From Lama glama (lineage: Eukaryota): DNA of 60,000 nt. Location of the stretch: positions 73,844,001 to 73,904,000 of the forward strand of contig CM052816.1 of the NCBI GenBank assembly GCA_028534125.1, given 5' to 3'. Below the pieces are notes generated by a model. It was given only the letters and a program-made list of their open reading frames with translations. It did no database searches and was not told the DNA's origin. The translations under genes were made by a program, and so were the position numbers. Position 1 is the first letter of the stretch; the number at the start of each line of letters is the position of its first letter. Shown piece by piece: positions 1 to 60,000 of the stretch.

Positions 1-60
1 GATCGTATCTTGTGGTAGACAGCTCTCTCAAGATCACAGATCAAAATCTTCACCTTTAGT

Positions 61-270
61 ATGAAAACTTTATTCCTTTTGCCTTTTCACTACTTGCTTT
101 TTCTCTCTGTCGATGCATGTGAAGACAATGCGCCTTTACACTGGCAACTGTTGCTGAATCTACTGCTAAGGATAAGGCTGCACAGCAAAAAGTCCCTAGA
201 TTTTCTTGCTAAGGTGGGTTTAGATAATAGAATTAGTTTAGATTATTTATTGGCTAAACAAACAAAATAA
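61..270 (+). pseudogene. Internally deleted ERV1-class env remnant (signal-peptide-like N-terminus plus TM heptad/immunosuppressive domain)
   Basis: The ORF ends in KSLDFLAKVGLDNRISLDYLLAKQ, resembling the gammaretroviral ISD (L.NR.ALD.LLA). An adjacent frame reads LATVAESTAKDKAAQQK, like the preceding TM heptad. The N-terminus MKTLFLLPFHYLLFLSVDA is hydrophobic. Confidence 0.75.
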
Positions 271-537
271 ATTCTAAGCCTGTAAATGCCTCAAGGTTAT
301 GAAATTAAAATGCTAAGGACAAACAATCACAAACAACCAACTAGACTTAAAGCTTTAATAATCAATAATTGCCTTACTTCGCTTCTACTTTTTCTCTGTA
401 AAATCTCTCCAAGCTCCTGTTGATGGAATGCTTCCAACCTGGTTTGGTGCTGCCCAATTTAAATCAACTTTTGCTCAGATAAACTCTGAACTTTTTTTTA
501 AAGTTATGAGTCATGGATTTACCTTTATTTTAGTAAT
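270..537 (+). mobile_element. Partial ERV1-class 3' LTR following the env remnant
   Basis: LTR-like R/U5 segment (tttgctcagataaactctgaactttt) immediately downstream of the env fragment; family not resolved. Confidence 0.55.
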
Positions 538-544
538 TCTTTGA

Positions 545-620
545 TAAATGTCTCTCTCCTTGACAAGATTATAAATTCCACAAGAGCAAGAACAGATCCA
601 TTTTTGTTCTCCATTATTGC
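545..620 (+). mobile_element. L2 3' end fragment
   Basis: tctagcacat...cagtaaatatctgttaaataaatga resembles the typical L2 terminus. Confidence 0.6.
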
Positions 621-629
621 ATCTCTAGC

Positions 630-1860
630 ATCTAGCACATTTAAAATAGACATTCAGTAAATATCTGTTAAATAAATGAGCAATTCTCAAATCCAATGAC
701 CTTTGCAATCGTTGCCTGAAGATTCTGACCATGTTGACTCTCTCCATCTTATAATTCTTTTTAATATTGGATCCAATAACATTCTCCTAATTTTTCTCTA
801 ATTTTTTCTACTGCTTTTTGTTGGTCCTTAAATTTATTCCTCCTCTTTAAACTACCCATCATTGATGTTCCCCAAATACAATCCTGGCTTCTTTTCTCTT
901 TCTACTTTATTTACTCTCCCTGGATAATTTCATATACAACTAAGACTTCTCCTCCTATTAATTCCATTGGCTTTTTTTCTAATTTAACTTCCATTGGCTT
1001 TTAAATCTACCAGTCAAGACCTTTTGCTTAAGATCTTGATGCATATTTCCAATTATCTACTGAGCTTTTCCACAATCATCTACCTCATACACAACATGTT
1101 CAGAACTGAACCCATCATCTTGCTACCAAACTTGTTTTCATGTATACCTGTGTTAATGAATACCAGTTGCCTAAGCCAGAAATTCTGAAATACTCAACCA
1201 CTACCTAGCTAGCCCTCAACCCCATTTCCTGGAATTAGTCCCATCCTTCCCATTCCTCCTGGAGCTACCTCACTAATTTGGTTTAGCCTACTTAATGGCC
1301 TCCAACTTAAATCCCTGAAGCTGGTTTTTCCATTTATCAGTGTATTTCTTATTCAAATGGTCCTCAAATTGTAGTCCCCAGTCTGATGACAGTCTCTAAA
1401 TTGTTTGTTTCGTGACACAAAAAGATAAGGAGCTTGTATCAGAAGATCACTAAGAAAACTACTTAGTTCAGCTGACTTTTTTTTTTTCCGTAGTCATTCT
1501 TGCTCAATAAAGGAAGCAAAGCATTGCTCTGAATGCTGGAGCAAGCTCCTCTCTTTAGGCACTTGTAACGAACAGTTCATAGGCCAGCTGCTTTGAGCGT
1601 TTGCTGAGGCCACACTATCCCTAAAAGAATCTCACATTCTAATTTGATCATGCACCACCAGACCAAAGTATATGGTTCTCAACCCTCCATGGAGCTTGCC
1701 CTGCCCCTCTTCCCCTAGGCTGAATCAGGAGAGCCCTATGCACTATGTGCTTACAATAAGAGCACCCAACATAATACTTTATAAATTTTATTCTCCTATT
1801 TCCTGCCATGTTCTATAAATTTTAGTTGAATAAATGACTAAATGAATGGATGAATAATTT
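630..1860 (+). mobile_element. Degenerate L2 (ORF2 3' part to tail), probably interrupted near 1358-1620
   Basis: Pyrimidine-rich L2-like motifs (caacatgttcagaactgaacccatcatctt) and a tail gttgaataaatgactaaatgaatggatgaat. Confidence 0.6.
1358..1612. mobile_element. Possible hAT-Charlie non-autonomous element
   Basis: Ends resemble MER5-type TIRs (atggtcctcaaattgtagtcc ... gctttgagcgtttgctg); weak match. Confidence 0.35.
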
Positions 1861-4800
1861 ATACAGGAAAATCTTACAGAACCAGATATGGTATAATTCT
1901 AGCCTGCAGGCTTTTAATTAAGTTAAAATATGCTAAGTATGTACATATTTTAAAACAAATAGTTTATTAGTTTATTTCAAGATGATTTTAGTCACATGAC
2001 ACACCATATACCTGATACAGAAAATTTTTCCATTAGTTTATACAGAAATTCTGACCTACTACAAATATTTTTGGCAGCAATTTCCCTAGACAACTTGCTG
2101 TCCAAATCAAACTTGGCACCCAAGATCCACTTCTACATCTACTTGGCCCAAAGATAACCGCATATGTCACTTGAAATCTAGTTTTTCAAGAAATTATCAT
2201 GTTTTAAAAATTGTATGAGCATCCACTTTAGTCCCATGATAGGTAAATATGTGTAATTATGTGTGTGCTATATTCTTGGAGGAACAAGAAATGTGATTTA
2301 TGTAAAACAAACACACCAAACCCACCCCCACCCCTCCGCAAAAAAAGAGAAAAAGAAATACATCTAATCATTCTGTACATGGAGTGATGTGAATATTTCC
2401 AAAGCAATAGGCTGGCAATGTACTTCCCTGTCCTGTTTACAGTTTCAGCTGCTGATGAAGCTTGCCACCATCTTCAGTTCAATTATTTATACCTATGACT
2501 TGCAGTTATCTTTGATGCATAGATAATACATTAAAAAGAAACAATATTTGTTCTATCTTCTCCCCCATTCTTCTTCTTTCTATCCTATATGAGAACTAAG
2601 AAGTGGCAATTCAGCTTTGCCTGTTCAACAATGTTTTGGCCCGTTCAGTAGGAAATGTGTATCTGGGATAAACCCTACAGGTAGACGTGGGGAAGCTAGC
2701 TCCTCACGAATGAGATCTTTGCAAATGGTTTTGTGATTTGTTTGGGGAGCTGCATATGTCCTAATTGTCAAATACCTTTCTATACTACTATAAGTGGAGG
2801 AATGCATTATTTAATATTTCTGGTTTAGGATAATTTGCTATTTTTTCATTATCTGGGGCCCTAATCATCTCCAACATCAAGTAAACAACAGTTAACATTT
2901 TATTACTTTTTGGCCCATTCTACTTCTTGAATTATAAGTCACATTTATTTCATATTTTAAGAGTTTATAAACTGAGATATGTCTGAAGAGCAATGTGTAC
3001 ACAAATGTGGCAGTTTTTATACTGGTGATGTCTAATAAGTAATGATATCTTAAACTTAATGAAAAGCCATATTAAATTCATAAAGAAGCAGCAAATAGTG
3101 GTTACTGACAAACAAGTACACTGATGTCAAGTAACTAATTTTTTAATGTCCTTTATAAAAGCATCCAATTTGCTGCTCATCAATATCATATTCATTTCCA
3201 CTAATGCAATACGTGATATTCAGTTTGTTATAGTGAGTTCTTCAGGAGTAAGAGTGATGCTTTATCGCTTAGTATCCATATACCCTAGTGAACACCTTGC
3301 ATACGTTAAGCTCTAAAAAAACTCTGCTGAATGAATATAATTATCATGCACTAGTAAATTACAGTAGTACCTAAGCTTCACAGCCCTCTAAGCAAGGAAT
3401 CTCTAAGCAAGGATTCAACTGAATTACAAGACTTTCAGAATCTCACAAAATATTCCTCCAAATTGTTAAGAAATTCCCCACCTAGCGTTTAGCCTTATAG
3501 TCAATATTAGAAGCATACGTCAGGGAGGAAAAAAAGAGAAATTAGGAGACGTCTCTTTTCTAAACCCCAGATTTCTGTTGCACAGATCCAGGAATAGAAG
3601 AAAGGGCAGATTTGGTTTTATTTTTATATGTTCTTTTTCCATAAACTTCCGTTTAAAAGGAACTGAGAAATGATAATATCTAACCAATAACTTTGAAGAA
3701 ACTATGCCTCATAATTAACATGATTTGTCTAAATTCATACCATTTCTTAAGTGGCAGGCCTGGACTAGACCTCTGCCTACTGACTCCAAGGCTAACACTT
3801 CATCCACAACAGTTCTCCCAAAGGAAAGCACCACTTCCTTGTGCCAAAGGTTACACAGTCCTTCCGCTCAATAACAAGTCAATCTTAATGTGATGCCACA
3901 CACAGAATATCCCTAAAGCTCCGTATCATCAAAGGGCAGGTTAAGCTGTATTTGCTGTCAACTCAACTTAACAATTATTTTCCTATTTTAACAATGTACC
4001 CACCTCTTCTACCCAGGGCTTCTCCTTGCAACTTTTCTAGGTCTAGTTGAAATCATCTCTGAAATTTTGGATGTTAGACTCTTGAGAAAACTTTTACTTT
4101 ATTTATGTTAGCTTCTTGTGCAATGCTATTTACTTTTTGCCAGTGTAGTTTTATTATCATTTTATACTGTTTTAGCTTCAATCTGTAATCTTTCCCGTCC
4201 CTCATCTGCATTTTATATTTCATTCCTCACATGTTTTATTTTTCTTTCCCTGTATTATTATATGTGATTTAGTCACTTTAAAACTTGAAAAACAAAATTA
4301 ATGAATATTTCTGATGGGCATGTCTTTTTGTACTTTCAATTTTGACCTCCTGAGACTTCTCCCTTGACTTTATATCTAAGTATCGCCTTTCTTTTTACTG
4401 TTTTCTCCACTTTAATTTGGTAATCATCATCTGAAGTTTTACTTTTCTGGGTCTCACTTGATTCCCAATTACTATCTAACTGAATTATGATGCCTGTCAC
4501 TCTGTTAAGCAGTCCCTTATGTTTACATCACCGATCATTTCCTCTGTATTACTCAAAAGACAGACATAACTCGCTTTCTTTCTTGTTTGTTCCTTTAAAG
4601 TTCATATTGGATAACAAACCAGTTCCCTATCATGTACACAAACATGGAATTAAACTGATTTCTTTTAATGTCCTGTGGGCCAGTTTATGTCCAAAAAGGT
4701 GAACACTTCCATAGCCCCTTATTTATCCTTTTCGTAAACTATTTTCTTGTTTTTCAGTTTCCTCAGACAGCATTAGCCACATTCCTCATATCAGTTTACT

Positions 4801-5944
4801 CTATAACTAAATTTAATTTTGAGTTGCTTAACAATGATACTACAGTTCTTTAAAGGTCTTCTCACTCTCTCAATTACCCCCAAACTTCATTTGGTTAGAA
4901 ATTTGTATCTCCAAATTGGGTGAAATAGTCAGATCTTGTTATAGAGGAGTGGGGCTTGTGGGGGAAGGGGAGGAATGCACACACAATAAAGTGTAGATGA
5001 ATCTGAAAAACTAAGCTTTCATCAAGTTTTATATACAAGTGGAATTTCTAAATTGCCTGAAAGTTGTTTCTTCTCATAAGCTGCTTCTGGATGGGAATTA
5101 GGAGTCCTGGGCAGTAGTTCTGTCTCCACCATTAATTACTGCATGACTTTGAAACAATTTCTTAACATCTATGTTCTATTCTGTAAATATGACTTTCCTT
5201 GTGATGTCATTAAGGCTAATAATTTACTCAGCAACGATTTTCTCAGGGACTGTGCAAAGTAAACCCAAGTCTGTCTTAAACCACATCATCACAAATTCTG
5301 AATAAATCAGATCTGAATTAATGAATTTGAACTCTATTTCTAAATTTTGAGACCTAGTGATACAGGACTCACTTATTTAAACCAATTAAGAAGAAAAAGG
5401 AAGTGGAAAAGGAGATCATGCACGTCTCTCATAGCCAAATGAATAGGAAAGAGCAGGGCCATGGATGATCCCAAACAGTAGACAATCCAAAAACTTACTT
5501 TTGAAGTTTTCTTTTTTAATTTGAATAGACACAACTGTAGTATTTTAAACAAGCTTAAATGAAATCATGCTGTAAAGATGTTAATTAGTGTTTTCTTCCT
5601 CTAACCCTCACTTTATATTCAAAACAGGCTTAATCATTCTTCAAATTAATACAAAGAATTCAGCAGTATTCTTGGCACTCTGCAACTTTGTTAACACACA
5701 TCTTTCCTAAGGTAGGGAAATAATTGTTTTTATTTTAATGCTATTAGTAAGATTTAATAAACATGTTGTATCAACTCAATACTTAAATGTAGAAGGTGAC
5801 AGTACTTGAAAAAGTTCAAAGTATTTGAGCATTACATACTAATAGATAAGGAAGTGTTGAATATGTTTGTTTTTTTCTATAGATGGAAGTACAAGACACT
5901 AAAACAGAAAAATTAGTAGAGAAATAAAGATAACAGAGGATATC

Positions 5945-6345
5945 TTTTTTCCAACTTTGTTGAGGCATAACTGACGAATAAAATTGTATGTATTTAAGGT
6001 GTACAATGTGCTGATCTGACATGCATACATGTGAAGTGATTCCCACAATCAAGCTAATTAACACATCCATCACCTCACATAGTTGTGTGTGTGTGAACAC
6101 TTGAGATCCATTCTTTTAGCAAATTTCAAGTATACAGAACAGTGTTATTAGCTACAGTCACCATGCTACATATAGATCCCCAGAAGTTACTAATCTTATA
6201 AGCTGAAAATTTGTACTCATTCACCAAAATCTCCCCATTTCCTCCATACTCCAGCTCCTGGTAATTAGCATTCTACTGTCTGTTTTTATGAGTTCAACTC
6301 TTTTGAAGTTCATACAAAAGTGAGATCATACAGTATTAGTCATTC
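5945..6345 (-). mobile_element. L1MA-type 3' UTR fragment
   Basis: ttgttgaggcataactgac...aaattgtatgtatttaaggtgtacaatgtg...tacagtcaccatgctaca...gtgagatcatacagtatt, the reverse of an L1MA 3' end. Confidence 0.85.
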
Positions 6346-7560
6346 TACAATCACCACATCTCTACACTCAAACGTAATTACATCACAAAAATTCTCTTAT
6401 GTTGTTCTGAAATAGAATGAATTCTGATAATGAAATCATACAATTGAAATGGAATGGACGTTAGGTTAATTTTATGATTCACATTTTGTTATACCTCCAG
6501 GAGATCTAGACATTCTCAGTATACAAAGGATAGGATCTCACCAAACAGGATTTTCATTGCGTCAACTATTAGAATCTCACCAATATCAGACCTTGGAATT
6601 AGCACATCACCACAAACATGAGATGAAGCCATGAGAAAAGCTTAGAACTATCATTGGATCTTGGTCACAAGGATGCAAGATGTCAAACAGATTATTCTTA
6701 TGTGACAATACATTTTAGGGAGCTTAAAGGTTGTTACTTTGAGAACTAAGTTAGGAATGAAATAGGACCTATGAACCTTGCAGAAAGCTGAATTGAATAA
6801 GTTTCACTATTTTAAGTTTTCTCTATTCTTTTTTTTTTCCTAAAATTTTATAAAAATTCTAGTCCACCTAATCCTGGGCTACTGGGGAAGCGAGGAGAAG
6901 GATTTTAGTCTAGGCTTGAATCAGAGATTTAAGGGGGAAGTAATAAACAAAAGGTATTAAAAGAGGATTGATACCAGGACCCAGAGTAAGAGAACCATGA
7001 GGAGACAGTGAACCTGGGCTGGGAGGCAAGGAAAGAGTGAGGTCACCTGTTTTCATAAAGTTTAGAGAACAAGATAACCCTTCTAGTCTCCTGCGAAATT
7101 CATCTTTAATTTTAGATAAATACCATGAAAAAATCACGATTAGGAGAAAATAATTTTAATTCAAAAATCATGGGCTTTCAAATAATTTAAGCAAAATTTT
7201 TTTTAATATCTGATTTTAAAGAAGGATATAAAGCTCAAAATTCCAATTTATCACCAATAGTTTAAATTACATACATGAACTGTCATAAATACTCAACTAG
7301 TGATTATGCAGAAGGCTCGTTGATATAGTGATCAAAACCACCTATAGAACAGATATTGAGTGTCCTGAGAAAAATATTTGGACATAGTCATAAAAACAAT
7401 AAAGCAAAGTCTTTCGACATGGGACTTCTTTTATTGCAATCTCCTACATGTCAATGAACTGCTAATTTAATACTTAGAAATAGGTAAAAGATAGATGAAG
7501 ATTAGATGGACAGATAAATAGACAGATATAAAGAGAAATAACCTCTCAAAGAGAATATCT

Positions 7561-7655
7561 TTTTTTATTGTGGTTTAAAAAAAAAAACCTAACATGAGGT
7601 CTACCTTCTTAACAAATGTTTAAGTGTTCATTACAGTCTTGTGCACAGCAGATCT
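7561..7655 (-). mobile_element. Very short L1MA 3' end
   Basis: ttttttattgtgg...aacatgaggtctaccttcttaacaaatgtttaagtg...cacagcagatct. Confidence 0.6.
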
Positions 7656-7815
7656 TCAAAAGGAATACTTTAACATAGATTGAACTCTTGTAGGACAAAG
7701 TATATGTATTTAATATACATTTCATATTTCTTAACTCTAGAAGTTAAGAAATTCAATTCTAATGCAGAACAGCTTTTTCTCTAACCTGAACCATAGTTGA
7801 AAACTCAAAACAAAA

Positions 7816-7850
7816 TCTCTCTCTCTCTTTACATATATATATATATATAT
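7816..7850. repeat. (CT)n/(TA)n compound microsatellite
   Basis: tctctctctctctttacatatatatatatatatat. Confidence 0.9.
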
Positions 7851-9207
7851 TTCCTTCCTTATAGAAAAATAAAATACATTATTAAAGACTCATCTAATAC
7901 AGTTTAAAGATTACATTACACTTACATAAGACTTATTTGGATTTCCAAATCAGTACATGTGAGTTGAGAACATTCTGAAGAGTTTTACTTTTCAATGGAG
8001 TACTAACACATGACTAAAAATTCAGAGTTCATTGATTCCAAAAAGATTCATCTCTTAATATACTTGTTAGAAATACCTTTTTTTCCGTCTCTGAGTTAAT
8101 CTTTTGCTCTGATAATGAACACATTTCTTAGAAAATGAATGGTAAATGATATATTTCACAAACTTAATATCAGTATTTCTTCCAATTTCAGATTTTTTTT
8201 CACTTTTAAAAAGTGTGCTATTTTGAAACATATGTTTTCACTGATCTAAATTCACTTTTTTAGCTACATTTAGTAGCACTGTTGGCATAAAAGTTGGTTT
8301 TAACTCTCATTAGTCTTTAAGGCATCAGGTAACTCCATCTTCTATGTTCCCTCTTAAGACATCTTAAGATAAGAAGATTCAAAGCTAATTTTTACCATCA
8401 CCATAACTCCAAATGTTAGAGATTTGTGTTTTCATTTAACTTCACATAACACAAACTCTTCTGGGAGTTAGTTTCAATGTCAGAGAGAATTTATAATATT
8501 GATAAACTGCTTTACCCGTTCAGTCCCTAGTGACCATTTAGTGTACTCAAGAATCACATATTAAGAGAATGCTCATCAAATAATACTGTCCCAAAGTCCC
8601 TAAATGAATTTCAGACCTTGACCATTTCAGACTAATTAAATGGAAAGAAGGAAGCTAGCAATCTGGGAAACTGAGCTTGCTAGACAGTCTTAGATATAAA
8701 ATGGTACAATTATAAAATTTCAACAATCAGCCTCTAGACTCTAGAGATTTCAAAACAATTTGAAGCATCCTATTCTAAATCTGCTTTTGTAATAAGAAAA
8801 TTGTATTTCTGGTTCTCTGTTCACCTTACCCTATAAATCATTCATATTTTGTTTTTTAGGGAATTCTACCCACCTAGTTGATTACCAAAACAGCATTCAA
8901 TTTGCAACAGAACTTTGCCTTTCTGCACATACTCCTTTTGAAGAAACAATTACACATTTGGGAATAAGAAATTGGTCCTTTATACCCATTTGACCTTCTC
9001 TAAGAGTTTCTGGCAGATAGCCAGTAAGAATTAAATGGCTAACCCATAATTTCTATTGCAGATTTCTCAGTTCATTTAGCTTATTCTTATCTTCTCCCTT
9101 GAATAAAATTGTTAAAAGGCATAAAATGCTAAAGGAAAGGAAAATTAAAGCCAAGTCTCTAAAGGCCAAATAGAGTACAGGAATCATGTTTTAATATATT
9201 AAGATAT

Positions 9208-9400
9208 ATTTATTCATTCATTCATTCATTCATTCATCTAATGTCTACTGAACACCTATTATTCCCAAGGTACTATTCCAGGTACTGACAATAAAAGGTA
9301 AACAAGGCAATAATGTAATCTCTACTAATGGAGTTTATATTCTAGTAGAGGAGATAAACAACAAAAAGTAAGCAAATAAATAAACAAGATAACTCCAGAT
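9208..9400 (-). mobile_element. L2 3' end with (TTCA)n tail
   Basis: (ttca)n followed by tactgaacacctatt...aggtactattccaggtact...atggagtttatattctagt. Confidence 0.8.
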
Positions 9401-10075
9401 AAAATAGCTCCAACTGTTTAACATATCACTGCAAATAAACATATATACATAAATATAAAAACACATATCAAGATAAACATGTACAAAAGATTGATATCTG
9501 TCATTTTGAATGACTAGGACAGCATTTCCATCAAGTATTTGTAACCAAGGAAATGGCACTGGTTCTCAGAACAAAAATGTTTAAGGGAAATAATTCAGCA
9601 AAACATTTCTAAAATGAAAAAGAAGTAAAATTGAGAATTTTTCTCCTGATCCATTCAGTTCTTTAGATGATGCTTTAAATATACATGCCCATTTATAAGA
9701 CTAGTCAGTGAGGCAATAGCATAGCTAATGACAGGATTATCACATCTACTCAAAATCCAACTAAACTTAGATTCATTTTACTTTACTCATTCAAAAGCCA
9801 GATAGTGACTGTTCAAGGTTCAACCCTTCACCTTCTCTGTCAAGTCATCATTGGCAAAGCACTAGTGCAACTGTCATGTTCCATGAAATGAAAGAGTGGA
9901 CCTGAGCCAAATTCACCTCTCCTAGTTATTTCTATGGTTAGCAAGATAAGAAACAAAATGCAAAGAGAAGGTGAGAATGAATAGACTCATTATTAACCTT
10001 CTCTTCACTTGCTAACAATTAGTGGAAAACCTTAATGCAACATAAACTTTTGAGTATGTAATAACAGTCTTCTAT

Positions 10076-10283
10076 TAGGTGATACACTGGAGGTGGCTCA
10101 TATCAACTTACAAAATCCAATAGTTAAATTTTCAGGAATTTGGTCATCTGCTGACATCATGTTGGTAGCTTGAATCAGCCACAGTGGGAGTGTTTACACC
10201 ATAGAAATTGATAAACACAAAAATTAGGACTCTTTTTTTCACTTTTAAGATTTAGTTGTGAAATATTTACCATTGCCTCCATT
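10076..10283. mobile_element. MER63A-like hAT-Blackjack MITE
   Basis: gttaaattttcaggaattt...gacatcatgttggtagcttgaatcagccacagtgggagtgtttacaccatagaaat matches the recalled MER63A consensus after CpG decay. Confidence 0.75.
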
Positions 10284-10329
10284 TATCAATAATAATCAGC
10301 AATAATCATATTAAAAGCTATCATTTTTC

Positions 10330-10562
10330 AAGCCTAACTTAAAAATTCAGCATGCTGAGGATATGTTAAGTAACATGCTAAATCCACATCTTAATTTAAT
10401 CCTCACAATAACCATTTGTGATGAGATTATCATTAACTTAATTTTACAAATGAGAACATTGAGACATAGGAAGATTAAATAAAATCCCCCAGTGTCACAT
10501 AGCTAGATAATTGTAAAGCCAAGACTCAGTTCTTTAGGTTCTAGAACTCTTACTCTTAACCT
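10330..10562 (-). mobile_element. MIR SINE
   Basis: Core tttaatcctcacaataacc...attttacaaatgagaacattgagacatagg. Confidence 0.8.
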
Positions 10563-13500
10563 AAACAAATAAACTGAGCTCTAAAGAGAAATAAGCCCTG
10601 AGTTCCTTTTCTTTACTTTACTCCAGGGGTGGATACTGGACCTCCGAACACATCATTGACACTGTTGATTATTCATCAAAAGCCACCACCCACCAACGTA
10701 CATTTCTTCATTAGCTGATAGAACCCTATCTGGTTGATAGCAATATTCTTGGGGAAGATGTTTAGAAGATTTTTAAGTAATTTTACTCTACAATGCAGCT
10801 TATTCCTCATCTTCCCATAAACCTTCAGTAAAGACCTATTAACCTTCAGTACTTCTGGAGTCATATTTGATTATGTGTGGTTTTTTTTTTTCAATATGGC
10901 AACATACAATGTTGGCCAAACAATTGATGTAGGGAAAGATCAGAAAATGTTTAGGGAAAAAAAGTCTCTAATGTACAAGATTTACATAATTAAAAATAAC
11001 AATCCTGTTGTGTAAGAGACCAGTGTTGGGGATTGTTAATGTTGCTGTCAGTAAATCCATTAAAAGAAAAATAAACCTAAAAGTTCTGGAGAAGAGAGAT
11101 TAAGTCAAGAAACAGGAATAGACCATGAAAATCTGGTCCTAATACCTTAGAACCCAAACCAATAAAGAGATCTCCTACCTAGAAAAAATCTTTATTTATA
11201 ATATTAAAATATATCACATATCTCCCTGACCCATTCCTACCTTAGCTTCATTCTCATCCTATCCTCTCTATATGCTTGTTTTCCTCACGTGTTATTATTA
11301 TTATTATTAATCATCTGTATATCATTGTAGCAACATTTAACTATGTTTGAAGTATACAGTTTAACCTTAAAATCCTTGAACGTCTTGAAGACAATATTAC
11401 CAATTATCTCATCTTGATGCTTCTATTTGAAAATATTGGAAATGTTGACCAAAAGAAGCTTGCAATTCAATCTCAAAAAATACTTATTATCAAGTTTTTT
11501 GATATATGAGCCTATTTATAAGTTTGCTTTTAAAAGTATGAATATTTTATTGATGCTATATTATTGATGCAGTTCTGACCTCCTAATATAATAGTATTCT
11601 TAAAAACAACAAAATATCATACATAGCATAAAAATCACGTGACAGTGACTTAAATGACGAATCCAACTTCCCTCATACAACTTTCAAATGAAAAAAATTT
11701 TGTTCACAGGCACAAAGCTGTATTCAGTATATCCTAATAAGAAGCAAAATGGAGAGAGTTATATCAAGCCATTAAAGGTTATTAAACAATTTATTTGAAA
11801 TTAGCTTATCAGATTAAATAACCAACACTAACAGAACCTCAGCAATCAGAGAACAAGGCAAGTATATTTTTATGGAATAAGAAAATTTTAGCTACCTAGT
11901 ACCAACCTTACAGCTTGGCCAAGGGATACCCTAGAAACATCATAACCAGCACAACATAAACTTTGGAAAAATGTAAATGCCAAATCAATATTTTGATTAC
12001 CTATTTTTTTACATCAAGCTAAATTTTCATAGTTCCTTCCTGCCATAAAAACATTTCCTCTGAGTAATAACATGTTTCCTTATGATTCATAATTATTTCT
12101 AACATTTTACATTAATTATCTGCTATAGTAAAGAAACCCTTCAAAGGGAGATACCTAAAATGCCTCCTCAAGAACATTATTTTAAACTATTAACACCTGT
12201 TGTCTCTGGCTGATTTTTTTTTTCTTCCCTTCACCTACTATTCTATATTTTTTCAAACTTTCTATAACTTCCAAATAAAATTTTTAAATAGCCTTAAAGT
12301 AACTTATGGGGGAAATAATGTTGTATTTACATTTATTCCTATGCTCATTTGTGTGGATACAGAAAAGTGCTCAAGGATTTGAAAACCATAGATTCACTAG
12401 TATAATCAAATTTGCAAAGCACTCCATGAGTCAAAGGAACACTTATTTTTTTCAAGCAGCAAACCTAATTCAGTGTTTTTAGGTAGTAAATTAAATGTGC
12501 CTTAGCTGACCCTTAGAATATATTTATTTTCCATCTTCAATACTAGAATGTGGTTTTGAACAATATTTTATTAATTTCTTTCCAAAACTTCTTTTATCTT
12601 TAATCATGTGGAGTTTAAATTCAAAAGGAAATTTAAAAGCATTTTTCAGATGCTTTGATAGGTTATATCTGTCCCCTTTATAGCTTTTGACTGACTGCAC
12701 ATACCCCAACACACGTAAGTGGTACACATTTTATTTAAATTTTTACTCTATTAATAAAGCTTGAGGAAGTTTAATTACCCTTTTAAACTGGTGACACTGG
12801 GAGTTTTCTGCCTAGAAATAAGAATAAGCCATATCCTCTATTTTCACAGGAAGAGAATTTTTAGCTTGACTCTTTAATTTGTCATCAGTTCAAATCCTGA
12901 TTTTTCTTCTTTCACAAAGAAAAATGTAGTAGCAGCCATTGGGAAGTAAAATAGCATATCAATTCAAAACACTCTCATTCTTTTCATTCTTAGATTTATT
13001 ACTTTTTCTTCCCAGAGGTCTTGTAACTAATAGAAAAATTTAACTTTTGGCTATAAAGTACCAATTTTCATTCAAAGCTCAAAGAAAATGTGCAACACCT
13101 TGTTCACCGGATATTAATAGCTAGTTGAAAATGAACTTTTGCAATGAGTCTACTTTCCATATTCAGCTCCCACCAAAACTGTACACTGATAGCTAGACTC
13201 ATTGCTGGGCACATGGAAAGACTTATTTGACAGTCATCTTTTATTAAGAACTGTTTTCACTGCTCAGATATTTATATGAATATCTTCTGTATATTGCCAA
13301 TATACAACCACTAAGTGACACTGTCCATAATAAAAGATACTGATAAACAGAGATAGAGATACAAATTTTTCTTTGTCTTGGGCTTAAATCTCTAGGTAAC
13401 TCTTCAAATAAAAACATGTTTTAAGTTTTTTTCTGCCTGTGAAGACTGAACAAGTCCAAATTTCCACTTTTGTATCCCCTAGTGTCTACGCACCAAATTT

Positions 13501-13567
13501 CAAATTATTTTATTTAAAAATATATATGAAGGAGTACCACTAGCAAGTAATCAAGAGCTTTTAGTTG

Positions 13568-14290
13568 TGCAGTTTGGTGCAGCCATTATGGAAAACAGTA
13601 TGGAGATTTCCCAAAAAACTAAAAATAGACACACCATATGATCCAGCAATCCCATTTCTGGACATATACCCAGAGGGAACTTTAATTTGAAAAGATACAT
13701 GCATCCCAATGTTCATAGCAGCACTATATACAACAGCCAAGACATGGAAACAACCTACATGGCCATCAACAGATGACTGGATAAAAAGTTGTGGTATATT
13801 TATACAATGGGATACTACTCAGCCATAAAAAAGAATAAAATAATGCCATTTGCAGCAACACGGATGAACCTGGAGATTGTCATTTTAAGTGAAGTAAGCC
13901 AGAAAGAGAAAGAAAATACAATATGATATCACTTATATGTGGAATCTAAAAAAAAAAAAGACAAATGAACTTTTTTACAAAACAGAAACTGACTCACAGA
14001 CATAGAAAGCAAACTTATGGTTACCAGAGGGGCTGGGGGTGGGAAGGGATAAATTGGGAGTTTGAGATTTGCAGATACTAACTACTATATATAAAAATAG
14101 ATAAACAACAAGTTTATACTGTATAGCACCGGGAACTATATTCAATTATCTTGCAGTAAAGTATAATGAAAAAGAATATGAAAACAAATATATGTATGCG
14201 TATGTATGACTATTACACTGTTCACCAGAAATTGACACAACATTGTAAACTGATTATACTTCAATTTTAAAAAATTAAGAAAAAAAATCT
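13568..14290 (+). mobile_element. 5'-truncated young L1 (ORF2 C-terminus, 3' UTR and A-tail), cetartiodactyl/camelid type
   Basis: Translates to [49 protein letters not shown]. The 3' UTR ends gacacaacattgtaaactgattatacttcaat plus an A-rich tail. Confidence 0.95.
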
Positions 14291-14687
14291 AGATAAAATC
14301 TTTACAAATAGACTATAAATGTTAAGGGTTTCCCATCTCTTTAGTTGATAAGATAAAAAACACTTTTTTAAACTTCATGAAATTTCCATCAGCTAAAAAC
14401 TACCCTTTTTCCCATATCTACTTAGCCAATAATTAAGCCAACCAACCTATATGTGGCCTTTTCCATTGGTTAATTAAGTCAAAGGCATTTCCAAAGTATA
14501 AATTCTCCAAGAATTTTCTGCCATGGAAAAGCAGGTCTTTCCAGACAAATATCTAGCTTCTCCTTTCATTTTATCCTAGACAATGTAAATTTTGTATAAC
14601 CTATCTTCTTTGCCCTTTTAGTCAACTGACAGGGAGTTAAAGTTTGTACTCAACTGCAATAATTATCTCAAATCAGGTACCTGAAGA

Positions 14688-14862
14688 AATTGTTTTTCAA
14701 CCGCTTCTAAAATTGAGGTCTTAGGAAGGCTGTGCTTCAAGAAGCCCTGAGCAACCTGAAATTTTATACAAATTTTTTCTAGGATAAATGCCCATCTCTT
14801 CCACCAAAATCTCAAAATAGTTTATGACAACTCTCCCCAGCTGTTATAAATCACTGCCCTAA
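14688..14862. mobile_element. Possible old hAT-Charlie MITE
   Basis: ctgaaattttatacaaattttt core and a terminal gttataaatcactgcccta. Confidence 0.4.
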
Positions 14863-14904
14863 ACGGTTTTTAAGCTCTTGGTTTTCTTATTTCTTCTCAA
14901 ATTC

Positions 14905-15243
14905 TCGTTATTTTCTAGCTACTATTGAGGCATAACAAATTATTACAAAACTTAGTGACTTAAAACAACATTTTACTACGCCTCACCGTTTCTTTGAGGT
15001 GAGACTTCAGAAGGGACTTGGTTCTGGCTCCGGGGTGTCTTAGGTGGTTGCAGTGAGACGGTAACAGAAGCGTAAACATCAGGAGATTAAAGACCTTGAG
15101 GGCTGGCCAGGCATTTCTGTCTCTTCATGGAGTCTCAGCGTCTCGCCCTATGGTTTTTCCACAGAGATTAATTTGAGCTCCTTCACATGCAGCCCCAAGG
15201 CAGTCAGACCACGTACCTGACTGCTGACGGCTGTGAGAAAAAG
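14905..15243 (-). mobile_element. MLT1-family MaLR LTR, left portion
   Basis: cataacaaattattacaaaacttagtgacttaaaacaaca...gttctggctccggggtgtcttaggtggttgcagtgagacgg is typical of a reversed MLT1. Confidence 0.8.
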
Positions 15244-15245
15244 TA

Positions 15246-15999
15246 GAGCATTCCTCCCTTATCGGCGGTTTCAGTTACCCACAGTCCGAAAATATTAAGT
15301 GGAAAATTCCAGAAATAAACAATTTCTAAGTTTTAAATTGCCCGCCTTCTGAGTGACGTGCCGAAGTCTCGCGCTGTCTTGCTTTGTCCCGCGAGACTTG
15401 AATCATCTCGGCCTCCGGGCAAATCTCTTGCACCTCCGTTATCAACTATCGCGGCATCTCAGTTCCTGCGTTTAAGGAGTCGCTAACCGCCCCAAAGCGC
15501 AAGAGTAGAAACATTGCCAATTCAGATATGCCAAAGAAGAGCCGTAAAGTGCTTCCTTTAAGCGAAAAGGTGAAAGTTCTCAACTTAATAAGGAAAGAAA
15601 AATCTGCGTATGGGAACATTGCTAAGATCTACGGTAAGGACAAATTTTCTATTGGTGCACTTATGAAGAAGGAAAAAGAAATGTGTGCTGCTTTTGCTGT
15701 CGCACTTAAGATTGCAGGAAGTTGCAGCCACAGTGCGTGATAAGTGCTTCATTAAGATGGAAAAGGCATTAAATTCATACAAGATGTTTTCAGAGATCAC
15801 ATTCACGTAACTTTTATTACGGTACCTTGATGTAATTCTTCTATTTTGTTGTTATTTTTGTTAATCTCTTCCCATGCCTAAGTTATAAATTAAACTTTAT
15901 CATAGATGTGTATGTATAGTTAAAAAAAATAGTATATATAGGGTTTGGTACTATCCACACTTTCAGTCATCCACTGGGGATCTTAGGACACACCCCCAC
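15246..15999 (+). mobile_element. MER44/Tigger7 internal-deletion derivative (TcMar-Tigger) inserted in the MLT1
   Basis: TA at 15244-45 is followed by TIR-like gagcattcctcccttatcggcgg and gaaaatattaagtggaaaattccagaaataaacaat. The right part tatatatagggtttggtactatcc...tttcagtcatccactgggg matches MER44. The outer right TIR appears to be missing. Confidence 0.9.
15528..15740 (+). pseudogene. Tigger/pogo transposase N-terminal CENP-B/psq-type HTH fragment (70-aa open frame)
   Basis: MPKKSRKVLPLSEKVKVLNLIRKEKSAYGNIAKIYGKDKFSIGALMKKEKE fits the RK.L.L.EK..IAK.YG..S.I..I.K pattern of pogo-family transposases. Confidence 0.85.
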
Positions 16000-16110
16000 A
16001 ACTCTATTCATTGAAGCAGTCACGGAAGTCCAGTCACCCAGTTCTAAAAAGATTCCATCTCTTGATGGGAAGAGTGACAAAGAATTTGTGGACACTGTAA
16101 AACCATGACA
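16000..16110 (-). mobile_element. MLT1-family LTR, right portion
   Basis: ctctattcattgaagcagtcac...ccatctcttgatgggaagagtgacaaagaatttgtggac...aaaccatgaca continues the MLT1 interrupted by MER44. Confidence 0.75.
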
Positions 16111-16787
16111 TTTTGGATATGTGTGCATTATGAATTATTGATAGTAGGTAATGGTAATTGTCTGTGTAATTTAGGACCAAATTAAAAATCTCTTTGGATT
16201 CCACATTATGTCAAATAATAATATTATGCTTTATGGCTTTTAATAAATATAGTCTGCAATAGCTGTGACTAATTTTGATATTCAGATTGTAAATATCTCC
16301 CTCTCTGTAATTATATATATTATTGTTATATAATGATTTTCATAAAAATGACAGATCCTACTCTAATCAAGAGTAATTGTACCCTGATTTATCTTTTGTA
16401 TCCAGATTTTAACTATAAAGTTTTCTCAAAGCTGGATGCTCCTATATCATAACCTAGAGGGTGGCACAGTTTTGGCAAATTTTCTGGGTGAATGATTATG
16501 CTAATGTAAATTAAAACTTTTTGGTCATGAGTTATTAATTTGTTTATTGATAAAAAATTTAAATTTAGCATATGATTAACAGTTCTGAAATCCTTAGCCA
16601 AATTTCTGAGCTACACTAGAAACCATGAGAATATTCTATAACCAACTATTTGTAAAATTCAGTCATTTATTCTTCAGATAGTTAACATCAACTCACTATG
16701 CACAGCATTTAAACACATTCTTAGACAAATAACATATCATCACACAACATAATATATACTATGTTTTAAAATACAAAATGTTGTAAA

Positions 16788-16885
16788 CCTGATGATGACA
16801 CAACATTGTAAACTGACTATACTTCAGTAAGTGTGTACACACACACACACATATATACACATACACACACAAAGAAAAAAAAAAG
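16788..16885 (+). mobile_element. Extreme L1 3' terminus with a CA/TA microsatellite in its tail
   Basis: gacacaacattgtaaactgactatacttca, then (ca)n and an A-run; near-identical to 14234-14263. Confidence 0.85.
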
Positions 16886-19800
16886 AGCACATAAAAATCT
16901 GAATCAGGCCTATGGCCCATACAGCTTAGCTGTAAGAAAAACCTTCAGTCCTAAAACAAACACATTTCAGTCATTCTGAGTTTCCTCAATAACCCATTTA
17001 TTACCTTTTAAACATTAATTTATTTAAAACTGTTGTTTAGCATATTTTCATTCTACAATTTATTCCCTAAATCCTTACTGCTATATTCATGGTGATATAC
17101 CTTTTTTCTCCTAAAGCTTATCTCCTTTACTCTTCAAGGAGTTTCCCCGCTTTTCATACATTGAAATGCAGAAATGCAGTAAACCTGTCACTTCCTACTA
17201 ATCCACCTCCACTTCAACTTTACCCACTTCAAGCATGAGCCCCCCGATACTCATCCTAATCTTTCCAGCCCATCTTCATCAATTTGTTTCCTCCCCATGT
17301 TCATTCTTTTTAACTGATGTAAGTGCTCCCTCCCCTTCCCACCACCATCTCCAACAACACAGCAGACTCCTAAGGCTCAGAATTGAACATGGAACCATTT
17401 GAGACAGTGAGATAACATTTTCTGTGTATTTCCAAAACACTTTCAGCAAGTTATAAATTAAATTTTCCATGTGTTCTTAAATTTCAGTGGAATGATACAG
17501 AATCCACAGCCAGGAAAGGACAGAGACTAGAGATTCATCAAGATACAGGTAATGTCCTGGTGCTTACTTCAGTACACTGAAGGCCAAGAAAACCTACGTC
17601 CCCATAGTTGGCATTCCATTACAGCATTCCATCACTAATCACTATCCTACTAATGCTCTGTCGCTGTAACTCATGATCAACTGCATGAAGCCAGAAACAC
17701 CTCCAATAACATAGTCCATGTGGCTCTTGGGATATGAATGAAAAAACAAGATAATTCTAAACAAGCTCTTTAGAACATGTGCAGATATGGAAGAAACAGG
17801 CCCATCGGGCAGGGTTATTGTCTTATTTATCTGTGTGTCCACAGCATCCAGGGTAACTGGGATCATCATAGCCTTAAATACGTATTGAATGTTGAATTTG
17901 TTAATTATTAGACAATCATACAACTTTATAACAAAAACAAACCTTAGAAATCATCTAAACGAACCTCTTAATTTACAAAGAAATTGAAATCTAGAGACTT
18001 CATCTTGGCAAAGCCTTGGGAACTTGCCCAAAATTTAATAGCAAGATAGCTGACATAGAAATTAATCATTTTTCCATAACAGTACACTTTGTTCTATGAA
18101 TTCTCTAAAAACCCTCTTTGTTTTTACGACACTTTAAAGAGATAATTTTCCAGGGAATAAATATTCACACTTTACAGCCTAAAAAATAAGCTCAGTTGAC
18201 AAAACATATTAACTCAGTTGACTCTTTCCTCAGTCTCCCACATGTTGTAATTGCTGGTATGAAATTTGGTTGGTGTTCTTGCCCCAGCTCCTGCCCCCAT
18301 GCAGTGTCCTGAACCAACTGTTATACTTAATCCAGCTTTGTTTGAGTCTAGTGTTGTTATGCTCAGCTACTTTATGTATTACTAATTTTGTAATATGTGA
18401 AGACTGATGAAGCCACTGAAATGCCATAATGTGAACTACAATAGAAATGCACAATTTATTTCCAAACCCATTGGTGCAAAGACTGACACTCGTTGCTATT
18501 ACATAGGGTTCCTGTGCAGATAATTCTCTGCCTTGAAAGGGAATAGTTTGGGGAACAATTAATTCAAACCACTTGAAAAACTGAGATTGCACAGAAACTC
18601 ATTTCAATGCCTGACATGAGTCTGTGTATACCCTTTCTACTCCCACTAACCTCACTGCCATTTGATTCTCACCCAGCTTGTCTCTTTTCTATGTGTGTCA
18701 ACAAGAGGTGCCTGGGAGTGAAAGAGATGTGGAATTACAAGCCAAGCCTAGAAAGGGAATTTGAATCCCTTGTCCTTTGTGTACTGCTCCTAACTACAGT
18801 GTCTGCAAACCACAACGCCAACATCTGGGAAATAGAATTAACAGCATTGAAAAAAGCCTCCATATGTCACATAGCCCCATCTTTTGTGCCCAAGTCAGAC
18901 GGTCCCTAATGATAACAAACAGTTAACATCTCCAAGGAAAAGAGCTGCTATAACCTCCTTTGGTATCTATCATGCTAACTATGATAAACTGATGGAGTGA
19001 GTGTGTTATAGGCCACGTTCTCATGATCCAGATGGCTCTCTCTATTACACAGTGGAATTCTCCCATAGATGTCAACAGAACAAGAGTGTGGATGTCTTTT
19101 CCGAGTCATATGCAAGAAGATACACAATCTGGCTTGTGCAGGAGTTGTTAAGGGAGAACAGAAGAATGAGGAGGATTGGAGATGTGGGGAAGGGAGGCTT
19201 TGACTGCTCAAACATTCATTTTTCCATGATATCAACATTTAAAGACTGCCCTTGCCTTGCTCAGCAAACACCATTGGAAGGCATCTGTATAAAATGAAGA
19301 CAAAAGTTGACCTTTTTGCAGAGATGCTACATCTGAGAGATGATAAGTCGCAGCCAAACTCCTCACATCCTGGCCATTTATTGGTAAAACAACAGATGCA
19401 AAATGAATCAGAAGTCTCACTCCTCATACCAATAGATTCTACGTCCTTAAATTTGAGGGTGTAGCCAACATAGTTTCTTAGAAATAAAGAATAACTGTCT
19501 GAGTTTTAGTCAGTGTGACAATGAGGGTAGCTTCCTCAATGGAAAACAGATAACCATACTTATAAATCAGGTTAAAAAATAAGTGTATTATTATTGTGTC
19601 CTTGATATGAAAGGAAAAACAAACATTGAGTACCATTTATTTTTAAACTCTGCAATTCTATGAGGCAAGTACTGTTACCTGTCTTTCACATAAAGGGAAA
19701 TTGCACAATTGGCAAGTAAGATAGTGTCCAGATTCAAAATCTGGAGTTTCTCGTTATAAAACCACGTGGTCTTTCCATTGAGCCACAGAGAAAAAGAAAA

Positions 19801-20519
19801 ATATTTTTATCTTCTTATTTCTCCTGTAAACAACAGAGCTATGCTCTAGTGAAAAATAATTTCTAAAAATTTGTGATTAATGGGAACTTACTTTTTTAAA
19901 TGATTCATTAAACAAACAAACAAAAAAACAAAGTTTAGATTTACTCTTTGTGATATTTGAAGGATGTTATCTACCTAAGTCATTATGTTACGCCTGTGCT
20001 GCCTTCGTCAAGACCTTATTCTTAAAAGATCTCTGTATTCTCTCTCACCACCCTACCTCTCACATGGACTTTGGAATGATAATCAGCCTGGAAAGAAAAA
20101 GAAAGGGAGGCAGAAATTTCCCTAGGTGAATTTCTACCATATGAGAAGCAAGCAGTTAATAGCATTTAACACTGTATCATATATTATAGTTATTCATATA
20201 CATGTCTTAGATCTCCTGTACTTCCATAAGCCTTTTGTAAGCAGGAGCCACACCTTACTCATTCATAGATTCCCAGAGGAGGCTCAAGTAATCTTTTGAA
20301 TGAATTCACTTCAGGCAGATACCTCTACAAAGATTGGTTGAATATTGAAGTAAGATTTTTAAACCAAATATATATTTGTTGAATCTAATCAAATGTCTTA
20401 TTTGGTAATATATTATTAAAGAGCTGCTGGCACTCTCACATAGAACTAAAAGTACATGTTTCTGGAATCAGCTACCTTAAACCTTTGCCTGGGAAAAAGA
20501 AGGCAATAATCAACAACTG

Positions 20520-20700
20520 CAGAATGTGAGCACTGAATGAATCCTTAAAGATCATCACCAGCAACAACATATTTACTGATGAAGAAACCTTGGTCTAAAG
20601 AGGTTAAATAATTTGCCTAATATCACATAAGATCATGGCAAAGTAGTACTAAAACCCAGACTTCAAATTTAATAATGAAATGCCTTTTCTCTTGTATGAC
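20520..20700 (-). mobile_element. MIR SINE fragment
   Basis: atttactgatgaagaaaccttggtctaaagaggttaaataatttgcctaatatcaca. Confidence 0.7.
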
Positions 20701-21849
20701 TCGGATCATCCTTCTCATATTTCTGAATGAGTAGATAAACTGACAAGTCTTACCAAATACGGAAAGGGAATGGACTAATACCGTGCTATGGGCTAACATT
20801 ATTAAAACCAGCCTTTATGGGATGTGATTCTTGTTTCCCCAAAAGACATAATTAGACATGCACCATGTAAATGGGTATTTATAATACATTATAACAAAAT
20901 TATGCTGTATTCCCAAGGTACCTCATCTGTTTCAGTTAGCTTCTGAGGTTAACTGGGGCAGTCTCATTTTTCTTATCTTGATTTGATGTGTTCTTCCTTA
21001 TTTTTTGAAGATGCTATGATGATAAGGCAAATTTCAGTGAAGTTCTTGGAATGACTGAGAACCCAAGCTCAAAATTATGAGCCCAAAAATGTGTTTTTCC
21101 TGCCTGCTCCTTCTTTCCTTCTTCAATTCTGCTACTTCAATTCTGTTACTTTACAACAAAGGGGATTCATTAATCATGATGTTGGATGGAAAACATGCTA
21201 TCTAAAGGCATCCTCAGTGTTCTATGGCTGCTGGGGAGAGCATGCAACAAACTCTAGGGAAGACTGAGGGAAAAGGGGCTCCACTGATATGCTTGTGGTT
21301 CTATTTATTTCTTAGCAAGAAAAAAAGAATACCACAAAAGCCATAATTTGCAGGTCTTCTTTGCCAGGAACACTCCTCAAGACAGCACATCCTGCTGTGG
21401 TCTTAATCTTGTGACTCTTGACTCAGTCCTCTGAAAGAATGGGCCTTCAGAGGGGACAATTATGAATGTCCCTGCTCCACCCAGATCTTCCACTCTCATC
21501 TCTTTTTTCTAACATTCCTCTGTTGTTGTTTTTTAAAAAATTAATTTTTCTGTTAGTTTTTCTTCCTCTTTACTGGTTCCCTTAGGAACATATTCAGGGA
21601 AAAAATACTTTCTCTCATTCCTCCATGAGGTTATAGTCTTTCTTATTTCAATCCAAGTAACTGATATAAGAAGCTTCAAGAGAAGCAATGGCTATAAACA
21701 GAAATTACAGAGTTGATGGAAAGAGGGTTTACAAAAAAGTTATTAAAATATGGCAAAACGAGGCCATCCGACAACCTGGAAGGAATAAGGTAGCTTTCCT
21801 ACAGATCAAGAAATTTGTTCTTGCATATATCACACCCATTTTAAGGCAA

Positions 21850-22224
21850 AAAAATAATTGCTAGTGGTTCACTAAAATCCATGTGCTTCTCTTTGTCCTG
21901 GGCACACAACTGTACTATATTTCATAGCTTTCCTTGCATTGGAAGAGGCAATATATTGAGTTCTAGCAAATGGAATATTAATGGAAGGGTAGGCCCTGTA
22001 TAAACCATAAGCATGTTTCTATATGTTCTTTTTGTCACTAACTGTCAGGGATGGAGATAACTACAATGATCTTGATAGGCATGTGTTAATAAAAGTGCCA
22101 GAGCCCCCATAAGTCTGACTCCTGAGAAAGAGAGCCACCCTAAAAAAAATTTCTATTATTTTTGAGTGATTATACATTTTGCACCTATTTGTTATAGCAG
22201 CTAGTGTCACCCTAACTAGCACAC
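21850..22224 (+). mobile_element. MLT1 (I/J-like) MaLR solo LTR
   Basis: cctgggcacacaactgtactatatttcatagctttccttgca...tgagttctagcaaatggaat...ttgttatagcagctagtgtcaccctaactagcaca. Confidence 0.8.
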
Positions 22225-23220
22225 ACTTATTTCTAGGTACCGTAATCAGAGAACAGGTATTAAGAGACCTATGTATCACTTCAACTCTGCACTAAGTACA
22301 ATTTTTACCTTAGATGCATTGCTTCATTTTTTTAGTATCTTCTAATATTTGATAGGAATAAAAACCCCACAGAGGTTAATCAAAGAGTCAAGAACCTTAG
22401 TGTTAAAAGACAACCTAGCCTAGACAGATGAGGAAACCACAGTCCAGAACAATTAGCCCATTTGAACCAGATCTCATAACCAGTTAGGGACATAGGTGGC
22501 ATTAGAATCCATCTATTAGTCCCACTCCAGGGTTCTTCTCTCTCACAGCTTATAGTGGAATGATTCCCCCCAAAGGGAATATTTCAATTAGTAGGGAGAA
22601 AGAATTCACATTTATATTAATTGGCATTCTACTTGTAATACTATCATAAAAAGTGTCGTTTAATTTGGTTAAGACTCTATACCTTGATTATATTGTGCCT
22701 ATTTTGAATGCACATAATAACTGAAAGGACAAATTCTACTGCCTAGGAAAAGAAAACATATTACTAATCACCGATTAACATTATTGACTCAAAAGAAGAT
22801 TTTTTTAAAGTTATGATTATTGGACAGTAATCATAACTATGTCAAATGCCGAGGCTTTTTTTTCCCATATTGCTCCTTGCTAATCAAATCCAAAGTACTG
22901 GAGAACAAATAGGTGAGTTTTAGGACCATTCTCAATCAAGAATCTATTTTGTTGATAATTTGTCCCCAAAATATAAAATTTTGAGAAATATTTGATAAAT
23001 ATGTGAATAAACTCATTGCATTTACCCCATAGAGCTTTTATGCTATAATTCTTTACATCACTTATCATTAGCTATAGTAAACTATCCATTAATTTTCCTT
23101 TGATATGCAATATCCTACATTGCAAGCTTTTTTGCAGAAAGCCCAACACCTGCTTAAACCAAAGGCACAAGAGTGTAATGACCAAAGGCATAGGTTTTAG
23201 CCAGACAGCATAGGGTTTGG

Positions 23221-24166
23221 TTTTTTAATTGAGGTATAGTTGATTTACAATGTGGTGATAGTTTCGGGTATATAACATACGGATTCAGTTATATGTATAT
23301 TCTTTTTCATTATAGGTTACTACAAGTTATTGAATACAGTTCCCCGTGCTATACAGTAGGACCTTGTTGATTATCTATTCTGGACATACAGATTGTATCT
23401 GCTAATCCCAAACTCCCAATTTATTCCTCCCCACCTTTCCCCTTTGGTAACCATAGTGTGTTTTCTATGTCTGTGAGTTTAGTTTCTGTTTTGTAAGTCC
23501 ATTTGTGTCACTTTTTTAGATTCCACATGTAAGTGATATCACATGGTATTTGTCTTTCCCTGTTTGACTTATTTCACTTAGTATAATAATCTCTCATGTT
23601 GCTGTAAATGTCATTATTTCATTATTTTTCATGGCTGAGTGGTATTCCACATCTTTATCCAGTCATCTGTCTGGATGAACAGTTATGTTGCTTCCATGTC
23701 TTGGCTATTGTAAATTATGCTATGAACATTCGGGTGCATGTATCTTTTCAAATTGGAGTTTTCTTCAGATCTATGCCCCGCAGTGGGATTGCTGATAGCA
23801 TGGTAACTCTATTTTTAGTTTTTAAGGAGTCTTCATACTTTTTTCCATAAGGGCTACACCAAATTACATTACCACCAACAATGTAGGAAGATTCCCTTTT
23901 CGCAACATCCTCTCCAGCATTTATTGTTTGTGGATTTTTTAATGATGGCCTCCTGGCTGGTATGAGGTGATACCTCATTATAGTTTTGATTTGCATTTCT
24001 CTGATAATTAGCAATGTTGAGCATTTTTTCATGTGCTTATTGGCCATCTGTATGTCTTCATTGGAGAAATGTTTGCTTAAGTCTTCTACCCATTTTTTGA
24101 TTGGGTTTTTGTTGTTGTTGTTACTGAGTTGTATGAGCTATTTGTATATTCTGGAAATAAAACCCT
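23221..24166 (-). mobile_element. 5'-truncated L1 (ORF2 C-terminus and 3' UTR), cetartiodactyl type
   Basis: The minus ORF 23748-24047 [28 protein letters not shown] is L1 ORF2. The T-rich tail and 3' UTR start at 23221. Confidence 0.95.
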
Positions 24167-24271
24167 CAAATAGTGTAGGTTTTAATCCCAAGTCTAACAG
24201 TTATCTTTCGCCCTTTATTTTATTTCCCTATGCCTTATAAGTCAGATGTGCTAATGATAACTGAATAGACC

Positions 24272-24735
24272 ATGTTTTGTATGGATATTAGCAAGAAAAA
24301 AAATGGCACACTCAAACAGGGTTTGAGGAGAGACTGATGACAGGACTATTTGCAAAGTTGTGAGGTGGGGGTCAGAGCACCGCTGAGCTAGCAATAGCAG
24401 ACTTTACCACCCTACACCTAGTAGGTAGAAGGAAGACACTGTTACCAAAACCCAGAGAGAGTGACTATTGGAGAAGACCAAATAAACAGGAGCTATGGTC
24501 TTTGAGAAAGGGATGCAGCCAAACCACAGTGGCCCAAAAGGGAGGAAACAAAAGTAATAGGTACCATGACCTCACTTATCTTCCACCTCCTGATCTCATG
24601 TTGGCAAGTCTCTTCAGCAAACACAACCAGAAATCATAAAGCAAAATATTTAGTACCAAAGGTCAGCCTCTCAAGGCACAGAGCAGGGTATGGAAGGATG
24701 GACAGTGCCTGAAGGAGTAAACAAAAATGAGCACA
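24272..24735 (-). mobile_element. LTR33-like ERVL solo LTR
   Basis: atggcacactcaaacagggtttgaggagag...ggactatttgcaaag and ggtcagcctctcaaggcacagagcaggg, the reverse of recalled LTR33 ends. Confidence 0.7.
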
Positions 24736-24829
24736 TCTTATAGAGTTTTTGTGAAGACTAGAAGTGCTAAAATACATAAAGTACTTATAGTTGTGTCTAG
24801 CATGATGAAAGTGTTTGCTGTTATTTTGA

Positions 24830-25050
24830 GTAGAGTGGCAGTATGGCACAATAATATGAAGCCACACTGCCTAGATTTAAATTCCTGTTGTGTTGCTTAC
24901 TAGGATTGTGACCCCTTGAGCAATTTTAATTTCTCTGTTTCTGTTTCTTCTTCAGTAAAATGGGGAAAAACTAAAACCCTTATAGGTTGTATGATAATTA
25001 AGTGATAACATTTGTAAAACACTTAGAATAGTGCCCAGTGTATCTAAGCA
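24830..25050 (+). mobile_element. MIR SINE
   Basis: ctgcctagatttaaattcctg...tctgtttcttcttcagtaaaatgggg...tgtaaaacacttagaatagtgcccag. Confidence 0.85.
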
Positions 25051-27099
25051 TGCAAATTTATTTATTTATTTTTATTCTGTTTACTCAAGAATTGTTGGCT
25101 TAGATTTTGGTTAATTCTGGTGCAATAAAACCTAGAAAATAGTCCCTTTTTGGCTGAAGTAATTCTCTGTTTATTCCAAGGAAATATGTACAGGGTTTGT
25201 GAATATACCCAGCACTACAGTATCTGACAGGTCAACTAAACACATGCTTAGGGCACCCTCAAGGCAAATAAGAGAGGGAAAAGAGTTAAGAGAAAGAAAA
25301 GAGAAGGTTATCAGAAAATCTAGAAAGACGCCATCTTATTTTCAGATTCCACTAAGATTTACTTTGAATAAAACACTACGGGTGGGAGAGATGAAGAGAA
25401 TAATCTTCCCAGTACTTGGGGTCTCTTCAGGTCTCAATGTAGTGCTGGGACAAACCAGCTGTTTTTAGCTCTTTGTGTGTGTGTCCATTTTAAAGATTAT
25501 GCAGTCTCTTTTCAGGATGCAATGAGGAACAAGGAGAGTCTAGATGGAAAGTGAAATATAATAATTAGACATTTAGTATATAAAAGAAATTTTATTGGGC
25601 TCTGTCCAACACGTAGACCTTTATCAGAATTACTTTTGTTTTTCACTTAGTAAAGCCTCTAAATAACAGAGATCCTCATATGCAAGTACAACTTCAAAAT
25701 CAGCTTCCAAAAAAAAAATCTCACTTTTCATCTTTCAGAAACAATTCTACACACAAAAGAATTTTGAAAACTCTTTGCATCTGTGATAGCTAGACAAACT
25801 AAGCACTTCAAAACCAAACATTTCATGGGGTGTTTGGTTGAAAGGGGAAGTGTACACTTTTTGAACTGGGTGTTGGCATTCCCCCAGATGTCACAGAGTA
25901 CACCTTGTAATAGTGTGAGTACGCCTCTGCTGCCACTCTCTCTGATCAGTTATGTTCCTGTTGTTGGCTAAGATTGAGAGAGGATGGTGAGACTGGCTGC
26001 GAGGGGATGAGTATTTAGAGGAGGCATATAACTGAGGAGTAGACCAGGCAAGCCAAGCCCGCACTGCAGGTTACTTACCCAGTTTGCCTGGAGGCCTGTC
26101 TTCAGCCCAAACATAGAACACAGAAGATTCCTATTTCCTCTTTCTTCTTCTCTGATACCACCAAGGAAGACTTTCTGACCACTGAAAACTCAACAGCCAC
26201 ATACCATTTCCAAAGGAGGAAAAGAAAATAGTCAGGTCCCCACATCTCCTGGAGTTGAAAATTTTTGAAATACATATTTTTAGTTCTTAAAAAAAAAAGT
26301 TTAGTTCTCAAAAACACTGTTTATAATAAATCATATGTCTCTGTTTTTAAATTGTAATCAACTATATGGTGAAAGCAGCTCTTTTATAAAAACTCTGAAA
26401 TTAAAACAACCACTTAACACTCCAACCTAATGCCTGCAGTAAATCAAATGTCTTTGTTGTTTAGATTTTAGCTCAACAGGTCCATATAAAAAAGGAGTTT
26501 TAGCACTATTTATAAGAAGAATTGTCTCTCCAAACCCATCCAACAATTTTTTTTCATTCTTTAGGTAAAAACTTCAGCAGGAACGTAAGTGAGGTACAGG
26601 CAGGCTACCAATAACTTTTTGTGCCAGACATTATATAACAAGGCCAAATTCTAATGTACACACAAATGTACAGCAGCTTAAAAGAAGCGGTTGTTCAAAA
26701 AAGTATCCAATAAATCATTGCCAAGGAGCTGTGAGGGCTGCTAGGGCATCTGTGTTAAACCACAATTCTGTCACTAGTATACTGTGTGACCTTGGACGTA
26801 TCACTTAACCCCTCTGCTTCTCGGCTTCCTCTTATATGATCCCTCTACCACTCACTCTACATCTTTCCAGGTCCACGTCTCCACAGAATAGTCCAGGTGG
26901 TGAAATATTCCTTTATAGTCTCCCAAAAGGCATTTGCCTCATGACTCTATGAATCTGTTCTAAGAAGAGCATAATCCCGTGGCTATTCTTTTATGGACAA
27001 AGCAGACTCTTCCTTTAACTAGATTTTCCACTCTCACCAAAGACAGTGGAGGAAAGGAGATAAAGGAGAGGAGCCCAGCATAGAAAGGAAAAGAATCAT

Positions 27100-27200
27100 G
27101 TTGTAAGTCAAGAAAACCAGTTTCCAGCCTCTGCCACTGCCTGGTTTGGGAAAAGACCTCTGTTTCCTTATCTGTAAAAGATGAACTTAGAATATGGTCT
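27100..27200 (+). mobile_element. MIR fragment
   Basis: cctctgtttccttatctgtaaaagatga core. Confidence 0.55.
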
Positions 27201-27204
27201 ACCT

Positions 27205-27530
27205 GTATGTAAAACTGTGTGATACTGGATGTAAATAGACCAACAGAATACAAGAGAAGGTTCAAAAACAGACTCACCTATTTGTGGAAATCTAGTATAT
27301 GGTGAAGGGAATATCTCAGATGCCTGGGACAAAGTGTTATTTTTAATGAATTACATTGGGACAGCTGCATAACCATTTGGAATAACATGAACTTAGATCC
27401 ATTCCTAACAACATATACAAGAACAAATTACAAACCAATCTGGAATCAAAACATAAAAAATTAAACTGTACAGGTACTTAAAGAAAACATGGATAAATTC
27501 CTCTATAACCTATGATTCAAAATCCATATT
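27205..27530 (+). mobile_element. Old L1M ORF2 fragment (left part)
   Basis: aatagaccaacagaatacaagagaaggttcaaaaacagactcacc...cttagatccattcctaacaacatatacaagaacaaatt; continues beyond the LTR insertion. Confidence 0.75.
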
Positions 27531-28366
27531 GTGATATTGTGATTTACAAAAAGAAATATACATTTGGTCTTTATCCCTGTTTCTGGCACAAAGCTCCTAA
27601 ATCCCCTGGAACTTCCTAAGTCATAAGAACCACAAAGGTGTCTTTTGTTATGTTAATAATGTTACTTTGAAACCTAAAGACTAGGGCTGGTTGTCAAGAG
27701 AACCAACCTTGTGATTAGAGGGTTAGAACTTTCATTCCCTGACCTCTGGGGAGGGAAGAAAGGCTGGAGATTGAGATCCATCACCAATGATCAATGATTT
27801 AATCTATCATACCTATGTAATAAAGCCTCCATAAAAAACTTAAAAAAAAAAAAACAAGCTTCAGAGAACTTCCAGGTTGGTGAACAAACGGAGATGCTGG
27901 GAGAGTGGCATGCTCCAAGAGCATGTAAGATCTGCACCATTTCCCCATACCTTGCCCTATGCTTCTTGAAAAAGAAACTGCTTTGGCTATTCCTGAGTTT
28001 GTCCTTTTATGATAAACTGGTAAACTAGTAGCAAATGTTTCTCTGAGTTCTGTGAGCCTCTCTAACAAATTAATCAAACCCAAAGAGGGGATCATTGGAA
28101 CCTCTAATTTATAGTCCATCAGGAAGCCCACAAGGCAACCTGGACTACTAATTGACATCAGAAGGGGAGGCAGGAATGGGATGGGGTATCTTGTAGGATT
28201 GAGTCCTTAGTCTGTGGGCTCTGATGCTATCTTCAGGAAGATAATGTCAGAATTGAACTGAATTGTAGGACACCCAGCTGATGTCAGAGAATTGCTTGGT
28301 GGTGTGGGGAAACATCCCCCCTCCCCACAAAACACACACATAGGAATTGGGTATCATAATTATAAC
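27531..28366 (+). mobile_element. MER21C-like solo LTR inserted into the L1M
   Basis: Starts near tgtgatattgtgattta...tggcacaaagctcctaaa; internal gtgattagagggttagaactttca and gaattgaactgaattgtaggacacccagctg match recalled MER21. Confidence 0.85.
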
Positions 28367-29250
28367 ATGCAATAAAGAATGATTGGTAAATTTGAAATTT
28401 TGCATAGCATAATCAAAGACAAAACGCAAATTGCATTATGGAAGACACATAAAAAAGCTGATTATTCCTAGTGGTTTTTTTTTTTTTAACTTAAAATCTG
28501 AGAAAAATTTAATAGAAAAATGGGGAAAAGAACAAGAAATTTAGCAAAAAGGTATTTTATAAAAGTTCTTAAATATATGAAGAAGTGTTCAAGTTTACTA
28601 TAATAAGAGAAATGCAAATTAAAACTGCACTGAGATACTATTTTTCTCTCATCAGAATGATACATATTCAAAATCCTGATAGTGCATTGTTGAGCAGACT
28701 GAGGGAAAAGAGCTTAGAAGAAGCAAACCCAAGTAGCAATGACCAGTACAGCTTAATGCTCCATCTTGTTTTCTAGATGCCTTTCCTAACTTAACGGAAA
28801 CAGATCTCCTAGAAGAAATGGCTGATTTCAGGGCTATCAGAGAAAGTATAATGTGAGTCTGAAATGTCTCACTGGGTGGAAAAATAAGTGCTAAAAAAAA
28901 TGATGAGGCCGTATCAAAAGGACACAGGAGCCATTTTGAAGGGGCTCCAACTAGTCAAATCTATGGTCACTTGAGCACAAAAAGAAATAAGGCTAAATAA
29001 TAAATTATAACTTAACAAATAAAATAGGAATTCATGAGTCAATGCTGATAACAAATAGATAAATGAATAGGAAGGTACAGAGGATTCTTCTGTACAGTAA
29101 AATTCCATCTGACAAATGTGAAGGAAGTAAAGGAATTTGAAAATCAGCACTTGACAGTCATAGTTTATTGTGTGACAATCATCAATTATCGTAATAATTA
29201 GCGATACAACAAATGGTAGATACTACTATTATGGATACCAGTGAATGTCT
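28367..29250 (+). mobile_element. Old L1MC-type ORF2 end and 3' UTR (right part)
   Basis: [15 protein letters not shown] in ORF 28585-28776; 3' UTR motifs ctcctagaagaaatggctgattt and tcaaaaggacacaggagcca. Confidence 0.8.
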
Positions 29251-32200
29251 ACTGATGGTTGTACAGTCCTTGACAAGAGGATTTTTTTTTAGGCATAAAT
29301 TAATCCATTTCTGAGAAAATAACAGTAGGTTATGAAACTTGCTAGGGTTTTGGTGCTCAGTTCTTCGTATCTCCTCCTTAAGGTTGCCAATCAAAGACAG
29401 TAATTGCTATTCAAGGAAATAAAAACCAAATGGAAACTGAGTCCTGATTTATTAATTGCTGGGAGAGAGCCCAGTAATCCACAGTTTGAGAAACCGTGCT
29501 GGGGATTAGGGATATGAAGCTAGCTAGTGATGGAACTAGGAACTAAAGAAAGAGAGGGAATTAGAAACAATAGCCTTTTCATTTCTTTCCTGATTCTGGA
29601 GGAAGTTCATAGTAAAGAGACCAAGAATGGAAAAAATTAAAATGGCAACTCAGATAAAAGTCATGGAAAATGAAGTGCCACCCAAATGACTTGGGAGAAT
29701 ATTCTGCTGGAAAATTGAGAGTGGGACCTCTGAGAAGAGTCAGACATTACCAAGGGCTTCAGGGTTTTCAGGACTGGAAAATTCCTTGGATTTGAGTGAT
29801 CCCAGAGATTATTCCAAGATAGACCCTCAGCTTCCCTATGTACTCCATAGATTCACTTTTAGGAGTGGTAAGTGGGAGGGAAAGACTTTCTGCTAAAGCA
29901 CTAGGCTTTCCTCCTGGGTGGATTTTTCCCAGATGTGCAATGTAAGGACTCAGCCAATAATGTGTGATTCCCATCCACTAGTCTATTATCACTGCTTGGT
30001 CTGAGGATAAAAGTGATTAAGAAAGTTTACAAAGTAGAATTGCGAGATCAAATTACATGGAACATTGAAATCCCATGTGCAAATATGGCAGAACGACCAA
30101 CCATGTAATTATAAGTTCAAAACAACTACAGAAATCAAGTGATTGAAACTGGACCCCAGAATCATTGAAAGATCACATCTGGAGATGTCACTCATATTTT
30201 GCAGACAGTAGCATCATAATGAAGCAAATCAAATGTGATATGGAACCCAACATTGTAATTTTAAAAGTGTGTTCAATTTCTAAATGTCAGCGTAAACATG
30301 CAGGATATTGAGTCCCTCTTTCAGTCCACACTGAGGATTGGCCCAACCCACCAGTCTTCTTGGGCGACTCTAATCTCAGCCAGTCCAGAGGAGACTCCAG
30401 GAGAATGGACTTTTGCCTTCTTCTACACCATGTTTTCTTTCAGGCAATGATGCCAATTAGAAGAAAAGATGAGGCAATACATATATTTACTTAATGTCTT
30501 ATTACCTACTAAAATTGGATCAGTCAGCAGGAGAAGCGCAGATCTCTAGGACCCAAGAATTTCCTGATCATGTAGGCTTTGTTTTATATATTTCTATAAA
30601 ACCACCTCACTTCTTCCTTCTTTACACTATTTTGATTTGACCCAGATTCCTTCCTGTGCTTCCTTTAGGAAGATTACACAGGCTTACCCACCTTGGACAT
30701 AACTGGATCAGTTCTTCTAATTACTTTTTTATGTTAACATTTTGATATAGGAGTGGTTTAGAGCCCCATTTAGTTAGGCACATACATAGGCCTTTCTTGG
30801 TGGCAATTAAATTAAAGCCAGTTTTTTTGGTCCACATATTATACTTCTCCGGGTGAATCTTTATTGGAGCTAGATAGTACTTGCATTATATCTTGGGATG
30901 CCAATCAGTATTAAGCTCTTTCTTGTGATCCTGTATGTTTGCTTTAATTTCTTGACAAAGGTCTCTTTCCTTAGATTATCCTTGTTTACTTATTTCTAAC
31001 ACACTGTGAGACCTGCTTTTATATTTGATCTTACTCCTCTCACAAGGAATTATTCTTAAGTCTTTGGGCCCTGTGCACACCAGATACTTTTTCTGTGTTG
31101 GACCAGTTGGAGAAACCAAAGAAGTTTGAAATCAGAGACAAGATTCCAGGAGACATTTAAAAAGGTAGAAATGGGACACAATGACAGAGCATTGCTGAGC
31201 AGGACCCTGAATTAGATGCCCATTGCTACACATACTTGAATTAGGCCTTAAGTAAACCATGATCATCTTTGCTTCTGACCAAGGCAACTGTATTATAAGA
31301 AACTCTAAAAATACAAATTCCTTCTTGACTTTCTGGACCAAGAGATCATCATTCAAATAATGCTATAAAAACCAAAGAAATGTAATAGTCATAAAATTCA
31401 GAGCCAAGAGAAAAGAAATTCACATTAGTGAGAAATAATTGAACCACCTGAAGAAAGATATAAAAAGATACTTTTTAAAATGCTTATATAGCTGCTGGCC
31501 TATGAAAAATAACACATCCAGAAGAAGTACACAGAAGAAAATAAAAGGTACTTCAAAGGCTCCCAGTTTCCAGCCAAGATCAGTAAGATAAATACATTAA
31601 ATAAAATTACTGTGGAATTTTAACTCTTTGATTCTTCAGTTGAAAATCTTGTGCTAGAAAGTGAGTAATTCTGAAACAGAAAACCTCAGACCGCCCAAGT
31701 CATTGTGTTTGCTCCTACCAGTAAGCAAGTTATTGTCAGTTCCCCATGAAACCATTTATTCTACATTGTCAAATCTTTCCCCCATAGTTCTTTGAGAAGA
31801 TCATCACTAGCCATGTTTTTCAAGCATATTTTTCTTAAAGTAAAATCGTTCTGAATTCACTTTTGGTTAAACAGACTGCTTTCTAATAGAGATCCTTTCC
31901 ACCAAGACCTTCACCTTCCACTCCTAGTCTACAAGGTCTTCTTATCCTTCTAGAAGCTACTGTTTATCATTCCAAAACCTACAGTGAACAAAATGAACAT
32001 GAGAAAAGTGAAAGGCATAGGCTACGGTGTTACCTAAGATACTACTTAGGATGCCAACTATCAAAACAACCACCAGCCTTCTTCCCACAACTCTATTCCA
32101 TGCATATCTATCCCAGGGATTCCTTATTCTTGAACTAGTTTTCTCCACCAAACCTATGCCACCACCCAGGCCCTTATTTGATCTTTCCATCACTCATTAT

Positions 32201-35200
32201 ATAATATAACAAACTGTACAAAGATCCATTCTAAGTTAGCCCATAAACTGGAGAAAATAAATCAAGTTTCTGCTGACCAGGCCAAGTATAACTGTTGAGT
32301 AGAACATGATTTTTCTGTGGGGTGAGAGATATAACTGTCTCTAGAAAACTATTTCTCATCTATTGAACACTACACCTATATCACAGATCTTTTATTATTA
32401 TTTAACAAATACACATGGTAGCCAAGCTTACCAAGGTCCCTGAAGACTCAACCCATCTTCCATGCCTCCTTGTTTGAGTTCTAGCTTTTCAAGCAGGGTC
32501 ATATTCCACCAACAGAGGATCGAGCAAAAGAAAGCAGGAGCTCAGCTCTGAGGTTATCCAGGAGCATCTCTTCTCCTAGCAAAGTCAGGGTCAACACCAG
32601 AAGATGAGTCTTGAGTCTTCATTCTTCTCACAACATCCCTCCCAACCTTGACTGGGTGCAAGTTTTTCATGGACAAATTGCAGCAACCCACACATACTGT
32701 TTATTTCTTGTTTCCCTTGTATAAAAAAAGAAAAGGAGTTACTAAAAGAAAAGATCCCAGCAAACAATGTAGTTAGTTTCACTCCATGAAAAAACCTTTT
32801 TTAAACAATAAAAGAGTTATTTCTGTCCTGAGAGGTTAACTTGTTGTTATATGAACCTACTTAACTCTTCAGGGTTTGAGAAATTTTCCTCATCTCCTGG
32901 GTCCTGTCTTTTTCCTTATGCCTGGATAATGCCCCAAGTTAAAATCATATTCTTGCCTATGATCAGCTGCTTCTCCTAAACCTCTGTACTAAATCTTATC
33001 TGGGATCCCTGAATACAAATCCTCTTTCTCTATTTCACCAGTCTGCGGCAGACTCTGATTTCTTTATCTCTAACCAAAGACTTGCCTATAACCACTACTT
33101 AGTTTGAACTTCTGAATTTCCACCCCAAACTGTCTTCTCAAAATTCAAGAAAGCCCTGCTTGAACTAACATTTGAGGCTCTAACTTCCAATTTTTCCCTA
33201 AAATTCTCATTGATTCCTCTTACCCTCAGTCCTGCCTTCTCTGTCCCTCCTCCCTCTTGATCTAACATTGGTTGATGCTTACCACTAAGTCCAGATGCCA
33301 GCTTAAAAGACAGCGAACTCTGCAGCCAATTCTTTTAATGAGAAATGATGAGAGGCCTAGAAATAGTCTCCATCGATTCCCACATCAAGCAGGGAAAAAA
33401 TGGATCTCAGTTGATCATTTCAAAAAAGAGTTACAGTTAAAGTGATTTGGGGAGAGAATTGACTAAGAACTATATTTTTTGCCAAACAATTCTACCAGTT
33501 TGTAAAGTTAGAGGTTTTTTAATGACTCATGTAATGTACCCTAGCCACATGTGTATACAGGTGTTAGAGTCAGTCAGGTTTTAATTGTTGTTGCATCATA
33601 AATTGTCACTTTTACAAGAAAAAAAAAGGGAATCTTTTAAGGGAATTGGCACTATATAACCATCAAATATTTCACCCTCATAGATTTAAGACAGTTTTAA
33701 AATCTTGCTACATTCTTCCACAGTTCACACCAATCTTAACATCAAAGGTGAAATTCCTGTATGTGTAAGACTTAGGTCTTTACGTTAAGTTTTAGTAATA
33801 CCTCTACACAACATCTCTCAATCATTTCTGCCTCAGGGTTCACCACTGGTCATTTACTTACTGTGTGAATAGTGAAATACGCAGTGTTTTTGCAAACAGT
33901 ACAGTATTCCAGTGAAAGACATAGTGCCTGGGCCCCTCATTCCATCTGCCTCTGGCTTGTGTCAGACTGACAGTCTGTAGGTCAGTTCACTCATCCTTAA
34001 TACATTGTTTAAATATACAGTAAAAGCAATATTCATAGAGTGGTATAAATATCATACCCCCAAATTACAACAGTTTTATTTAAATACTCACATCTTCTAC
34101 AGAATTCATGGAGATTTCCATGTTTCCACAACTTGAAATTTAAACAGACCAAAAGAAATGCTGTGAGATGGATGATAACAAAAGCAAAACACAAGAGACG
34201 TAAGTACATTTTTTTTAGTTTTTTTTCCAAGCATCATTGCTTTGCAACTTTGGGAGGGGAATGCTAGTGAACGTATGGATCATTCAAATGGATAAAGATC
34301 TGTTCTATAAAATAGTTCTATTTGTAAAACCCTTTCTCTATTCCCATTGAGGAAGTCAGGGTGATGAAAAGTGTAGACGTTGGTATCAGCAACACCAGAC
34401 TATGTTCATCATTAATTAAGGCAACAAGACTAAGGATGAAACCTCTCCGTGTAGAATGAAACTACTGAGATTGTTAATTTGCTCTGCTCACATAGGTAAG
34501 TTAGTATAACACATAACCAGGAAGTGGTAGGCATCACTAATCACCAGTCTCACTGATGAAAAGGACTCCCTGTTTTGATTTCCTTGAAGTTTGACTTCGC
34601 TGGTATTTAAACAGTATGCAGTTCACATTGGGTCTAGAGAGTGCTCTGAAAGGGCAAAAAAATCTTTACTTTTATCCCAAATAATTGCAAAGTAAGTGTG
34701 TAACTTAGCTCAGAAATTAGGGAATAATTTGACTCTTCCTTTAAATGTTTATCAAAAATAACCCCCAAATTCAGAAGGAATAAACTATTTCCTTAAACAT
34801 GAGAATTTCTAAAGTCAATACCTATACGTCTACTTCAAAAATCGTTATGAACATTTATGATTATGCAAAAGAAAGAGTAGATTTAATTTGAAGAGAAATA
34901 TAAAAAAAAGCAAAGTAAATGTGTATCTCAATATTTCACTTAGTTTCATTGTACTACATATAGTCTCCCCTTTGTATGATGATTCAAATAAAAATAAAAC
35001 AAATACAAACAAGCATAACTGGGGAAAAGGCATATTAAAATAATTTTTCTTTTGAGAGGAATGCAGGCGTATCTTAACAAATAGTTTCAACAGATGAAGA
35101 GCTTCCTGACATGAGCGATGACAACAGATAGTCAATAACATAAGGTAACACTGAGTCATAAACCAAAACTTTAGCTGAAAGCTTCAAAGACCCAAAGAAT

Positions 35201-37759
35201 TACTAGTGAATAACATTTAAATCCATTGATATGAGAAGAATTTTAAGTATTTTTCAAATGCAGATGTCTGTAGAATAATGAATTCAGTGAAGTCTTGACT
35301 TTTATTGAGAACTGTTTAAAAGAAAACCCATCTCCTCATGTTGGTTCAACAGCAAAATTTATTGAAATTCAATTGTTGTCAATTCCTCAGCTTTTTGTAA
35401 TTGTGGGCGATCACTAGACACAACATTTTCCTGAAGTGTGAGCCAAAGCCCCAGATGCCTGCCCAGATTCTATCCTTTCCAATTTACTTTGACATCCTCA
35501 GTTCCTTTCATAGGAAATGAACATTAGCCTCTTATGCGTCCTGCCTCCCCGGTGATATCCCATCTGAAAAACTATTGTCAGAAACCAGTCAGTTCTTACC
35601 TGACCCAGACACATAATTGAAGTTTAATTCTACAGGTGTTTGGCAGATGAACTGAGAAGCCTCTGCAATTTCCATTTTCATTCTATAACCCCACTGTCTG
35701 GTGCTTAAAACATTTCCCCCTTCTTACTGAATGTAACTGAACGTTAAAATAGTTAATAAAGTAAGACCATGCTGTAATTCCTGCTATTTACTGAAATCTG
35801 CGAAGTTGATGTATTGTTTTCATCATTTTGTGACCCGTTCCACATTCTGGCAAGGGCCTGCTCCCAGCTTGACATGATGAGCTGTGGCATCATTCATGGA
35901 AGGATAGAGAGCTTGCCGAACAGTTAGTTCTCTGACTGATGGAATATCTTGTAAGATCTGGCGAAGGCCTCAGCCTGTAGGCTTCAGGAAAATCAGAAAA
36001 AGGGGGGAAATGTTACATGTTTGTTCCTTTTATACACGTTACCTCCGATACAATTTCCTTATGAGCTTGCTGGCAACTCTAGAAGCAAATGGACTATTTG
36101 TTCCTCCATGGGAATTTTCAAAGCCACAGGATAATGGTTTCAAAGAAAGGAAGGGGGAATGATGAAATAACAACAATGCTATTACCCTTTCAAGGAAAAA
36201 AAACTTCCAGCATATTACAACTGGGTGGTCCAGTTATTACAAATGAATATTTATTTTTTATTTGTTTGTTGGTAATGTGACTTCTTCCAGAAAAGATTTA
36301 AAGCAGCTTCAAAAGAAACTTATAAATATACAGGAGATTAAGACATATAATGAAAAAAATCAAAGGAAAACTAAGGGGAGAGAAAATGAGAGGGAGAAAG
36401 GAATTCAGTAAGTAAAGTTCATGTTATGTCCTTTGCTTGGCTAAAGGTTTGTGACAAATTATTAATATTACTTTTTAATTAAATAAATTAATAAATCCAC
36501 AAGTAACAAAAGCACTGTTTGTAAAAGGAGGACATAGAATTGAAGAGCTGTAAAAGTTGTTCTTGAAATGATGATGGTAGAATTCTTTGTAGGACAGCCA
36601 TTCGTGTCACTAAGAAATGGACTAATTTTACATTGGAAGCAAATGCCATGACTGAGATGCTCTGTTGCACTTTTAATCCCCAAGTTCCTAAACATTAAAG
36701 CTAAGAATAGTTTTATTGTGAGTTTATATTTATCTGTTAGAGACCATGACATGAAATTTTCCACATACAGAAGTATTAATGATTTGCATCCAGAAAGCTG
36801 ATATCCTAGTATTTCATCACAATGATAGATGAACTATGGCACCACCAAATCACACAATCTGCACCCAGCTCTCTGTTGACTCGAGAACAGTTTCTTGCAC
36901 ACCTGTGGAAGAAAATTCACCACTGGATTAAACAGTAGGGGAAAATTACTCCCTTTCCCAAAAGAGCAGTCAATTCTCCCCCATGGTTTTTGACAGTTTA
37001 TTGCTATGCACTGTGAAGTTCACATCTAGGAAGTATTCTATTCAAGAATCCTGTGCATGACAGATGTCCTGATGTGGCAGGGTGATTTTTCAAAATCACT
37101 AGTAGCTACCTTTCACTTTTCCGCCAAAATGGCAAAGAGTTGAGAACTGCACTGGCTCCTCCCCCATTGCTGCTTTCTCTGTTGCCAAACTGGACATGTA
37201 CAAAACTGGACATAAAGAGAAGTTCAACTGATTGTAAAATGCCTCTTGAGTCTTTTACACTACTCTACCCTTCAGTGACATCATGGACCTTTCTATTCTG
37301 GCCAAAACACTGGCAACATTTTAAGCTAATGTTAAAATTTTCATATTAAGCTGCAAGGGGTTTGTACTGGCCTTTTTCTTGGCACCAGTGTAGTGCAGTG
37401 TGATCAAGTTCCAGTGAGTATCAGCATGCTGAGTAGTGTCCTTGGAAACATAATGCTGTGTTTCACAGTGAGATCTCCAAAACTTCTTCAAGGTGGGTTC
37501 CAGCCCAAAGTTTGAATACATCACAGAAGATGGCCAAATTCTCCTACAAATGAAACACTTCGGTTACTGAGAGGTTAAGAAGTGTTGAAGCATGCCTCCA
37601 GAACCTCTCACTTTCATTTACAGAGGCCTGTTTTGTGGTATCAAGGGACAGAATCACAGCCTTCCTAGTTGCTCTTTCCCTCTTACCCAGGTTCACTCAT
37701 CTATTCCTGTATCCATGGAAGTAGAAATAACCTACATCATCAAAACACAAAAAATATTA

Positions 37760-37942
37760 GCAGCAGCTCCCATTTACAGAAGGCCAACCAATATGGCTGG
37801 CACCATACTGATGTTTTGTTATTTCATTTGGCCCTCACAACAGGTTTATGAAACTGATTTTATTACCCTCATTTTATGGAGGAGGAAACCAAAAGTTACA
37901 AAAATGAATCAATTTGTCCAACATCACCCAGCTAGCAAGTGC
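37760..37942 (-). mobile_element. MIR SINE
   Basis: cctcacaacaggtttatga...cctcattttatggaggaggaaacc...tttgtccaacatcacccagctagcaagtg. Confidence 0.8.
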
Positions 37943-39112
37943 TAAATTTTAAAAAGCATGAGGCTATTGAAAATTTCTTTTAACTCCTTGGAAAAATGCA
38001 CCATAAAAATAATAAATTCTTTGAAACTTCTGAAAATTTTTCCATACCAACCATGAAATTACTTGGGAACATAATTAATGAAGCCGAGAAGGCCACATGG
38101 ACAACACAAGCTCTGCCTCCAGTCCAGACAAGCTGAACAGCTTAGTACTATGTTTGTGAGTCTGTTGCAAGTTGCTGTTTGTTAACCTACACAAATTAAA
38201 TAATGGCCAACTAAGTGTCAGTAACCTTCAGGTCTTCCCAGGATGGTGGGGGCTCACGGGGCATAGGCCACAGTCATTTCATTACTCATAATTCACCTAG
38301 ATATTCAAAATAGTGCAAACTCCCTGAAAAGACCCTCTTTGTTTCATGAAAACCAGAAAAATTCTATCCAACTGAGGGTTTAGTAAGATGCCTTCAACTA
38401 ATCCGTGGCCTGTGGGTTCACTGGGAGCTAGTTTGGAAGGTCAAAGCTTACACACAAGGGAAAACAAAACATGTGCGAATGTAGCTGAATCTTTCGTCCC
38501 AAAGCGGTGCTGGAAAACTCATGTAAATATACAAATACACTGAGCTGTATTGTGAAAGGAGCCATTTGTTTTACTAAAACAAGTTGGTATGGTGCAAGAT
38601 TTTTCTTGGCAAATAAACAGAACACAGTGGAAAAATTTGTAAACAATGATGTTTTCTGGCAATTTTTAAAAAACTGAATGAACAGCCTTTCCAAAAGGTA
38701 AAAAACTTCCTTTTCCTCAATCCCCCATGAGATACTACTAACATATAATCACTTTAAAAGTCAAAACAGATGAAGAAATACAGCTCGATGATCAGCAGAG
38801 CTTGTTAAAAAGACCATTTGGTCACTAGAAGAGCTAACCAGCCAAATGCTCAACTTGGAGAGCGGTGCAGACCAAGCCAGCCTCGCCAGAATGGGCAGTC
38901 TCTCCATGATGGTCGCACACTAGAGTTCCGGAGGTGAAGAAATCACTCCTCTTCCCAGAATTCCTGTTATCTTAGTCCTCGTCACAGTGACGAAGGTTCA
39001 AATACAGGAATTGCTTTACTTACCAAATGTTACTACAGAGACCAAATGTTCTTGCTTAAACACAAGTCTCATTGGAAAAGTATTGGCTGAAGGTCAAAAA
39101 TATGGAGAAGAT

Positions 39113-39255
39113 GGGTGGACGGTATAGCTCAAGTGGTAGAGTGCATGCTTAGCATAGTCCTGGGTTCAATCCCCAGTACCCCCTCTAAAAATAAATAAAT
39201 GAGTAAACTTAGTTACTTCCCCCATGAAAAAATTAATTAATTAATTAATTAAAAT
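39113..39255 (+). mobile_element. tRNA-derived camelid SINE (Vic-1 type)
   Basis: A box TAGCTCAAGTGG (39125-36), B box GGTTCAATCC (39163-72), ccccagtacc, and an AT-rich tail with (ttaa)n. Confidence 0.9.
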
Positions 39256-39879
39256 TTTAAGAATTTAAAGATTAAAAAAAAGAGAGAGAAGAAAAGTTCC
39301 CCAAACGTAAGGTATATGATGTTAGCTTAAGAAATCTCAGCCTAGTATGGTCACACCTGTCTCCTGAGCAGATCCAAATCAAATGGATAAAGTCTGTCCT
39401 TAGCAAGCTGTACATCTTTTTTTCTACTTGGCCATTCGAAATGGTTGACCACACACACACACATACACACACACCCCATTCTGGACTCATTGTCTGACTC
39501 ATTTCATTCTTTAACATGCTCGGAAGTATATTTACATCAGATTTACGTTCAAGCTGCAAAGGACTGTGAATGTCTAAGATCAATTTATGTACAAAACATT
39601 TTCAAGTGAGAATTTTATACACTTTACCATACATAATTGTATAAAACTACGCATAAAAGACATACATTGTGTTTTGTTATCCAACGCCAATTCCTCCTCC
39701 CCAAGGAACTGGTAATAATCCTTAATTACTGTGGTTAAGAGACTAATTTTGGTGCAATTCTAGATCCTTTTCTCTGTATCTCACACTAGACTTAATCCAC
39801 CTAGTTTTCACTAGGATGTATCCTTACTTCAGGTTTTCCTCCATCAAAGTTCATAGATGCTACTTAAGTACTTAAAGTC

Positions 39880-40390
39880 TGTCTGCTCTCAGCCAAGTAA
39901 CCAATGTTAACAATCTGTTAACAACCTGTGTATATATTGTATACTCTTCTGCATGCTCACATATTCCTATAAAACACATGTATGTATATGAATGCACATA
40001 ATTTGATATATATATTAAGATAGATGTTGGGAATTTTCTTTGATCGTCAAGAATGAGGCTATATACATACATACATATATTTTTTTCTCACTTAAGAATA
40101 TCTCATGAGGGGAGGGTAGAGTGGTAGAGTGTGTGCTTAGCATACATGAGGTCCTGGGTTCAATCCCCAGTACCTCTATTAAAATAAACAAACAAACAAA
40201 CAAACAATCCTGATTACTCCCTCAAAAAAACAAAGAATATATAATGGAAATCCCTTCAAGGATTAATTTAGCTCATTCCTTTTAATGGTGGTTAATAGTT
40301 CATAGCAAGTATTTTCCAGAATTTAAGCAACCATTTCTCTATTGATGGGGATTCATTTCATTTTCTGTCTTTTCCCACTTAAAACAGTTC
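39880..40390 (-). mobile_element. Old L1ME-type 3' fragment hosting a SINE
   Basis: tcattccttttaatgg...aatttaagcaaccatttctctattgatggg is typical of a reversed L1ME. Confidence 0.6.
40108..40232 (+). mobile_element. tRNA-derived camelid SINE (Vic-1 type) with TSD
   Basis: ggggagggtagagtggtagagtgtgtgcttagcatacatgaggtcctgggttcaatccccagtacctc with a (caaa)n tail. TSD AAGAATATCTCATG (40094-107) versus AAGAATATATAATG (40233-46). Confidence 0.92.
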
Positions 40391-40559
40391 TATCCAATTA
40401 GAAGTAAAGGACAACGGAGATACATGTAAAAGCTTAATCTGTATAGCCAAGAGTGCATGCACAAGGCTTACTCCAAACAGATCACCAGAGAGGAATTATA
40501 CTTACACACTTTCTACTCTTTGTCCCCCTCAATTCCTTATCACTATGTAAAGTATGCAG

Positions 40560-41160
40560 TAGTTCCCCGCTGGTCTCCCTGCTTCCACTCTTGCCCTTCC
40601 ACATTCCATTCTTCACATGGCAGCCAATGAACTGTGAAAATAATAAATCATTCCCTTGCTCAGGACCTTCCAACATCTTCCATTCACACAAAAAAATGAA
40701 GTCTACAGACAACCAAGTCCTACATAGTCTGGTCCTTCACCCCAGCCTCATCACCTGACACCCTCCATACACTCACCCCACTAACAGAATTTCCTTTCTT
40801 GTTCCTGAACTGCACCAGGAATCCTCCAACTGCTCACCTTTGCACCTGCTATTCTTTATGCCTGAAACCTCTTCCCCAGAAGTCCTTTACTTTATTCAAG
40901 CCTCTGCTTAAATATCATCTCCTCAGAGAAGCTTTCTCTAATTATGATATTTAAAGTAGCCACTTACCTTGCTCTTTTGTCTTTGGATCCCTGATCACTT
41001 CCTGACATTACATTACATAATTCTATAATTATTTCTTTTCCTCCATTAGAATGTAAGCTCCATGCCTTCTCCTCCACAGTTTCCCCAGAACCTAGAACGG
41101 TACATAGCCTGTGGTAGGACTAAATATTTACTGTTGAACAAATGAATGAACAAATGAATA
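40560..41160 (+). mobile_element. L2 3' region
   Basis: ctttgcacctgctattc...aaatatcatctcctcagagaagctttc...tagaatgtaagctccatg...tgttgaacaaatgaatgaa. Confidence 0.85.
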
Positions 41161-42211
41161 TGTGGAAGGGTTAGAAAGGGGTCATCATAAGATAGGTACA
41201 ATACATGTAGACGTAGAGTCTTTTAGGAGAGCAGTACTTGGATGAATTTTGCCTAGATTAGCTCCAACGTGCACTTCATCTTGTGTCAGTACTTTATACG
41301 TTAACTAAATCTTCTCCACAAGCCTAGACAGTTAAAATTTTCTGTGAAAGCAGGCAGTTATGTAATGGCCCTAAGGATTTATTATGTTATTTGTACTGTT
41401 GCACACAGTTGCCTGAGTTGTTTTCATTTAATTTCACTCTTGTGGTCTCCCTGAGCATGAACTGCAGAGTTATTAGTGGACATCAATGACAACCCTGGAG
41501 AGAAAAATATCCCTATGTGTGGGGGGTGTTCAGTTTCACTTTGGGGAGTTATATGAAAAGGAACAATGGAAAATGGATGCTGAGTTGTATTGTTTCTCGT
41601 TTTACTTTGAGTCCAATATAATTCAAAAGACAAGACACTCCCATTATTTCCTATTTACAAATATTAATAATGTGTTTATGGATTTGAGCTCCAGTAAAAA
41701 GAGCTAGTTAACTAGTATCGGACAAGCATTCTATGAAATGAGAAGTGGGTGAGGATTCTATTAAGCAGAATTAAGCAATAGACAGGATTAACTCTTAACT
41801 ATTTTTAATGGAACTGTCTGCTGACTTGTCGTGATTTTACTGTTGTTTCTGCTCCCAGGGCTTTCCTTCAGAGACAACAGATTTAGTTGATTGCTTCCAC
41901 CACAAGCTTTGCAGATTCTATTTCTTATCCTGGGCAGACTCAAATAAATTTCCCAGTGGATTGAAGAAGGTAGATTTACCAGATGGTGGAGAGATTCATA
42001 TAAAAACAATCAGCCTGTGAATCCCTCCACCATGACCATGGCAAGTGTAGTGAAGTCATGCCTTTCCTGGCTAGGGCTTTCTCCCTTCGTCACCACTCCT
42101 TCCTCTTCAGGCATCTTTGATGTTGATTTTCACTTAACTTTATCTGAAACAAGATGCTGACAAAGACAGTAAAGCAGAGTGCATTCTTTTTGTTTTCAAT
42201 TTATCAAAGAG

Positions 42212-42425
42212 TTACATAGCTTACTATTTGTCAGACATTGCTCTAAGCATTTAAAATGTTATTTCATTTAATCTTCATGTCAACCCTATTAGGTCAAAGC
42301 TAATTAATGATTAATTGGTTAATTGATTTGTACATGTCGCAGAGCCAGAGACCAGCTGACCCAGGATTTGACCCTAGCAGAGTGGATCCAGGGTCCACAC
42401 TCATAACCACAAGTATGCTGCTCTT
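42212..42425 (-). mobile_element. MIR SINE
   Basis: agcttactatttgtcagacattgctctaagcattt...tcatttaatcttcatgtcaaccctat...ccaggatttgaccctagcag. Confidence 0.75.
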
Positions 42426-43324
42426 CTGCCCCTTGCCTCTGACAGCGTGGGGAAAGCGAAATCTCACAACAGCTTTTTCTTTCTCATTCAAAAAAGCTAC
42501 TTGTAAAAACTGACAGTTAAAAATAGAATAGCAACAAAACTCAACCACTATTTCTGTTTTAAAGCATATCTACCACCTAGGCAAAACCTAACTTAAGGAG
42601 GAAACTTTATTTGGAGAAAAAATGATGAGTAAAGTATTAATGCTTAACATCCTAGATTTAGGTTACACCACAACTATTTGTCAACAATAATTGCACTTGC
42701 ATTGATCATTTAAAACCTGTTCCAGAAAGGGGTTCTATTTCACAGGAACACCCATTTGTAAGCCTTGTAATCTGTGGTTAATTCCTGTAGGATTCCATTT
42801 ACCCCAATTTGTACAAACAAAATTAGGCTAGGTTTGTGTTGTATATACATTTGATTATATGTAATTAAGTATATATTAGCTCAGTATATCTATTATATCT
42901 AATATTATTTTATAGCAAATTTTCAGAATGTTCTGTACTGTGGGGAATTTGTCTCATGCAATATAATAGGAGGCAGGAATTGAAAAAGAGATCATGTGCT
43001 TTGAGAGAGGAAACTGGTAAGGAGAAACTGTTTGTAAAATACATAAACCAACAATGATGAGTTGAAGAATGTCATCCCCCCAGCTTGCATTTTATAGTTC
43101 CTCTCACCCTGCAACCTGAGATCTCAAACAAGATCTGCTCCTTTCATTCCAAAAGGGAATATTTGGTTACAGATTAATTGGTGGATAATCTAGGATGCCA
43201 TGAGCAATTTGCAGTAGAGTAAGGACTCAAATATTCCACCATTTTAAAAAATCGTTAAGAAATATTTCCCACCTTATCAAAACAGCAATAATCCAAAGCA
43301 TACTTTTAAAGCAGATTAGAAGAA

Positions 43325-43374
43325 CCTTAAACTAATACTGTAAATCAATTACACTTCAATTTTTTAAAACGTTG
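43325..43374 (+). mobile_element. 50-bp extreme L1 3' terminus flanked by a perfect 21-bp direct repeat
   Basis: ttttaaagcagattagaagaa at 43304-324 and 43375-395; the insert contains tgtaaatcaattacacttcaat. Confidence 0.8.
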
Positions 43375-44204
43375 TTTTAAAGCAGATTAGAAGAAATGTC
43401 CAAAACCTATTTGAGAAAAATTATAAAATCTGTGAAACTCACAAAAGCAGAACAAATCGAAAGACATACCATGTCCTTGAAGAGAACTCCACATGGTATA
43501 GATGTCATCTCTCCCTACATTTATTTATAAAGTAATGAAATCCAAATAAAAATAGCTCTCAGAATTTTTTTCAAAAACTAGGCAAGTTGGTTGTACATTC
43601 TGGAAGAAGTGATAAGCAGTAATAATAAGCGAAAATCTTAAAATAAGAGCAATGCAAAGGAGTAGTCTTACAGACATCTAGTGTATTTTAAAGCCCTTAT
43701 AATTGAAACTGTATGATACTGACCCATGAATAAACAGACTAATTAAATATAAAATCCAGAAACAGACCAAAGTATATATAGAAATTTATTATATAATAAA
43801 CAGCATGTCAAATAATTGGGGGAAAGGAGTCCTTAATACGTGGTTTGGAGACAACTAAAAAGTTATATGGGGGGAGAAAAACATATCCAGCTTTCATACC
43901 AAGTGAATTACGGATGGATCTAAATGTAAAAAATTATGGATGGATTGAAAGTACTAAACACAAGCATAATCGAATTTCTAAATAATCTGGGAGTAAGAAA
44001 ACCTTTCCTTACCATGACTCAAAATCCAGAAGCAATAATGGCAAAGACTGATATACTTGACGACGTTTTTACAAATTTAAGAATAATGATTTTACAAGGC
44101 AAAAAACTCTATAAGCAAAGTAAAAACAAAAACAACAAACCGGGCAGATTATCTGAAATTTATATCAGAGACAAAAGGTTAACACACTTCATATGAAAGG
44201 ATTA

Positions 44205-44545
44205 TATCCATCCAAACAGGTTAAATTTTGCTGTAGTAACAAACAACGTGAAACATTTCAGCAGCATAAAACATTATTTCTCACTTATGCTATATGTCTA
44301 TTATGTCCATTATCAGTTAGCAGGGAGCTCTATAATCAGATTGTCTCAGGGACCCAAACAAACGGAGGCTTTATCTCAATCCATGCATCCACAGTGGCAA
44401 GGGCAAGGGCCATGGGCTGGTTCTTCAAGCATCTGCTGAGAATGCATTTCACTTCTTGTCTTACTGGCCAAATCAAGTCTCACAGAGATGCTGAGTTCTA
44501 CAGGTGGGAGTATCAGTCTTTGTGAACAGTGATAACAAGCCCTAC
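44205..44545 (-). mobile_element. Old MLT1 (K/L/J-like) LTR nested in L1
   Basis: aggttaaattttgctgtagtaacaaacaac...ttatttctcacttatgc...ctcagggacccaaac...tggccaaatcaagtctcac. Confidence 0.7.
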
Positions 44546-44620
44546 AAAGAGTTTCTAGCAAGGGAGGAAAAATAAGAAAGAAAACTCTATATGAGAAATG
44601 ATCAATAGCTATGTTTACAA

Positions 44621-44828
44621 TAGGGCTTTTCATCCATGGCATTATTGGCATTTTCAGCCAGATACGCCTTTCCTGTGGGAGTGCTACCTTGTAGATTATA
44701 GGATGTTTAGCAGTATCTATCCATGAGATGCCAGTAGCGCTACCCTCCAGTTGTGACAACCAAAAATGTGTCTGGATGTTGCCAAATGTCCCCTGAGGGC
44801 AGGATCATCTACAGTTGGCAGCCAATGG
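44621..44828 (-). mobile_element. MER20 hAT-Charlie element
   Basis: aggatgtttagcagtatc...gatgccagtagc...ccagttgtgacaaccaaaaatgtgtctggatgttgccaaatgtcccctg. Confidence 0.9.
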
Positions 44829-46610
44829 TTTACAGAAAGTGAAATGCCAATGACCCTTAAACATATGAATATTTGCTCAACTTCACCCATAATAAGAGAA
44901 TCATAAATCAAAATCACAACATACCATTTACACTCATAAGACTGTATAAAATCTGAAAGCTGACCAACATAATCTCTTTGAAACTCCAAAATATATTAAA
45001 TGGAAAATCCAAAGTACTGAAAAGTGTTTGAGTATGCCACCATTTATCCATAAAAGATTGGAATACAAATGTGTATTGATTTTTTTTTTAATTTTTGCAA
45101 AGGAACAGTAGAAGAACAAGCACTAAAAAGAAAAAAAAAAAGCTACCTATAGGTGAGGGGAGGAAACAGAGGAAGGTTACAGGCATGAAAGCCAGACAAT
45201 TGAATGTGGTTTTGATTTTGGACATTTACATGTTTCACGTAATCAGGAAAAAAATTTAAGCCATTCCCCAAATTTAAAAATAAATAAACCTAACGTTATA
45301 AAGTTGATGGCATAATCACATGGAGAAGAATTATTTCAAATATTTTAAAATATAGCATTTGTATTGTACATCAATACTGAATTACATCTTAAGGACACAA
45401 AGAACCTCAAAAAAACTTAAACTCCATTTAAATGTCATATTGTTAGTAGTGATAGTATCATTGTTTTTTCAAAACCATACAGAACTCCAATATTTGGATA
45501 AAGTAAATAGATAATATATTAATGTCATTAGTCAAGATTCAGTGTAAAAGAGGTATAAAGTCAAAATGATGAATTCATGATTTACTTTTCTCTTTCTAAA
45601 AAACAAATATTAAGTAGCTCTGACCACTGAAATGGTCTGGGAACAATGACAAGTCAGTAGTAATGAGCCCACTAACACCCAGATCTCTAAACACCGCTTT
45701 CCAGTTGAGCAAACAATATATAAGTTGAGCCTGGGAAACCGACTTGGCACAAATCAACAAAGCTGTCAGAAACTACCATAGTCGTGTCATAAGAACATAG
45801 AAGCTAACTTGCGTGCGCCTACTGGTTGAAGAGGGCTCTTACAGAGCAAAGAAAATTTTAGCATTTAAAAAAAATCAAATATATAAAAATATATGGGTTT
45901 ATCAATACTGAAAAAAAGAAACCTACACAACCACCTCTTTGGTGACCGTTGAATTTCTAGGGTGTCAACTCATTATTCTGAAATAATTAACTGATAATAA
46001 AGGGAAATGATTAATTATTTCCCTGTCTTTTCTGCACAAACTCTACTTGAGGGCAACCAAATTATTGTTGAGGTAAAGATTTCCAACTCTAATGCAGAAG
46101 AAATAACAAAGCTGCTAAAACCATAAGGTTGTTGGAAACTTTAAAATAGGAATCAAGCTGAAAACACCTGCAGTCACTAGTCAGTGTTAACACCATTAAG
46201 AGTGAGACAGCTTACCTTATATACCTCCTGATATGATGCAATAAGTACACAGCATTTCCTTTGAAGTAACTCAAATTTTTTTAATTTGTATATAATTATC
46301 CTTAAATTTAACAACGAATTTATAGGAAGTATGTGACATAAAGGAACAGACTAAATGATGTCATGAAGTTACAATCAGCCAAATCTAGAGTGAGGGACAT
46401 TCAATAGCACAAATGACCTGGCTTCTTTGACAAATTAATGGCATTAAGGAGAAAGGGGATGGAGGGACAGAGAACCTGTTACAGACAGAAGAGAATTTAA
46501 GAAACACATAAATTAAATATAAATGTAGGTTTTATTTAAATCTTGCTTCATAAGCCAACTGGAAAAGACATTTTTGAGAAAATTAGGAAAATCTTAAATG
46601 GTCTTAGATT

Positions 46611-46883
46611 TATTTTTTTGCATTGAATTATAGTCAGTTACAATGTGTCAGTTTCTGGTGTACAGCACAATGTCCCAGTCATGCATATACATACGTATAT
46701 TCATTTTCATATTCTTGTTCATTAAAGGTTATTACAAGATATTGAATATAGTTCCCTGTGCTATACAGAAGAAATTTGTTTTCTATTTATTTTATATATA
46801 ATAGCTAACACTTACAAATCTCAAACCCCCAAATTTATCCCTTCCTACCCCCTTTCCCCTGGTAACCATAAGATTGTTTATTA
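46611..46883 (-). mobile_element. Young camelid-type L1 3' end
   Basis: ttgaattatagtcagtttacaatgtgtcagtttctggtgtacagc...ccctggtaaccataag; possible TSD TAGATT at 46605-10 and 46884-89. Confidence 0.9.
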
Positions 46884-47919
46884 TAGATTACATTATGGAA
46901 TAGGTGTTATTTTTATTAGGTATAACAATAGTATTGTGATTATATTTTTAAGCCCTTCTCTGTTAGCAATACCTACTGAAGTAGTAATAGGTAAAATAAT
47001 ATGAAGTCTGGAAAAATCTAGGATTTGTTCCCAGTTGATAGGAACGCGAAGAAAGCCAAAGCATGAGGAAAAAGATAAAATAAAACTGGCAAATTACTGG
47101 GAATTGATGAAGCTGGGTGATAGATACATTGAAGTTCAGTATACTAATTATCTTTGTTTTTATGGGTGTTTGAAAAGATTTTTAAAGTTCTTGGACAGGT
47201 TCAGGTATGACACATCAACCATCAACAGCTCTAGCCAGAACCTGTCTAACTGATCCTTCTTGATACGACTGAGAAGCATATATACCACATACTTAACACA
47301 CACATGATGCTGTGTGCTCATCTTCCACCCTCGTTACTCAAGTATCTCAATTCTGCATGGCCCCAGGCCAAGGAAATAAGGGACTGAATACAGCCCTAAA
47401 AAATAATAGACAACATGAGTCAGCTGGTTCCACAAGCTAGTGACACCATAAAAACATTTGATTGGGGGCTAGCCTGGTTTAGGGTAATGTTGGCTTTACT
47501 TATGTTGGATGAGAAGTGTGTTTGTTGGGACCCTTAATGTGGATGTTCCAGAATAATGACAATATTTAGATATCAAAGCTGAATGAAAAATGAGACACTC
47601 CCAAAATTCATAAACTGGATTTACAACTCCTTTCTGGCACCATGCTTTCTCTATGGACCACATCACAGAAGGATCTCATTAGAAATAAAATACACAAACA
47701 GCGTATGTGACGACTTTGCAATCCTCTAATGCTTCGGGGCTAGTGGACTAGATGTGCAAACAACAACACTATCAAATGATCCCAGAACAACATCTTAAAT
47801 CCCTTTGTGAAATATTTGGTGCTGTTGAAAAAAAAGAAAATTGTGACACAAGATCAGCTGTAAGAACACTGTTATGCAGTTTTAAATGATAAAAATTAAA
47901 ACTTCTGAAAAAAATACTT

Positions 47920-48109
47920 CTGAGTCATAGAAAGCACACAGATTTTTGAGTCAGGCAAAGGTTCATTCAAATCCCACTCCCATCACTTGCCCAGGTGTGT
48001 ATCCTGTGGGCAGGCTGTTTAACTTCTCCAAGCCGCACTCTCTTCATTTGTCAAGTGGAAATGAAAAGGCCTATTTAACAAGGCTGTTGTAAGGATTAAA
48101 GACGATCTT

Positions 48110-48142
<33 letters not shown>

Positions 48143-48195
48143 CAAGCCCTTAGTAAAACACATAATAAGAACTAAATAAATAGTAACTATTATAT
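47920..48195 (+). mobile_element. MIR SINE containing a (CA)n repeat
   Basis: ttcaaatcccactccatcactt...tcttcatttgtcaagtggaaatga...gttgtaaggattaaa. Confidence 0.8.
48110..48144. repeat. (CA)n microsatellite
   Basis: About 17 AC units with one interruption. Confidence 0.95.
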
Positions 48196-48648
48196 TACAT
48201 CAGTTGGATTGACAAAATGTTCTAGCCATTTAAGATGGGAGGCTCTAAAATTGTTTCGCTATAAAACTGGAAAAAAGGAGTTCAACAAACCGTTTTAAAG
48301 ACTATTTCAGATCCATAACAAAACATGAACACTTAATGGATCATTTATCAATGCTGAATGCAAGTCTCCTCTGATGTGGTGCGAAGAGGTATCTAATTCT
48401 ACATGCAAAAGCCAAAATTACATTACTGAAAATGCCTTGGGTGAAGAGAACAGTTGGTCAGTGGAAATTTCAGTTTACTGTTTCCTAGTCATGAAATTTC
48501 CATCGGTCCATTTACCACATCACTTTAATTGCTTCTCATTGATTCCTGCCCAGCCTGGTGTGCAATTCCCATGGCTACGCCTGCCTTGTGTGCTCATCCA
48601 TTATTTCGCCTCGAAAATGCATTTACCTTTTTCTTTGTCACATAAATA

Positions 48649-48943
48649 CAGTCTTCCCTCAGTATCCGAGGGCAATTGGGTCTGAGACCCCCGTAGATAC
48701 CAACATCCATGGATGCTCAAATCTCTTATATTAAAATGGCATAGTATTTTCATATAACCTACACACATCCTGCTGTATACTTTAAATTGTCTCTAGATTA
48801 CTTATAATACCTAATACAATGTAAATCCTATGTAAATGGTTGCCAGAATGAGGCAGATTCAAGTTTTGCTTTTTGAAATATCCTGTAATTTTTTTCCCAA
48901 ATATCTTTGATCCACAGAACCTGGAGATACAGAAGGCCAACCC
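48649..48943. mobile_element. MER2B-like TcMar-Tigger MITE
   Basis: TA-cagtcttccctcagtatccgaggg ... gatacagaaggccaaccc-TA; internal tactttaaattgtctctagattacttataatacctaatacaatgtaaat. Confidence 0.9.
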
Positions 48944-49134
48944 TACTTGATTGTCCATTTTTTTATAGTATACCTTCATAAATTTATTAGTAAGGTCATT
49001 TCTAGTGTGTGATAATTTGAGGAGGCTAACTCTTACCTATTCCTTTGCAAACTCACCATTTATGGAACAAATTAGTATCATAAACATGCTTCAGTCAGTT
49101 GTTTCTTCTTTGGCATTTGCAAAACACTTTGTAT

Positions 49135-49380
49135 TAATAATAACAGTAGCTAAAACTTATTGAGCACTCATGTGCTAATAACTCTACTAAATGTCTAAAA
49201 TGCATCAAATAGCATAATCCTAAAACAACCCTATAAAGAAGGTACTATTATAATCTCCATTGCATAACACGGAAACTGAGGCTGAGAAATGTTCAGCTAG
49301 TTTCTAGAGTTCACATAGCTAGTATATGGAAGAATTGGAATAAAAGCTCAGTAAGTCAGATTCCAGAAACTTCCCTGTTA
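49135..49380 (-). mobile_element. MIR SINE
   Basis: tagctaaaacttattgagcact...aacaaccctataaagaaggtactattataatctccatt...ggaaactgaggctgagaaatgtt. Confidence 0.85.
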
Positions 49381-50284
49381 TTTTTTTCCCTCTTGGTAGT
49401 TAGGATTCTATCTTGTAATTACTGTATAAGCTTTTAATATTATTTATCAAATAATAAAAATACAAGCTCCAAGCCAATAAATACCTTATCATTCATCTGT
49501 GTGTCCCCAGTGCTTTAACTTAGACCCTGGCAGATATATAAACAATCTATTTTTGTGGAATGGATAAATCAGTTGCTGTCACACAAAAATGTAATTATCT
49601 TCAGTAAAGTTGCGAGATTTTTGCTTCATTTTGTTTTTTAACCAAATCTGAAGAATTTCATATTACTCATTACCAACAGACTAACATTAATTTTTAAAAA
49701 CATTCTGATCTATTAATTTACTACAAACCCCCTGAGAATGTTACATGAGCAATAATATGTCAGTAGTCTAGTATTTTTGGTACTTACATGCCCCTCTTAT
49801 AAATTCCTAATTCTACCAAAATCCACCTCTCTGCCTATCTGTGCCTAGCATGAGAAACTCTGTGTGACTAAAGCAAACCACCATGCCATGGGTCTCACTT
49901 TACATTTCTTTCCAGCCACCTAAAAGGGGCTCTTGATACTGCCTGGCAATTGTCATGTCCCTGGTCCATTCACTGTACTGCTTGCCCAGAAATCTCTCTC
50001 TCAGTGCTCTATTGGAACTGCAGACACCTCCTCCGTCTCCTCCTCCTCAGCTCTGGGCCTTACAGAAAACAGAAGAGCAGCTTTCACATCTTCCCCTCAC
50101 CACACCCACTGCTCTATGCACCCTGCCTCCCTGCCTGTTAGAACCGGTGAACTGCCCACGCTCCGAGACCAGCTCCTGAGCGTTTCCATGGTTTTCGTCT
50201 GCTCTCACTAAATCCCTGTCCTGGCTTCTGCGGTTGCTCCTACTCTCTTCTGCATCACAGTTTTCCTCTCGCTGGATCAGCAGC

Positions 50285-50930
50285 GTTATTTTCTTCTTCT
50301 TGAAACACTTCTTTCCCTTACTTATGAGATATCACTCCCTCTTGGTTCTTTTCCTTTTTCAGTGGCTGCTCTTATTTAGTCCCCTTTGCTGATTTTTTCC
50401 CTTATCTTCCAAAATGTTAAATGTTAAAGTACTAAGACCTATTCTGTTCTCTATCCATACTCACTCCTAGGTGAGCTCAAGTTGATAAATTCTGTCGATA
50501 CCTTTATGACCTTCAACCCCAATTTCTCCCTGAACTCTTGTCTCTTACATACAGCATTTTCACTTAGATTATTAAAGGCATCTCAAATTGAATATGTCCA
50601 AAATTAAATTCTTGATTTGCCACCCCAAAACCTACTCCTCTCCAAATTTTTCTCATTCCAATGAATGGCAACTCCATCTTTCTTCTTGTTCAGGCCAAAA
50701 ACTTTAAAGTGACCCTTAACTCTTTTCACTCTATCAGCAAATCCTGTCGGCACTGTCTTAACAATAAGTATCGAATTTGACCACTACTCACTGGCATTGT
50801 TAATATACTAACTGGAATCACTGACATTTTACCAAGAGATTATTGGCCTCCCAACTGGTATCCCTGCTTCTGTCCCTGCTCATCTTCAGTCAGCTGAATA
50901 GCAGAGTGATCTTTTTAAAAATATGTCTCT
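50285..50930 (+). mobile_element. L2 ORF2 3' region
   Basis: cttcttgaaacacttctttccc...aggcatctcaaattgaatatgtccaaaattaaattcttgat...aatggcaactccatctttc...cagagtgatcttttt. Confidence 0.85.
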
Positions 50931-50984
50931 TCCTATATCCTTTTCCTCTTCTTTCCTTCCTAATTTTCCCATCCTTTAAAAATT

Positions 50985-51970
50985 AGGACCTAAAGAAATT
51001 AGGAAAAGCAAAGCAAGGTATGCATCCCCCTTGGTGGGGGAGCTGTGTTGGCCCAGTGCAGGGTATCAAAGGCTCGACTGGAATAAGTAGTGTCCACATA
51101 GGAGGGCTTCCTGTAGTAGGGAGTCAGAGCTTTACTGAGGGGAGGAGTGAGGGGAGGAGGGCATCCATAGATGGGGTGGCCATGGACAGGGAATCACAGC
51201 CCAAGCAGAGCAAAGAGAGGATCAATGTGGCAGATCAGTCCAGCATGAGAAGTCAGAACTCGAACAGGGTCAGAAGGACATCCATGCAATATGGTGGTCT
51301 GATGTGGGGTGTCCAACAAAGGGATGTCCTGTGCAAGATGAGGAAGGAGTTCACATGGGTCAGGGGATGGCCAGGCATGAGGCACTAGGTTCAAGAGCCC
51401 AAATAGGGAGAGGGGGATCTTCACAAGGAGTGTGGTCAGAGTATCAGAGCCCAAGTGAGGTAAGAAGGATATCCATGCTGTTTCTACTGTCTGGACATTA
51501 CCCTGTGTCCATATAGGTGAGTGGCCAGGTGCAGAGGTCAAGACCTAAGCAGGAGGAGGAGGATGTCCACATACAGGGGCAGCCCAGCAGGGGGAAATAA
51601 GAATCTGAGCAAAAGAGGGTTCCATGCAGGCAGGCAGCTAGATGTGGGTGTCAAAGTCCAAGCAGGGCAGGGAGACCATCCACGTAAGAGGAGCAGATGT
51701 GCATGACATATTGGGGCTCCAGTGTGGTGACAAGAGCATCCACAGGGAGAGTGCAACAGCAGCATCAGGAATCCGGATACCTACAAGGGGACTGGTCAAA
51801 TAGGTAAACTTAGTTAGGGCAATGGGAGCACATTTCCTTGCTGTTGAGTGACAAATATGAAAAGAGAGAAGTAGAATCCCACTAGAATGGGGATGGAATA
51901 TAGGTGTGAACTTATGGTTTTCAATACATAGAGAGAAATAAATGTAATTATATGTATGTGATTGTGTGTA
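50985..51970 (+). mobile_element. L1MC3/4-type 3' UTR with its degenerate ~60-bp G-rich tandem array
   Basis: Recurrent (g)tcagagcccaag..agg..aggagggcatccacat units, then gactggtcaaataggtaaa...ggtgtgaacttatggttttcaata. Confidence 0.75.
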
Positions 51971-52564
51971 AACGGCTGGATCTTTAACAATTAAACAGTA
52001 AACTGTTTACAAGGAACATATCAAAAACAGAAGGGCACAGAAATCTGAACATAAAATTATCAAACAAGATATACCATGCAGTGATGGGTTGGGTGTAAGA
52101 GGTACAGTCTAGTTCTTGAGCAAGACAGGTTCATGGGTGAGAAATTCAGTCACTGTGGCAACTGAGTAACTCACAGAGTGCTAAAATTAAGATAATGACT
52201 GTGAAACTTTAACGAAAGGAATACAGCTCATTCAACCATGAGGTGGTTAGAGTATTTTTGTGTGTGTTTGTGGGAGGCCAGTTGACTCCCTCACACAATC
52301 TAGCACAAGTCAGCTCACCAAATCCAGTATCACTTTGTTTCTCCAAAATACTATCCCAACAGTATCCCAGAGTTTATCAGACTCAATGAAAATTACTCTG
52401 ACAAAGCTCACAAAAGCCTGGTTTGTAAAACCAACATGCTGACTCATTAATATTTAATGAGGGGGAAAAAAAAAACACTTACAGGTCAGGCTGACCAGTG
52501 TATTCTCTCCCTGGACCTACGTCAGAAGCCATACCAGAAGATGATCAAATGAACTTGGAATTTA

Positions 52565-53035
52565 TGTAATTTTTCTCTGCTTCTTTCCCTTTCTCCATAT
52601 CCATTTTCTGCACTTCTTTGCTTTGCACTACGTCCAGAGAGGCTGTCCCCAATGGCCTGCACACATAACCCTACCCTTCTGGCCAGAGACTTCTGGTTGG
52701 ATTCAGCTATTGAAAGGCACCAGCAGGAAATTCAAGGATGGGGAAAGAGAAAAGTTGGGATATTTCTTCCTTGCTTGGTTCCATGTCTATGGCAGGAAAC
52801 TCATCCCTCAAGACCACAACTGCCACTGGGAATCTCATCATCTGTGGTCCAGCTCCACTCTCACTGGGCCCTGAGCCTGGAAACACCACTTCCTCCTCCA
52901 GGTAGGTAACCATTTCCAGTTGTTGCTAGTCTCTGTGGACCACCTCAGTATCCACTGTTAGTTCCCTCAACCTGCCCACACCTCTGTAAGTCTCTGCATT
53001 AGAATTATCTCAGCTGAATTGCATTTCCTGCCATT
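52565..53035 (+). mobile_element. LTR33-like ERVL solo LTR
   Basis: cttctggttggattcagctattgaaaggcaccagcaggaaat...ttgctagtctctg...aacctgcccacacctctgtaa. Confidence 0.75.
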
Positions 53036-53084
53036 TGAATGAGTAATTCAGTATTTCTGAAATACCAAGTATTTTCAGTCTACT

Positions 53085-53171
53085 TAGAGTGACCTACCTT
53101 CTCAGTTTAAGCAGAAATGATGTAGGGTTCAGGACATTCTGTTTTCCTATCGAGATGAGTTGGTCACCCTA
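53085..53171. mobile_element. MER81/MER94-like hAT-Blackjack MITE
   Basis: TIRs tagagtgacc / ggtcacccta; 8-bp TSD-like agtctact (53077-84) and atcctact (53172-79). Confidence 0.8.
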
Positions 53172-53194
53172 ATCCTACTTGACTTCACCATATC

Positions 53195-53660
53195 TGCTTG
53201 CCACACCTGTATGGTTATTTATTTAACGCTTTGTTAAAGTGGCTTCCTTTTGTTATTTCTTATTACTTTTAAAAGGAACTTTAGATCACTGTCTTAAATG
53301 GAAAACTAACATCATTTACCTTTGATCAATACAAGAAAATATACTATAGATATAAAAGTAAATGGAAACTAAGCGATAATATTAAATTTAACTAGAAACT
53401 ATTACTACTTGCAAAGGGATCTGAGCCTGAGGCCTGCTCTCTCTATACTTAAAAGGAAGATTAGTGAGTGTCAGGCATTAAAGACATTCCAGCCCCAAAT
53501 TAAACTTTCTGCCTGTTATATCAGAACATCTGGTAGAAATTGTAAGTGGATAACATTCTGACCGTACAAGTCTACATTATTTACCAATGTACAAGTATGA
53601 CCTGTATCATCTTGATTACACCCAGTGGTACATGCTCCAACCTTCTGGAGACAGTAGTCT
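53195..53660. mobile_element. Possible old hAT-Charlie fragment
   Basis: Terminal cccagtggtacatgctccaaccttctggagacagtag resembles Charlie ends; family unresolved. Confidence 0.4.
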
Positions 53661-54114
53661 AATGGGTGGTTAAACGCCTAGCAGAATCAGGCTCTACAGT
53701 CTGGTGTCCCACTCTCCACAGTAGATATAACCAGCAGACTAACTACTGGCCTGATAGGCCCCCTTTACCGCAGGACAGTGCTGGGATGGACATCATCAAC
53801 AGTTGCTTCTGACTTTGTTTCTATGATTCCAAGCCCTATTCTAATGAACACATTTTTTTTTCTTTGAATGCAGTAATCTTTTTACAGGAAATACTCAGAT
53901 CTTTTAAACCACAGAACAATTTGGTCTCCTTAAGGTAACTTCATAAATCTCTGTTACAGTGTGTGTTTATTAGGCATTTTAACTCTTAGGATACAGTCTT
54001 CTTTCCTCTTCATATTTTTAGAAGGCCACTTACTGTAACATTCACGTTCTACCTATAAATACAGAATACTCTGGCAACTTGCGGGTAGGTATATGAGGGA
54101 GTGGGTAGGTATAT

Positions 54115-54310
54115 GAGCAGTGGCCAGGTCTAATGTCATAGAAGAGGTGACACTGGAGTTCAGACTATGAAGATTAATTAGCTTTCTCTAGATGGAGAGT
54201 GGAAGCCAAGTTAATCTAGGCAGAAGGAAAAGTATGCTCAATGGCAAAGAATTATGAAAAAATAAAATATATTCAGGGATTGAAAGTAGTTGAATACAGG
54301 CTGGGAGGAG
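54115..54310 (-). mobile_element. L2 fragment
   Basis: catagaagaggtgacactggag...ctaggcagaaggaaaagtatgctcaatggcaaaga. Confidence 0.65.
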
Positions 54311-54384
54311 ATGATTTTAACTTAAACAGTAGATTATCAGAGAACACAGTTCCTGCATACAAATAAGGTAACCCAGACTTCATA

Positions 54385-54600
54385 TAGTGGTGCATAGTAT
54401 GGCACACAGGGGAAGGACATTAGGGTTTGGAGTCAGACTTGTGCTGTTATCTCAGATTCAGAAATTACTCTTTGTTCAACCCTGGGAAAATTACTTAACA
54501 TCATAAGCCTCCATTTCCTCACGCATAAAGTAGGAAATAATAAGCAATTCTCCATATTTCATAGAGTTGTTATGAGGATTAAATTAGATAATATCCTTAA
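54385..54600 (+). mobile_element. MIR SINE
   Basis: ggtttggagtcagac...ccctgggaaaattacttaac...agcctccatttcctca...gttgttatgaggattaaat. Confidence 0.85.
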
Positions 54601-54603
54601 AAC

Positions 54604-54824
54604 CAGTGATTCTCAACTGGGGGTAATTTTGCCCCCTAAGACATTTAGTAATGTCTGGAGATATTTTTTATTGTCACAACTAGGGGAGGTGGGAAGGCTG
54701 CCACTGGCATCTAGCAGGTAAAAGTCAGGGATGCTGCTTAATGACCTACAATATACAGGACAGCCCCCATCACAGTCTTATTTGGGCCAAAATATGAAAG
54801 GTGCTGAGTGAGGTGAGAAACCCC
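54604..54824 (+). mobile_element. MER20 hAT-Charlie element
   Basis: cagtgattctcaactgggggtaattttgcccc...aatgtctggagatatttttt attgtcacaact...cagggatgctgct...aggtgagaaaccc. Confidence 0.92.
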
Positions 54825-55879
54825 ATTTAGCCTAATGTCTGGCTTACAATATGCATTCAGTAAATGTTTCCAGAAAGAGAAGGAGGAGGAAGAGGACGAG
54901 GAGGAGGGATGATGCTGTACAAAGGAGATGAGTTCTTTGCAGCTGCTTTCTGTTATGGTGAATGCCAACCCATCGTGCCCTGCTGTCATCAAGTGCACTC
55001 CCTAATCCCAGCCACCAGCTGTCTATCTACGTGGACAATTGGTCACAGGGTGACTAGACAAGAATTACAGGCTGGTAGGCCTTGGAAGAGCAGTCAAGCA
55101 CCTGACCACAATCAAGTTTTATAAAAACAGAGAAAGTAACCAAACCTCCCTATAACTCTAACACACAGCCACCATCTCCTGTCCTGTGAATAAGTATTTT
55201 GGGCCTGAGAACAATAAGTGGCAAGACCCAGTAGCCACAGTTGGCAGTTCATCTGGTCCACCAGCCTCGAAATAGTGAATAATTACAACTCAAATACTGA
55301 ATAATTACAATAGTGGACCAGACATGTTTTAAAAAGGGACCATAGCACACTATTTAAACAGGTCTCGCATATAAAATCTGGGAGGCCTGAAGACTTCTGA
55401 TGAAGCGTCAGTCCAAAGGATGGTGTGGCAAAGCTAAGAACAGCTGGGGACAAAAACAGAGGCTGCCTTGATGTGCATATAGCGTCAGTGATAGTGAAGT
55501 TCTTTTTCAAACTAAGCTTCAGCTAACCACACTTTGGCAGAACAAAATACAGAAGCGATGCTCTGCCAACAGAGGCTTGAGCCACAAACCAAGGAGCAAT
55601 CTGCATGTATATATGATGTGGAAAGAACTGCTTGTCAGATGTTGGTTTTTCTCAGCCACAGCTTCACATATTGGGGTATCATCTTCAAATTATGAAGGAC
55701 AGTTTGATTCTTTAACTGCCCAGGCATGTGGGAAACTAATGACAGATAATGCCCTATGTTGACAAGTTAATGTCCCAGCAGGGAAAACCAATTAGGAAAT
55801 GTGTCATTTAGGGTGCTGCCTATCCTTCCAGAATCAGCTCTAACAGTGTCTTTGTTTGAACTGACATGTCAGCTAAATG

Positions 55880-56095
55880 CTAAGGCTTTGGGGTCAGACG
55901 GCATTGGGTTTGGGTACTAGCACCACTGTTCACTTACTGTGTAATCTAGGAAAAGCTATAATGTCGCCAAACACCAATTTCATCTACTCTAGAATGGAGA
56001 TGATAGTAACAACTTTGTAGAGGCGCAGTGAGGATTCAGTGCAATACTTCAGGTAGAATTCCTACCACTACACCCAGTACAGAGTAACTCTTAGG
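55880..56095 (+). mobile_element. MIR SINE
   Basis: ggctttggggtcagac...cttactgtgtaatctagg...agaatggagatgatagta...gtgaggattcagtg. Confidence 0.75.
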
Positions 56096-56859
56096 TGAAT
56101 ACCAGATGCCTGTGGCCCTTGGTGTCCATCAAAGAAATCACTCATCTTATGTTCATATCTCATCTCCTATATCTGAGAGCACAGGTCCTATCAATCATAT
56201 TGCATGTTAATAACTGTGAATTGGGGCACAGGGGTCCACATACACTAAAAACAGAACTGTAAACAAAAAATCTGACTCATGAATTTGTTCATGATTCTTC
56301 CTAGAAATGGACTCAGCCTTTCTTCAGTTTTGATACATGTATTAAAATGTTTGCCCTTCCATGTTTTTTTTTCACATCTGTGCTGATACTATTTTGAGAA
56401 AAGTATATATATTTCTTTTGAAAAATTTCTTTCTCATATATTTTTCTATTTTTGCCATGTTACTGGTGGCAATCTTTAGATATCTTTCAGCAACAGATGC
56501 TCCACTGGGAAAAGTTTGCTCAGTTACATCCTTGTTCAGTCTCAGGAACTATAATGAGGAAATAAAACCATCTTTTCCGGAAATTCAAACACCACACATG
56601 GGAGTATAAATACCTCTGTTGAACTTTAAGCAACAGTTTGCTCCCTAAGTAAGTAATTTGGTAAAATATGAATCAGCTTCACAGTTAGAAAGAGAGTAAT
56701 CATAGGTTAGAACACCAGCATGAGAGAAAGGAAGGAAAGAAGTGTGAATTTAATTGAACTGGTATTTCCCCTGATTGCTTTGTGACTGAGAACTTAATCG
56801 GTCTTCATTAGCAAGTGAAACATGAAGAGAAATGTCATGAAAGTTAACATTTTTTGACA

Positions 56860-57065
56860 GCTTAGGATGTCCTAGACACTGTTCTAAGTCTTTAATGTAT
56901 GTTAATCACAGCAGTCTTATGAAGTGGAAACCCTGGCACCCTCATTTCGCAGGATGAGGGAAAGGAGGTAAGAGAAGTAAGGAACCAAGATTACATAACT
57001 AGTAGTGGCAGATCTGGGGTTTAAACCCAAGCAGTGTGAATCCAGAGCCTTCCCTTTTAACCTCT
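56860..57065 (-). mobile_element. MIR SINE
   Basis: agacactgttctaagt...ataactagtagtggcagatctggggtttaaacccaagcagtgtga. Confidence 0.75.
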
Positions 57066-57510
57066 AAGACCTTTAAATGAAAGTAAAGGAATGTTGCCTA
57101 TAAGACATCATTTAAAATCTAGACAACAACCCATTTCACAAATAGCATTATGGAATGAAACGATGCTCTCATCACATAACAATTTAAATGATTTTGCTTC
57201 CAGCCAAAGATTAATGTTGTATTTTAAGGAGACTAAAGAGGACTTTAAGTTCACGAGGCTTGGACAGTTAGCCTACAAAACATTCAGAATTTGCTGAGTG
57301 TAATAATGATCTTAATGGGTTTTTTTTTCCTCCCAAGAGCTTAACATTTTTACCAGAAGGGAAGATATTTTCTCCAAATGTTCTAACAATTACAAAGAAC
57401 TGTCTTAAATTTTTCTAATTTTTCATTGCCTTATTCTACTTAATTCACAAATTTCCATTTCCCCTTACATGAATAAACCATGAACTCAGTCTTTTTCCTC
57501 ATTAGCTCAT

Positions 57511-57545
57511 AAGCACCATCTAGTGAAGAAACAGAATAATTACAG
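57511..57545 (-). promoter_or_regulatory. Candidate CTCF site with upstream (ZF9-11) module
   Basis: The minus strand reads CTGTAATTATTCTGTTTCT-TCACTAGATGGTGCT. The core is close to CCACTAGATGGCGCT, and TGTAAT starts 18 nt before it. Confidence 0.55.
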
Positions 57546-57934
57546 AACAATTCCTGCTGGCAGTCACAATTTAATCTGTTCTAATAAAGCCTAAATCAGC
57601 ACCATTTTATATCATTGTTCTCAAAGAGAAGAAGACTTGTTCAATGCAGACATTATGGCTAAGGTTTAAAATATCTATTCCAATTTTTATTATAGTTTTA
57701 AGTTTTTAGAAATGAGGATTAGCTTGCTTTCTATTTCCAATTCCTGCTGGCCTTTCCACTACTGTTGGCTGTGTGTCCTCAGACAGCATTTTAAGTGACA
57801 CACTTCACTGTACCAATAACCCAGGATGGTTTTTGAAATTTGTTTTTCTGTATCAGCCCATACTCTGCTTTCTTCCTCCTTCTTTTCATGTATCACACTA
57901 TAGTGCTTATATATATATGTATATATACATATTC

Positions 57935-58080
57935 TCTAGTCATTTATTGAGGACAATCTCTGCCCTCAAGAAGCTCACAGTTCAGTAGGTGTAGACTTTA
58001 GGGAAACAGAATATTACAGCTGATATGATAGAGTATAATGTAGAATTATAGTCAGAAGGGTCAGAAAGAATTGGCTAGCA
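57935..58080 (-). mobile_element. L2 fragment
   Basis: catttattgag...tctctgccctcaagaagctcacagttcagtagg. Confidence 0.65.
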
Positions 58081-59684
58081 TTTTGCAATTTCGTCGGAAG
58101 GCAAGGAGTTCATCATTCTACAAGTAGAAGCTCTTAGTCAACCTCCATTTAACCAACTCACCACATTAACCAAAGCTCTCCATTTACATCTGTAAAATAC
58201 ATTGACTCACACCCACTGCACGGTGAATGCTTAGGGCTAGAAGGCTATCTAAACACTCATGAACATCTGTTTCTACCAGCCAAGTTGGATGCTTAACAAG
58301 ACACAGTTTGGTTTTGTTCCCAGATATGTTTATGCCAGTTCTAGTTGTAGTTACACAACATTAATTACACAACTTAAATAATTACTACATCAATCAAATA
58401 TGAGTTCAAAAACTGGTGTCAAATGAGGCGGGCGTGAGACAAGCATAGAAGATTAGGGAGAAACATAACAATCTAGAAGAGTTCTGCATTCAGATTGGTT
58501 TGAAGATGTTTTTAGAATCTTGCTCTAATTTCTCAAAAAACCTGGAAATCTTAGTTGATGGCTTATGGGTGTGTTTTATGCAAGACAGACAATGCACAGC
58601 CTTCCTAGGGTCTCAGACTTTAAAAGGAAGTAACAAGAGATCATAAAAGAATTCATAGTAGAGAATACTTTAAAAGTGGCACAGAGGTATAAGAATAGTG
58701 TCAAAGAAGGCAAAATACAGCTTTAGCTCAAGACTGTGGAAAAACAGAACAATTAGCGCTCTTTAAACTGTATTTAGAGAAAAATGAGAGCGTGAGAGGT
58801 GAAAGTCTCTGCACCTCTGTAGGTGATGCCACAGTAAGGGGGAGCACAGGTAAGGCTGATCTCGAATCTCGTTTTCCTTCCTTCTTTGTAAAGTATAGTG
58901 AAATTTAGCTGGAAAAGGCAAAAGATAGGACTTTATAAATAACCTCCTAACTCCTCTGGAAGGTGCCTACGTGAGACTTGCACTATTTCCAGGTTTAAAT
59001 TCAGAACACATCCTTCGCCTGCTGACTCTGCTGTCAGCCATCTTCAAGGAGTCAAGACAAGCAGCAACAGCGCTGACAGGGGGCAAGCATATTCCCGACC
59101 CTCCAAAAGTGGCACGAAGTAGATACCGAAAATGACCAACTGGGAATATACTAACCATCCTCAGCTACATTCTAGAACAAATTATTAAAGCCTCAGACCA
59201 TGAGCATCTAAAAAGGGAACAGTGTTGAGTGTGAATCATGATTAGTTCACAGGAAACAGATTCTACCAGAACTCACCCATTACTGTTTTTATGTTTATTA
59301 GGTTAGTCAGTTTCCTATTTCTGTGTATTTTTGGAAAAACATTTGCCAAGCTTTTAAAGATACCCTTCTGGACAAAAAGTGAAGACATGTGAGTTCAATA
59401 GATTTATTGTTGTTTGTACCTAAAATGTCCTGATTAATGGATCAAAGTCAGCCTTGGAGAGGAGTCCGGAGCACATGTTGTTCAGTTTCATCCTAAGCCC
59501 TACAAAATGAGGAAATTTTTTTTTTTTACTTTCAGTGAATTCAGTAAGAAAATTGGTGCCATACTTGCAGGTGGCAGAAAGTTAGAAGGTGCATTCAACC
59601 CGTTGGATGGCAGACTCAGATCCCTATCCCAAAGGATAGAAAATGGGTCCAAATAAGTCGTTAAAAAAAAATGGGACATTGCAG

Positions 59685-59727
59685 TACACATTGTAACTGA
59701 TTGTACTTCAATTGGAAAAAAAAAAAC
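59685..59727 (+). mobile_element. Extreme L1 3' terminus with poly(A)
   Basis: acacattgtaactgattgtacttcaattgg plus an A-run; similar to the other young L1 termini in the window. Confidence 0.7.
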
Positions 59728-60000
59728 TACAGAGTGCAAATAGAAGAGAAATTAATTATCAGTAGCCTGGGTGAGAAAAGAGTTAAGGATTTTAATTACG
59801 TTCAATATAATAAAAAGAAGTGCCAAGAGGTAATGTGCACACAGACTAAGTTAATTATAGTAGTTAGAGTAGTAGAACCCTAAAAAGGGGACATTTTCCA
59901 TAGTGGCTGGTCAATGACATCAGATGTTAGAGAGATATCCAAGAAAATAAGTTCTGAGATTTATATTTAGTGAAAAGAACATCACTGTTGACTTTCAAGA

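Follow-up and report, generated by a model that had tools for sequence, protein, structure and literature searches.

Partial retention and gain of CpG across a Tigger7/MER44-type transposon fossil nested in an MLT1-like LTR of Lama glama

Introduction

Orphan CpG islands are short, CpG-rich and located away from any recognised gene start (PMC2944787, PMC11170920). The Lama glama site described here is likewise short and CpG-rich, and may also lie apart from gene starts. Promoter signs are reported for 42% of the human orphan islands (Illingworth et al. 2010, PMC2944787; Kocher et al. 2024, PMC11170920). The same sources describe species-specific orphan islands as tracking enhancer activity and name, as one origin of such islands, transposon promoters that decay while keeping their function. 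The orphan islands of those sources were defined by capture of non-methylated DNA or by chromatin, whereas the Lama glama site is recognised by a sequence rule; on that footing it would behave as a weak orphan CpG island or as a germline hypomethylated repeat. It also differs in its borderline G+C content and in being built almost entirely of two old repeats. Repeat DNA is depleted in CpG islands and the repeats inside them are mostly young (PMC12582260).

Cattle sperm offers a second comparison. There, single copies of repeats go unmethylated, including some that lie inside older repeats (PMC7339546); at most 3.3% of elements are hypomethylated and the unmethylated islands carry fewer C/T variants. 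The cattle set consists mostly of young Bov-A2 SINEs near known gene starts, whereas both elements here are ancient. MaLR/MLT first exons of oocytes (Franke et al. 2017, PMC5538554) are alike in that a solo LTR of MLT type carries a splice donor close to its 3′ end, which here could form a first exon, and a porcine MLT1B first exon is known (PMC12313397). The oocyte MLT LTRs, poor in CpG, are transcribed from their own promoter; here, in contrast, a DNA transposon has split the LTR, and it is this insert that contains the CpG peak. Members of the same transposon family, MER44/Tigger7, have been co-opted as regulatory DNA in the form of AP-1 inflammatory enhancers (PMC12212084), but that use depends on somatic activity of JUN/AP-1 motifs, which would leave germline CpGs unprotected. 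Finally, CGCG/BANP promoters resemble our site in having TCTCGCG words within a TATA-less CpG cluster (PMC6192621, PMC10206803). The CGCG element is methyl-sensitive and drives two-way transcription. Its exact form, TCTCGCGAGA, is absent at the island, and several flank variants lowered activity in the experiments described in those sources.

Neither this locus nor retention of CpG in MER44 copies is treated in the literature covered; the orthologous site may figure in the island tables that supplement PMC2944787 and PMC11170920 or in the hypomethylated-region tables of PMC7339546. It is uncommon for an island to be made of old repeats. Sister copies reveal the ancestral state of the transposon, and the site thus records both escape from methylation and island formation, with retention separable from gain. 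Proof of germline promoter activity would turn it into a clear example of how two defunct transposons can give rise to regulatory DNA. A single unannotated site leaves the general view unchanged.

Results and discussion

The CpG-rich stretch

The window, that is the whole 60-kb stretch of DNA analysed, contains 330 CpG (observed/expected, O/E, 0.168); 851-bp stretches of it have a median of 4. Positions 14975–15825 (851 bp) hold 36 CpG at 45.4% GC and O/E 0.82. An earlier note had put the count at about 35 in about 850 bp amid CpG-poor surroundings, and both statements hold. Outside this stretch the window has an O/E of 0.152, which would predict 6.7 CpG here (Poisson P ~2e-15 for 36), the locus having been chosen because it is extreme in CpG. 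The next-best non-overlapping 851-bp stretch has 13 CpG, and a GC-matched control of 73 overlapping 851-bp windows elsewhere (GC at least 42%) gave a maximum of 12.

Two extents can be given for the feature.

14700–15830, no strand: entire CpG-raised footprint in the 300-bp profile, maximum at 15200–15600, tapering both ways over the element borders
14976–15505, no strand: formal weak CpG island by composition rules, 530 bp, GC 50.2%, O/E 0.84, 28 CpG

The shorter of these passes the CpG island rule of Gardiner-Garden and Frommer (at least 200 bp, GC >50%, O/E at least 0.6) and also the 400-bp version of the same GC and O/E rule. No stretch passes the strict Takai–Jones rule (at least 500 bp, GC >55%, O/E at least 0.65). 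The profile in 300-bp bins forms one smooth peak that crosses three sequence units. O/E is 0.5–0.6 over 14700–15300, 1.15 over 15200–15600 and 0.3–0.6 over 15500–16100, and it falls to 0 outside 14500–16300. The peak bins are 15200–15499 (21 CpG) and 15300–15599 (18 CpG). The previously proposed extent of 14975–15825 needs correction on its left, where CpGs at 14702, 14864 and 14906 place the start further out. The left unique flank has 0 CpG in 391 bp and then 2 in 215 bp; the right flank has 0 in 671 bp. An L1 3′ end at 13560–14290 (+), 400 bp to the left of the island, has O/E 0.15. Since this L1 end and the 391 bp that follow it (O/E 0) are CpG-poor, the footprint ends short of the L1.

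Lesser bumps of 12–13 CpG per 851 bp, about one third of the main peak, are found at ~38000–39700, 47900–48850, 49950–50850 and 58300–59250.

Two nested repeats

The stretch appears to consist of an MLT1-like LTR split by a Tigger7/MER44-type element. The repeat names MLT1, MER63A, MER2B and MER20, as well as the subfamily name Tigger7/MER44, are putative assignments.

14906–15249, minus strand: left part (3′ portion) of the MLT1-like solo LTR, drawn by eye; name and strand putative, ends approximate
15250–16000, plus strand: Tigger7/MER44-type non-autonomous DNA transposon fossil, from frame homology; ends approximate
15250–15485, plus strand: CpG core, the 5′ non-coding part of the transposon, 17 CpG and O/E 1.31 by count
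15486–15740, plus strand: transposase N-terminus remnant (HTH psq type), from homology; reading frame lost near residue 108
16001–16109, minus strand: right part (5′ portion) of the MLT1-like LTR, drawn by eye; name putative; 1 CpG, O/E 0.22

Frame 15402–15740 has 31 homologues (best E 4.9e-20). A profile search with this frame gave 1044 homologues, 120 of them listed, and 2340 relatives were found among representatives, 150 of them listed. Some of the homologues listed carry PF04218/PF03221 or HTH psq/Tc5 domains, or are named tigger transposable element-derived. Protein homology backs a Tigger-type identity for the transposon. The remnant itself gave no Pfam match at threshold. Its first Met is lost, Thr being found here where 138/181 relatives have Met. 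The idea of a domesticated mini-protein encoded by frame 15402–15740 was rejected on this ground and because conservation is no higher than in other copies. By eye, the fossil has internal deletions and lacks its right terminal repeat, the right end being apparently deleted; elements of this family have terminal inverted repeats at both ends with a TA duplication, and no such pair for it occurs among the 25 longest inverted repeats of the window. MLT1J and MLT1B rank as older than Tigger7/MER44 in PMC1914374, which agrees with a Tigger7 element nested in MLT1.

The fossil as a whole has 27 CpG where composition predicts 30.1; outside the core, 8 lie in the frame part (O/E 0.69) and 2 in the 3′ part. 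Methylated CpG in old repeats decays to TpG/CpA. The combined TpG+CpA O/E is 0.76 in the core (15250–15485) and 1.19 in the window. Six other DNA-transposon-like stretches of the window, whose names are likewise presumed, have 11 CpG against 65.6 expected from composition, as the earlier note had said in describing such elements as stripped of nearly all CpGs. The left LTR part holds 10 CpG (O/E 0.55, GC 46%); three other MLT1-like stretches (again by presumed name) have 3 in 1078 bp (P 5e-4), and the excess over other LTR-like stretches is about tenfold per composition. Enrichment does therefore cross into the host MLT1, as had been claimed, but on one side, the right part having an O/E of only 0.22. 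A search with nhmmer found no related copy of the MLT1-like LTR elsewhere in the window.

A past recombination hotspot could, through GC-biased gene conversion, have rescued old CpGs and fixed new ones in methylated DNA, with no regulatory role. Such conversion is tied to many orphan islands (PMC11170920). It would sit uneasily with a G+C content of hardly 50% and with an LTR part whose 46% lies inside the 37–47% of the other LTR-like stretches. The share of weak-to-strong changes at non-CpG residues in the window copy (5/12) also matches that of 173 copies (661/1398; Fisher P 0.78), a comparison that covers the frame only and has low power. We regard gene conversion as unlikely.

CpG decay in the transposon family

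The decay of CpG in Tigger7/MER44 relatives was read from protein translations, not from DNA; DNA of sister copies was not found in metagenome, viral or prokaryote-genome contigs. A baseline of 224 copies was obtained from 279 proteins by removing 13 cluster members, 40 proteins of at least 150 residues and 2 fish proteins. These copies come from mixed species and were picked by score, and they cover the frame, the CpG core lying outside. At four CpG-bearing Arg codons Arg is kept in 90 of 617 readable cells (14.6%); an earlier, smaller set gave 54/343. The replacements are His, Cys, Tyr and similar residues, as deamination of CpG yields, and methylated CpG is known to deaminate (PMC12582260). 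Seven further, half-readable CpG sites are kept in 0–36% of relatives.

The window copy has 12 ancestral CpG sites in the frame (classed by hand), of which 6 are kept and 6 lost. Including five upstream sites, which rest on 22–36 rows each, 8 of 17 are kept. The binomial P for 6/12 is 0.009 at a baseline of 0.17 and 0.054 at 0.25; for 8/17 it is 0.0014 at 0.146 and 0.040 at 0.25. Comparison of CpG survival with other copies, which the earlier note had advised, thus places this copy above the family mean when made on translations, but 8 of the 58 fully readable copies equal it on the four Arg codons alone, keeping at least two. Full protection is disfavoured, since 72% survival would be expected without a CpG effect (P 0.027), and rough modelling puts the multiplier for CpG transitions at 2.9 (1.0–6.2) as against 11.

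Some of the CpGs are apparently new: 5 of the 13 in 15430–15740. Three of these are firm, at 15469 (relatives have V in 45/68), 15488 (M in 138/181) and 15563 (E in 196/222); those at 15437 and 15481 are weaker. The locus thus displays partial CpG retention plus gain, not plain retention. What the earlier note had described as retention stands in part (6/12 or 8/17 against 90/617), and another part of it, three to five CpGs, is gain. Its proposal of long-term germline hypomethylation fares similarly, in that reduced decay, gains and spread speak for it, whereas protection was incomplete. Taking partial retention together with the gains, the TpG/CpA deficit and the spread across element borders, we consider it probable that germline hypomethylation of this stretch was long but incomplete.

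These figures also bear on whether the copy is simply the tail of a normal distribution, i.e. a very CpG-rich ancestor whose CpGs were retained by chance while methylated. The core was CpG-rich from the start, 12–17 ancestral sites being readable in ~310 bp; several relatives do equally well on the Arg codons, and with at least a thousand related frames in the family, extremes are expected. Chance retention leaves unexplained the new CpGs, the LTR excess (P 5e-4), the CpGs in the unique flank and the graded shape of the peak, and we judge it rather improbable.

Age can be estimated from the same alignment. At non-CpG columns the window copy is identical to the majority residue in 69% of cases, the median of copies being 76%, and 51 of 200 relatives are as diverged or more. 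The copy is old and without sign of constraint in the frame, as measured beside the core. A young insertion, in which CpGs had no time to decay, would have some precedent in longer, less decayed relatives in other lineages (Arg in 15/21 at two sites). It is ruled out by divergence: 31% of non-CpG residues differ, the start codon and the right end are lost, half of the CpGs are gone, and the L1 3′ end 400 bp to the left has an O/E of 0.15. We give it hardly any credence.

The longer Tigger7-like proteins (at least 150 aa) are of separate interest. Arg is present at two CpG codons in 15 of 21 long or fish frames, and among the longer frames two are named from bats and two from a bony fish. These Arg-keeping frames hint at younger activity or horizontal spread of the family.

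A proposed protected island

Our overall best reading, which we favour by a little over its denial, is a weak orphan CpG island protected by transcription factors. A CpG-rich Tigger7/MER44 copy would have inserted into an older MLT1-like LTR, and the 5′ end of this copy, unlike that of most copies, would have been under-methylated in the germ line for much of its history. About half of its CpGs could then have survived, and new CpGs arising by ordinary substitution could have persisted, also in the adjoining LTR and unique DNA. CpG-rich but A+T-rich DNA is methylated by default in ES cells, according to PMC4204011; with a G+C content of only ~45–50% the stretch would thus probably need bound factors. 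The likely cause of under-methylation would be binding of a transcription factor at the core, with MYB/OVOL-type and BANP-type factors as candidates. The outcome may have been a hypomethylated open site of ~1 kb acting like a weak promoter or enhancer, and its most likely transcript would be non-coding and left-running. For factor binding with promoter-like activity at the core, we see the case as evenly balanced. A selected function is unlikely or even improbable, and exaptation as a promoter or enhancer, as the earlier note had suggested, is unproven.

Signals for a transcript

Splice donors were scored with a frequency table. Four candidates flank the CpG peak.

15211–15219 (donor 15216), minus strand: strong candidate donor directed leftwards out of the core, 10.4 bits, within the best 0.16% of the window's GT sites
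14981–14989 (donor 14986), minus strand: second left-facing candidate donor, near the inferred LTR 3′ end, 8.3 bits, top 1%
15631–15639 (donor 15634), plus strand: candidate donor facing right from the core, 9.2 bits, top 0.6%
14999, plus strand: further candidate donor, by donor scoring

The minus-strand donor at 14986 is ~80 nt from the inferred LTR 3′ end, a placement also described for MLT LTRs in PMC5538554. From the core down to 13686 the minus strand has 0 AATAAA/ATTAAA, against 2.2 per kb, and the plus strand has canonical poly(A) signals at 15768 and 15889. The left-facing donors together with a minus strand free of canonical poly(A) signals mildly favour a left-running transcript.

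Nine motif patterns were tested at the peak, all chosen after seeing the sequence. The following lie at the peak.

15364–15399, no strand: two inverted TCTCGCG words (15367 +, 15396 −), the sole two in the window
15436–15441, plus strand: CCGTTA, the A-MYB/OVOL core, with one other copy in the window

The two TCTCGCG words compare with 0.07 in 2000 shuffles (P 0.002, post hoc) and form a perfect 10-bp inverted repeat. Significance of the 10-bp hairpin as such was rejected, as this length is reached in 11% of 200 shuffles. The second word (15388–15397) is one mismatch from the CGCG/BANP element; this one-mismatch variant has 0 occurrences in the text of PMC6192621. A-MYB and OVOL2 bind CCGTTA cores at piRNA loci (PMC11789646), and MYB motifs mark meiotic enhancers (bioRxiv 2020.03.11.987180). 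At this site the window frame reads R-Y-Q, while relatives have G-Y-Q in 7/13 and R in 1/13; CCGTTA was probably made by one substitution in this copy. The word AAC[CG]G occurs 7 times against 2.9 expected (P 0.028, post hoc). Enrichment was rejected for the general MYB word, with 6 occurrences where 3.6 are expected (P 0.16), as it was for CRE, E-box and RFX words (P 0.07–0.33 overall). CCGTTA, the two TCTCGCG words and the donors to either side are weak promoter-like hints, recognised after the fact.

Host genes were also sought. No Pfam family indicating a host exon was found at threshold in 164 (24 + 140) of the 1049 frames of at least 30 residues, a scan of limited sensitivity given that the transposase remnant gave no match either. 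Short peptide motifs of candidate neighbour genes revealed no convincing exon.

A stronger claim is that of a truly exapted, selected promoter conserved beyond camelids. The site would then be the first exon of a germline lncRNA or of a pachytene piRNA precursor, or would act from a distance on a neighbouring gene, as an enhancer or alternative promoter. The apparent gain of CCGTTA, a core for A-MYB and OVOL2 (PMC11789646), and the candidate donors on both sides of the core would fit, as would the 125 first exons supplied by MLT LTRs in cattle (PMC5538554) and the lack of a coding exon among the 164 of 1049 frames scanned with Pfam. CCGTTA is however single, and divergence of the copy exceeds that of the median relative (identity 69% against 76%), the opposite of what constraint would leave, though as measured beside the core. 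A selected promoter of this kind is in our view improbable.

More doubtful still is a germline promoter of the camelid lineage, assembled de novo from the remains of two transposons. Single substitutions within the Tigger7 copy would have created the A-MYB/OVOL site and the CGCG-like pair, and methylation would have been lifted part-way through the history of the element, leading to half decay and then gains. A germline lncRNA or piRNA precursor running leftwards would be spliced from the donor in the host LTR. Were this true, the time at which a CpG island arose could be read from which CpGs were lost and which were gained.

Expression leads and other features of the window

A search of sequencing runs with 14300–16700 listed 24 runs, of which 18 contain part of the stretch. 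Twelve of the 18 are RNA or guessed RNA, from four studies, with shares of 0.05–0.20, all but one flagged as small. Four of the five highest-share runs, from one study, are labelled ‘reproductive system metagenome’. We treat these matches only as a lead, as RNA runs can hold DNA and the shares do not give position, strand, tissue or expression.

The sole Rfam match in the window is tRNA-like, at 39118–39184 (+; 31.3 bits), and a second similar stretch with an A-rich tail lies at ~40110–40190. We presume that both are most likely tRNA-derived SINE copies. Frame 19–270 (+), which has no Pfam match at 1e-3, is probably an endogenous retrovirus remnant; we take its end to resemble a retroviral envelope transmembrane region. 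The coding-looking stretch at ~37250–37600, with no Pfam family at threshold, is possibly a decayed processed pseudogene. At ~26565–26590 (+) a pyrimidine tract, an AG, ~20 nt and a consensus-like donor give, by eye, the look of a micro-exon.
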